36,922 nt of DNA, taken from IMG/VR virus record IMGVR_UViG_3300009537_000075, positions 1-36,922 of that record, one strand, 5' to 3'. The stretch comes from a virus. This document shows positions 1 through 36,922 of the stretch, in pieces. The notes under the pieces were generated by a model. It was not told the DNA's origin and did no database searches. It saw nothing but the letters and a program-made list of their open reading frames with translations. Each line of letters opens with the position of its first letter. Position 1 is the stretch's first letter. Made by a program: the position numbers and the translations under genes.

Positions 1-59
1 GGAGTATTTTTCTAAAGCATTCAACACACAAGGCCTTGGGTTTCATAATCCGGGCCTTT
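1..59. repeat. Terminal direct repeat, copy 1 (identical to 36864..36922)
   Basis: Bases 1-59 match the last 59 bases of the window base for base. This implies a circular or terminally redundant unit of 36,863 bp. Confidence 0.95.
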
Positions 60-66
60 TTATTTG
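30..66 (+). terminator. Weak rho-independent terminator-like hairpin downstream of the 36462..36824 gene on the circle
   Basis: AAGGCC (30-35) pairs with GGCCTT (53-58) and is followed by TTTTATTT. The loop is long (17 nt), so it is only moderately convincing. Confidence 0.3.
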
Positions 67-127
67 GGGGTTACTAATAAATTTTACGATGTATACTCCT
101 GAGTAAAATTGAAAAACGGAAGGGAAG

Positions 128-520
128 ATGATGTTTAAAAAGGGAATCCTTCTTCTTGCTGCTACGTTTTCTGTGTTCGCGATGGATGACATGGAATGGG
201 AAGGTTACATTGAAATCGGCTCATGTATCATCTCTTCTGGAAAGCGGTACACCTCAAAAACTATTTCACCCGGCAAGAAGGAACTGATTGGTATCGAAAT
301 TTACCGACATATGCGTCACCCATTCTTTGAAAAGGGAATCGCTCTTTTTTTTACAGATGACGAGGTTTCAGATGAACTCAAGGACCTTGTAGGAAAGATA
401 TATGGATACGGAGAAATCTCTTACTCGGGTCCTCAAAATTTAAAACATAGCCGCACAAAATCTGATATCGTTGATTTAGATTCTTTGATTCCAGCAAAGA
501 CTACGAGAGAGAAAGAGTGA
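128..520 (+). CDS. Secreted/exported hypothetical protein (130 aa) with N-terminal signal peptide
   Basis: RBS GGAAGGGAAG lies before the ATG. N-terminus is MMFKKGILLLAATFSVFA-MDD (n-region, hydrophobic core, AxA-like site). Its stop overlaps the terL start (GTGA). Confidence 0.7.
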   Translation: MMFKKGILLLAATFSVFAMDDMEWEGYIEIGSCIISSGKRYTSKTISPGKKELIGIEIYRHMRHPFFEKGIALFFTDDEVSDELKDLVGKIYGYGEISYSGPQNLKHSRTKSDIVDLDSLIPAKTTREKE

Positions 521-1872
521 GAGCAGAGACAAAGATCAAACTTAACCAGTTCCAACCACGCTCTTATCAACTCCCCATCTTAGATGCTATCGAAAATAAG
601 AAATATAGGCGCGTAGTGGCAATTTTACCTCGTCGGGCGGGTAAGGATATTACTGCGTTTAATCTTTGTATCAGGCAGTGTTTGCGTAAGCCCTGTGTGG
701 TGTATTACATCTTTCCGACCTACTCACAGGCAAAGAAGGTGATCTGGGATTCCGTGACGAATGATGGTAAGCGTATCCTTGAGTATATTCCCGATGAGTT
801 AATTGCTTCTAAAAATAGCCAAGAAATGAAGATTCGCTTTGTGAACGACTCTCTTTTGCAGTTGGTTGGTTCTGATAACTACGATTCCCTGATGGGTACC
901 AATCCGCAATTGTGTGTGTTTTCTGAGTATGCCCTCCAAGACCCGAGGGCGTATCAGTACATCCGTCCTATACTCACTGCTAACGACGGGACGGCGCTTT
1001 TTATTTCAACTCCCCGGGGCAAGAACCACCTCTGGGAGTTGTATCAAATAGCCCGGGAATCTCCTGAATGGTTTGCATACAAGCTCACGGTTGAAGATAC
1101 GGGACACATCTCAACCAGAGACATTGATCGAGAGCGCCATGAAGGGATTATGTCGGAAGATCTTATCCAGCAGGAATACTATACCTCGTTTGATATGGGT
1201 GTAGAGGGTGCGTACTACGCGAAGTATATTGATCGAATGCGAGTAAACTCTCGCATCGGGGATGTTCCATGGGAAGCTGGGTTTAAGGTGCATACCGCAT
1301 GGGATCTTGGGATGAGAGACGCGACCACGATCATCTTTTTTCAGGTTATTGGTCAGTCGATTCGTATCATAGACTGCTATGAGAAGAACAAGGAAGGTTT
1401 AGAACATTATGTAAATGTCCTCCATGACAGACCGTACTCCTACGGACGGCATATTGCCCCTCATGATATCGCCGTCCGGGAGTTTGGGTCTGGCATGACC
1501 CGTCTTGAGAAGGCAAAGAATCTCGGTATCAAATTTACAGTCGCAGACAATATATCCATCCCTGATGGGATCGAATCGGTTCGGTCTGCGCTTAGTAAAA
1601 TATGGATAGATGAGAATAACTGCACGCCGCTCATTAAAGCACTCGAAAACTACCGCCAAGAATTTGATGCGAAACGTAAGATCTATAAGCACCACCCACT
1701 CCACGATTGGTCCTCACATTTTGCAGATGCGATGCGATATCTCTGTGTCTCGTTACCAAAGACAAGAGATTCTCTTTCGTCAGAAGAACTGGATAGGCGC
1801 TATCAAGAAGCAGTTATGGGGCCAAACTCGGTGCTTCCAGCAGTATTTAGAGATGATTTGCCACCTTACTAG
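517..1872 (+). CDS. terL: Terminase large subunit
   Basis: 451 aa. Walker A-like ILPRRAGKD, Walker B-like LCVFSEYA and ISTPRG coupling motif. RNaseH-fold nuclease motifs AWDLGMRDATTII and HFADAMRYL. The portal gene follows. Confidence 0.9.
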   Translation: MRAETKIKLNQFQPRSYQLPILDAIENKKYRRVVAILPRRAGKDITAFNLCIRQCLRKPCVVYYIFPTYSQAKKVIWDSVTNDGKRILEYIPDELIASKNSQEMKIRFVNDSLLQLVGSDNYDSLMGTNPQLCVFSEYALQDPRAYQYIRPILTANDGTALFISTPRGKNHLWELYQIARESPEWFAYKLTVEDTGHISTRDIDRERHEGIMSEDLIQQEYYTSFDMGVEGAYYAKYIDRMRVNSRIGDVPWEAGFKVHTAWDLGMRDATTIIFFQVIGQSIRIIDCYEKNKEGLEHYVNVLHDRPYSYGRHIAPHDIAVREFGSGMTRLEKAKNLGIKFTVADNISIPDGIESVRSALSKIWIDENNCTPLIKALENYRQEFDAKRKIYKHHPLHDWSSHFADAMRYLCVSLPKTRDSLSSEELDRRYQEAVMGPNSVLPAVFRDDLPPY

Positions 1873-1882
1873 AAGGGAAATA

Positions 1883-2221
1883 ATGAATGAGTTTGAGATA
1901 AAAAGACTATTTACCGATTTAGAGTTTTTTTTAGATAGCACGAAAAAAAATTTAGAAAAACTTAAAGATAAATCGGTATCGATAGATAATATGCGTCAAT
2001 TAATAAAAGAAGTGGTGGTTTATAAAGAAAAACTTTTTAGAGAAGTGTTCCAAGATGAAAAATATTCATCTTGTATTGTGAGTGAAGAATATATTCCGGA
2101 GCGATACGATTATAAAGAGTGTTTTGATAAAAAAGAGGAGCAAAAGAGAGATAAACACTTTCAACGAATGATGGGGGCACTCGGGAGTGAAGTAGAGATT
2201 GATTCCTTTAGATACGAATAA
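1883..2221 (+). CDS. Hypothetical acidic/coiled-coil protein (112 aa)
   Basis: ATG at 1883 is preceded by GAAGGGAAA. The longer track ORF from 1610 overlaps terL out of frame and is unlikely. Confidence 0.6.
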   Translation: MNEFEIKRLFTDLEFFLDSTKKNLEKLKDKSVSIDNMRQLIKEVVVYKEKLFREVFQDEKYSSCIVSEEYIPERYDYKECFDKKEEQKRDKHFQRMMGALGSEVEIDSFRYE

Positions 2222-2338
2222 TACTGATCACCTCTTTACTGCTTAATAAGATTCGCTGAGGAAGAAAGTTATGAATCTTTTTGTAAAAAATTGAATGAGT
2301 AGAACTAAATTGAATAATAATTTCAACCTCATTAATTC

Positions 2339-2367
2339 TTGCTATCATCCATAGCTCTTTCTAGAAT
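2339..2367 (+). promoter_or_regulatory. Sigma70-like promoter candidate upstream of portal
   Basis: TTGCTA (2339-2344), 17-nt spacer, TAGAAT (2362-2367), in the 233-bp intergenic gap. Confidence 0.35.
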
Positions 2368-2378
2368 AGGACTGGCTT

Positions 2379-2418
2379 TGGTGTATGGTTTTACACTCCT
2401 TTTATTTTCCATACACCA
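2379..2418 (+). promoter_or_regulatory. Perfect 10-bp stem hairpin in the portal 5' leader
   Basis: TGGTGTATGG (2379-2388) pairs with CCATACACCA (2409-2418), 20-nt loop. No U-tract follows, so it is leader structure rather than a terminator. Confidence 0.4.
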
Positions 2419-2454
2419 GATGCCCCAAAATTCATAAACAAAGGGAAGAGATAG

Positions 2455-4506
2455 ATGGCTTTATTTCCCCAATTGGGTCCAGAACATTACGATGAGAAAG
2501 ATCGGCCGATTCTTCAGAAGATGGAGGCTTTTTATTCAGAGAGCATAACAATCAATCAATCATTCTGGGGCGAGGGGGATACTGACACCCGATTCGAAGC
2601 TGGTGATCAGACACTGTGGAATGACATCTACGGCAATCTTCCTGCCAACCGGCGCAGGCAATTCAATTTTAACCGCATACGTCGTGTAATTAACATGGTA
2701 AGCGGCCACCAACGCAGAAATAGAAAGTCCACGATCGTTATCCCCGTGGAGAATGCTGACGCCCAGACCGCAGACCAGTTTTCAAAGATAATGATGTGGG
2801 TCGACCGTCAAGAAAATGTCTCTGAAACGATATCGGAATCATTCCATGGTGCACTTGTGACCGGAATGAACCTGCTCCAAGTATGGATGGACTATCGATC
2901 TGACCCCGTTTCTGGAAATATTCGAATTGATAATTGTTCATACAACTCTTTCCTTATAGATCCATTTTTCCGTAAGGCCGACCTCTCTGACTGCAACGCA
3001 CTATGGAAGCGTTCATTCCTTACAAAGCGAGAAGTCGTTTCTCTTCTTCCGGATAAAGTAGAACAGATTATAGATCTCGCGAATTACGATAACAGTGATG
3101 GCAAGTTCCAGTTCATGCCTGAAAGTTATGACTACGGAGTTCGCAATCTTCTCTCCTATGATGAGTTTTACTACCGTGATTACCGCACACAGCAAATGCT
3201 TGTCGATACGCAAACAGGGGAAACTATGGAGTGGCGCAGCCAAGACAAGGATGCGCTTAAAGAGTTCCTTCGAATGTATCCGCAGGTAACATTAGTAGAC
3301 CAAGAGATCCCAACAGTTCGACTCGCAGTAGTCGTGCAAGGAAAAGTTTTATATGACGGACCAAACCCGCTCGGGATAGACAAGTATCCATTCGTTCCTG
3401 TTTTAGGGTATTACAACCCACAAATGCCCTACTTCCCATGGCGTGTTCAAGGTATCGTGCGCGGGCTTCGTGATTCTCAGTACCTCTACAATCGTCGCCG
3501 CGTAATAGAACTCGATATCCTTGAAAGCCAGATCAATTCCGGGTGGAAATACAAAGAAGATGCTCTAGTGAACCCTAAAGACATTTTCCTGCAAGGACAG
3601 GGCAAAGGACTCGCCTTAAAACAAGAAGCGCAGATGACCGATGTGGAGCAAATCCAACCAGCTCAAGTCCCGCCGTCCATGATTCAGCTTTCAGAGCTTC
3701 TTGGAAAGGAAATACAAGAGATCTCAGGCGTTAACGAGGAACTTCTCGGGTCAGCTATTGATGATAAAGCAGGTATTCTGTCCATGCTTCGTCAAGGAGC
3801 TGGGCTTACGACCCTTCAAACACTCTTTGATCAGCTCGACCGGTCCCAGAAGTTACTTGGCAAGATTATTTTAGATGTTGTGCAAACGAACTTCACTCCC
3901 GGCAAAATAAAACGCATTGTCGAGGAAGAACCTACTCCGCAATTTTATAACAAGGCATTCGGTAAATATGATGCTGCGATTGAGGAAGGCTTTAATACAA
4001 CAACCCAAAAACAGATGCAGTTTGCTCAGCTTCTCCAGCTTAAGGAAGTTGGGGTGCCTATCCCTGATGATGTTCTGATTGAATCAGCAACGCTTCAAGA
4101 TAAGAAGAAACTTATTAGCTCAATCCAATCATCGCAGCAACAGCAACAACAAGCACAAGAGATGCAAATGCAAGTGGCTATGGATGAACAAAGGGCTCGA
4201 ACAAATCTTGCAAATGCTCGCGCAACCGCCGATGAAGGGCTTGGCATTGAACGCTTGAGCCGTGTACAGGAAAACCAAGCGCTTGCTACGGAACGTAGAG
4301 CAGAAGCAGAGAAAGATAGACAGCAAGCAGTGCTCAATATGACCAAAGCAATGAGAGAAATTGAGGGAATCGATATAGCGCAACTTGAAAAGTTGATCGC
4401 GCTTGCTAATATCGTGCAAGCTCGTGAGAACGAAGCTCAGACTACCGCACCGTCGGGACTAGACGCACTACGAGGAGCAAATGAAGCGACAGTGCAACAG
4501 GTGTAG
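2455..4506 (+). CDS. Portal protein
   Basis: 683 aa, placed just after terL with RBS AAGGGAAGAG. Size, position and N-terminal region are typical of podoviral portals. Long Q/E/A-rich helical C-terminus (SSQQQQQQAQEMQMQ...) is consistent with a portal barrel. Confidence 0.75.
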   Translation: MALFPQLGPEHYDEKDRPILQKMEAFYSESITINQSFWGEGDTDTRFEAGDQTLWNDIYGNLPANRRRQFNFNRIRRVINMVSGHQRRNRKSTIVIPVENADAQTADQFSKIMMWVDRQENVSETISESFHGALVTGMNLLQVWMDYRSDPVSGNIRIDNCSYNSFLIDPFFRKADLSDCNALWKRSFLTKREVVSLLPDKVEQIIDLANYDNSDGKFQFMPESYDYGVRNLLSYDEFYYRDYRTQQMLVDTQTGETMEWRSQDKDALKEFLRMYPQVTLVDQEIPTVRLAVVVQGKVLYDGPNPLGIDKYPFVPVLGYYNPQMPYFPWRVQGIVRGLRDSQYLYNRRRVIELDILESQINSGWKYKEDALVNPKDIFLQGQGKGLALKQEAQMTDVEQIQPAQVPPSMIQLSELLGKEIQEISGVNEELLGSAIDDKAGILSMLRQGAGLTTLQTLFDQLDRSQKLLGKIILDVVQTNFTPGKIKRIVEEEPTPQFYNKAFGKYDAAIEEGFNTTTQKQMQFAQLLQLKEVGVPIPDDVLIESATLQDKKKLISSIQSSQQQQQQAQEMQMQVAMDEQRARTNLANARATADEGLGIERLSRVQENQALATERRAEAEKDRQQAVLNMTKAMREIEGIDIAQLEKLIALANIVQARENEAQTTAPSGLDALRGANEATVQQV

Positions 4507-4563
4507 TTAGAGGTATTTTTTATAACCTTGTCCGAAAGGACAGTTTCTACCAAAGGAGCCGTT

Positions 4564-4821
4564 ATGGCCAAAAAACGTTACTATGATGAATCATATGCTG
4601 GACGAGACGAACGCCGTCGCCAGGAATACGAAGATTCCATGATGATCAAAGAAGATCGTGGTGCTATCGCAAACCTTCCAAAAGAAGTTATGATGAAAGA
4701 ATATCCACGCGTAGGATATGGCATGGGTGAATATCTTGATGACACAGCCCGTGGAATCGATCGTCAAATCAGTGATGATAACCGCGAAAAGAAAAAAGAA
4801 ATGCATCCTGAAAAATATTAA
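4564..4821 (+). CDS. Hypothetical small protein (85 aa)
   Basis: ATG 4564 is preceded by AAAGGAG. The upstream TTG start (4528) would include a small hairpin (4529-4542) and has no RBS. Confidence 0.6.
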   Translation: MAKKRYYDESYAGRDERRRQEYEDSMMIKEDRGAIANLPKEVMMKEYPRVGYGMGEYLDDTARGIDRQISDDNREKKKEMHPEKY

Positions 4822-4830
4822 GGATTAAGC

Positions 4831-4980
4831 ATGCCTGCAATGCCAAGAGCTAATGGAAAAGGGAAAAAGATAGTTTATTCTATTTTAGGAATTCCTCCCA
4901 ATATGATTGATCGTCGTACTTCTTCTCAGAAGCGTATTGACCGAAGGCTTACCGCTGATGAAACAACACGCTCTCGGTAA
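4831..4980 (+). CDS. Hypothetical small basic protein (49 aa), below the ORF-track size cutoff
   Basis: ATG 4831 is preceded by TAAGGA. Translation is MPAMPRANGKGKKIVYSILGIPPNMIDRRTSSQKRIDRRLTADETTRSR. It fills the gap before the terminator at 5013. Confidence 0.4.
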   Translation: MPAMPRANGKGKKIVYSILGIPPNMIDRRTSSQKRIDRRLTADETTRSR

Positions 4981-5012
4981 TTGTATATTATGTGAACTTC
5001 TTCATAAGAACG

Positions 5013-5048
5013 GGGAAAGCTTACAGCTGACGGGGCTTTCCCTTTTCT
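5013..5048 (+). terminator. Rho-independent terminator
   Basis: GGGAAAGC (5013-5020) pairs with GCTTTCCC (5035-5042) and is followed by TTTTCTG. Confidence 0.55.
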
Positions 5049-5061
5049 GTAAGGAATAATT

Positions 5062-5412
5062 ATGGCTAAAACAAAAGCAGCTCCAAAGAAAAAAGCGGTA
5101 AAAAAAACTACAGTAGCAAAAGGCGTAAAACTAAAGCGTGGAAAGGCCGAGAAGCTACAGGAAAAACCAGGAGGATCGTCTACTGGTCGGTATAAAGGGG
5201 TTCCCAAGGCTGAGTTTGCAGGAAAGGCAGGAGGTACATCTCCTTTCTCGTTTCCAATTAATACATTGGCCAGAGCTCGCAACGCATTGGCGCGTGCACA
5301 TTTTGCGCCTGATCCAGAAGGCATAAGGAACGCGGTTTACAAAAAATATCCCCAGCTTAAAATGAGAGCACAGGAACGAAAAGGAAATAAGAATGGCAAA
5401 AAGAAAGACTAA
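5062..5412 (+). CDS. Lysine-rich basic protein with histone H1/Hc1-like N-terminal tail (116 aa)
   Basis: RBS AAGGAA. N-terminus is MAKTKAAPKKKAVKKTTVAKGVKLKRGK. C-terminal motif is FPINTLARARNALARAHFAPDPEGIR. Confidence 0.7.
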   Translation: MAKTKAAPKKKAVKKTTVAKGVKLKRGKAEKLQEKPGGSSTGRYKGVPKAEFAGKAGGTSPFSFPINTLARARNALARAHFAPDPEGIRNAVYKKYPQLKMRAQERKGNKNGKKKD

Positions 5413-5602
5413 GACAAAAGCACAGAAGAAAATTAAAAAGGTTATGAAAGAATGGAAAGAAGGGAAACTTCATTCTGGATCAAAGAAGGGGCCAACAGTA
5501 AAAAGCCAAAAGCAGGCAATAGCTATTGCTCTATCAGAAGCGGGTAAAGCAAAAAAGAAGCCGGCAAAGAAAAAAAGTAGACCTTCAAAAAAGCGCAAGT
5601 GA
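5393..5602 (+). CDS. Small lysine-rich protein, DUF6496-like (69 aa)
   Basis: RBS AAGGAAA. The core KVMKEWKEGKLHSGSKKGPTVKSQKQAIAIALSEAGK matches, from memory, the conserved signature of the bacterial DUF6496 family. It overlaps the previous gene by 20 nt. Confidence 0.65.
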   Translation: MAKRKTKTKAQKKIKKVMKEWKEGKLHSGSKKGPTVKSQKQAIAIALSEAGKAKKKPAKKKSRPSKKRK

Positions 5603-5651
5603 TACTAGTGATGGGTGGTAATATTGATAAAACCTTAACTCTGGAGGTGTT

Positions 5652-5948
5652 ATGAAGCTCAAAACACTACTCTGTGCTGGAGTTCTTTTAAGCGTTTCTT
5701 TTTCGTCTCTTGCTGATACAAATAAAAAGAAGGTGGCAGAAAGGAAGAAGTATGTACTTGCAGCTTCTGCCATTGCAACCGGTGTTTTTTTAGGGGTTCC
5801 CGCATTATATTTTTGGTTTAGTTGTTTCCCAAAGAGTGCGCCAACTAAAAAAACTTTGCCAAACGTATCAAAAAAGAAGAAAAAACATCCTCATAAAGAT
5901 CCTGAAAAAGAAAAATCTGTAGAGGGTGAGAGCAAAAAGGTAAAATAA
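5652..5948 (+). CDS. Membrane protein with signal peptide, one TM helix and poly-Lys tail (98 aa)
   Basis: RBS GGAGG. Signal peptide MKLKTLLCAGVLLSVSFSSLA-DT, TM helix YVLAASAIATGVFLGVPALYFWF, and SKKKKKHPHKDPEKEK tail. Confidence 0.65.
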   Translation: MKLKTLLCAGVLLSVSFSSLADTNKKKVAERKKYVLAASAIATGVFLGVPALYFWFSCFPKSAPTKKTLPNVSKKKKKHPHKDPEKEKSVEGESKKVK

Positions 5949-5960
5949 CTTCATAATCGT

Positions 5961-6021
5961 CACCTAAATTGAAATAAAAGTTGATATTGCACCATCTTAT
6001 TTCAATTTAGGTGCTTTTTTT
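5961..6021 (+). terminator. Strong rho-independent terminator
   Basis: Perfect 17-bp stem CACCTAAATTGAAATAA (5961-5977) with TTATTTCAATTTAGGTG (5997-6013), followed by C plus T7 (6015-6021). Confidence 0.8.
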
Positions 6022-6034
6022 AAATAAGGAGTCT

Positions 6035-6511
6035 ATGACGCGAGAAACAGTCGGAAAGATATCACAAGACCTTCTCCTTAAAACCCCTGACACTAGAGAT
6101 CCTATTGAACTTGAACGCGAAATGCACAAAGACTATGAGAAAAACATCTTTGAATGCATAGAACGGTGTAAAAAGGAGTTTTTTGGTGATTTTTATGTGG
6201 TGGTGACGACGAAAAAAGAACGCCTTATGGAAAATGTTCTTAGAAATTACTTTTTTGGGCGTAAGACATGCCCTACCCCTGAATGGGATCAAACCGTGTA
6301 TCGCTATTTCCCAAAGGACGATTACCTTGAATTTTTGTGGGTGGTGCCGTCTAAAGATACGTGCGAATTATATAAGCAAAATGCCCTACAAGTTGACCCA
6401 AAAGAGAGAGAACTACTACAATATGTGCTAGATTTCTCAGACGGAACATTGTTAGAAAGAGCAAAAAAACTCAACGGCGAGCGAAAAGAATCGCCATTAT
6501 TAGAAACATAG
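6035..6511 (+). CDS. Hypothetical protein (158 aa)
   Basis: ATG 6035 is preceded by AAGGAG. The track start at 6011 lies inside the terminator stem. Confidence 0.65.
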   Translation: MTRETVGKISQDLLLKTPDTRDPIELEREMHKDYEKNIFECIERCKKEFFGDFYVVVTTKKERLMENVLRNYFFGRKTCPTPEWDQTVYRYFPKDDYLEFLWVVPSKDTCELYKQNALQVDPKERELLQYVLDFSDGTLLERAKKLNGERKESPLLET

Positions 6512-6520
6512 AGGAGCTCA

Positions 6521-7291
6521 ATGGAAGAAAATCAAACATCACTTGAAGAACTGAATCAACAGGATGGTATTCCCGCCCAAGGGGATCAAATGGATTCCCA
6601 GCTTTCAGAACAGTCGCCTTCTCCGGTGGAAAAAACCCATCAACCAGAAGTAAAACCTGCAGAATCGGACCAAGAAAGGAATCTCGCGGCCTTGCGACAA
6701 GCCCGAGAACGAGCAGAACGTGAACGTGATCAACTTGCGCAGCAACTGCAGCAAATGCAGCAACAAAAACCCCAGGAAGAGCCCTATCAAGATTACTCGG
6801 TAGCTCCAGACGCACTCGTTGAGGGAAAACATCTGAGCAAATATGATCGAGAGATTAAGGCTCTGAGGGAAGAGCTACACAAGTATCAACAGCAGACGAT
6901 TTCTCAATCTGCAGAAACACGCCTAAAAACGCAGTATCCTGACTTTGATAAAGTTGTTTCGGCTGAAAATATCAATGCGTTGCGCGAATCACATCCGGAA
7001 ATAGCGCAGACCTTGAGTACCTCATCCGATTTGTATAATCAGGGAGCCTCGGCATATAAAGTGATTAAGAGTCTCGGTATTTATAGAGAAGACACGTATG
7101 CCAAAGATCGTCAGAATGCTCACGTAAACGCTAACAAACCTCGTCCTTTGGCAAGCGTAGCACCAAGCCAGGGGGATTCTCCTTTATCTAATGCCAACGC
7201 ATTTGCTACCGGTGGAAAGAGAGCGGATGAGATGAGCGATCATCAAAAACAACTGTTTCAAGAGATGCAGGAGTTGCGTAAAAATTATTAA
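6521..7291 (+). CDS. Scaffolding-like protein (256 aa)
   Basis: Q/E/R-rich and predicted helical (ERAERERDQLAQQLQQMQQQ). It lies immediately upstream of the major capsid gene, with RBS GAGGAG. Confidence 0.5.
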   Translation: MEENQTSLEELNQQDGIPAQGDQMDSQLSEQSPSPVEKTHQPEVKPAESDQERNLAALRQARERAERERDQLAQQLQQMQQQKPQEEPYQDYSVAPDALVEGKHLSKYDREIKALREELHKYQQQTISQSAETRLKTQYPDFDKVVSAENINALRESHPEIAQTLSTSSDLYNQGASAYKVIKSLGIYREDTYAKDRQNAHVNANKPRPLASVAPSQGDSPLSNANAFATGGKRADEMSDHQKQLFQEMQELRKNY

Positions 7292-7326
7292 ATTCGATAG
7301 GTATGGGCTCTTTAAATCCTATCGCG

Positions 7327-7366
7327 GGAAGGGGTGTTTATTGAGTTTTTCCCCCTTCCTTTCTTG
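7327..7366 (+). terminator. Rho-independent terminator after the scaffold gene
   Basis: GGAAGGGG (7327-7334) pairs with CCCCTTCC (7352-7359) and is followed by TTTCTTG. It is preceded by a second hairpin CGATAGG/CCTATCG (7295-7324). Confidence 0.5.
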
Positions 7367-7543
7367 ATCTCGTTTACTTTATCTGTTAAAACAAAGTTGG
7401 CGTAACGAAGCGTCGCCGCCTTCATCCGACGTATCAGGAACTCGTCATTCCATTCTGCGTACTGATCTCTCGCAAAGATCGCGACGTACAAGTAAGGCTC
7501 GTCCCCTTATGTTTTTTATTATTAACTCTTTATAGGAAACATA

Positions 7544-8491
7544 ATGGCAATCACAACTACGAGCGTCTTGCCTGCACCAGTACAACAGAGTTTTAGTTAT
7601 AAACTTCTGTCTGTACCTGTACCAAACATGATTCATAAAATTCCTGCAATGAGAAAGCGTATGCCTCGCAACGGTGGTACTACCCTCCGTATGAGACGCT
7701 ACAATGCGCTTAGCACTGCGCTGGTTCCTCTAGGAAATTCAGGGGTAACCCCTCCAGCACAGCAACTCACTGCTGTAGATATCGATGCAAAGATCGATTT
7801 TTATGGAACATACGTACAGCTCAACGAGCAAGTAACGCTTCAAAACCAAGATCCAGTTCTCAATGAAGCAGCAGCACGTCTCGGTGTTTCTCTTCGTCAA
7901 ACCGAAGATGAACTCACCAGAAACATGCTTGCTTCTACCGCCTCATTTATCAACTGTACCGGTGGTACAAACGGTGATAACCCAACGGAAATTACCCGTG
8001 CCGACGTTGATGAAGTAGTTCGAACCCTTCTCAACAACGATGCTTATACCGTAATGGATAACATCGAAGGTGAAGATAAATTCGGTACTGCTCCAGTTCG
8101 TGATGCATATTTTGCATTGGCATCAACACAGTTGACCGGGAACTTGGATGCTGTACAAGGATTTATCCATAAAAACCAATATCCTTCTCCAATGAACGCA
8201 CTCCGTTCTGAATGGGGTTCGATTGGAAACCTTCGCTTCTTGGTCTCCTCAATTGGTTCAGTGACAACTAACGGTTCTAACCTTGGTGCAAATGTATTCA
8301 ATGTTTTCTGTGTTGGTATGGAAGCATACGCATGTATAGAACAAGATGGATACACTGCTAACTTTATCTATCGACCACCAATATATGATGGTCCGCTTGC
8401 ATTGAATGCATCCGTTGGATATAAGTTTGCAGAAGTTCCACGCATCACCAACGACTTGTGGGTGATTAACTTGCGTTGCACGCTTTCTTAA
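7544..8491 (+). CDS. Major capsid protein (HK97 fold, N4-gp56-like family)
   Basis: 315 aa. GGTTLRMRRYNAL..GVTPP..IDFYGTYVQLNEQV..DPVLNEAAARLG..TEDELTRNML resembles the conserved N-terminal half of this capsid family. It follows the scaffold-like gene and has a long leader. Confidence 0.8.
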   Translation: MAITTTSVLPAPVQQSFSYKLLSVPVPNMIHKIPAMRKRMPRNGGTTLRMRRYNALSTALVPLGNSGVTPPAQQLTAVDIDAKIDFYGTYVQLNEQVTLQNQDPVLNEAAARLGVSLRQTEDELTRNMLASTASFINCTGGTNGDNPTEITRADVDEVVRTLLNNDAYTVMDNIEGEDKFGTAPVRDAYFALASTQLTGNLDAVQGFIHKNQYPSPMNALRSEWGSIGNLRFLVSSIGSVTTNGSNLGANVFNVFCVGMEAYACIEQDGYTANFIYRPPIYDGPLALNASVGYKFAEVPRITNDLWVINLRCTLS

Positions 8492-8500
8492 GGAGAAATC

Positions 8501-9493
8501 ATGGCATTTGATACTATTATACAGCAAGGTAGTTTTGCTTCTGATGGCACGCCTAAAGACCTTACGATTCGATCTGATTTTGATTGGATTGAAGTTTTTA
8601 ATGCAACCGCCGCAGGACAATCAACCGCTGACTTGGGATTTCGATATATTTTCCGTCGAGGCATGGGCGCAGCTGGTGGATATTTTGAAACCAAACTCGG
8701 AACAGTTGCTAATGATCCTATCACTGTAGGCCTCATCCCTTCAGGTGGTTTTAGTTTTCTTGATACATCTGGAAGCCCTGTCGGTGCATTAAACAGCACA
8801 ATTACAGCTGTTTCTACCGCCGCAACTCCAGTTGTTTCGCTTACAAGCACCTCAGGGTTGAGTACTGGTGACGTGGTTCGTCTTATCAACGTGTCCGGCG
8901 CACAACAGCTCGGTGGTTTTGATTTTACCATCGGTTCTGTTGTTGCTAACACAAGCTTTACGCTTGCTCATATGGCACAGTTGAGTGGCGCTGGTACGAC
9001 CGGTTCATTGAGAAAAATCTCATTTGATCCTAACTACTATCCTCGCCGTCGTTTTATTTCTGCTATTAGTAGCGGGGCAGCCGCTGAAGTAACACTCACC
9101 GTTACCCATGGTTACACTGTAGGGCAAGAGGTTCGGTTCCAAGTTCCTGCCGCCTACGGGATGACAGAAATAAACAACTTGACTGGTACTATTACCGCTG
9201 TGAACACTACAACGAATACCGTCACGGTTGATATTGATTCATCCGGATTTACCTCCTTCTCCTTCCCATTAACAGCCGCAGTTCCATTTACTCCGGCAAT
9301 GATGGTTCCTGTTGGAGAAGCAGCTGAAGATGCATATACCAATCTTCTTGATGATGCTACCGAAAACCAAGCATTCATCGGTGTTAACCTCGGACTTGGA
9401 GCTGCCGGTGATGGCTCGAATGGTCCTGCAGGGCAAAGCAACGATTCGGTATACTGGATAGCCGGTAAATCATTCAGCGTAAACAACGAATAG
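8501..9493 (+). CDS. Abundant virion protein with two beta-barrel (E1 FCCH-like) modules; possible capsid decoration or head-fibre protein
   Basis: 330 aa, strong RBS AAGGAGA, directly after the capsid gene and followed by a GC hairpin. Modules lie at about aa 105-158 and 195-256. Confidence 0.5.
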   Translation: MAFDTIIQQGSFASDGTPKDLTIRSDFDWIEVFNATAAGQSTADLGFRYIFRRGMGAAGGYFETKLGTVANDPITVGLIPSGGFSFLDTSGSPVGALNSTITAVSTAATPVVSLTSTSGLSTGDVVRLINVSGAQQLGGFDFTIGSVVANTSFTLAHMAQLSGAGTTGSLRKISFDPNYYPRRRFISAISSGAAAEVTLTVTHGYTVGQEVRFQVPAAYGMTEINNLTGTITAVNTTTNTVTVDIDSSGFTSFSFPLTAAVPFTPAMMVPVGEAAEDAYTNLLDDATENQAFIGVNLGLGAAGDGSNGPAGQSNDSVYWIAGKSFSVNNE

Positions 9494-9503
9494 CTAGTAC
9501 ATA

Positions 9504-9530
9504 GGGGGCCAACAGGCCCCCACTTATCTT
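9504..9530 (+). terminator. GC-rich hairpin terminator
   Basis: GGGGGCC (9504-9510), AACA loop, GGCCCCC (9515-9521), followed by ACTTATCTT. Confidence 0.55.
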
Positions 9531-9541
9531 GAAAGGAACGT

Positions 9542-9934
9542 ATGGCTGAATCTACAATGAAAGAAACGCCAAAAAAGAACTTGAGATACCAACGAGATAA
9601 AGATCGCGAGAAGGTGAAGGGAATATTTAAATTTTATGAGGTTCCAGGCGGAACGATGAGCTTTGTGGCTAAGGCATACAAAGAGGATCAACCGGAGCGA
9701 TACGATCTCGTTGACGGCAATGTATATGAGATTCCATTGGGGATTGCCAAACATTTGAATAAAAATGGATGGTATCCGGTGCATGCTTATTCACAAACAG
9801 AATCAGGAGCACCCGCTCAACGCATTGGACAAAAAGTACATAGATTTGGGTTCCAGAGTTTGGAATTCGTAGATGTAGAAGATATGTCTCACAGTCCCGC
9901 ACAACAAATCGTCACCGTGGAAGACGTTAAATAA
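9542..9934 (+). CDS. Hypothetical virion-module protein (130 aa)
   Basis: RBS AAAGGAA, compact ORF within the structural block. Confidence 0.6.
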   Translation: MAESTMKETPKKNLRYQRDKDREKVKGIFKFYEVPGGTMSFVAKAYKEDQPERYDLVDGNVYEIPLGIAKHLNKNGWYPVHAYSQTESGAPAQRIGQKVHRFGFQSLEFVDVEDMSHSPAQQIVTVEDVK

Positions 9935-9940
9935 GGAGTA

Positions 9941-10555
9941 ATGATGGCTATATTGGCTAATCCCTCGCCAATATTTCAACCGGCGCTACGGATTATAAGT
10001 GCAATAACTAAAGCACAGGAAGCGCAGGTAACAACGTCGTTTGACCACGACTATATCACTGGTGAGATTGTGCGGCTGTTAGTACCGATTGATTTTGGAA
10101 TGTGGCAGATCAATAAACTCACGGGAACAATAACAGTGACGGGATCCGATACATTCACCATTGATATAGATACCACCAACTTTGATACGTTTTCTGTTCC
10201 TCAAGGAGTAAATATTGGAACTACAGATGCGGTAACTGGAAACTTTACCTCCTCTGCCGTTCCGGGCCCCTTTGCAGTTGGTCAACGATTTGTTATTGGA
10301 AGTACCACCTTTACCGTCGTAAGTATTGCTCCGGGAGCACAAGCAATGGTCGTTACGGCATCTTCTGATGCAACGGGAACGTTTAATTCTGCAACGAGCA
10401 CGGTAACGATTACCGGGAATGATGAGAATCCAAGTACAGCGGTAACATTTTTCTCTGTGAATACTAACCAACATCCTCAAGTTGAGCCCATTGGAGAAAT
10501 AAATAGCACCCTTGCAGCAGCTACAAAAAATACTCTTCCTTCCGGGAATCGATGA
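9941..10555 (+). CDS. Virion protein with one FCCH-like beta-barrel module (204 aa)
   Basis: RBS TAAGGAG. Residues 18-87 (AITKAQEAQVTTSFDHDYITGEIVRLLVPIDFGMWQINKLTGTITV..FTIDIDTTNFDTFSVP) are paralogous to aa 187-256 of the 8501 gene. Confidence 0.6.
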   Translation: MMAILANPSPIFQPALRIISAITKAQEAQVTTSFDHDYITGEIVRLLVPIDFGMWQINKLTGTITVTGSDTFTIDIDTTNFDTFSVPQGVNIGTTDAVTGNFTSSAVPGPFAVGQRFVIGSTTFTVVSIAPGAQAMVVTASSDATGTFNSATSTVTITGNDENPSTAVTFFSVNTNQHPQVEPIGEINSTLAAATKNTLPSGNR

Positions 10556-10634
10556 TGCTAATATAACGTCGCCTTCCAATTGGGAATATCCCGATAGGAA
10601 AGGGGCAGAGAGATTTTAATGTACTGGAGCGCTT

Positions 10635-11675
10635 ATGGCAGATTCAACGCTTACTGCGATACGAACCAAAGTCCGTCGGTTGACGCGAAGCCCATCACAG
10701 CAGCAATTGGCTGACGCAGATATCGATGAATACGTAAATACGTTTGTTCTTTATGACTTTCCTGAACACCTCAGACTGTTCACATTACGTTCAACCTTCG
10801 AATTTGTCACGAGCCCATATATAGATAAATATTCGACAAATACTACAGATCCTAATGATCCATTTTTTGACTTTAAAGAGCGGTTTATATCCCTTCATGC
10901 TCCAATATATATTGCAGGATTCAAAACATTCTTCTCGCAAGATCGGGAACAGTTTTTTGGGATCTATCCACAAAATACAAGCATAAAATCTATTGGAACA
11001 ACGGGAAATGGCGCTACTACAAACTATACCGGAACGATAACGGAAGCACCGATCGTTCAAGAGCACGTGCTATTTAGTTCTGTAGGGGCCAATAATGTAG
11101 GACTATCCCTGGTCGATGTGCCTGTTGTAGATGCGAACGGCAATAAAACTACAGACGGAAACTTGTATGTGCCTGGAACAGAGCCTGCAGTTCCTCCTAC
11201 CGTTATCCTCCCAACTAACACAATAAACTATGTAACAGGCGTCTTTAACATTACCTTCTCTTCGGCCCCCGCTTCAGGTCAGGGGATTTTTAGCGAGTCA
11301 TTGCCCTATGTGGCAGCACGACCACAGGCTCTTTTGTATTATGAAAATGAGATAACATTGCGACCCGTTCCCGATATTCCTTATCGAGTAAGCATTGAGG
11401 CGTATGTACGCCCAACAGAATTGCTTGCAACGAACCAGAGCCCTGAGCTAGAACAATGGTGGCAATACATCGCATACGGAGCATCGAAAAAGATTTTTGA
11501 AGACCGCATGGATACATCGAGCGTTCAGCAAATACTACCGGAGTTTAATCAACAAGAGCGCCTTGTGCTTCGAAGAACTATTGTGCAACAAACAAACGAC
11601 CGCACTGCCACGATCTATACAGAACAAACAGGCCTTGGTAGTAATTGGTGGTTCGGATCTGGCGGTCCATTCTAA
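10635..11675 (+). CDS. Head-tail adaptor / tail tubular A-like protein (346 aa)
   Basis: It lies before the nozzle gene. The N-terminus LTAIRTKVRRLTRSPSQQQLADADIDEYVN resembles adaptor N-termini. Assignment rests mainly on synteny. Confidence 0.4.
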   Translation: MADSTLTAIRTKVRRLTRSPSQQQLADADIDEYVNTFVLYDFPEHLRLFTLRSTFEFVTSPYIDKYSTNTTDPNDPFFDFKERFISLHAPIYIAGFKTFFSQDREQFFGIYPQNTSIKSIGTTGNGATTNYTGTITEAPIVQEHVLFSSVGANNVGLSLVDVPVVDANGNKTTDGNLYVPGTEPAVPPTVILPTNTINYVTGVFNITFSSAPASGQGIFSESLPYVAARPQALLYYENEITLRPVPDIPYRVSIEAYVRPTELLATNQSPELEQWWQYIAYGASKKIFEDRMDTSSVQQILPEFNQQERLVLRRTIVQQTNDRTATIYTEQTGLGSNWWFGSGGPF

Positions 11676-11687
11676 AAAGGATAGATA

Positions 11688-12269
11688 ATGGCATTTAATC
11701 AGAACATACCGCAGCCAACAGATAGATTAAAAGACTCTCAGTCAGATCTATTAGGTAATTTTGGCGCAATCAAAGACCTTATTGATGTTAATCATGAGAC
11801 ATTCGGAGATCCTGATGAAGGGAAACATAGTTGGGTATCACTTCCCATAAAAGCAGACCCTGTAGCACCGACCATTTCGGGATCAAATATAGCTATTTAT
11901 GCAAAAAATGACCCAACTACTACCAGAACAGAGCTTTATTATAAGCAGGCAACTGGTGGAAATGTTTTTAATATAACAGGTGGACAACGAGCTGTTACAG
12001 GATGGTCATACCTGAGCCAGAATATAATAACGGCATGGGGAAGTAGTAGCGGATCTGGCGATGTGGTTGTTACGCCATCACAAGTTACTTTTGGCAAAAT
12101 TTATAGTGTACAAATAACGACATGGTTAGAGGGATCTTCTCCAGCAGATAAATTGGCTAGACTGAAAGAAATTGCTACATCAGGTAATACGTTTACTGTT
12201 TTCTGTTCAAACTTAAGTGGAGATGCTGCAAGCACGGGATTTCAGTGGATGGCTATAGGAGTTCGTTAA
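11688..12269 (+). CDS. Tail-associated hypothetical protein (193 aa)
   Basis: RBS AAAAGGA. N-terminal motif PQPTDRLKDSQSDLLGNFGAIKDLIDVNHETFGDPDEGKH is common in tail or fibre accessory proteins. It abuts the nozzle gene. Confidence 0.45.
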   Translation: MAFNQNIPQPTDRLKDSQSDLLGNFGAIKDLIDVNHETFGDPDEGKHSWVSLPIKADPVAPTISGSNIAIYAKNDPTTTRTELYYKQATGGNVFNITGGQRAVTGWSYLSQNIITAWGSSSGSGDVVVTPSQVTFGKIYSVQITTWLEGSSPADKLARLKEIATSGNTFTVFCSNLSGDAASTGFQWMAIGVR

Positions 12270-14438
12270 ATGAAATACGATCGCTTTATGATTGCACCGC
12301 TTAATACCGGTTTACAAACCGATGTTAGACCGTGGCTTATTCCCGATGATGCATTTTCGCTTCTTAATAATGCATATGTTTTCCGTGGACGAGTCAGAAA
12401 GCGATTTGGTTCCTTATTGATGAACGGATCAGTTGATCCAGGTGTAGCACAACTGAATTCCCGCGTCCGTATACAAGTTGATACTACTGACGGTGCAGGA
12501 AATGCAGCAGGAACCGTCCCGGGTTCTACCTTTAAGGTAGGGCAACTATTTTCTATAGGTGATGAGATATTCACCGTTAATGCTTTGGGGGCACCCGCCG
12601 CGATGCTTAAGACGGGTGCCACAGTAACTGCAACGTATAACACAACAACTGGCGCATATAATTTTGTCGGAGCAGCGCTCAATACTGCAGTCTATTTCTT
12701 CCCGGCCGAACCGATTATGGGACTTATAACGTATGAGACAGCGCTTATTAATGATGAGCCAACATATGCATTTGATACACAATTTGCATATACGTTTGCC
12801 GGTGGCGCATGGTCGAGGATTGGGACAGCAGTTTGGACTGGAAGTAATTCTCAGTTTTTTTGGGGAACAACGTATCGTGGTATTAATGCATACGAAAACT
12901 TTTTGTTTATAACCAACTTTAATACTCCAGACCAGATAAAGTATTGGGACAGCTCCACATGGACGACCATTAATCCCCAGTTTAATGCGGCTGGCGATAC
13001 CATAGAAACAACTCGAATTATTGAGCCGTTTAAGGATCGTCTTATTTTTCTCAATACAGTGGAAAAGATAGGTGGCAATGATAGATCATTCCAAAATCGA
13101 TGCAGATTCTCTCAAAACGGAAATCCAGTAGCTGCCGACGCATGGCGAGAAGATATTGCCGGAAGGGGTGGTTACATAGATGCTCCAACTAAAGAAGCTA
13201 TCATCAGCGCTGAATTCCTAAAAGATCGCCTTATTGTCTTCTTTGAGCGCAGCACCTGGGAACTTGTGTATACCGGTAACGAAATTCTCCCATTTAGATG
13301 GCAACAAATAAACACAGAGCTTGGCGCAGAATCTACATTCTCTCGCGTACCATTCGACAAAGTGATACTGGGAGTTGGAAACGTCGGGATTCATGCTTGC
13401 AACGGATCGAATGTTGAGCGTATAGACCACAAGATCGATGATGCGGTATTTGAAATTCATAATGAAAACGAAGGGGTCTTCCGCGTTCAAGGCATACGAG
13501 ACTATACGGTAGAGATGGTCTACTGGACATTTCCATCTGCCGATAAAGATACAGAGTTTTCCGATAGGGTATTAACGTATGATTATGTTTCTGGTTCATG
13601 GTCTTTCAACGATGATTCGATCACTGCGTTCGGGTATTTTCAAAATCAATCTGATATTACGTGGGAATCGGTAAACAAAACTTGGGCAGAATCTGTTGAG
13701 CGTTGGAACAGTGGAACGCTTCAATCGCAATTCCGACAAGTTCTTGCAGGAAACCAAGAAGGTTTTGTTTTTATCGTTGATCCTGAGACAACACGAAATG
13801 CTCCAGCACTTCAAATTACCGATATGACCTTTGTAGGAAACCTAGTAACGCTCTCGGTACAGGACCACAATCTGTCGACCGAAGATTTCATTGTTATAGA
13901 GAATGCTCAAGGTATTACATCTCTGAATGATAACGTGTACCAGGTCAATACGGTTGTAGATAGCAATACGATTACCGTACTCCAGGTCGGGGTGTCTGGA
14001 ACCTATACAGGAGGCGGAACAATCGGACGGGTAAGTCGTATCGATATTAAGACAAAACAATACAATTTCTATCTTAAAGAAGGTAGAAATGCGTATGTAT
14101 CAAAAGTAGACTTTTTTGTTACTAAAACATCAGAAGGGTCTATTACCATAGATTCATTTCCTTCATCCTCCGAGGTCTCTCTGACAGAGGAGGGACAGGC
14201 AACCGGGGCCCTTTTAGGAACAAATATCCTGGAAACATCCCCATATTCCACTGTTCCTTTAGAGAATGCCCAGAGCCGCGTGTGGCATCCTGTTTACCTT
14301 CAGTCTGAAGGAGAGACCATCCAATTACGAATCTATCTAAGCGATGACCAGTTACAGGACACTTCTATTGCGTGGAGCGATTTCCAATTAAACGCAATGA
14401 CCTTCTATGCTATGCCAACTGCGGATAGATTGGAGTAG
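12270..14438 (+). CDS. Tail nozzle / tail tubular protein B-like (T7 gp12-like)
   Basis: 722 aa. N-terminus LNTGLQTDVRPWLIPDDAFSLLNNAYVFRGRVRKRFG parallels the T7 gp12 signature GGISQQPD.LR...Q...N......GL.KRPP. Size and position fit. It carries one FCCH-like module around 13840-14020. Confidence 0.6.
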   Translation: MKYDRFMIAPLNTGLQTDVRPWLIPDDAFSLLNNAYVFRGRVRKRFGSLLMNGSVDPGVAQLNSRVRIQVDTTDGAGNAAGTVPGSTFKVGQLFSIGDEIFTVNALGAPAAMLKTGATVTATYNTTTGAYNFVGAALNTAVYFFPAEPIMGLITYETALINDEPTYAFDTQFAYTFAGGAWSRIGTAVWTGSNSQFFWGTTYRGINAYENFLFITNFNTPDQIKYWDSSTWTTINPQFNAAGDTIETTRIIEPFKDRLIFLNTVEKIGGNDRSFQNRCRFSQNGNPVAADAWREDIAGRGGYIDAPTKEAIISAEFLKDRLIVFFERSTWELVYTGNEILPFRWQQINTELGAESTFSRVPFDKVILGVGNVGIHACNGSNVERIDHKIDDAVFEIHNENEGVFRVQGIRDYTVEMVYWTFPSADKDTEFSDRVLTYDYVSGSWSFNDDSITAFGYFQNQSDITWESVNKTWAESVERWNSGTLQSQFRQVLAGNQEGFVFIVDPETTRNAPALQITDMTFVGNLVTLSVQDHNLSTEDFIVIENAQGITSLNDNVYQVNTVVDSNTITVLQVGVSGTYTGGGTIGRVSRIDIKTKQYNFYLKEGRNAYVSKVDFFVTKTSEGSITIDSFPSSSEVSLTEEGQATGALLGTNILETSPYSTVPLENAQSRVWHPVYLQSEGETIQLRIYLSDDQLQDTSIAWSDFQLNAMTFYAMPTADRLE

Positions 14439-14500
14439 ACGTAGATTTTTGGCATCTATAGACTTGAGGAAACGGTCAATTTAATAACAAGGAGGTTTAG

Positions 14501-15121
14501 ATGAAAAAGCTATTTTTAGCTCTTCTTCTTTCAAATTGTTTATCCGCTATGGAGACAGGAATGGCTCCGTTTAAATTTAAATGGCCATGGTCACAAAAGG
14601 AAGAGGAAATATCTTCCTCTGATTCTTCATATACTATATCTGTAGAGAGATCCTCCGAAGATGAAGAAGAAAAAGATGCTTCAATAGAAAAACTATCTCG
14701 AAGAGCGATATCTTTTTGTTTTGATGCACGAGACGGTGTGGATGTTCGACAGATGACCTTTTCAAAAGCAACGATGCAACGAATACAACAGCGCTTACAT
14801 GAAAAAAAAGAAGATCGAACCAATCTTCAGAACATTCTTATGGGTCTTCAATATGATGAACCCGCTTCCTATGAATCACTATCTCCAGGCGAAAAAGAAT
14901 CTCCTCGAGGACAAGATGGAATGGTCAAAGAGGTAAAGGAACTTGTTTTAGGGTCTCTAGAAGAAGTATTTACTGAAAAAGATCGCTATATAATAGAACA
15001 AGAAAATAAAGTGCGCTCACAGCAAATAAAATTTAAAATTGCGGCTCTTGGAGCGTTTACCACTACCATAAGCGCTTTAATTGGAGGATCGACAGCACTA
15101 ATCCTTCATTTTACAAAATAA
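14501..15121 (+). CDS. Signal-peptide protein with Ser/Glu-rich region and C-terminal TM anchor (206 aa)
   Basis: RBS AAGGAGG. Signal peptide MKKLFLALLLSNCLSA-ME. C-terminal anchor IAALGAFTTTISALIGGSTALILHF. Confidence 0.65.
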   Translation: MKKLFLALLLSNCLSAMETGMAPFKFKWPWSQKEEEISSSDSSYTISVERSSEDEEEKDASIEKLSRRAISFCFDARDGVDVRQMTFSKATMQRIQQRLHEKKEDRTNLQNILMGLQYDEPASYESLSPGEKESPRGQDGMVKEVKELVLGSLEEVFTEKDRYIIEQENKVRSQQIKFKIAALGAFTTTISALIGGSTALILHFTK

Positions 15122-15198
15122 AAACTGCTTCATTCACAAAAAACACCGCCCAACCTATGTGGTGGACGGTGATAAAAGGAGAGTAGTAATGAAAATTT

Positions 15199-15750
15199 CT
15201 AGCTTTTTAAAAATTCGAGCACGACATACGTTACATTAAAATTTGTTCTATTGCTACCGGTTGTAATGTTCACATTTGTGCTATCAACATTCAATTCTAT
15301 GATGTTTGCAGCAACAGATGAAGCATATGGAATTGGTAAATATGTTAATCCGGTTGTGTCGGACGCGGTGGCATAAATTCTAGTGAATGTGAACGCACTC
15401 GTTATGTTAATTCCATGTGCCACGCTCTTGGTCGCCGTATTTGGAAGAGCCCCGAAATTAATAACTTTTCTAAATACTTGTCGTAGCTCAGGACTCTTTG
15501 GAGTGGTTGAGCTGAGGGTAGGATCCGCAAAGAATGCCTGACTATTAACAAACTCCTGATCAACATAGTAACCAGTATCTTTGATATTGAGCAACAGCGA
15601 CATATTGTTCAAGTTTTGATACAAGCGAACGAGGAGCTCTTTAAATTCTGGACTCGTTACTTCTGTGCTATAAATCTCGGTCGGGTCCCATATATTAGTC
15701 GTTGGAACGAATGCTCCCGGTCCTAATTGGTTTGGAAATGATTTTGCCAT
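15199..15750 (-). CDS. Reverse-oriented fibre/receptor-binding-like protein (183 aa)
   Basis: RBS AAGGAGA. LYQNLNNMSLLLNIKDTGYY and the beta-rich C-terminal half (FGALPNTATKSVAHGINI...VTYVVLEFLK) look like a fibre-tip jelly-roll domain. It is the only minus-strand gene in this part of the structural block. Confidence 0.55.
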   Translation of the reverse strand: MAKSFPNQLGPGAFVPTTNIWDPTEIYSTEVTSPEFKELLVRLYQNLNNMSLLLNIKDTGYYVDQEFVNSQAFFADPTLSSTTPKSPELRQVFRKVINFGALPNTATKSVAHGINITSAFTFTRIYATASDTTGLTYLPIPYASSVAANIIELNVDSTNVNITTGSNRTNFNVTYVVLEFLKS

Positions 15751-15831
15751 CCTGTCTCCTTAGGTAATACTAGCAATCATACAACATCTTAGTTAGGATA
15801 TGGCGACGATCGTTATAAAGAAAGGATTGAG

Positions 15832-16458
15832 ATGCCATTTTTTAGAGGAACACCCGGTAGGTTTGAACAAGTGCAAAAATTTACCGAGGCGCAGCAATCA
15901 GGAATTGATCAGGCGCTACAACAAGCCCTAAGTGGTCTTCAGCAGCCTCTTGGTGCAGGATTTGCCCCTATAGCACAGCAAGCACGTACACAGTTTGAAG
16001 AACAAACAGTTCCTTCTCTCGCAGAACGATTTACCGCAATGGGCGGCCAAAGAAGTTCAGCATTTCCTCAAGCATTAGGGCAAGCTGGCGCAGGGTTAGA
16101 ACAAGGACTGGCTGCACAACAAGCTCAATTTGGTCTTCAAGAAAGAGGATTACTGCAACAATTATTAGGTACTGGTCTAACGCCAGAATTTGATACAATT
16201 CGATTTAAGCCCCAACCAGGATTTTTAGAAAGTGGTATTGCGCAGCCTCTCTTTCAAGGATTAGGGCAGGCATTACCAGGTTTGGCAACTGGAGGTGCCG
16301 GCGCTATCTCCTCTCTTCTTCCAATGTTGTTAAAATTATTAGGAGGCGCAGGTACAACTCAACAACAAGCGCAGGGAGCTGCACCTCAACAACAATATCA
16401 ACCTTATGTAAGTCCTTCATATCAAAATCTTCAACTTCTTTTTGGAGGAGGGTTTTAA
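15832..16458 (+). CDS. Q/G/A-rich internal virion / ejection-type protein (208 aa)
   Basis: RBS AAAGGA. Low-complexity Q/G/A-rich sequence with a Gly-zipper-like C-terminus (GLATGGAGAISSLLPMLLKLLGGAG). It lies after the nozzle as in T7-like phages. Confidence 0.45.
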   Translation: MPFFRGTPGRFEQVQKFTEAQQSGIDQALQQALSGLQQPLGAGFAPIAQQARTQFEEQTVPSLAERFTAMGGQRSSAFPQALGQAGAGLEQGLAAQQAQFGLQERGLLQQLLGTGLTPEFDTIRFKPQPGFLESGIAQPLFQGLGQALPGLATGGAGAISSLLPMLLKLLGGAGTTQQQAQGAAPQQQYQPYVSPSYQNLQLLFGGGF

Positions 16459-16459
16459 G

Positions 16460-17752
16460 ATGCCTATACAAGAATTTGATGAGCCAGGACTCGGTACTAG
16501 ACTGGGAACCGCGCTTGGAAAAGGTTTAAGTACTGGAATAGAACGTCTTATATCGGATAAATTAAAAGATATTCAGTCTGAGCGCCTTGAGAAATCTGGT
16601 CTACCAGGAGTATTGGCCTACCTCGATCCTCAAACACAGGCTGCCTATCTCAAACAATATGGTGCTGCTCAACAATTAAGTGCTCAACAAGAGAGAGCTG
16701 CTCAAATGCAAGAACAAATAGCGGAAGCAGAATTAGGAAGAAAAGAATTTCAACAAGATGCTCCCGAATTAGATCAATCATTTAAAGAGAAATCTCCTGA
16801 AGAGCAAGCTAATTTGGCATCAGAGCCACATTTAGATGAAACATCGACTATAACTTCCGCAAAAATGGCTCGTCCAACTCCAGAACAATTATCACGAGAA
16901 GCACAGTTATCTACGGCCATAGACAATTTGAGGAATAAGTTAGCAGATCCAACTACTCCTCGAAATCTTAAAGTCGGTATCCAAAAAAGGATAGATGAGA
17001 AAGAAAAACAACTTCAGAAGATTAGCGATCGACTTGAAGATAAAACCGCTGCCGTAAGAAGCGAAGTAACAAAAAACTATAAGAACTCTAAAGACGTTCT
17101 AGATGTTTTAAAGAGACAGCAAGAACTCAATGAGGCAGGGCATTTTCAAACCGCTGGAGATTTGGCCTTCCTCCAGGGACTCGGTATTGAAGATATTGAC
17201 TCTCTTAAACACCCAGACTTGCAAGAATTTATTAAAAACAACGGTGTTTTCTACCGACAATTGAAAGGACTCTTTGGTGGTAGAATAACCAACTCCGAAA
17301 TAGATCTTTTTAGACGTACAATTGCAAACGAATTTCAAAGTCCCGAGGGAAGACGCCGGGTTATAGAATCTTTAAGGAAAGCAGCAAAAGGTGACGTTGT
17401 AAGATTTAAAACAATGAGAGATCTTATCGATAACAACAAAGGAATGCCTCCGGAAAGACTAGAAGAGCTTATCGAGATAAAATCTAAAAAAGATTTGAGA
17501 AAAATAAAAAAAGAATGGCTAGAAGAACTAAAGAAAACTCCACTACCGGAAGCAGAATCAAAATTTGTTACCGGAGTTAAGGCAATTGGGGGAAAGGCCC
17601 TCGGTGGTATCGGAAGAGGTATCCAAAGGGCAGCGGTTCCCGCACTTACCGGAGCCGCAGTAGGATCACTTGCTAGTGGAATCGGAGCAGTTCCCGGAGC
17701 AATTGGTGGTGGATTGCTTGGACTCAGCGGGCTCTTGAGAGGACCTAAGTAG
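16460..17752 (+). CDS. Internal virion / ejection-type protein (430 aa)
   Basis: ATG 16460 is preceded by GGAGGAGGG, right after the upstream stop. Charged coiled-coil centre and a Gly-rich hydrophobic C-terminus (AVPALTGAAVGSLASGIGAVPGAIGGGLLGL). Confidence 0.45.
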   Translation: MPIQEFDEPGLGTRLGTALGKGLSTGIERLISDKLKDIQSERLEKSGLPGVLAYLDPQTQAAYLKQYGAAQQLSAQQERAAQMQEQIAEAELGRKEFQQDAPELDQSFKEKSPEEQANLASEPHLDETSTITSAKMARPTPEQLSREAQLSTAIDNLRNKLADPTTPRNLKVGIQKRIDEKEKQLQKISDRLEDKTAAVRSEVTKNYKNSKDVLDVLKRQQELNEAGHFQTAGDLAFLQGLGIEDIDSLKHPDLQEFIKNNGVFYRQLKGLFGGRITNSEIDLFRRTIANEFQSPEGRRRVIESLRKAAKGDVVRFKTMRDLIDNNKGMPPERLEELIEIKSKKDLRKIKKEWLEELKKTPLPEAESKFVTGVKAIGGKALGGIGRGIQRAAVPALTGAAVGSLASGIGAVPGAIGGGLLGLSGLLRGPK

Positions 17753-17826
17753 CTCCCAAAAACTCTTGCGAGTAATGATATATAATAATATAAGATCACA
17801 GATCATAAATTCCCCCTGTTTCAAGA

Positions 17827-17895
17827 TTATTTATCGATAAACATCACCAACATTAGCATCGCAACAACGATAAGAAATATCCCCACTAACATCAT
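17827..17895 (-). CDS. Possible 22-aa hydrophobic micro-peptide (MMLVGIFLIVVAMLMLVMFIDK)
   Basis: Its ATG overlaps the stop of the upstream gene (ATGA coupling). It is a single TM-length hydrophobic stretch, below the ORF-track cutoff. Confidence 0.25.
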   Translation of the reverse strand: MMLVGIFLIVVAMLMLVMFIDK

Positions 17896-18074
17896 TTTTT
17901 ATCTTCCTTTTCTACCTTCGCACCCTTGTCTTTTATGTCTTTGCCTACCTTCTTATCTTCATCTTTTTCTTTAACATCTTCTTTGGTGCTCATGGGAAAA
18001 AAGGCATCCGAAGGAGGAAGAGCTGCAGAATAAGAAAAAACAAAACTAACCAAAAGAATAATATATTTACTCAT
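17892..18074 (-). CDS. Small secreted Lys/Glu/Asp-rich protein (60 aa)
   Basis: ATG 18074. Signal peptide MSKYIILLVSFVFSYSAALPP, then KEDVKEKDEDKKVGKDIKDKGAKVEKEDKK. Its start overlaps the RHH gene end by 8 nt. Confidence 0.55.
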   Translation of the reverse strand: MSKYIILLVSFVFSYSAALPPSDAFFPMSTKEDVKEKDEDKKVGKDIKDKGAKVEKEDKK

Positions 18075-18255
18075 TAGTATCCTCTGTATAAGAACCACCA
18101 TTTTGTTTAAGTTCTTTGATCATCACTTTCATAACAAATTTTGTCATTGTGCAATAATGTTCGTGTGCTCTCTTTCTTATCGCATTATAAAGCACTTCTG
18201 GGATATCAACGTTTAGTCTTTTTCTTCCGTTTCTCTTCAAATCTAACCCTTTCAC
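18067..18255 (-). CDS. Ribbon-helix-helix (CopG/Arc-like) DNA-binding protein (62 aa)
   Basis: RLNVDIPEVLYNAIRKRAHEHYCTMTKFVMKVMIKELK fits the strand-helix-helix pattern of RHH repressors and antitoxins. GTG start with a very short leader. Confidence 0.55.
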   Translation of the reverse strand: MKGLDLKRNGRKRLNVDIPEVLYNAIRKRAHEHYCTMTKFVMKVMIKELKQNGGSYTEDTNE

Positions 18256-18260
18256 TTATA

Positions 18261-18289
18261 TTACTCATTTTACACACAATGATTATAAT
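18261..18289 (+). promoter_or_regulatory. Promoter candidate for the giant fibre gene
   Basis: TTACTC (18261-18266), 17-nt spacer, TATAAT (18284-18289). It physically overlaps the minus-strand promoter. Confidence 0.4.
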
Positions 18290-18294
18290 GTCAA
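18267..18294 (-). promoter_or_regulatory. Promoter candidate for the minus-strand RHH cassette
   Basis: On the minus strand: TTGACA (18294-18289), 16-nt spacer, TAAAAT (18272-18267). Confidence 0.45.
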
Positions 18295-18375
18295 CAAATA
18301 TAGAGAAAAACGTTGCTACCATCTCAGATATTTTGTTAGATGGGGCTGCTTTAAAATTTATTATTACAAGGAGTA

Positions 18376-21300
18376 ATGATGGCAGTAAACAGGACCCGTA
18401 GAAATATTTCATATGGTGTAACAAACGCCCTACAGCAGGTGCCACCTCAACCTATTTTGGCTCAACGTGATCCAAGTACGAGTGATATAGCAGAACTTGG
18501 TACTCTGTGGGTCAATACCGCAGACAATCTATGGTATATACTTACCTCGGCTACCGGGGGATCATCTACTTGGGCAGGACAATCTGCAGGTAGTGGTACT
18601 TTTGCTGCTGTTACTGCTACAACAGGAGATATTACAGCTGATCAGGGCGACCTGGTGGTAACACTCGGAAATCTGGATGTTACTAATGGTAATGTGACTG
18701 TTGGAGGAGATCTTACCGTTACTGGTACAACGACGGTAAATGGTGATTTTGACCTTACATCAGCAGCTCTTATTGATTTTGTATCTACACTGAACGCTGC
18801 TCCATCCATTCTTCTTCATGCAAATGGTGGTGTAAACGAACAAATTAGATTGCATTCAGATCAGGGAACCGCAGTCAATTCTATTCAGCTCGATTCTGAT
18901 GTTGGTGGCATTACCCTTCTTTCCGGACTCGCCTCAGCTGACGCTATTAATCTATCTGCTACCGCGGGTGGTGTAGATGTTGACGGTGCGTTGCAGGTAA
19001 ATATTGCCTCCTCTCAAGCAGCAGCTGACGCTGTTGTAGTTAGCGCCTCCGCAGGTGGTGTTGATGTTACTGCTAGTGGTGCAGGCTTAGATGTAGATAT
19101 TACCAGCTCAACGGGAAGAGTAATTCAGAGTGCTGGTGAAGCGGTAGCTGATGCTATTCAACTTCTTGCTCCTGCTGGTGGCGTGTTAGCTCAGGGTATC
19201 TTAAAGATGGATATTCAGACTTCTCAAGCGGCTGCAGATGCTATTGATCTGAACGCTTCTGCTGGGGGTATAACATTGGCTGCTGGAGGAGTGGGCGCAA
19301 CAGGAGATATTACCCTTACGTCTTCCGCCGGTTCAATCAGGCTTGATGCAGACCAAGCTATTTTAAATGCAATCGAACTTGATGCAAGTACTGCCGGCGG
19401 TATTGTCATGTCGGCTGCGCTAGATTTAATCTGTCTCATTGATGGTCAAATACGGTTAGTTTCTGATGATGCTGCAGCAAATGCTGTTCGTCTAGAGGCT
19501 ACTGATACTGTGGGTGGGGTTGATATAGATTCTGGTACTGGCGGTTTCGATGTTGATACTACAGGGCGACTTACTTTAACAAGTACCGAGACGTCTTTCC
19601 AGGCAATAGACCTTGATGCTGTTACTGGTGGTGGTGGCTATACGCTCAATACAGGTACTGGTGGTATTACTGACACAACATCCGGAATACTGACTCTGGA
19701 TAGTACTCGAGCAGGTGCTGGAAGTATTGTAGTAAATGCCTCAGGTGCAACTGGTGGGCTTCAAGTAGACGCTGGAAGTGGTGGTATTGCTATTGGCGTA
19801 ACCGGTGATTGTACTCCTATATCGCTTGGTGATGTCGTTCCTATTGCAAGTAGAACATTTACTCTTGCTGGCGGGACAATTTCAGGTGCGTTTACTGACA
19901 CTATTGATATCGGTGCCGATGGCGTTGATTCAAATGCCGGTGCAACCAAAATAGTAAATATTCTTTCTGGTTCAACAACGCTTGGAAGCCAAACGGTTAA
20001 TGTTGGAACTGGTGATCGTATTTCTGGTACAAGCCGAGTAAATATTTCTACTGGAAGTGGAACCAAGAATGTATTTATTGGTAATGCTGATGTGCTTACA
20101 AGTTTGCATGTAGATGCTCAGGTCCTTATTAATGATAGTACTAACGGTAACGTTACTATTAATGACGGTTCATCAACTGGTACTCTTCAAATGGGGAACA
20201 CAACCGCTGGTGGTTCTGTTGCTCTTGATAGCTCGGTAGATATTGCTATTGATGCTGGTACAGCAAGTTATTTCGTGACCCAAACTGGCGATCTTTCTCT
20301 AACAGCAACTGCTGGATCATTAAACTTAAGAGGCGGTGAAGCTGTAGCTGATGCCGTTCTTATAGAAAGTACTAATGCTGCAGGTGGTATCGATATAAAT
20401 GCAGGAAGCGCCGGTATTAACATTTCTACAGCAAGTGGTCCATTCGTGCTGGCAACCGGAACCGGAGACCTTTCATTGGGTGCCGATGCTACAGAACATA
20501 ACGTAACAATTGGTAGCCAAGTTGATACCAGCACAGTAACACTTCAAGCCGGTACTGGCGGCATCATTATGGATTCGTTAGATGAAATACTGCTTGATGC
20601 TGATGGTGTACTGGAACTCAATTCATCTGCTGGCGCAATTGGTATTGGTAACGATGCTGATGCTCAAGCTATCAATATTGGAACAGGGGCGGCTGCCCGT
20701 ACTATTACTGTTGGTAACGCAACCGGCGCTACTACCGTTCTTTTGCATGCTGGTACTGCTGGTATTGGCATTGGTACAACTTCAGTTGCTATGCCAATCT
20801 TCATCGGGAACGACACAGGAAATACAAACATAGCACTCGTTTCAGGTACAGGAGCCATTGGTATTGGTGCGAATGCTATTGCCCACCCTATCGTTATAGG
20901 AAACGGCACTGGCGCCACATCTGTTACTATTGATTCCGGTACTGCTGGTATTGATATTGGTACAAATGCAATTGCTCAACCTATCACGATAGGTAACAGC
21001 ACTGGTGCTACAGCTGTTACTCTTGATTCTGGTAGCGGTGGCGTCAATATTGGTACAAATGCGGTGGCTCAAACGATTACTATAGGTAATGGAACTGGTG
21101 CTACCGGTATTTCTCTGGATGCTGGTACTGGTCAGATTGATATTGGTACAAATACTATTGCTCACGGTATTAACATTGGTAACGGTACGGGTACTACAAC
21201 AGTTACTATTAATTCTGGTACTGGTGGTGTCAATATTGGTACAAATGGTGTGGACCAAACAATTACTCTAGGTAACGAAACTGGTGCTACAACTGTTACT

Positions 21301-22221
21301 CTGGATGCTGGTACTGGTGGTGTCAATGTTGGTGCAAATGCAGTTGCTCATGCTGTCACCATAGGTAACGGCGAGACAGGCTCGTCGGTTACTATTGATG
21401 GTGGTACTTCTGGTATTAGCATCGGTACAAATGCAGTTTCTCATGCTGTCACCATAGGTAATGGTGAGACAGGATCATCGGTTACTATTGATGGTGGTAC
21501 TTCTGGTATTGGTATCGGTACAAATGCAGTTGCCCACGCGGTTACGATTGGTAATGGAACTGGTGCTACTGGCGTTAACGTTTTTGCTGGTACTGCTGGT
21601 GTCAATATTGGTACAAATTCTATTGCTCATGCTGTAACCATAGGTAACAGTACGGGTACTTCATCGGTTACTATTGATGGTGGTACTGCTGGTATCGATA
21701 TTGGTACAAATGCAGTTGGTCAACCTATCACTATAGGTAATGGAACTAGCAATACAGCAGTTGCTATTGAGACCGGAACAGGAGCATTAAGTCTCGGAAC
21801 GAACGCTGTTGAACATAACGTAACAATTGGTAGTCTTACAGGCGCTTCTCTTGTGACAATTAGGAGTGGTGCTAGTGGCGGAATAGCTCTGCAGGCACAA
21901 GACGGTGCATTAAACGTAACTCCGGCTACTAATTCTGTGGCAGGAACGTCGCTCACTTTGAATGCTCGTATGGGTGTAGCAACATTTACGGGGCAAACAA
22001 CAGGTGCTGGATCAACACTTGATCTTACTATTACGAACTCGATCTTAGCAGCTGGTGATGGCGTATTTGTAACTGTAAGCAACAAAGGAACCAATGATGC
22101 AGATATGACCTTAGAAGGGGTTATAACTGAGACGGCAGGTACATTGACAATCCATACTAAAAACAATGGCGCAGCAGCATTGAATGGTGATGTAATCGTT
22201 ACGTTCTGGATTCCTAACTAG
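18376..22221 (+). CDS. Giant repetitive beta-helix tail fibre/spike protein (1281 aa)
   Basis: RBS AAGGAG. G/T/A/I/V-rich sequence with periodic units of about 31 aa throughout. Its N-terminal ~70 aa are shared with the 25337 fibre. A hairpin terminator follows. Confidence 0.8.
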   Translation: MMAVNRTRRNISYGVTNALQQVPPQPILAQRDPSTSDIAELGTLWVNTADNLWYILTSATGGSSTWAGQSAGSGTFAAVTATTGDITADQGDLVVTLGNLDVTNGNVTVGGDLTVTGTTTVNGDFDLTSAALIDFVSTLNAAPSILLHANGGVNEQIRLHSDQGTAVNSIQLDSDVGGITLLSGLASADAINLSATAGGVDVDGALQVNIASSQAAADAVVVSASAGGVDVTASGAGLDVDITSSTGRVIQSAGEAVADAIQLLAPAGGVLAQGILKMDIQTSQAAADAIDLNASAGGITLAAGGVGATGDITLTSSAGSIRLDADQAILNAIELDASTAGGIVMSAALDLICLIDGQIRLVSDDAAANAVRLEATDTVGGVDIDSGTGGFDVDTTGRLTLTSTETSFQAIDLDAVTGGGGYTLNTGTGGITDTTSGILTLDSTRAGAGSIVVNASGATGGLQVDAGSGGIAIGVTGDCTPISLGDVVPIASRTFTLAGGTISGAFTDTIDIGADGVDSNAGATKIVNILSGSTTLGSQTVNVGTGDRISGTSRVNISTGSGTKNVFIGNADVLTSLHVDAQVLINDSTNGNVTINDGSSTGTLQMGNTTAGGSVALDSSVDIAIDAGTASYFVTQTGDLSLTATAGSLNLRGGEAVADAVLIESTNAAGGIDINAGSAGINISTASGPFVLATGTGDLSLGADATEHNVTIGSQVDTSTVTLQAGTGGIIMDSLDEILLDADGVLELNSSAGAIGIGNDADAQAINIGTGAAARTITVGNATGATTVLLHAGTAGIGIGTTSVAMPIFIGNDTGNTNIALVSGTGAIGIGANAIAHPIVIGNGTGATSVTIDSGTAGIDIGTNAIAQPITIGNSTGATAVTLDSGSGGVNIGTNAVAQTITIGNGTGATGISLDAGTGQIDIGTNTIAHGINIGNGTGTTTVTINSGTGGVNIGTNGVDQTITLGNETGATTVTLDAGTGGVNVGANAVAHAVTIGNGETGSSVTIDGGTSGISIGTNAVSHAVTIGNGETGSSVTIDGGTSGIGIGTNAVAHAVTIGNGTGATGVNVFAGTAGVNIGTNSIAHAVTIGNSTGTSSVTIDGGTAGIDIGTNAVGQPITIGNGTSNTAVAIETGTGALSLGTNAVEHNVTIGSLTGASLVTIRSGASGGIALQAQDGALNVTPATNSVAGTSLTLNARMGVATFTGQTTGAGSTLDLTITNSILAAGDGVFVTVSNKGTNDADMTLEGVITETAGTLTIHTKNNGAAALNGDVIVTFWIPN
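20770..21885 (+). repeat. Twelve in-frame tandem 93-bp (31-aa) repeats inside the giant fibre gene
   Basis: Unit consensus IGTNA(V/I)A(H/Q)x(V/I)TIGN(G/S)TGATxVT(I/L)DxGTxG(I/V)x. Unit boundaries run 20770, 20863, ... 21793. Adjacent units 21328-21420 and 21421-21513 are about 89% identical at the DNA level. Confidence 0.9.
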
Positions 22222-22230
22222 TAATAATAT

Positions 22231-22260
22231 GGGGCCTCTACGGAGGCCCCTCTAGATTTC
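22231..22260 (+). terminator. Rho-independent terminator after the giant fibre gene
   Basis: GGGGCCTC (22231-22238), TACG loop, GAGGCCCC (22243-22250), followed by TCTAGATTTC. Confidence 0.6.
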
Positions 22261-22322
22261 ATCATGATGCATGCTATGATAGGGACGCAGTATAAATTAA
22301 CTTTATTCATTAAGGATGTTTT

Positions 22323-22598
22323 ATGGCAGAACAAGAAGTAAAAAAAGTAGAAGAAACGCCGGAGAGACCAAAGTTAGAAGTGGTACAGCATGGAGCTTTA
22401 GTTTTAGAGGTAAAAAATAATGATCTCCTTTTTTCACTTTCTTTACCGGTGGGTGCAACGTACGCTGATGCGTATTATGCAACGTTTGAAATGCTTAAAG
22501 CTATCGAAGGGTTTGTCAAAAAAGCAGAAGAAGAAGCTAAGAAAAAAGAAGAATCCGGAGATGCTGTCGAGCAAGAAACCGAAGAAGCCAAAGGTTAA
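22323..22598 (+). CDS. Hypothetical acidic protein (91 aa)
   Basis: RBS TAAGGA. Compact ORF with K/E-rich termini. Confidence 0.6.
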   Translation: MAEQEVKKVEETPERPKLEVVQHGALVLEVKNNDLLFSLSLPVGATYADAYYATFEMLKAIEGFVKKAEEEAKKKEESGDAVEQETEEAKG

Positions 22599-22612
22599 TA
22601 AAAAGGATTGAG

Positions 22613-22960
22613 ATGGCTATTAATAGAATTGTCCCCTTTGTAAGGCTCAATCGTGGATCTCCTACCATGACCAATGACTTTCAGAAAGTAGACGCTGGAG
22701 GTACATTTGCTTCTTATCCTGGATCACTATCGATAGTTCGCATTATTAATGCATCAGATAAGTCAATTAATATTAGTTATGATGGAACGAATGAGCATGA
22801 TCACTTGCAGGCTGGAGATACGATACAACTAGATCTTCAAGCAAATGCCAATCCAAATGGATATGTTTCTAATCTTCCAAAGAATTTTGGCGTATGGGTA
22901 GCAGGAAGTGCTGGAGCTGGAAGTATATATGTTTGTGCGTATGGGCAAATAGAACGATAA
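22613..22960 (+). CDS. Small beta-rich virion-module protein, paralogue A (115 aa)
   Basis: RBS AAAAGGA. It shares the pattern N.(S/T)D....S..G...H..L.A.G....LD...N.....G..V.V......G.(I/V)Y with the next gene. Confidence 0.6.
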   Translation: MAINRIVPFVRLNRGSPTMTNDFQKVDAGGTFASYPGSLSIVRIINASDKSINISYDGTNEHDHLQAGDTIQLDLQANANPNGYVSNLPKNFGVWVAGSAGAGSIYVCAYGQIER

Positions 22961-22969
22961 GGAATAGTA

Positions 22970-23311
22970 ATGGGAAGTCTTGCGATTCGGTTAGATATTG
23001 AACCAGTAAGAAGTATTGATTTTGGATCTATTGGTGCAGCATACACAGGAATTGGAACGGCAATGACACGTCCAATTCGTATGTTTTTCCTTCAAAATCT
23101 TACGGATGTTGATTTGTTTTTTTCACTGAATGGTATAGATGATCACTTCCCTCTTCCTGCAAACGGATACCTTTTATTGGATATTACAAGCAATAAAACG
23201 ATTCCACAGGGGTTCTTCTTAGCAGAAGGTCAGCGTGTATACGTTAAAGAGCTGGGGGTTCCTACTAACGGAACAGTCTACCTTACAACATTTTTTGGCG
23301 CCGATTTATAG
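22970..23311 (+). CDS. Small beta-rich virion-module protein, paralogue B (113 aa)
   Basis: RBS TAAGGAA. Same length and motif pattern as 22613..22960. Confidence 0.6.
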   Translation: MGSLAIRLDIEPVRSIDFGSIGAAYTGIGTAMTRPIRMFFLQNLTDVDLFFSLNGIDDHFPLPANGYLLLDITSNKTIPQGFFLAEGQRVYVKELGVPTNGTVYLTTFFGADL

Positions 23312-23323
23312 AAGGAGAAAGCA

Positions 23324-25327
23324 GTGAGCCAAACAGGGCAGTTTCCAGAAGGTCCAGTTATCTCTCCCATAGAAACTATTACCGGTAACTCTGGAGGAGA
23401 CGTAGGACCAGACGGTCTTGGAAATATAGATATTGTAGGGGATGGCACTCTTATTGATATAGTAGGAAATCCAGGCACGAATACCCTTGATGTCAATCTG
23501 AGTTCAGCAATTCCAAGTTCTTTTATTGCGGATGTTGGGACTGCCACACCTGTTTTAAATGCGTTAACAGTGGTTGGTGGAACCAATATGAACACCCAGG
23601 GTGCTGGAAATGTTCTCATTATTAATCTCGATACAGTAGTTTCGCTCACGACGCTTACTCTAGTTAATCCATTAGGTGTCGATAATGGTGGAACAGGAGT
23701 TAACTCATTAACAGACCATAGTCTGATGGTTGGTTCCGGGACATCTCCGGTGACATTATTGGGTGTTGCTACCGATGGACAACTCCCAATTGGCTCAACA
23801 GGAGCAGATCCAGTTCTTAATACCTTAACAGCTGGGCTCTCCACCCAAATTACGAATGCTGCTGGTAGCATTACCGTTGGTTTAACAACTAACGATCAAA
23901 AAACAGCAATTCAGGGATGGAATGGAAGTACGATTGAAAGTGCCTGCATGATGGTTACGTCTGATGGTGCTACCATTACCGCATCTGTTGAGAAACGGGG
24001 AGGTGGAGACCTTACTGTAGTATTCTCTGACGGTTTTTATGCATGGGATACGACTCCTGCTGACACAGTTACTTTAACAGCTGGATCAGATACGAGCCCA
24101 CAGATGAACTATGTGTACATGCCACAAGCAACAAAAACATTAACCGCAAACACGGTAGGCTTTCCCCTTACAGAAGAACACCTTCAAATAGGAACCGCTC
24201 TTTGTCCGAGCGCATCGTTAGTACAAACGAATGGTGCGTATTCAGTACATTCATATCAAAACCATGTTTTTGATGATGGAGATACTAACCAAGGCCATAT
24301 CGCTGATATCAATTTCTTAATTAGAAACCATCCAGCGACATGGATGAGTGGAGTAACTCCAACTCTAACAATTGATGGGGCTCCCTCGCCAGATACAGTC
24401 ATTTTTACAAGCACTGCAGGAACCGTACTCCAACTACACCCAGAGGATTTTCCGGCCTTTACTGGGACACCTGACATCTATGTGGTTAATGATTCGGTTA
24501 CGCCGTACACCATTATTACTGACTTGAATCAACTTACCGATGATTCAACCGGTGGCACTCTAGATAATAAATTCTTCTCTGTGGTGATTTGGGGAATAAT
24601 TAGCGAAGAGTCAGCAGACTGTAAATTAATGCTCAATCTGCCAAGTGGTACCTATACAAGTGATGTTGCGGTTACAGCAGATGATAACAAATACGCTGAT
24701 TATAATATTCCGCCCGAAATAAGAAGTTCTGGATTTTTGATTGCGCAGTATGATTTAAGAAAACAATCAGCTGGGGGTGGCACATGGACTCTCGTTAATC
24801 AATATGATCTGCGTGGCCTTATGCCGTCAGTTAACCCGGGTGGTACTTCATTAACCGGTAAAATTTTTGAAGACAATCTGTTTCGAATCATAGACGAAGT
24901 AGATAACACGAAGGAATTAGATTTTTCTGTGGGTGGTATTACGACAGCTACTACCAGAACTATCACCATGGCTGATCGTGATGTGGACCTTAATGCAGTG
25001 AGACCGTGGAGCGAAGAGACAGGAATCTCTGTAGGGATGGCTGTTAACAGTGATTATATTGCGAATAATGCCGCTCTCGTAACGCTCACGCTTCCAGCAG
25101 CCGCTGCCGTTGGCGATATTATATCGGTGGTTGGCAAAGGTGCGGGCGGCTGGCTTGTTGCACAGAACGCAGGACAGACGATTCATAAAGCTGGTGCAAG
25201 CACAACGACAGGGGTTGGTGGCTCTATAGCATCTACCGCACAGTATGATTCGGTAGAAATGGTATGTATAACGGCAAATACCGACTTTGTAGTGAGAAGT
25301 TCTGAGGGAACAATCACTGTAACGTAA
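23324..25327 (+). CDS. Tail fibre protein (667 aa)
   Basis: GTG start after AAGGAGAAA. Contains NGGTGVNSLTDH...LLGVATDGQLPIGSTGADPVLNTLTAG, a module shared with the next gene. The C-terminal ~95 aa are also shared with the next gene. Confidence 0.75.
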   Translation: MSQTGQFPEGPVISPIETITGNSGGDVGPDGLGNIDIVGDGTLIDIVGNPGTNTLDVNLSSAIPSSFIADVGTATPVLNALTVVGGTNMNTQGAGNVLIINLDTVVSLTTLTLVNPLGVDNGGTGVNSLTDHSLMVGSGTSPVTLLGVATDGQLPIGSTGADPVLNTLTAGLSTQITNAAGSITVGLTTNDQKTAIQGWNGSTIESACMMVTSDGATITASVEKRGGGDLTVVFSDGFYAWDTTPADTVTLTAGSDTSPQMNYVYMPQATKTLTANTVGFPLTEEHLQIGTALCPSASLVQTNGAYSVHSYQNHVFDDGDTNQGHIADINFLIRNHPATWMSGVTPTLTIDGAPSPDTVIFTSTAGTVLQLHPEDFPAFTGTPDIYVVNDSVTPYTIITDLNQLTDDSTGGTLDNKFFSVVIWGIISEESADCKLMLNLPSGTYTSDVAVTADDNKYADYNIPPEIRSSGFLIAQYDLRKQSAGGGTWTLVNQYDLRGLMPSVNPGGTSLTGKIFEDNLFRIIDEVDNTKELDFSVGGITTATTRTITMADRDVDLNAVRPWSEETGISVGMAVNSDYIANNAALVTLTLPAAAAVGDIISVVGKGAGGWLVAQNAGQTIHKAGASTTTGVGGSIASTAQYDSVEMVCITANTDFVVRSSEGTITVT

Positions 25328-25336
25328 AGGAGAATA

Positions 25337-26938
25337 ATGGCACGGCGACTTTCCGGATTAAATCCTCTTTCATATATAGGCGTTGAGCCTCTATCTCCTC
25401 CACAGTTTTTGGTTAAGCGTGTCGACCCCACTGCGAATGATAATAATTTCAATCTCGGAACGATGTGGTTAAACGAGGTAAACGAAGACACATTTCTACT
25501 TACCAGTAAATCTGGAGGTACAGCAACATGGTCTCGTTTTATTCCATCTGGCGCAGGGGCAGCTATCGACTTTGTGACCGCTTCAGGTACTGCAACTCCA
25601 GCGGCAGGAATTTTAAATGTTCCTGCGGGATCTAATATCACCACCGCTGGTGCTGGAGACACACTCACCATAAACCTTGTTGCCTCTCCTTCCGTTGCTG
25701 GATCATTAACCGCTGGCACTACCATAACCGCTGGAACAGGCTTAACCGTGACAGCAGGGGGCATCACCGCCGCGGGGACGATAACACTCTCAGATCTTAA
25801 TCTTGGTGTAGTGGTGTCAGATGCAGCTGGTATTCTTTCTGCTATCAATGGAACGAACGGCCAACTTCTTATTGGCGGTACAGCCATTGCGCCGATATGG
25901 GCAGATCTTACTTCCACAGGTGGCACGATAACGATTACGGGTGGTGCCAACACGCTCAATATAGAAACAGCGGGCACAACCGCTAACTCATTCCCAACCG
26001 ATTCAGGTACGGCAATTCCAGCTGCAGGCGCATTGACCATTGCGGGCGGTGCAAACATTGCCACTTCTGGAGCAGCATCCACTGTAACGATAGATGTTTC
26101 AGGAACGACCGATCATGCACTCCAACTCGGGAATGCGACGGGAAGCCTCACCTCACTTGGTGTTGCCACAGATGGACAATTACCGATCGGCTCTACAGGG
26201 TTAGATCCAGTACTTGCGACCTTAACGGCTGGTACGGATATCAACATTGTGAACGGTCCGGGATCCATAACGATTAACAGCACCGCATCTCCTGGAGCCA
26301 TCCAGTTTGATGGAGATGCAGGTTCCGCGGTTCCCGCGGCTGGTATTATTACCATGGCAGGTGGGAGCAATATCTCTACATCCGCTGCTGGGTCTACTGT
26401 TACTTACAATGTGAGTGGAACCACAGATCATGCTATACAGCTTGGTAATGCAGGTGGAAGTCTTACATCTCTTGGAGTTGCGACCGACGGGCAAATACCG
26501 ATTGGCGCCACAGGAACCGACCCTTCGCTCAATACTATCACTCCAGGTACTGGTATTTCTATTGCGAATGCCCCCGGAGCAATCACTATATCGGCAACGG
26601 GATCACAACTTCCTTGGACTGTTGTTGCCGGAGCGGCGCAAGCGCTTGCCATTAATAATGGTTATTTCTCAAATAATGCAGGACTGTGCACGTTTACACT
26701 TCCCGCTGTTGCCTCTGTGGGAGATGTTATTGAAGTAGCGCTCATGAATGCTACCGGAAGCTGGACAATTGCACAAAACGCAGGCCAAACTCTATATATT
26801 GGAAATACAAATACAACAACGGGGGCAGGTGGCAGCTTATCTTCTACCGATAAAGGTGACTGGTTAGAAATCATATGTCGTGTTGCTAATACTGATTTCC
26901 AAGTCAATGTTAAATCTGGAAACATAACGGTTGTATAA
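25337..26938 (+). CDS. Tail fibre protein (533 aa) with internal ~105-aa tandem duplication
   Basis: RBS AAAGGAGAA. Its N-terminus is paralogous to the giant fibre N-terminus. It has two consecutive copies of the SGTTDHA(L/I)QLGNA.GSLTSLGVATDGQ(L/I)PIG(S/A)TG module and a conserved C-terminal domain. Confidence 0.75.
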   Translation: MARRLSGLNPLSYIGVEPLSPPQFLVKRVDPTANDNNFNLGTMWLNEVNEDTFLLTSKSGGTATWSRFIPSGAGAAIDFVTASGTATPAAGILNVPAGSNITTAGAGDTLTINLVASPSVAGSLTAGTTITAGTGLTVTAGGITAAGTITLSDLNLGVVVSDAAGILSAINGTNGQLLIGGTAIAPIWADLTSTGGTITITGGANTLNIETAGTTANSFPTDSGTAIPAAGALTIAGGANIATSGAASTVTIDVSGTTDHALQLGNATGSLTSLGVATDGQLPIGSTGLDPVLATLTAGTDINIVNGPGSITINSTASPGAIQFDGDAGSAVPAAGIITMAGGSNISTSAAGSTVTYNVSGTTDHAIQLGNAGGSLTSLGVATDGQIPIGATGTDPSLNTITPGTGISIANAPGAITISATGSQLPWTVVAGAAQALAINNGYFSNNAGLCTFTLPAVASVGDVIEVALMNATGSWTIAQNAGQTLYIGNTNTTTGAGGSLSSTDKGDWLEIICRVANTDFQVNVKSGNITVV

Positions 26939-26946
26939 GGAAAAAC

Positions 26947-27285
26947 ATGGCAACTATTAATGCTATAAATACCGGAAAGCCGATAGAGGTTGCAAGTGGT
27001 GGGACTGGTGTAGCTTCTATAACGGCCTACACGGTTATTTGCGGTGGAACAACAGCAACAGATCCAGTACAACCAATCGCATCTGTAGGATCTGCGACTC
27101 AAGTTCTTACTTCGAACGGAGTAGGCGCCCTTCCATCTTTTCAGGCAGCTCCTGCAACTTCCATGGAATTTCAAATACTAGCATCTGATCCCGGCTCTCC
27201 TTCGGCAGGACAAGTATGGTTCAACACAACGAGTAATACATTTAAAGGATATAATGGAGCTATTGTCACTTTCACCGTGACATAG
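26947..27285 (+). CDS. Short fibre-tip/adaptor protein (112 aa)
   Basis: RBS TAAGGAAAAA. MATINAINTGKPIEVASGGTGVASITAY...QVLTSNGVGALPSFQ has the GGTG fibre motif. It is colinear with both ends of the next gene. Confidence 0.7.
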   Translation: MATINAINTGKPIEVASGGTGVASITAYTVICGGTTATDPVQPIASVGSATQVLTSNGVGALPSFQAAPATSMEFQILASDPGSPSAGQVWFNTTSNTFKGYNGAIVTFTVT

Positions 27286-27292
27286 GAGTGTG

Positions 27293-28504
27293 ATGGCAAC
27301 CATAAATAAAATTAATAGTTCCCTTCCTATAGAAATATCATTTGGTGGTACCGAAAATTCATCCTTGATTTCGTATGCTGTTATTTGCGGAGGGACGACA
27401 CCAACAAGCCCGCTTCAACAAGTTGCGTCTGTTGGATCATCTGGAGAAGTTTTAACATCAGAGGGTGCCGCAACACTTCCTATATTTAGAGATCTTCCAA
27501 CATTTTTTCAACCACTTGCTTCTGATCCAGCGAGTCCTTCTATTGGTGATGTATGGTTCAATACCACTACTAACTTATTTAAAGGAGCAATTGACAGCGG
27601 AGGAGCTGGTGCGTGGGTTATAAAAGCTAACCTTAATAGAGGTATCCGCGGAAACCTGATGTTTGGCACAGAAAATGACTGCATAAGTGCATGCGGATCT
27701 ACTGGCACTCCAAGAAGGTTTACGGAGCGATATAATTTAATTGCTGATTCTTGGACTTCCAAGTCACTAACGATTACAGCACGATTTGAAGGTGGTGCGG
27801 GTGGCCTCCCTGACTCCGGCGGAATATTTGGGGGAACCCTTACTAGTGGATCGCCAACTGGCTTAGCAGAAAGATATGACGGCATAGGAGATGCTTGGAG
27901 TGCTACTGCCAATATGCCCGTTCCGCGAACTTCGTTAGCCGGAGCTGGATCTACAGCTAACGATTGGCTCGCTTTTGGTGGCAGAAGTGGAGGCACCGCA
28001 TTTGATAATGTTCAACGATATGATGGCATAGGAAATTCGTGGGCAACGAAAGCTAATCTATTGCAACCTCGTCAGTTTCCTGCAGGGGGTGGTTCTGCTG
28101 GAGATGCAATGGCTTTTACTGGTAGAAGTTCTGGTGGAATCGATCTATCAACTACCGAACGCTATGATGGCGTCGGAGATTCCTGGTCTCTAAAAGCAAA
28201 TATTAATACTCCGCGAAATCAAGGAGGCGGGGGTGGCCAGTCTGGAGGTTCGGTACTTTCGTTTGGAGGGTCTCCAACCGGCCCAGTAAGTATAAGTTCA
28301 CGTACTGAAGAATACGATGGGATAGCAAATACATGGACAATCCGTACTGGTATGAATAACGCAAGGTCTTCAAATGGAGGCACAGGATCTTCGGGAACAG
28401 GAGGCATAACAGCGGGTGGAATAACAACACTAACAGGATTTAGTGATTCTACAGAAGTATATGGTGGTTCTCCTCCAACTATCGTGACATTCACCGTTGT
28501 ATAA
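27293..28504 (+). CDS. Fibre-tip protein with six-blade Kelch-like beta-propeller (403 aa)
   Basis: ATG 27293 after AGGAG (the track's GTG 27290 is too close to the RBS). The N-terminal ~98 aa are paralogous to 26947..27285. Six repeats of about 48 aa follow, of form R....G.G....L.FGG........ERYDGIGD.W....N...P. Confidence 0.75.
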   Translation: MATINKINSSLPIEISFGGTENSSLISYAVICGGTTPTSPLQQVASVGSSGEVLTSEGAATLPIFRDLPTFFQPLASDPASPSIGDVWFNTTTNLFKGAIDSGGAGAWVIKANLNRGIRGNLMFGTENDCISACGSTGTPRRFTERYNLIADSWTSKSLTITARFEGGAGGLPDSGGIFGGTLTSGSPTGLAERYDGIGDAWSATANMPVPRTSLAGAGSTANDWLAFGGRSGGTAFDNVQRYDGIGNSWATKANLLQPRQFPAGGGSAGDAMAFTGRSSGGIDLSTTERYDGVGDSWSLKANINTPRNQGGGGGQSGGSVLSFGGSPTGPVSISSRTEEYDGIANTWTIRTGMNNARSSNGGTGSSGTGGITAGGITTLTGFSDSTEVYGGSPPTIVTFTVV

Positions 28505-28516
28505 CAGTAGGATTTT

Positions 28517-29131
28517 ATGGATCGATTTAAATATCTCTCAAGCGCGCTTGGATCAACAGATGTTGATAAGCTCACGAGCATCAAATCAGAACTACAAGAC
28601 AGTTGGAATAAAGCCCAAGTATTTAGAACGGAGACTGAAGCGCGTGTTGGAGTTTTAAACATCTTTAAATTTCCTACAAAAGGTGCACAATATTGGCAAT
28701 CGGTTCGTGAACAATCAGCACAGTTTGATGAGCTTGTTGCGTTGTCATTTGAATTAAGAAGAAAAAAGATAGATCTCGAAGAATTGAAAGAAGAGATCAA
28801 AAACTGCACAGGCTATGAACTTGCGAGAAAGGAAGTTGATTTGGATGAGCTCCTCTTTCAAATTGCATGTGGGGAAAAGATTGCCCGAGATCGCGTGAGA
28901 GAGATTCTTCAGTGGTCGGAAATAAAAAAAGAGTTAAATGATGGTTCTTTTGATGACAAAAACGCAAATACACACCAACGAGAGTCTTTGTTTCGGAGCG
29001 CCCTAAAGAGAGCGCAGGTGGCGAATGATGAAATGACATCTGAAGAAAAGCTTTCTATTCAGGGTATTTTGTATCAATTGAAAGATGACGCCTCAAATCA
29101 AAAAATCCTTGAAAGCATTAAAAAGAAGTAA
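28517..29131 (+). CDS. Hypothetical helical/coiled-coil protein (204 aa)
   Basis: RBS TAGGA. Charged helical sequence (ELRRKKIDLEELKEEIKN). No family recognised. Confidence 0.6.
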   Translation: MDRFKYLSSALGSTDVDKLTSIKSELQDSWNKAQVFRTETEARVGVLNIFKFPTKGAQYWQSVREQSAQFDELVALSFELRRKKIDLEELKEEIKNCTGYELARKEVDLDELLFQIACGEKIARDRVREILQWSEIKKELNDGSFDDKNANTHQRESLFRSALKRAQVANDEMTSEEKLSIQGILYQLKDDASNQKILESIKKK

Positions 29132-29139
29132 AGGAATAC

Positions 29140-29469
29140 ATGAATATATTACCTTCTTCGATACGTTTTATAAAAAATGTAGAAGATATGGATAATGCAT
29201 CCGGCAATATATTCAATCTTCGTCCGGTTACGTTTGAGCATATTCAATCCGTATCAGATATTAGAAAATATGGACTTGTTGCGGAAGAGGTTGAAAAAGT
29301 AATGCCCAGCCTTGTCTTATATGATAAGTCAGAAAGCCCAGAATCGGTTCGTTATCACGAATTGCCGGTCTTATTGTTAAATGAGCTAAAGAAATTGTCC
29401 GCGAAAGTGAAGAAATTAGAAGAAACTATTTCTAAATGTTGTTGCCAGGAGAAATGCCATGAAATTTAA
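29140..29469 (+). CDS. Free-standing Peptidase_S74-like intramolecular-chaperone domain protein (109 aa)
   Basis: SSIRFIKNVEDMDNASGNIFNLRPVTF......YGLVAEEVEKVMPSLVLYD....ESVRYHELPVLLLNELKKLSAKVKKLEE matches the S74 consensus (SDrrlK..i....l..LrpvtY....GfiAQEve.v.PelV....v.Y..l..lli.aikeL). The Ser7-Lys12 spacing equals the catalytic dyad spacing. Confidence 0.75.
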   Translation: MNILPSSIRFIKNVEDMDNASGNIFNLRPVTFEHIQSVSDIRKYGLVAEEVEKVMPSLVLYDKSESPESVRYHELPVLLLNELKKLSAKVKKLEETISKCCCQEKCHEI

Positions 29470-29518
29470 TACGATGTGGTTCAAAATAGCATCCATTGTT
29501 ATTGTTGCGTGCCAATAA
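29459..29518 (+). pseudogene. 5' fragment (19 codons) of a split small membrane-protein gene
   Basis: RBS AGGAGA, ATG 29459, translation MKFNTMWFKIASIVIVACQ*. Codons 7-17 are encoded by the 33-bp repeat, which recurs in frame at 30411. Confidence 0.55.
29476..29508 (+). repeat. 33-bp perfect direct repeat, left copy
   Basis: GTGGTTCAAAATAGCATCCATTGTTATTGTTGC is identical to 30411..30443. Confidence 0.95.
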
Positions 29519-29840
29519 GGTGAAAATTGCCCTGTTTTTCTCCACCATACAGAAAGCGTTTGTAAGTTTTTCCGGTATCATCGGTTGAAATATATTGTAG
29601 AGATCTTATTTCGTTTTTTGTGTTTCGTAGGGGAATAACGAGGGATGGGTACCCCTGAGGATTTAAACCAAAACGTATTTCGGGTGTAGGTTCTATACCC
29701 TTTTGTTTTGTATAGCGAATATAGTCGTTTGATGGTGGGATTATGTCATAGTTATTCCATAGTTGTAGAGCCTTTTGTGCCGTCTTATCGCATACTTGTT
29801 TTCTTTGTCGTTCTGCGATTTCCTTCTGTTTAAGGAACAA
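29499..29840 (-). pseudogene. N-terminal fragment of a TraC/P4-alpha-like (DUF7146-Toprim type) primase
   Basis: AQKALQLWNN....YIRYTKQKGIEPTPEIRFG....YPSLVIPLRN..NEIRSLQYISTDD.GKTYKRFLYGGEKQGNFHLIG follows the pre-Toprim region of these primases and stops just where the Toprim domain should begin. The stop lies inside the 33-bp repeat. The only in-frame start is TTG, with an out-of-frame ATG upstream. Confidence 0.45.
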
Positions 29841-29871
29841 CCGATGAAGTTCTTTTTTTTTGCTTCATCCA

Positions 29872-30105
29872 TCATTGATTTTCCGCTGTGCTTCCGTCTC
29901 TTATATGATTTTTAATCCAGTTGATAACGCTTTCCTTGGGATACATAACTCGTCGTCCAAACTTGATCCATGGAGGAGAGGTGCCTCGTACTCGTGACAG
30001 ATAGACAGAGTTGTTACTTGGATATAATCCAAGGGAAACAAGGTTCTCTGAGCTCAAGAATTCAGGCATTCCTTCAAATCGAGGGATTTTTTGTTTTTCT
30101 TGCAT
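29872..30105 (-). CDS. AlpA/excisionase-family helix-turn-helix protein (77 aa)
   Basis: RBS AAGGAGA. FLSSENLVSLGLYPSNNSVYLSRVRGTSPPWIKFGRRVMYPKESVINWIK fits the HTH_17/MerR-type excisionase pattern. Confidence 0.65.
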   Translation of the reverse strand: MQEKQKIPRFEGMPEFLSSENLVSLGLYPSNNSVYLSRVRGTSPPWIKFGRRVMYPKESVINWIKNHIRDGSTAENQ

Positions 30106-30336
30106 GGGATCTCCTTTCGAAGATTCCTATGAAGGTTGAAGAGGGTCATTCTCGGTTTGTGTATGTATTTGTACACATACGAAGAATGAGGTAAGATGAG
30201 GATACACTTGTTGGTGGGTATATCCCACAACTTTGGAAGCTAGCGAGCTACAACTTGCTGGCTTCCGCTTATCTTCAGACTCTCATTAGGAATCTCTGAT
30301 TAATAAGATATTTATGTAATTCATCATTCTTTTCCT

Positions 30337-30594
30337 TTGTCCACGATTTCCAGGTTTGTTGCAGTACTTGTGGAGTTACCTTTACATGTATTGCATCGCT
30401 CGCTCTTGCAGTGGTTCAAAATAGCATCCATTGTTATTGTTGCCGCAATTGGTATAGGATCACGCTATTTCTTTAAAGGAAAAACAGATAACATCATCGA
30501 AGAAGCTGCTGAAAAGATAATTGAGGAGAAAACCGGGAGAGACATAGATCTTTCTCCAAGTACCCCAGAAAAAAAACGACGCCACATTAAATAA
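30337..30594 (+). CDS. 3' portion of the split small membrane-protein gene (TM helix plus charged tail), with a possible new N-terminal extension
   Basis: The ORF is open from TTG 30337. From 30412 it encodes WFKIASIVIVAAIGIGSRYFFKGKTDNIIEEAAEKIIEEKTGRDIDLSPSTPEKKRRHIK. The true start is uncertain. Confidence 0.45.
   Translation: MSTISRFVAVLVELPLHVLHRSLLQWFKIASIVIVAAIGIGSRYFFKGKTDNIIEEAAEKIIEEKTGRDIDLSPSTPEKKRRHIK
30411..30443 (+). repeat. 33-bp perfect direct repeat, right copy
   Basis: Identical to 29476..29508 and in the same reading frame. Confidence 0.95.
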
Positions 30595-30597
30595 GAA

Positions 30598-30627
30598 CTG
30601 CGCCTGAATAAATAACTTCAGGCGCAG
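30598..30627. terminator. Bidirectional terminator-like hairpin between convergent genes
   Basis: Perfect 11-bp stem CTGCGCCTGAA (30598-30608) with TTCAGGCGCAG (30617-30627), 8-nt loop. It lies between 30594(+) and 30655(-). Confidence 0.6.
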
Positions 30628-30654
30628 CCATTAAGCAGTGGAGTTTTTTAATAT

Positions 30655-30906
30655 TTAACGAGCTTCTTTTAATAAATAAACATCTAAGCACCGCTTCACA
30701 AAATGCTCTTTCATCCAAAATTCACCGAGGGACGACTCTAAAAACTCTCCTAGTGTTACCCACCTGGAAAACCCAAATCGTCTAACCTGGATGAAATATG
30801 TTGGCATTCGTCCACCAACTTTCCAGATGGTTCCTACGGGATGTCTATCGTGAATGGTTGGTTGTTTTGTGTGAACAATTATGGAGGCTCTCATAGTAAC
30901 CCCCAT
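30655..30906 (-). CDS. Hypothetical protein (83 aa)
   Basis: Last gene of the minus-strand early operon, downstream of erf. The start could instead be the internal ATG (MRASIIV). Confidence 0.5.
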   Translation of the reverse strand: MGVTMRASIIVHTKQPTIHDRHPVGTIWKVGGRMPTYFIQVRRFGFSRWVTLGEFLESSLGEFWMKEHFVKRCLDVYLLKEAR

Positions 30907-30918
30907 TTTTTTGATTTG

Positions 30919-31662
30919 TCATCTTCTTCCCTTCCTGAGTTCTTTAATCTCTCTAATTCGCTTGATGGTAACCATGTATTTTGATTTTGGCAAATCTGCT
31001 AATGATTGCAGTTGGAGCTTATCAAGGACTTCTTCTACGAGGTCTTCTGCGTCAGCGAGTTCGTATTCCAGTTCTTCGAGTTGTTCTTTGGTGACCGTCT
31101 CAGGGCTCTCTTGTTTAGGATTGTAGGCATTTGATGGGCCTTTTGCGATAATATCACGAGCAGGTATCATGGCGACTTCGGCGTCATCGTCGGTGGAGTC
31201 CTGGGATACGGTAACTCCCAGGAGGGCCATTGCAGCATATCTTTTATGGTAGCTCATGGTAGAGCCATATGTTTGTGCATCATTTTTAGCCGGTACAATG
31301 CGATTACGAGCTTCGAGCCACTGTCCGCTTGAGTGCATGAGTTTAGAGTGGAGCATCGTGGCTCCTTCTTTGGTGATCTGTGTTTGCTGGATGAAGGCAA
31401 GACTGTTCTTTGCCAATGCAGGACGAACAGCTTTCATTATGGCATCGAGATCTGCGTAGCCAGATTTAAAGTAGGGATTCTCCCGGTTAAATCCGACTGA
31501 TTTATATTCGCCTTGCGCTTTTGCCAATGCCTGTGCGAGTTCGTTTATGTTTTCGGACGAATAGGCCGTTTCTTTTTCGAAAGAGGAGAGAGCGGCAATT
31601 TGGCGAGATAGTTTAGCAATTGCATCAAGGATTGTGGTGTATTCGAATGTTTTATCTTCCAC
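30919..31662 (-). CDS. erf: ERF-family single-strand annealing recombinase
   Basis: 247 aa. LAKAQGEYKSVGFNRENPYFKSGYADLDAIMKAVRPALAKNSL...MLHSKLMHSSGQW...AQTYGSTMSYHKRYAAMALLGV...DDDAE matches the ERF core motifs. Confidence 0.8.
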   Translation of the reverse strand: MEDKTFEYTTILDAIAKLSRQIAALSSFEKETAYSSENINELAQALAKAQGEYKSVGFNRENPYFKSGYADLDAIMKAVRPALAKNSLAFIQQTQITKEGATMLHSKLMHSSGQWLEARNRIVPAKNDAQTYGSTMSYHKRYAAMALLGVTVSQDSTDDDAEVAMIPARDIIAKGPSNAYNPKQESPETVTKEQLEELEYELADAEDLVEEVLDKLQLQSLADLPKSKYMVTIKRIREIKELRKGRR

Positions 31663-31838
31663 TAGAGCACCCCGTATGAGTTTTTTTGTTTTCTTTTTAT
31701 TTCTTTTATTTCTGCTTGCAGGGACTTCATAATCTTTTCATGAGCGCCCATTACGATCTCTATGTCATTCATTATTTTCATGAGGTCTACGATCTGTTCT
31801 TGGAGAAGATCGTGCTTTGTTAGTTTCTTTTCTTTCAT
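31662..31838 (-). CDS. Hypothetical coiled-coil protein (58 aa)
   Basis: ATG 31838 is preceded by AAGGTG. The GTG at 31847 given by the track is less likely. Confidence 0.5.
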   Translation of the reverse strand: MKEKKLTKHDLLQEQIVDLMKIMNDIEIVMGAHEKIMKSLQAEIKEIKRKQKNSYGVL

Positions 31839-31843
31839 GGTTA

Positions 31844-32110
31844 TCACCTTTTAGCATCAAATTTGGACGCTACTGCACGTTCTCGAGCTTCCATGTATAT
31901 TTCGACGAGAGAATCTATGTTTCGCGTAAACTCTTTCTCATGGGCAAGAGCGTCTCGTTCTAGTTGTTGAAGTTCTCGAAAAAGAGAAAGGGCTGCATAA
32001 TAAATATCGTCCCATCCCGAATCTTTCTTTTTTGCCTGTTTATAAGCCACTTGCAGTTCCCGTATCATATGTTTTAGTGATTGGACTTCTTTACTGACTA
32101 CCTTTTTCAT
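31844..32110 (-). CDS. Hypothetical helical protein (88 aa)
   Basis: ATG 32110 is preceded by AAGGAAA. The longer track ORF (to 32227) would overlap the upstream zinc-finger gene. Confidence 0.55.
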   Translation of the reverse strand: MKKVVSKEVQSLKHMIRELQVAYKQAKKKDSGWDDIYYAALSLFRELQQLERDALAHEKEFTRNIDSLVEIYMEARERAVASKFDAKR

Positions 32111-32120
32111 TACTATTTCC

Positions 32121-32300
32121 TTAGTTTTCGAGAATCTCCGGTTCAAAAAATGGATGTTGGTCTTCGTAATAACCCCAGGACTCAGCGCATGCGTGTGAAC
32201 AAAATTCTTCTGGCTGATCTCTTTCAAATTTTATTGTCTCGAGGCCAAGCTCGCTATGACAAAATTCGCAGGTTTTGTATGGAAAGTCTTTTATTCTCAT
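32121..32300 (-). CDS. Small FCS/TRASH-like zinc-ribbon protein (59 aa)
   Basis: ATG 32300 is preceded by AAAGGTG. Motif is CEFC...x19...FCSHAC. Confidence 0.55.
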   Translation of the reverse strand: MRIKDFPYKTCEFCHSELGLETIKFERDQPEEFCSHACAESWGYYEDQHPFFEPEILEN

Positions 32301-32347
32301 ATGCACCTTTCGTTAGGGAAGGGCGCACGAGGCGCCCCCCTGTTGTA

Positions 32348-32464
32348 TTAGCGTCGTACTGAGACGCTCTGTTTTGGAGTCTTATCTCCCTTGTTTACTT
32401 TATCGGTAGGAGGAAAAGCAAGCAACGGGGTGCTTAAGAAAACAAGAATAAGGAGTTTTTTCAT
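32348..32464 (-). CDS. 38-aa secreted peptide (MKKLLILVFLSTPLLAFPPTDKVNKGDKTPKQSVSVRR)
   Basis: ATG 32464 with SD AGGA. Its 22-nt initiation region is identical to that of the 36462 gene. The track ORF extended to 32578 is an in-frame upstream artefact. Confidence 0.5.
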   Translation of the reverse strand: MKKLLILVFLSTPLLAFPPTDKVNKGDKTPKQSVSVRR

Positions 32465-32489
32465 AATCGTCCTTGTGTTGCTGAGCGCT

Positions 32490-32648
32490 CTAGGCGCCCA
32501 GTGGTTTATAATATTCAGCGTTTTTTCTGTAGTAAGCAGCTTCTTCACATTTATATGAGCAGAAATATTTAGCGCCATCTTTATCCATGCGTACCACGCT
32601 AACTTTTTTGTCTTGTTTGCATTCTTGGCAGATCGTTGTGTTTTTCAT
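32490..32648 (-). CDS. Small FCS/TRASH-like zinc-ribbon protein (52 aa), below the ORF-track cutoff
   Basis: ATG 32648 is preceded by AAAGGA. Translation is MKNTTICQECKQDKKVSVVRMDKDGAKYFCSYKCEEAAYYRKNAEYYKPLGA. It is the first gene of the leftward operon. Confidence 0.55.
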   Translation of the reverse strand: MKNTTICQECKQDKKVSVVRMDKDGAKYFCSYKCEEAAYYRKNAEYYKPLGA

Positions 32649-32687
32649 AATCGTCCTTTGAGTTTTATTCTTTGCTCTTGACTTATT

Positions 32688-32715
32688 AATATGGTATAAT
32701 ATTATTATATTAATG
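32688..32715 (+). promoter_or_regulatory. Rightward early promoter
   Basis: TTGACT (32688-32693), 16-nt spacer, TATTAT (32710-32715). There is also an extended -10 TGgTATAAT at 32702-32710. It lies 25 nt upstream of the HTH gene. Confidence 0.5.
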
Positions 32716-32729
32716 TCAAGCGTTTCGAA
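32701..32729 (-). promoter_or_regulatory. Leftward early promoter candidate, overlapping the rightward one
   Basis: Minus strand: TTGACA (32729-32724), 17-nt spacer, TACCAT (32706-32701). Confidence 0.35.
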
Positions 32730-32737
32730 AGGAAAAA

Positions 32738-32950
32738 ATGAAATTTACGGAAGAATATAACAACCTGCGAGATCGGGTTTTAAAGGAGCTCTTCCGGGCT
32801 CCTGACCAGGTAGGGCATCTGGCAGAAAAGATTGGGGTGCATGAGTACACCTTGATGAGCCTTCTGCGAGGAGAAAAGCCTATAAGAAAACCAACTATCT
32901 TGAAGCTTAAACAGTATTTTGCTACCTTAGATGAAGAAAAAAATCGCTAG
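32738..32950 (+). CDS. Cro/XRE-like helix-turn-helix regulator (70 aa)
   Basis: RBS AAAGGAAAAA. QVGHLAEKIGVHEYTLMSLLRGEKPIRKPTILKLKQYF fits an HTH_XRE-type motif. It is the first gene of the rightward operon. Confidence 0.55.
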   Translation: MKFTEEYNNLRDRVLKELFRAPDQVGHLAEKIGVHEYTLMSLLRGEKPIRKPTILKLKQYFATLDEEKNR

Positions 32951-32986
32951 CTTTATTCTGAAAGAAAAGATCGTGAACATAGAAAG

Positions 32987-33025
32987 AGCCACATTACCGT
33001 TTGAAAGTAATGTGGCTTTATCTTG
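32987..33025 (+). terminator. Rho-independent terminator after the HTH gene
   Basis: Perfect 11-bp stem AGCCACATTAC (32987-32997) with GTAATGTGGCT (33007-33017), followed by TTATCTTG. Confidence 0.55.
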
Positions 33026-33092
33026 TATTATCTTTATCCAACTTCCCTTAATCTACCACAATCTTAGAACAGTTAGTCAGAACCTAAAAAAA

Positions 33093-33198
33093 TTGCAATA
33101 TACAAACATCCGACACCGATACCCACGATACAAGTACCAATCTCGACACCTAACGCGATGCCGATCTCGATTCCGATTCCGATCCCGAAAGTTGCAAT
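33093..33198. repeat. CpG-rich island with (CGATNN) hexamer tandem repeats, flanked by TTGCAATAT direct repeats; possible iteron/origin or operator region
   Basis: CGAT recurs at exact 6-bp spacing at 33156, 33162, 33168, 33174 and 33180, with more copies at 33117 and 33126. TTGCAATAT occurs at 33093-33101 and 33190-33198. The island lies immediately upstream of the initiator-like gene. Confidence 0.35.
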
Positions 33199-34230
33199 AT
33201 GTCAATTAATAGGATCTTAAAAAGATATTTAAATAATAACAATCCTATACCTAAATGTCAAATAAAGGACAAAAATCCTTTATTGTCGGTTGAATCGGAG
33301 CTTGAGAGGGTTCGGGAGTATGTGGCGGGTGCTTCTCGGGGTGACTTAGGTATAATTAATACGCTTCTTGCTCATGATTTAATTCATGAGACCATTTATA
33401 CCACCCAGGGGCGACTGGGAAGAACAGCTGCTCCTGGGCTTGTTCGTGAAACGGTATGCAGACGAACGACTGTATTGCACGAAAATCGTATAATCCACAA
33501 ACAATATCGCGGAATAAAAAAGACATGCCTGTACAAGGTTAACCGTATCTTTTATCGCCCTGAGGCCCGAAATACCCTCGGAAAATACCTCCCCATTCTT
33601 AAGAAAATCACCCTTCTTCTCCTCTTGTCAGTGGCAGAAAAGCCCTATTTAAAAGGAAATGTCACTCAAGTGGTTAAGAAAGATATATATACTTACAATA
33701 CAAGTAACTTAGATAGTAAAGAGGAACCCTTTTATCACAAAGTGAGACGCAAAAAACAAAAAAATACGAGATGGGAGATAATAATGAGCTCTATAACACC
33801 CCTTAATCGAAAGATAAGTATCAATGTAGGCGCCACCCCTTATGCCAGCCTATTGCTATCGGTGTTTCCAGATGACGTTCTCAGTAGGGTATACAAGACT
33901 TATCTTATGAATAAAAAAGACATACAGAACGCAGTGACATGGGTATGGTCTACTGCTAATTCTATTTGCAAAAAAGAGGGAATAAAGTTATACTATAGCG
34001 ATATGTTGAAAGAAGTAAAAGCTGCCGGATACAAACGGGGGGATCGATTGTTACTGCATAGTGATAAAGAATCTCAGTTTCGTTATGATGAGCCAAGGGG
34101 TACCCCTATCAGGGATGCCCAGAGTGCACCTAAAAAACGCACCCAACCTGATCCAAATAATTATTGGGCAAAAATGTTTCCCGTTCCTGATATAATCAAA
34201 AGAAACGAAACATTAAAGGAAGGGTTATGA
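33199..34230 (+). CDS. Winged-helix DNA-binding protein, possible replication initiator (343 aa)
   Basis: Largest early-region ORF. The N-terminal third looks like a winged helix (GDLGIINTLLAHDLIHETIYTTQGRLGRTAAPGLVRETV). The functional call is positional inference only. Confidence 0.3.
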   Translation: MSINRILKRYLNNNNPIPKCQIKDKNPLLSVESELERVREYVAGASRGDLGIINTLLAHDLIHETIYTTQGRLGRTAAPGLVRETVCRRTTVLHENRIIHKQYRGIKKTCLYKVNRIFYRPEARNTLGKYLPILKKITLLLLLSVAEKPYLKGNVTQVVKKDIYTYNTSNLDSKEEPFYHKVRRKKQKNTRWEIIMSSITPLNRKISINVGATPYASLLLSVFPDDVLSRVYKTYLMNKKDIQNAVTWVWSTANSICKKEGIKLYYSDMLKEVKAAGYKRGDRLLLHSDKESQFRYDEPRGTPIRDAQSAPKKRTQPDPNNYWAKMFPVPDIIKRNETLKEGL

Positions 34231-34355
34231 GAGATCTCTTTTTAGGTATAGTAATTGGAATTATGGCATCTATCTGTATAGGGGCCATAGCAACTTATTT
34301 TATTGGAGAAGCACCAGAGGGACCTATTGTTGTTAACCTCAAAATGTCAGAGTAA
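34227..34355 (+). CDS. 42-aa single-TM peptide (MRDLFLGIVIGIMASICIGAIATYFIGEAPEGPIVVNLKMSE)
   Basis: Its ATG overlaps the upstream stop (ATGA). It fills the gap before rusA and is below the ORF-track cutoff. Confidence 0.4.
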   Translation: MRDLFLGIVIGIMASICIGAIATYFIGEAPEGPIVVNLKMSE

Positions 34356-34360
34356 TCCCG

Positions 34361-34747
34361 ATGAAGTACGTAATAATGGGCGACCCAACACCATTAGCAC
34401 GCGCACGACACGGAAAGGGAAGAACATGGGACTCACAAAAACAGTTGAAATTAGTATGGGGAATACACTTGAAAGGACAACACCAGGATAAACCACTCCT
34501 TTTTGGACCCCTTCTTCTCGATATAACGTTTTATATGAAACAACCAAAAACAAAAAAGAATAAAGAAGATAAAGAATCAGGAGACTACCACAAAATAAAA
34601 CCCGATCTTTCAAATCTTGTGAAATTTATAGAAGATGTAGCAACCAACATCCTTTACAAAGACGACTGTCTTATTGCAAAAATAATTGCTACAAAAGTAT
34701 ACGATGAAAACCCAAGAACCGAGTTTACTCTGCAAAGGATCATATGA
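34361..34747 (+). CDS. rusA: RusA-family Holliday junction resolvase
   Basis: 128 aa. KPDLSNLVKFIEDVATNILYKDDCLI matches the RusA catalytic motif (kPDlDNl.K.i.Dal.g....DD..i). Size is typical. Confidence 0.8.
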   Translation: MKYVIMGDPTPLARARHGKGRTWDSQKQLKLVWGIHLKGQHQDKPLLFGPLLLDITFYMKQPKTKKNKEDKESGDYHKIKPDLSNLVKFIEDVATNILYKDDCLIAKIIATKVYDENPRTEFTLQRII

Positions 34748-34998
34748 GCACTATAGTCTTTACTCTTAACATCGTTACCGACTACAAGAAATTTAGCTTC
34801 CTCTTCTACACAACCACTCTTGATGATTTAAAAAATGGAATGAGCACCTTTTTAAAGGGTATTAATAATAAAGACGATGACTTTATTTCCTTGGATGAAA
34901 TTCTTCCCGTCGTGTGGCTTGTGAATAAAAATCCAATGCCTTTTACCAATCTGATCATTCCCAAAAAACAAATCGAATGCATCTATACAGAGATTTAA
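34744..34998 (+). CDS. Hypothetical protein (84 aa)
   Basis: ATGA-coupled to rusA. Compact ORF. Confidence 0.55.
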   Translation: MSTIVFTLNIVTDYKKFSFLFYTTTLDDLKNGMSTFLKGINNKDDDFISLDEILPVVWLVNKNPMPFTNLIIPKKQIECIYTEI

Positions 34999-34999
34999 T

Positions 35000-35233
35000 A
35001 TGGAAACTCTTTACACCGTATTGATCGGAACCTCAGACTCAGAATGGTCTTACGGCCCATACTCCAAAGAAAGAGCCCATGAAATGGTCGAATCAATATA
35101 TGATCAAATCCTCGAAGAAGAACTGTTTATAACTATAGGACCATCCGTATATATAAAATCAGACGAAATCACATCGGTAATGGCTGTTCCGGCACATGAC
35201 CCAACCGATGATTATGAGGAGGAAGAAGATTAA
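35000..35233 (+). CDS. Hypothetical acidic protein (77 aa)
   Basis: Its start lies 1 nt after the upstream stop. Acidic tail DPTDDYEEEED. Confidence 0.55.
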   Translation: METLYTVLIGTSDSEWSYGPYSKERAHEMVESIYDQILEEELFITIGPSVYIKSDEITSVMAVPAHDPTDDYEEEED

Positions 35234-35234
35234 T

Positions 35235-35516
35235 ATGATACGTGTTAATGGAAAGGTCATGTATTGTCAGGACTGTGGGGATGAAGCATGTGTTATATAT
35301 AACGACACTTATTTTTGCTCCGGCTGTAACCATCATACCGATGGAACTGCGCGTGGGTTTGGAAATTTCAATATAGACATCTCAGAGAATATGCAACCTA
35401 AGTGGTCCGCTGTTATCGTTATTGCAGTTCTCTTATTTATCGCTCTCATTGCAGGGCTCTATTTTGGATTCATTCCCATTTGGGCCATCATAATAACTGT
35501 GTTACTTCTACTATGA
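35235..35516 (+). CDS. Zinc-ribbon protein with two C-terminal TM helices (93 aa)
   Basis: ATG 35235. Motif CQDCGDEACVIYNDTYFCSGC, then WSAVIVIAVLLFIALIAGLYFGFIPIWAIIITVLLLL. The track start at 35196 overlaps the previous gene. Confidence 0.55.
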   Translation: MIRVNGKVMYCQDCGDEACVIYNDTYFCSGCNHHTDGTARGFGNFNIDISENMQPKWSAVIVIAVLLFIALIAGLYFGFIPIWAIIITVLLLL

Positions 35517-35803
35517 AAAAGAAGAAAAAAGGCACTCCTCGATCTATCTCTATGATAGCCGGGAGCCGGTATGGACGGTGGACCCTTTTAAGAAGATCTC
35601 GTTATAATAAACCGAGGGCTGCTATGTGGATCTGTGTATGTGATTGTGGGAAACAGGATTCCGTTCGTGGTACAAGTTTACGAATAGGAGAATCAAAGCA
35701 GTGCCGAAACTGTCAGCAAAAACAACTCTTTAAAACAAACACTCATTACACTAGAATGAAAAAAACACGCGGTCCCAAATCTCACTCTTGGAAGGATAAG
35801 TAA
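35513..35803 (+). CDS. Basic zinc-ribbon protein (96 aa)
   Basis: ATGA-coupled ATG 35513. GSRYGRWTLL...WICVCDCGKQDSVRGTSLRIGESKQCRNC is a pattern common in small phage DNA-binding or HNH-associated proteins. Confidence 0.5.
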   Translation: MKKKKKGTPRSISMIAGSRYGRWTLLRRSRYNKPRAAMWICVCDCGKQDSVRGTSLRIGESKQCRNCQQKQLFKTNTHYTRMKKTRGPKSHSWKDK

Positions 35804-36300
35804 TGGCTAAAAAAATCTCTAACCCTAGCAAAATAATAGATAAGGCCGCAAAGCGTAAGTGGGATTCTTATAAGCATATTGGATCCTGGAAGATGACTCC
35901 TTACTCTATGGAGGGCATAAAACGACTAGCAACAGAATTCATCGACTGGGTGCAGACAAGCAAATTCCTTTATCTCGAACGTTTTTGGCTCGAACGTGGG
36001 ATTGGCACTAAAACCATGCAAGATATGCGCGCTCGATGCCCTGAACTCGAAGCCGCTTATGCTTTTGGAAAAGAATGGATGGCCATGAAACGCGAAGAAG
36101 CTATACACGCAAAAGAGGCCGACCGAGAAACAATAGGTTGGAGACAGCCTGCCTATTCGTACGAAGTAAGAGAGGTAGGCGAATGGAAATCCTCACTAAG
36201 ACAAAAAGAAGCAGAGAAGGGATCGGGAAATATAACGGTGCAGATGGAGCGGTACCCCGACTCACCAGACGTCCCTCTTAAACCACAGGGAACGGATTAA
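35803..36300 (+). CDS. terS: Terminase small subunit-like protein (165 aa)
   Basis: RBS AAGGATAAG. IKRLATEFIDWVQTSKFLYLERFWLERGIGTKTMQDMRARCPELEAAYAFGKEWMAMKREE fits the HTH-type small-terminase pattern (L..F....GI...T......PE...A...gK......RE). It lies upstream of terL on the circular map. Confidence 0.5.
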   Translation: MAKKISNPSKIIDKAAKRKWDSYKHIGSWKMTPYSMEGIKRLATEFIDWVQTSKFLYLERFWLERGIGTKTMQDMRARCPELEAAYAFGKEWMAMKREEAIHAKEADRETIGWRQPAYSYEVREVGEWKSSLRQKEAEKGSGNITVQMERYPDSPDVPLKPQGTD

Positions 36301-36387
36301 ACAACGTCAAGAGTGAACAATGCGTGACTGCGTTTTGTAGGAATCAAAAAAGATCCCAAAGGATGATGAATGAGATTGGTTTATTTA

Positions 36388-36416
36388 TTGACTTTAATAT
36401 AGTAATAAGATAATAT
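36388..36416 (+). promoter_or_regulatory. Promoter, near-duplicate of the rightward early promoter
   Basis: TTGACT (36388-36393), 17-nt spacer, TAATAT (36411-36416). It shares TTGACTT...ATTATATTAAT with 32688-32724. Confidence 0.5.
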
Positions 36417-36461
36417 TATATTAATAGATAAAAGGTATAAACCAAAACATTAGGGACGATT

Positions 36462-36824
36462 ATGAAAAAACTCCTACTCATCATCCTGTTTTCAGGAACA
36501 ACCCTTCCACTACCCCCTAAAAGGGAAACTGAGGAACGAGAACTGAGAAGATCTCCAGAGCTCGGCGAGAGAGCTGACATGGAAGAGATCAAATCAATCG
36601 CAGAATCATTGCGGATGGAAGAGCGTTTAAAAATAGAAGAAGATATTGTTGCCGGCTGTTTAGAATGTCGTGACACCTATTTCGATCTAAGCGTTGAGCA
36701 AGAACAGCGCAAGGAGGCACAAGAGACTCTTAGATTAATACAAAGCCATCCGTACTACGAAAGCGCTATTAAGCGCAGTAGTGGTAATTTTGGTTGTATG
36801 CCGGAGTTTCCACACCAACAGTAA
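36462..36824 (+). CDS. Secreted charged protein (120 aa)
   Basis: SD GGGA/AGGA-like. Signal peptide MKKLLLIILFSGTTLPLPP, then an E/R/K-rich helical region with 3 Cys. Its initiation region is identical over 22 nt to that of 32464(-). Confidence 0.65.
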   Translation: MKKLLLIILFSGTTLPLPPKRETEERELRRSPELGERADMEEIKSIAESLRMEERLKIEEDIVAGCLECRDTYFDLSVEQEQRKEAQETLRLIQSHPYYESAIKRSSGNFGCMPEFPHQQ

Positions 36825-36863
36825 ATTATCGTTTGTTCTAGAGCTCCTGTGTCGGACCGTTAG

Positions 36864-36922
36864 GGAGTATTTTTCTAAAGCATTCAACACACAAGGCCTT
36901 GGGTTTCATAATCCGGGCCTTT
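36864..36922. repeat. Terminal direct repeat, copy 2 (identical to 1..59)
   Basis: Exact 59/59 match to the window start. Confidence 0.95.

Follow-up and report, generated by a model that had tools for sequence, protein, structure and literature searches.

Two adjacent fibre genes and their products

The stretch of DNA that we analysed, all 36,922 nucleotides of which we call the window, represents an uncultured tailed phage of ~37 kb with a P22-like portal, ~22–26% identical to those of Pseudomonas, Ralstonia and Burkholderia podophages. Downstream of the terminase, portal and capsid genes, and immediately after two fibre genes, lies a pair of genes, one short and one long, that belongs to the fibre-gene cluster of the late structural module (Table 1). 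The 667-aa upstream fibre has a C-terminal knob that ends in GTITVT and is a paralogue of the knob of the 533-aa fibre; homologues of the 667-aa protein's N-terminus occur in related loci. A gene for a free Peptidase_S74 domain, whose PHROG matches are to the C-terminal ends of tail fibres, is also found downstream of the pair. Searches of 50,697 cultured-phage records with the fibre region (megablast) and with the long, Kelch-containing protein (tblastn) returned no match.

Table 1. Positions of genes, protein parts and ribosome-binding signals in and around the short and long fibre genes
Feature	Position	Strand	Details and basis
Upstream fibre gene, 667 aa	23324..25327	+	MSQ-type N-terminus; translation
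Upstream fibre gene, 533 aa	25337..26938	+	N-terminus MARRLSGLNPLSY..., GGTG-type repeats, C-terminal knob ending GNITVV; translation
Shine-Dalgarno of short gene, AAGGA	26937..26941	+	Read off the sequence; overlaps stop codon of upstream fibre gene
Short "headless" fibre gene	26947..27285	+	112 aa, P0084; ORF and translation
Short aa 1–70: N-terminal peptide MATINAIN..PIE and one "GGTG" fibre-shaft unit	26947..27156	+	59% identity to long protein
Short aa 73–102, "frame": strand FQIL, SDPGSP loop, hairpin VWFN/TFKGY	27163..27252	+	AlphaFold2 and HHalign
Short aa 105–112: terminal strand AIVTFTVT	27259..27282	+	AlphaFold2 strand 106–110; family conservation
Shine-Dalgarno of long gene, AGGAG	27284..27288	+	Read off the sequence; overlaps TAG stop of short gene
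Long fibre gene: anchor, frame, predicted six-blade Kelch propeller, terminal strand	27293..28504	+	403 aa, P0001
Long aa 1–69: N-terminal peptide and GGTG shaft unit as in short protein	27293..27499	+	
Long aa 70–111: frame (FQPL, SDPASP loop, hairpin VWFN/LFKGAID) and extra D-like strand AWVIK	27500..27625	+	
Six Kelch repeats, aa 112–159, 160–207, 208–255, 256–303, 304–353, 354–403	27626..28501	+	Six-bladed beta-propeller (predicted)
Long aa 396–403: terminal strand TIVTFTVV	28478..28501	+	Strand-D position of blade 6; matches end of short protein
204-aa helical protein after Kelch gene	28517..29131	+	Conserved; Kelch-linked partner, candidate assembly factor
Free-standing Peptidase_S74 (intramolecular chaperone) domain protein, 109 aa	29140..29469	+	Pfam PF13884, E 5.7e-8, residues 6–60

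The short gene has an intact start and a strong Shine-Dalgarno site, and the 7-nt gap that separates it from the long gene contains no terminator. As a reading of the sequence alone had proposed, the two products are colinear over their first ~98 residues, with 60 identities in 101 positions (59%; BLASTP E 1e-35, residues 1–101 against 1–98), and again at the C-terminus. Although the six identical residues of the shared IVTFTV ending are not significant as a pairwise match (BLASTP E 0.36), an ending of the form xTF[TS]x[TSV] is found in 15 of the 16 short-family proteins and 11 of the 14 long-family proteins, and in both proteins in eight of the nine genomes examined, and this conservation across both families makes the match real. 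These comparisons support the view that one phage encodes, side by side, the same N-terminal module and terminal strand with and without a six-blade Kelch propeller.

The ~290 additional residues of the long protein (112–403) consist of six repeats of 48–50 aa with the pattern FGG ... ERYDG ... SW..K. Kelch repeats are recognised as tandem units of ~44–56 aa with a GG doublet, a conserved Y and a conserved W, all of which are present. The sequence-only reading had assigned the segment to six Kelch repeats and named profile searches and structure prediction as checks; both agree with it. Four Pfam profiles score above their gathering cut-offs (Kelch_6, 33.3 bits against 25.3; Kelch_1, 27.6 against 20.1; Kelch_2, 24.9 against 21.3; Kelch_3, 24.2 against 22.0), and the AlphaFold2 monomer is predicted to form six four-stranded blades with a pLDDT of ~97 over residues 110–400. 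The best Foldseek match of this model in the PDB is NS1-BP (5yy8; E 1.1e-20, TM 0.85 normalised to the target), and the six-bladed Kelch domains of KLHL17, KLHL3 and Keap1 are also among the best. Against such solved domains, the target-normalised TM scores are 0.79–0.85, with rmsd 2.4–2.7 Å over ~257 columns.

Between the shaft unit and the terminal strand, both proteins contain a small frame, with predicted strands at residues 76–78, 90–93 and 98–102 of the short protein (pLDDT 83–88) and 73–75, 87–90, 95–101 and 107–111 of the long protein (pLDDT 84–90). The frames of the two families match each other in HHalign with a probability of 99.2% (E 9e-20). The short protein is modelled as a four-stranded meander, and residues 1–70 are of low confidence in both monomer models. 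The outer strand of blade 6 has two candidates, AWVIK (107–111) and IVTFTV (395–400); the latter begins three residues past strand C of blade 6 and is favoured by the secondary-structure string. In the repeat register, the LFKGA and AWVIK segments of the long protein fall at blade strands C and D, and IVTFTV takes the strand-D position of blade 6. By this register, the short protein lacks exactly six repeat units, as the sequence-only reading had suspected, and the junction falls in the C–D loop.

The further suggestion that the shared VWFNTT.N.FKG segment is itself a propeller strand was not supported by profile comparison. Against a profile of 78 blades, the frame gave HHalign probabilities of 1.0% (short family) and 4.0% (N-terminal frame of the long family), with P of 0.01–0.05, and the SDP hairpin also occurs in tandem in small proteins that lack any propeller. 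As the alignment of frame to blades is not significant, we abandoned the reading of the short protein as one blade.

Searches for relatives of the short protein among characterised folds and families were negative. The short-family profile had no significant match among PDB sequences, and Foldseek found nothing significant for the model, its best hit being the N-terminal region of CBA120 TSP4 (E 1.1). No match to a known fibre chaperone family was found in Pfam, PHROGs or NCBIfam, nor was a T7 gp17-type N-terminal domain or a branching or docking domain detected in these three collections, among PDB sequences or as a significant fold match. Eight proteins of the cluster searched against NCBIfam yielded zero matches.

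Pairing, selection and anchor co-variation in related phages

In all nine genomes in which the anchor is joined to a Kelch head (the window, L001, L002, L003, L004/5, L006, L009, L011 and L026), the short gene lies directly upstream of the anchor–Kelch gene. L007 and L008 carry Kelch on a different N-terminus and C1q-like heads on a MATKN anchor, and the short gene is absent; L013 has two non-Kelch heads on the shared anchor, and a search with the short-family profile found no headless ORF of ~110 aa in it. Judging from these loci, the coupling of the short gene is specific to Kelch on this anchor. The 204-aa protein is likewise linked to Kelch: homologues with 52–56% identity follow the Kelch gene in nine other related loci that were aligned. 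A scan of genome contigs with this protein found distant relatives only, 10 of 13 of them beside a Kelch-like ORF, and PHROGs, Pfam and NCBIfam contain no family that matches it.

The short family comprises 16 members of 106–113 aa that are 50–75% identical. Its dN values are 0.24–0.74 and dS exceeds 1.3, giving dN/dS of at most 0.38. The C-terminal end of the short protein is better conserved than are the Kelch heads, which are 35–42% identical between phages. On this sequence evidence, the short protein represents an old, conserved family under purifying selection rather than the product of a recent collapse. That the pairing recurs in all nine related genomes argues that the headless protein is a kept, working partner and not debris.

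Over their N-terminal ~75 aa, a short protein and a Kelch protein from one genome are more alike than those from different genomes (56.9% versus 42.4% identity; permutation p 2e-5), and the short protein of the same genome is the best match for seven of the nine Kelch anchors. Where a lineage has an uncommon shaft sub-type, as L003 and L004 do, the two proteins share it down to its indels. The frame, in contrast, does not co-vary (49.1% identity within the genome, 48.6% to other genomes). Recent gene conversion was considered as the source of the matched anchors and rejected, since synonymous sites have diverged and only 33–70% of identical residues are encoded by identical codons. Older gene conversion between the adjacent paralogues could also yield matched anchors without selection.

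Related phages routinely carry two or three adjacent genes whose products share this N-terminal module but differ in the head, which may be Kelch, C1q-like or a beta-sandwich knob, and the anchor of the pair also occurs fused to C1q-like and knob heads. In P0012, the N-terminus of the 533-aa upstream fibre bears a Kelch head. The order of the parts also varies. In P0184, from L026, six blades come first and are followed by a complete short module; P0014 consists of docking peptide, frame, propeller and closing strand, with the shaft unit absent. The GGTG unit itself is found in 7762 cluster representatives, many longer than 1000 aa, in up to 29 copies per protein. The survey for intermediates that the sequence-only reading had called for found no forms with other blade counts. 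P0227 (171 aa), considered as a one-blade form, was rejected; it looks like a truncated or frameshifted Kelch gene.

Possible roles of the short protein

Given the anatomy, pairing, selection and co-variation described above, the short protein may act in a mixed trimer, as a bare stub or as an adaptor. On balance, we think it probable that the two genes are co-transcribed and encode a conserved pair of tail-fibre subunits, the short protein being a scaffold and the long protein that scaffold plus a propeller, with a mixed trimeric tip as the preferred arrangement. The 112-aa protein would be a self-standing fibre-end scaffold: its docking peptide (MATINxIN..PIE) leads into a single copy of the very common ~60-aa GGTG shaft unit, after which come a small beta-meander (strand, SDPxSP loop and hairpin) and, as closing strand, VTFTVT. 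In the 403-aa protein, six Kelch repeats lie between hairpin and closing strand, the latter probably serving also as the outermost strand of blade 6. The architectures of P0184 and P0014 point to the autonomy of this scaffold. The propeller would be the variable, putative receptor-binding part and the scaffold the conserved part used in assembly; both proteins are presumably components of the virion, in which the same N-terminal module may attach them to one partner or to each other. In the preferred arrangement, short chains would co-assemble with Kelch chains in a single trimeric fibre tip, which would bear fewer than three propellers, or two different propellers if the phage has two Kelch genes, as L001, L002 and L009 do. 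In its strict form, with short and long proteins as obligate partners, the headless chain in one or two of the three positions and one or two propellers displayed, this proposal is tentative and, taken by itself, rather unlikely. To our knowledge, mixed-chain phage fibres are rare. Moreover, co-variation does not extend beyond the N-terminal ~75 aa, a pattern that a common docking partner explains no less well than a mixed trimer does.

The nearest alternative, possible if less likely, is that the two proteins form separate homotrimers at equivalent docking sites, the short one being a bare stub or minimal fibre at the docking sites of the Kelch fibre, where it might act as spacer, plug, setter of propeller number or adaptor. 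The restriction of co-variation to the anchor favours this reading, as do the two or three adjacent genes with one anchor and differing heads in relatives, which follow the usual logic of a multi-fibre cassette built of homotrimers. The end of the short protein also varies less than do the Kelch heads, which would suit a protein–protein interface. However, homotrimers leave unexplained why the headless form occurs beside Kelch paralogues only (9/9) and is absent where the anchor bears other heads, and why the short protein retains the frame and closing strand of the Kelch protein. Fibre chaperone genes usually lie downstream of the fibre gene. The upstream position of the short gene therefore counts against the idea, which we regard as unlikely, that its product is not a virion component but an assembly factor that is later released, serving as a template or chaperone on which, by way of the common shaft and frame, the Kelch fibre begins to trimerise or fold. 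A small, conserved protein that is co-transcribed with the Kelch fibre and specific to it would suit such a role, but the short protein resembles no known fibre chaperone family in the collections searched, and P0184 has the short module as the permanent C-terminal end of a propeller protein. The downstream 204-aa Kelch-linked protein and the free S74 domain are better chaperone candidates.

The four-stranded meander of the short model, together with the register that places LFKGA/AWVIK at strands C/D and IVTFTV at a strand-D equivalent, could be taken to mean that the short protein ends in a free Kelch-like blade of ~40 aa, which oligomerises into a propeller-like ring or supplies or caps a blade of its neighbour in trans. 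We consider this very improbable: the frame has no significant match to the blade profile, the predicted propeller already has its 6 × 4 strands unaided, and tandem SDP hairpins occur in small proteins without propellers. Hardly credible at all, and largely refuted, is the view that the short gene is a functionless, decaying remnant, left by a recent first-to-last-repeat deletion in a duplicated Kelch gene or by a cassette swap. Unequal recombination would give the observed absence of exactly six in-register repeats with a junction in the C–D loop. A recent collapse, however, is contradicted by the age of the family and by purifying selection: length is constant at 106–113 aa in at least nine divergent genomes in which synonymous sites are saturated, and dN/dS stays at or below 0.38. 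The start and Shine-Dalgarno site are intact, identity to the neighbouring gene is ~61% at the nucleotide level, long identical tracts are absent and, in the frame region, short ORFs do not cluster with their own Kelch genes. Collapse may be the distant origin of the short gene, not its present state.

Relation to other phage fibres

The long tail fibre of T4 also includes a short fibre protein, gp36, with repeat motifs of its long receptor-binding neighbour gp37; the genes are adjacent and both products are structural. In T4, however, gp36 and gp37 join end to end, do not have N- and C-terminal ends in common and contain no propeller. The receptor-binding proteins of the staphylococcal siphophages phi11 (Gp45) and 80alpha have a trimeric stalk and propeller "platform" domains that bind cell-wall glycopolymers. 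These propellers are five-bladed, are not of Kelch type and are followed by a tower domain, and no headless paralogue is known to accompany them, whereas the propeller of the long protein is inserted before the closing strand.

Kelch domains have been called unusual in phages, and one such protein, Pectobacterium phage CBB gp552 (CBB_552), was detected in virions by mass spectrometry (PMC5259590). The sequence-only reading had likewise called Kelch propellers unusual as phage receptor-binding domains, which agrees with this literature, although virion proteins of jumbo phages contain them and many uncultured phages have them. The jumbo-phage proteins (CBB gp552 and those of Pseudomonas phages PhiPA3 and PS119XW) have the same six-bladed fold as the model of the long protein (Foldseek E 1e-18 to 1e-12), with no sequence relationship detectable by tblastn against cultured phages, and are described without this anchor, frame, closing strand or headless paralogue. 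Closer to the long protein are widespread phage Kelch proteins of ~320–340 aa (P0017, P0018, P0035 and others), with the pattern MA.Y..I.G.NI.VVSSDP.NP..GQIWYNSTSN.LKG ... T.T.TS, which share its frame, six blades and closing strand and whose genes often adjoin a homologue of the 204-aa protein. Unlike the long protein, they have neither docking peptide nor GGTG shaft unit, and the loci examined showed no headless partner.

In branched systems, such as the K1E/K1-5/SP6 adaptor and the KP32-type anchor, branching domain and docking peptide, several receptor-binding proteins use a conserved N-terminal module (Latka et al., 2019, PMC6872550; PMC13352976), and headless, anchor-only adaptor proteins are known (PMC6872550; PMC13352976). 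The short protein resembles such adaptors in that its anchor is homologous to that of the Kelch protein and a head domain is absent. It differs in retaining, besides the anchor, an end-piece of its partner's head, and searches of our proteins identified no branching domain. Nor do the anchors described here have sequence or fold similarity to T7 gp17-type anchors, there being no Pfam or PHROG match. The new findings are the conserved short-protein family, its constant upstream pairing in nine genomes, its absence where the anchor bears other heads or Kelch has another N-terminus, the co-variation of the anchors, the relative in which the propeller comes first and the lack of other blade counts in the survey.

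Modular receptor-binding proteins determine which hosts a phage can infect, and phage engineering is in need of rules for exchanging their heads. The lineage described here is a clear natural example, in which a ~110-aa scaffold, predicted to fold by itself, is maintained alone and takes a 290-aa propeller at a defined loop, and in which one relative has the propeller at the N-terminus instead. Acceptance of a propeller at either site marks permissive insertion points and a minimal display scaffold. Among uncultured phages, some of them on contigs binned with SAR11, Flavobacteriaceae and methanotrophs, Kelch propellers seem to be a frequent type of head that has so far escaped study, and an uncharacterised 200-aa protein is regularly linked to them. 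The strict conservation of the headless partner suggests that the way in which propeller-tipped fibres are assembled, or their stoichiometry, involves a component that has gone unrecognised. If the mixed trimer proves true, the phage would have genetically encoded control of how many receptor-binding heads, and which ones, a single fibre displays, and the pair would be a natural "before and after" of a propeller added to, or collapsed from, a loop of a small trimeric scaffold, with the permuted, propeller-first form surviving in a relative.

Genome context of the paired fibre genes

The two ends of the window (1..59 and 36864..36922) share 59 identical bases, offset by one base, which indicates that the ~36.9 kb contig is a circular assembly and a complete genome of ~36.86 kb. 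Genes run from terminase through a P22-like portal (Pfam E 1e-70) and capsid to the fibre cluster (Table). The genes for the short (headless) and long (Kelch) proteins are each preceded by a strong Shine-Dalgarno site and, since no terminator was found in the 7-nt gap between them, are predicted to be co-transcribed.

Table. Fibre-cluster genes, with positions in the window unless a locus is named
Feature	Position	Strand	Remark
Fibre gene, MSQ-type N terminus	23324..25327	+	upstream of short gene
Fibre gene (533 aa), MARRLSGLNPLSY-type N terminus	25337..26938	+	upstream of short gene
Short gene	26947..27285	+	ORF, 112 aa
Long gene	27293..28504	+	ORF, 403 aa
204-aa helical protein	28517..29131	+	downstream of Kelch gene
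Free-standing Peptidase_S74 domain protein	29140..29469	+	109 aa, Pfam match
P0184 gene	L026 6001..7206 (Logan SRR22808013_116393)		propeller first, 401 aa

Despite unlike N termini, the two upstream fibres have a paralogous ~95-aa C-terminal knob (…LPA.A.VGD.I.V…AQNAGQT…C..ANTDF.V….GNITVV), which related phages carry on many different anchors and whose T/V end strand resembles VTFTVT. The MARRL-type N terminus bears a Kelch head in P0012, a protein of related locus L007. Near the end of the cluster, a small protein conserved between the window (30337..30594) and locus L026 (8719..8901), in which an acidic tail follows a hydrophobic segment (…EE.AE.I..E.TG.DIDLSP..PE…), may be a holin-like or membrane protein. 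Elsewhere, sub-threshold Pfam matches of the 8501..9493 and 12270..14438 products to E1_FCCH (E ~1e-5, under the gathering score) may point to a small beta domain common to decoration proteins of the head or tail.

The Kelch propeller and the shared scaffold

The sequence-only reading held that the two proteins are colinear over ~98 aa and again at the extreme C terminus, with six Kelch blades between. BLASTP aligns short residues 1-101 with long residues 1-98 at 59% identity (E 1e-35). Although the six identical C-terminal residues, IVTFTV, are not significant pairwise (E 0.36), this similarity is real as well, since an xTF[TS]x[TSV] end is conserved in both families (15/16 short, 11/14 long members). 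The blades are borne out as well: residues 112-403 of the long protein comprise six repeats of 48-50 aa (FGG ... ERYDG ... SW..K), the protein exceeds Pfam gathering thresholds for Kelch_6, Kelch_1, Kelch_2 and Kelch_3, and the AlphaFold2 model, for which 44 homologues were used (mean pLDDT 86.9, about 97 over residues 110-400), has 6 x 4 strands. The best solved match of this model in Foldseek is the six-blade Kelch domain of NS1-BP (5yy8; E 1.1e-20, TM 0.85 normalised to target), with KLHL17, KLHL3 and Keap1 also matched; among viral structures, it matches best with Kelch proteins from jumbo phages (PhiPA3, PS119XW, CBB "structural protein") and from uncultured tailed phages. The inserted segment is thus modelled as a six-bladed Kelch propeller. 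Kelch domains are described as unusual in phages, and one CBB Kelch protein was reported in virions (PMC5259590). Propellers are 35-42% identical between phages, and this divergent part is likely to be the one that binds the receptor.

The short protein consists, from its N terminus, of the peptide MATINAIN..PIE, one ~60-aa "GGTG" unit, a frame (strand FQIL, loop SDPGSPSAGQ, hairpin VWFN/TFKGY) and the closing strand IVTFTVT. In its model, frame and closing strand form a four-stranded meander (pLDDT 83-88); pLDDT is below 50 at residues 1-26 and still modest until residue 80 or so, which is normal when a single fibre chain is modelled. Frames of the short and long families are clearly homologous (HHalign probability 99.2%, E 9e-20). 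After the frame, the long protein has an extra strand, AWVIK. In the repeat register this strand corresponds to blade strand D and LFKGA to strand C, and the closing IVTFTV lies three residues past strand C and in the place of strand D in blade 6. By this register the short protein is missing six repeat units exactly, and the junction falls within a C-D loop; the register fits a repeat collapse as well as an insertion. The shared VWFNTT.N.FKG strand had itself been said to look like a propeller strand, a suggestion that is not supported by HHalign profile-profile comparison of the frame with Kelch blades (probability 1-4%). It is well supported that the short protein represents the scaffold alone and the long protein the scaffold plus propeller.

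A GGTG-unit profile search of 1.84 billion cluster representatives gave 7762 matches (E ≤1e-3), and proteins >2000 aa have as many as 29 copies of the unit. It is thus a repeat that fibre shafts use very commonly, and not an anchor peculiar to these proteins. The frame likewise is a general fibre building block, because its SDP hairpin occurs in tandem in propeller-free ~140-aa ORFs; the hairpin also heads a large ~320-340-aa Kelch family lacking the shaft unit. Such ~140-aa ORFs, at about 5830..6440 of IMG/VR contigs L015-L022, contain two tandem "DP..P..G..YYN….FKGYNG..W" hairpins and no propeller. Two further arrangements show that the short module acts as an autonomous scaffold, able to take a propeller at more than one site. 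The shaft unit is missing from the protein P0014, which has the docking peptide, the frame, the propeller and the closing strand, and the complete P0184 gene reverses the domain order of the window's Kelch protein, with six blades followed by the entire short module (PIEIEKGGT shaft, frame, VTFTVT); an ordinary short gene and an ordinary anchor-Kelch gene follow it.

Conservation and co-variation of the pair

Short-family members are 106-113 aa long and 50-75% identical, and their gene lies immediately upstream of the anchor-Kelch gene in all nine related genomes having Kelch on this anchor (window, L001, L002, L003, L004/5, L006, L009, L011, L026). Two anchor-Kelch genes follow it in three of the nine; L026 instead has the propeller-first protein before it. 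That the short gene is a pseudogene or remnant is rejected, given this conserved family and pairwise dN/dS ≤0.38 among eight short genes (dN 0.24-0.74, dS >1.3 or saturated); selection maintains the gene. The coupling is specific to Kelch on this anchor: L007/L008, where the Kelch head sits on the N terminus of the window's 533-aa fibre and the MATKN anchor bears two C1q-like heads, have no short gene, and in L013, where this anchor bears two non-Kelch heads, the short-family profile matched no headless ~110-aa ORF. A survey for intermediate blade numbers had been proposed; none turned up among the top 150 cluster representatives, in which the proteins that match from N terminus through frame form two length classes (106-113 and 383-403 aa), and a lone 171-aa sequence resembles a Kelch gene that has been truncated or frameshifted.

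Over the N-terminal ~75 aa, short and Kelch proteins are 56.9% identical within a genome versus 42.4% between genomes (permutation p 2e-5), and seven of nine Kelch anchors find their best or joint-best match in the short protein of their own genome. Both genes share lineage-specific shaft sub-types and indels in L003 and L004. The three paralogues of L009 depart together from the consensus closing strand (FMFNVT, VFDLTVV, SFDLTAV), a single data point. Recent gene conversion is ruled out as the source of the matched anchors, because identical codons encode only 33-70% of the identical residues. The matched N-terminal modules imply a shared partner, be it a docking site or the other protein of the pair.

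Possible roles of the headless subunit

A chaperone role for the short protein is less likely: it has no family match and its gene lies upstream. The 204-aa protein, which matches no Pfam, PHROG or NCBIfam family, is a better candidate; homologues (52-56% identity) follow the Kelch gene in 10/10 related phage loci and 10/13 distant homologues lie beside a Kelch-like ORF. As a chaperone or partner specific to the Kelch fibre, it is a strong candidate. Contigs with distant homologues were binned with SAR11, Flavobacteriaceae, Methylococcaceae, Patescibacteria and others. The window also encodes a free-standing S74 chaperone domain, a gene found in this place in none of the other loci. S74 is the intramolecular chaperone of endosialidase and is unusual as a stand-alone version; the Pfam match begins at residue 6, near the usual cleavage point from the fibre C terminus.

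Phages are already known to have propeller heads, anchors shared between proteins, and adaptors that consist of an anchor only. T4 gp36/gp37 is one example. The CBB Kelch proteins are of the propeller type (PMC5259590), and anchor and branching systems occur in Klebsiella phages (PMC6872550, PMC13352976). None of these, including T4 gp36/gp37, shows sequence or fold similarity to this module, and we found no account in the literature of a headless paralogue that is conserved and retains the terminal piece of the head of its partner.

The short and long proteins are well supported as conserved, co-expressed predicted fibre subunits; for the function of the short protein, we infer one of two arrangements. 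Homotrimers that form separately and occupy equivalent docking sites are almost as probable as co-assembly; this model fits the co-variation, which is restricted to the anchor, with none in the frame (49.1% identity within versus 48.6% between genomes). We favour co-assembly, in which short and long chains would join in one trimeric tip, as this would explain why the headless form tracks only Kelch paralogues and keeps their frame and closing strand.

What the first reader, a model, noticed from the sequence alone, without database searches (positions are those of the whole stretch)
29459..30594. 935-bp AlpA + truncated-primase cassette bounded by perfect 33-bp direct repeats splits a small holin-like membrane-protein gene
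GTGGTTCAAAATAGCATCCATTGTTATTGTTGC occurs at 29476..29508 and 30411..30443. The copies are 935 bp apart and in the same reading frame (coding WFKIASIVIVA). The left copy sits in a 19-codon ORF with a good RBS (AGGAGA, ATG 29459) that stops 8 nt after the repeat. The right copy reads on for 49 more codons to 30594. Removing one repeat plus the intervening DNA reconstitutes a 66-aa ORF, MKFNTMWFKIASIVIVAAIGIGSRYFFKGK...PEKKRRHIK. That product has one N-terminal TM helix plus a charged tail and lies directly after the fibre module, where lysis genes usually sit. The intervening DNA is transcribed in the opposite direction. It encodes an AlpA/excisionase-type HTH protein followed by only the pre-Toprim N-terminus of a TraC/P4-alpha-like primase. 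That primase ORF is cut at the repeat boundary (...FHLIG|TQQ*, with the stop inside the repeat). An alpA gene followed by a primase gene is the core layout of P4-like/PICI-like satellites and small integrative elements. I read this as a scar of integration or recombination between the phage and a satellite/plasmid-like element. It may have rewired expression of the membrane protein.
Basis: partly seen in the sequence, partly recalled or inferred. Interest (0 to 1): 0.8.

Follow-up and report, generated by a model that had tools for sequence, protein, structure and literature searches.

The report
Genomic-island fragment inserted in a phage gene
A 902-bp piece cut from the middle of a small bacterial integrase-regulator-primase island sits inside a small accessory membrane-protein gene of an unusual phage, flanked by a 33-bp duplication; it is most likely a scar of gene capture and not a working mobile element.

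Summary
An exact 33-bp direct repeat (29476-29508 and 30411-30443) brackets 902 bp of foreign DNA. Removing the insert restores a 66-aa membrane-protein gene that is intact in related phages at the same position.

Read on the minus strand, the insert is one contiguous internal segment of an integrase-like → AlpA/excisionase-like → primase island:
- the last ~46 codons of the integrase-like gene, cut at the right repeat (a new finding with modest statistical support);
- a spacer;
- an intact 77-aa HTH gene;
- about 120 codons of a Toprim primase, carrying a frameshift in an A9 run and cut exactly at the left repeat, just before Toprim.

The closest relatives of both genes lie side by side, with an integrase, in Babeliales, Chlamydiae and unclassified MAGs. 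Nothing else in the phage resembles those islands.

Because both ends cut through genes, I favour capture of an island fragment by non-site-specific recombination, with a 33-bp target duplication. A decayed satellite that had integrated site-specifically into the phage (helper-embedded-PICI-like) is the main rival. The "holin-like" label has no support. Reads were not available, so an assembly or population artefact cannot be excluded. Interest is modest.

The parts
29476..29508 (.). Left copy of the exact 33-bp direct repeat. It is native phage coding sequence (WFKIASIVIVA, part of the TM helix).
   Evidence: The segment aligns with the TM region of family members.
30411..30443 (.). Right copy of the exact 33-bp direct repeat.
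29459..29518 (+). 5' stump of the small membrane-protein gene. It has 19 codons, keeps the native Shine-Dalgarno (AGGAGA, 29447-29452) and ATG, and stops 2 codons into the insert.
30411..30594 (+). 3' part of the membrane-protein gene (codons 7-66 plus stop). The mechanical ORF 30337-30594 extends upstream into the insert, but neither TTG 30337 nor GTG 30370 has a Shine-Dalgarno motif.
29509..30410 (-). 902-bp foreign insert. It is one contiguous internal segment of an integrase-like → HTH regulator → primase island.
   Evidence: tblastx and tblastn: island loci L010-L015 share only this stretch with the window, apart from one weak L012 hit at 35884-36129.
30275..30415 (-). Relic of the C-terminus of an integrase-like gene (~46 codons, TARASDAIHVKVTPQVLQQTW...RV*; stop at 30275-30277), cut at the right repeat boundary.
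   Evidence: BLASTP against L015 integrase residues 316-342 gives E 2e-4. 8 of 1000 shuffles reach the score. The L010 alignment falls at the homologous position but is not significant alone.. Moderate confidence.
30106..30274 (-). Spacer between the integrase-like relic and the regulator gene. It contains a 14-bp-stem hairpin (30234-30267) and a palindromic TGTACA/TACATA motif (30161-30180) about 55-75 nt upstream of the regulator's ATG. Probably a promoter/operator region.
   Evidence: Similar motifs occur at a similar distance in L010 and L015. The hairpin is not positionally conserved. The Rfam hit there is chance-level.
29872..30105 (-). Intact 77-aa excisionase/AlpA-type (HTH_17-like) regulator gene with a good Shine-Dalgarno sequence (AAGGAG).
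   Evidence: 47% identity (E 1e-23) to the L010 86-aa ORF and 52% to the L015 84-aa ORF, both lying between an integrase and a primase. hhalign to the L018 HTH_17 protein gives probability 92%. The 5-sequence profile hits the excisionase RdfS (8DGL) at 2.8e-5. Its own Pfam HTH_17 hit is only E 0.13.
29499..29875 (-). Primase pseudogene fragment. The probable native ATG at 29875 overlaps the regulator's stop. There is a 1-nt frame break in the A9 run at 29853-29861. Homology to full-length primases runs 29864-29508 (their residues ~100-217) and ends at the left repeat, just before Toprim.
30596..30629 (.). GC-rich hairpin between the membrane-protein gene and the convergent early (ERF) operon. 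Likely the native terminator of the late operon.

Best explanation
This is a gene-capture scar.

While the phage replicated in a cell carrying a small integrase-like → AlpA/Xis-like → primase genomic island, a 902-bp internal piece of that island was joined into the phage genome. The island is of the type now seen in Babeliales, Chlamydiae and related MAGs. The joining was by non-site-specific recombination: either two independent illegitimate or microhomology crossovers with replicating or concatemeric phage DNA, or a template switch.

The two phage-side breakpoints lay 33 bp apart within codons 6-17 of a small, dispensable, late-operon membrane-protein gene, so those 33 bp ended up on both sides of the insert.

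Consequences:
- The membrane-protein gene is split. One part is a 19-codon stump that keeps the native ribosome-binding site. The other is a promoter-distal 3' part with no start signals.
- The integrase-like gene survives only as a ~46-codon tail.
- The primase survives only as ~120 frameshifted codons with no catalytic domain.
- Only the 77-aa HTH regulator is intact.
- The cassette cannot move or replicate by itself.

Shown: the repeat; the split gene and its intact relatives; the identity and truncation of the primase piece; the synteny of the donor type; and the foreignness of the insert.
Moderately supported: the integrase-like relic.
Inferred: the recombination mechanism, the direction of capture and the loss of function.
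For: - The repeat is exact and unique.
- The intact 58-77-aa homologues are the last late-strand gene after the fibre module. In most relatives they are followed directly by convergent YqaJ/ERF genes. This matches the window's synteny minus the insert.
- The repeat sequence aligns with the TM helix of family members, so it is phage target sequence.
- Primase homology covers only 29864-29508. It ends within one codon of the repeat, whereas relatives continue ...IGTIIDGDPIFVTEGYATG into Toprim. No Toprim or helicase is present anywhere in the window.
- An integrase-like C-terminal relic abuts the other repeat, in the right strand and order.
- L010 and L015 show integrase → regulator (47-52% identity) → primase (39-47% identity).
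- The island loci share only the cassette genes with the phage, apart from one weak L012 hit at 35884-36129.
- The window has no integrase homology beyond the relic, no terminal inverted repeats and no transposase.
- The phage encodes an ERF annealing protein 300 bp away. Rad52-like phage recombinases, including an Erf, are documented to drive exchanges at short or diverged homology (PMC3945230).
- The gene family is absent from some relatives (L023), so the gene is dispensable.
Against: - No donor sequence close enough to inspect the breakpoints for microhomology was found. The best relatives are ~50% identical at protein level.
- A 33-bp duplication has no specific known enzymology and must be ascribed to chance spacing of two joints.
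- 33 bp falls within the range of att identity blocks of integrative elements (7 to ~250 bp; PMC10111431).
- The integrase-like relic rests on one alignment with p about 0.01.
- No reads were available, so the junctions are not independently verified.
- In L010 and L015 a small ORF plus a ~100-aa N-terminal primase domain lie between the regulator and this primase segment. The window's direct junction therefore needs either a different donor architecture or a further deletion. A different architecture is supported by natural primases that start at this linker.
Confidence: 0.55

Rival explanations
1. Decayed helper-embedded island or satellite. A complete integrase-regulator-primase element integrated site-specifically into the phage's late membrane-protein gene, so that the 33-bp repeat is what remains of the attL/attR identity block. 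Later deletions, perhaps favoured by the capsid size limit, removed most of the integrase on one side and everything from primase codon ~121 onward on the other. Each deletion ended in or at the identity block.
For: - Satellites with an integrase-AlpA-primase core do integrate inside late genes of their helper prophages, flanked by identity blocks of 7 to ~250 bp (HE-PICIs; PMC10111431).
- A 33-bp exact direct repeat fits an att identity block.
- The target is a late-operon gene.
- Deletions that eat into a longer identity block would automatically make the repeat boundaries coincide with the truncation points.
- In the L011 and L013 islands the regulator sits at the island edge with integrases at the far end, so one of the two deletions might not be needed.
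Against: - It needs an integration plus at least two deletions, each ending at or inside the identity block and leaving overlapping remnants.
- In the closest relatives (L010, L015) the integrase is directly upstream of the regulator, and a relic of it is present, so the right end is not a natural island end.
- The cassette genes run opposite to the interrupted gene, whereas HE-PICIs are co-oriented with it.
- No att-like repeats could be defined around the related islands.
- The integrase-like proteins of L010 and L015 may lack catalytic residues (read by eye, not tested).
Confidence: 0.2
2. Assembly or population artefact. The contig merges variants, for example a phage without the insert and a rarer recombinant or a separate molecule that shares the 33-mer, so the R-X-R arrangement is not the dominant real genome.
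For: - This is a single metagenomic contig.
- Neither the 33-mer nor any exact protein of this region was found in other assemblies, so there is no independent confirmation.
- Exact short repeats are where de Bruijn graph paths can be mis-threaded.
Against: - A mis-join would still require real reads joining the 33-mer to island DNA on both sides. Phage-island recombinant molecules must therefore exist.
- The contig's terminal overlap is 59 bp. If that reflects the final assembly k (my inference, not tested), a 33-bp repeat would have been spanned by k-mers carrying unique flanks.
- Both junctions fall precisely so that the phage gene is restored by deleting one unit. This is expected of a true insertion and not of a random chimera.
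Confidence: 0.08
3. Functional, retained cassette. The phage keeps the intact AlpA/Xis-like regulator as a moron, for example to manipulate resident integrase-regulator-primase islands or satellites in its host. The 33-bp repeats let the phage's own ERF annealing protein delete the insert precisely at low frequency, so that some progeny regain the membrane protein. This reading is compatible with either origin model.
For: - The 77-aa ORF is full length relative to its homologues and has a strong Shine-Dalgarno sequence and an upstream palindromic motif shared with L010 and L015.
- An ERF gene lies adjacent.
- Phage Rad52-like recombinases, including an Erf, recombine short or diverged homologies efficiently (PMC3945230).
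- AlpA is the activator of PICI operons (PMC10111431).
Against: - There is no comparative evidence of conservation. No second phage carries this cassette, and no close homologue exists to measure selection.
- An intact 77-codon ORF is unremarkable if the insertion is recent.
- The neighbouring island genes are clearly dead.
Confidence: 0.12

Closest known systems
Helper-embedded PICIs (HE-PICIs; Tommasini, Mageeney & Williams 2023, PMC10111431)
   Same: - DNA from an integrase-AlpA-primase element lies inside a late-operon gene of a phage.
- It is flanked by a short exact direct repeat.
- Removing it restores the phage gene.
   Different: - HE-PICIs are complete (~11 kb), encode an active tyrosine integrase and are co-oriented with the interrupted gene. 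They also carry a specific doubled TGTATTGC arm motif and occur in enterobacterial lambdoid prophages.
- Here only 902 bp remain. The integrase and primase are truncated at the repeats and the orientation is opposite.
- The relatives are in Babeliales and Chlamydiae MAGs.
Gram-negative PICI / P4-like satellite core (int-alpA-pri)
   Same: The gene order integrase → small excisionase-type HTH → Toprim primase-helicase is found in the closest relatives (L010, L015, L018).
   Different: - No capsid-redirecting, packaging or psu/sid/delta genes were seen in the flanks inspected. No helper dependence is shown.
- The regulator is not a Pfam Phage_AlpA member.
- The L010 and L015 integrase-like proteins look atypical.
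- The donors are best described as small integrative islands of unknown lifestyle.
Phage mosaicism and moron acquisition by illegitimate or relaxed homologous recombination (for example De Paepe et al. 2014, PMC3945230)
   Same: - Foreign DNA was inserted between or within phage genes, with joints that do not respect gene boundaries.
- The phage encodes a Rad52-like (ERF) annealing protein.
   Different: - Typical morons are complete transcription units placed between genes.
- Here the insert is mostly gene fragments, lies inside a gene and is flanked by a 33-bp target duplication.
TraC/Sog- and P4-alpha-like Toprim primases (PHROG 2249; Toprim_3 + DUF3987/AAA_25/D5 helicase)
   Same: The 113/125-aa product aligns at 33-51% identity to the segment directly upstream of Toprim in these proteins.
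   Different: Toprim and the helicase are absent. The reading frame is broken in an A9 run and ends in the repeat.

Membership tests
Helper-embedded PICI / integrated phage satellite | Encodes a complete (tyrosine) integrase | tested here: not met
   Only a ~46-codon C-terminal relic is present. No other integrase homology exists in the window.
Helper-embedded PICI / integrated phage satellite | AlpA-family regulator next to the integrase | tested here: inconclusive
   An intact 77-aa HTH lies in the right position. It has remote homology to HTH_17, RdfS and AlpA but is below Pfam thresholds, with no Phage_AlpA hit.
Helper-embedded PICI / integrated phage satellite | Functional replication module (full primase / pri-rep and ori) | tested here: not met
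   The primase is limited to ~120 codons, is frameshifted, and has no Toprim or helicase.
Helper-embedded PICI / integrated phage satellite | attL/attR identity block at the natural ends of the element, inside a phage late gene | tested here: inconclusive
   A 33-bp exact direct repeat inside a late-operon gene is present, but both repeats abut truncated genes rather than element ends.
Helper-embedded PICI / integrated phage satellite | Core genes co-oriented with the interrupted late gene | tested here: not met
   The cassette genes are on the minus strand and the interrupted gene is on the plus strand. The co-orientation rule is from PMC10111431.
P4-like satellite | psu/delta/sid capsid-size genes and a full alpha primase-helicase | tested here: not met
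   Nothing beyond the three fragments is present in the 902 bp, and PHROG and Pfam scans give no such hits.
Toprim DNA primase (TraC/P4-alpha-like) | Toprim catalytic domain | tested here: not met
   Relatives have Toprim_3 at ~223-320. The window's homology stops at their residue ~217.
Excisionase/AlpA (HTH_17, MerR-like winged helix) | Significant match to the family profile | tested here: inconclusive
   - The protein's own Pfam HTH_17 hit is E 0.13 (13 bits against a cut-off of 27).
- A profile with 4 homologues hits RdfS (8DGL) at 2.8e-5, but the 3 closest homologues alone do not.
- hhalign to the L018 HTH_17 protein gives probability 92%.
- The single-sequence AF2 model was too poor to use.
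Holin | Match to a holin family, or adjacency to an endolysin/spanin lysis cassette | tested here: not met
   There are no Pfam, PHROG or NCBIfam hits for the 66-aa protein or its relatives. No endolysin is recognisable next to it in the window or in relatives. One TM helix plus a charged tail is not specific.
Transposable element (IS/transposon) | Transposase, terminal inverted repeats, short target-site duplication | tested here: not met
   No transposase was found, and no inverted repeat was found at the insert ends. By my own recollection, a 33-bp duplication is far longer than known transposon target-site duplications.

The most novel reading that the evidence does not exclude
[quoted passage not shown] This would have happened in a host lineage, Dependentiae- or Chlamydiae-like bacteria, where neither tailed phages nor satellites are characterised. 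The phage would now retain the island's AlpA/Xis-like regulator to manipulate resident islands. The 33-bp repeats would allow ERF-mediated precise excision, toggling the late membrane protein on in part of the progeny.
Probability: 0.1. Interest if true: 0.65.

Novelty: new member of a known kind. Interest (0 to 1): 0.3.

Why it matters
The finding is a clean, datable example of how phage genomes pick up pieces of other mobile elements. One contiguous island fragment cuts through three genes, with a target duplication and an identifiable donor type. It shows that integrase-like/AlpA-like/primase islands exist in Babeliales and Chlamydiae-type genomes and exchange DNA with a very divergent tailed phage. 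This gives a host lead for that phage.

If the rival reading (a decayed embedded satellite) were right, it would extend the helper-embedded-satellite phenomenon well beyond enterobacterial prophages.

As it stands, the cassette is mostly dead DNA in a dispensable gene, so the biological consequence is probably small.

Tried and rejected
- **Exact or wobble-degenerate 33-mer.** Scans of viral and metagenome contigs found nothing, so there is no independent filled site, empty site or donor.
- **blastn of 28500-31700 against GenBank phages.** No match.
- **Word-index protein searches.** Nothing found with the 113-aa and 77-aa products. Single-protein locus scans in viral contigs also found nothing, nor did the regulator profile.
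- **Exact-sequence look-ups of window proteins and P0001.** None on record, so no sample or coverage information was obtained.
- **ERF-anchored search for closer phage relatives.** It gave 50-64% identical loci, and none of these nine loci (L023-L031) carries the membrane-protein gene, so none serves as an empty site. L023 lacks the gene at the expected position.
- **Single-sequence AlphaFold model of the 77-aa protein.** pLDDT 60 and meaningless Foldseek hits; discarded.
- **Rfam and tRNA scans of the region.** Only a chance-level ctRNA hit and no tRNA, so there is no tRNA-type att site.
- **Hairpin 30234-30267 as a conserved post-integrase terminator.** Not positionally conserved in L010 or L015; rejected.
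- **Homology between the repeat and the primase sequence downstream of the breakpoint.** None beyond a 5-nt ATGGA match with L010. A tblastx extension into the repeat runs through stop codons.
- **att-like direct repeats around the related islands.** None convincing.
- **Intragenomic origin of the primase piece.** Rejected, because no other primase, Toprim or helicase homology exists in the window.
- **Related prophage as donor.** Rejected, because the island loci share only the cassette genes with the phage.
Full report
**1. The observation**

The 33-mer GTGGTTCAAAATAGCATCCATTGTTATTGTTGC occurs exactly twice in the window, at 29476-29508 and 30411-30443. There are no further matches at up to 3 mismatches and none in 100 shuffles. 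The bases flanking each copy differ, so the repeat is exactly 33 bp.

The left copy lies in a 19-codon ORF (ATG 29459, MKFNTMWFKIASIVIVACQ*). This ORF keeps a Shine-Dalgarno motif (AGGAGA, 29447-29452). The right copy reads on to a stop at 30592-30594.

The window itself is a circular contig of 36,863 unique bases, because positions 1-59 equal 36864-36922.

**2. The interrupted gene is real, and it is intact elsewhere**

The reconstituted 66-aa protein has homologues of 58-77 aa. Each has an N-terminal TM helix and an invariant tail motif, DNxIEEAAE...TGxDIDLSPSTPEK. The repeated segment (WFKIASIVIVA) aligns with the TM helix of these homologues, so the duplicated 33 bp are native phage sequence.

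In the contigs that carry these homologues (L001-L008), the gene is uninterrupted. It is the last gene on the late strand after the fibre genes. In L001-L004 it is followed directly by convergent YqaJ/ERF early genes. The window has the same arrangement: fibre module, then the gene, then a hairpin at 30596-30629, then convergent ORFs including ERF at 30919-31662. The only difference is the 902-bp insert.

In the closest homologue's short contig (L022) the gene is also intact. A more distant relative (L023) lacks the gene altogether, so it is accessory.

Nothing supports the 'holin' label:
- No Pfam, PHROG or NCBIfam match exists for any family member.
- No endolysin is recognisable next to the gene or anywhere in this very divergent genome. 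Only the terminase, portal, major head protein, ERF and RusA are identifiable.

**3. Anatomy of the insert, read on the minus strand from the right repeat to the left repeat**

*(a) Integrase-like relic.* Just inside the right repeat, one frame encodes TARASDAIHVKVTPQVLQQTWKSWTKEKNDELHKYLINQRFLMRV*, with its stop at 30275-30277.
- It aligns with the C-terminus (residues 316-342 of 352) of the integrase-like protein of locus L015 at BLASTP E 2e-4.
- Only 8 of 1000 shuffles of the region reach that score in any frame.
- The best alignment to the L010 integrase falls at the homologous position (KVTPESLRAIW), although it is not significant alone.
- I treat this as a moderately supported relic of an integrase-like gene, cut at the repeat boundary.

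*(b) Spacer (30106-30274).* This 169-nt stretch has a hairpin and a TGTACA/TACATA palindrome about 55-75 nt upstream of the next gene. Similar motifs sit at a similar distance in L010 and L015.

*(c) The 77-aa ORF (30105-29872).* It is intact and has a strong Shine-Dalgarno sequence.

*(d) Primase fragment.* An ATG-ATG at 29875 overlaps the stop codon of the 77-aa ORF (ATGA), and an A9 run follows at 29853-29861.
- One extra A, or a -1 slip on A-AAA-AAG, would join this start to the primase frame, giving MMDEAKKKELHRLF....
- As it stands the frame is broken, and the longest ORF starts at TTG 29840 (113 aa).
- Natural primases that begin with Met at exactly this linker exist (P0115, P0069, P0081, P0137). 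The regulator-primase junction is therefore probably native to the donor.
- However, L010 and L015 have a small ORF plus a ~100-aa N-terminal primase domain in between, so an extra deletion cannot be excluded.

*(e) Extent of the primase homology.* It runs from 29864 to 29508 and stops within one codon of the left repeat (...GNFHLIGT|QQ*). Relatives continue ...IGTIIDGDPIFVTEGYATG into the Toprim domain.

**4. What the insert genes are**

*Primase fragment.*
- It hits primase PHROGs at positions ~105-200 of ~800.
- It matches TOPRIM proteins of Alteromonas phages and TraC/Sog-like proteins of more than 1400 plasmids at 33-38% identity.
- In an exhaustive HMMER search, the list of the best 150 proteins was filled at E <= 0.001. 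The best hits are ~50% identical, and many of them, including the complete ones among the top hits, are 780-900 aa.
- Six of the top hits were scanned against Pfam. All six carry a Toprim-family domain starting at about residue 214-226. The five that are not cut short also carry a helicase-type domain (DUF3987, AAA_25 or D5).
- No other part of such a protein is encoded anywhere in the window.

*The 77-aa protein.*
- It has no significant hit of its own. Pfam HTH_17 gives E 0.13. There is nothing in NCBIfam, in PDB sequences or in the 5.8-billion-protein word index.
- It is 47% identical (E 1e-23) to an 86-aa ORF in L010 and 52% identical to an 84-aa ORF in L015.
- hhalign links these three proteins to the 75-aa ORF of L018, the alignment's canonical-looking excisionase-type HTH and most likely the member that scores 9e-14 against Pfam HTH_17 (probability 92%, E 7.5e-7).
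- A five-sequence profile hits the solved excisionase RdfS (8DGL) at E 2.8e-5 and an AlpA-family protein (8C3T) at E 0.34.
- That PDB hit is lost when L018 and L011 are left out.
- I conclude that the 77-aa protein is a divergent excisionase/AlpA-type winged-helix protein but not a formal family member.

**5. The donor type**

A genome scan with a profile of the primase fragment found the closest relatives in MAGs of Babeliales (L010, 47%), Chlamydiae (L011 45%, L013 42%, L014 40%) and unclassified bacteria (L012 45%, L015 39%). The layouts are:
- L010: tyrosine-integrase-family ORF (Pfam Phage_integrase, 4e-9) → 86-aa regulator → small ORF → primase.
- L015: integrase-like (39% identical to L010's) → 84-aa regulator → 67-aa ORF → 811-aa primase.
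- L018 (Lysobacterales): integrase → 219-aa ORF → HTH_17 → 116-aa ORF → primase.
- L013 (Chlamydiia): the regulator sits at the island edge next to a host efflux gene, with two integrases at the far end.

By tblastx these loci share only the cassette genes with the window, apart from one weak hit in L012. The insert is therefore foreign to the phage, and its gene order is that of a small integrase-regulator-primase island.

The same primase type also occurs in 75 IMG/VR contigs at 36% identity or less over the full-length fragment; shorter matches to its C-terminal third reach about 50%. The donor class is therefore not shown to be a satellite.

**6. How it probably arose**

Both ends of the insert cut through genes: the integrase-like gene on the right and the primase on the left. 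The cuts lie exactly at the repeat boundaries, and the insert is colinear with an internal stretch of the L010/L015 island type.

The simplest history is capture of an internal island fragment by two non-site-specific joints with replicating phage DNA, or by a template switch. The two phage-side breakpoints lay 33 bp apart, which produced the duplication.

The phage's own ERF protein is a plausible catalyst of short-homology events. Rad52-like phage recombinases, including an Erf, recombine short or diverged homologies far better than RecA (PMC3945230).

I could not test for microhomology, because no close donor exists in the collections searched. The best is ~50% identical at protein level, and the repeat does not resemble the sequence that follows the breakpoint in relatives.

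**7. The main rival**

Satellites with an integrase-AlpA-primase core do integrate site-specifically within late genes of helper prophages, flanked by identity blocks of 7 to ~250 bp (HE-PICIs; PMC10111431). A complete island could have integrated here and then lost most of its content by deletions that ended in the identity block. That would also make the repeat boundaries coincide with the truncations.

This model needs more events: an integration plus at least two deletions with overlapping remnants. The orientation is also opposite to that of all HE-PICIs. The right end is an integrase relic rather than an element end. I give this model about 0.2.

An assembly or population artefact cannot be excluded without reads, and I give it about 0.08. 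Even then, molecules joining the 33-mer to island DNA on both sides must exist.

**8. Consequences**

Most late genes of this phage have a Shine-Dalgarno motif. The 19-codon stump keeps the native one. The 3' part has neither a Shine-Dalgarno motif nor an ATG (TTG 30337 and GTG 30370 are unsupported). The full membrane protein is therefore probably not made.

The primase and integrase pieces are dead. Only the HTH regulator could be expressed. Whether it does anything, or whether the repeats allow ERF-driven precise excision, is speculation (about 0.1).

**9. Verdict**

It needs correction on several points:
- There is no evidence for a holin.
- The donor is an island type seen in Babeliales and Chlamydiae MAGs, and it is not shown to be a satellite or a plasmid.
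- The insert is an internal fragment that cuts three genes, not an att-bounded cassette.

This is an ordinary kind of event, phage mosaicism by gene capture, in an unusual phage with an informative donor. Interest is modest.

Noticed in passing
window 1-59 and 36864-36922: An exact 59-bp terminal overlap shows that the window is a complete circular (or terminally redundant) genome of 36,863 bp.
   Followed up: partly
window 29853-29875 (minus strand): ATG-ATG overlaps the stop of the 77-aa ORF and is followed by an A9 run containing the dnaX-type slippery heptamer A-AAA-AAG. One extra A or a -1 slip would open the primase frame from a coupled start. This could be a real frameshift, a programmed slip inherited from the donor, or a consensus error.
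   Followed up: partly
L010 385-1476, L015 5900-6958, L013 14326-15228: The integrase-like proteins next to the regulator match only positions 6-136 of 172 of the Pfam Phage_integrase profile (measured for L010). They read KVTPE(L/S)LRA(T/I)W where box II HxLRH is expected, with no obvious catalytic Tyr at the usual distance. L013 has such a 300-aa paralogue beside a canonical 354-aa integrase. They may be catalytically inactive integrase-like DNA-binding proteins.
   Followed up: no
L010, L011, L013, L014 (Babeliales and Chlamydiae MAGs); L012, L015: The closest relatives of both cassette genes are in MAGs of Babeliales (Dependentiae) and Chlamydiae, lineages I recall as obligate intracellular. 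This is a lead, not proof, that this very divergent tailed phage infects such hosts. L012 also shares a homologue of the window's 165-aa ORF (35803-36300).
   Followed up: partly
window 18376-22221 (repeats 20639-21868): The 1281-aa ORF contains at least 11 tandem 93-nt (31-aa) Gly/Thr-rich repeats. These are shared with fibre-like ORFs of related contigs L001 and L006.
   Followed up: no
window 29140-29469; L023 6853-8559: The Peptidase_S74 intramolecular-chaperone domain is a separate 109-aa ORF here. In relative L023 it forms the C-terminus of a 568-aa fibre protein. The fibre gene may be split or modular in the window.
   Followed up: no
window 32451-32472 / 36454-36475 and 32641-32707 / 36403-36469: A perfect 22-nt inverted repeat and a 67-nt, 73% inverted repeat bracket the ~4-kb early-gene block. 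An 18-nt direct copy also occurs at 32457-32474 and 32641-32658. These may be shared promoter or RBS regions, or the ends of an invertible or exchangeable module.
   Followed up: no
window 30161-30180; L010 ~1600-1630; L015 ~7173-7201: A TGTACA/TACATA-type palindromic or repeated motif lies 50-85 nt upstream of the start of the AlpA-like gene in the window and in both closest islands. It is a candidate operator of the regulator.
   Followed up: partly
window 27290-28504: A 404-aa late protein with Kelch repeats (Pfam Kelch_1/2/3/6) lies in the fibre module. This is an unusual receptor-binding candidate.
   Followed up: no
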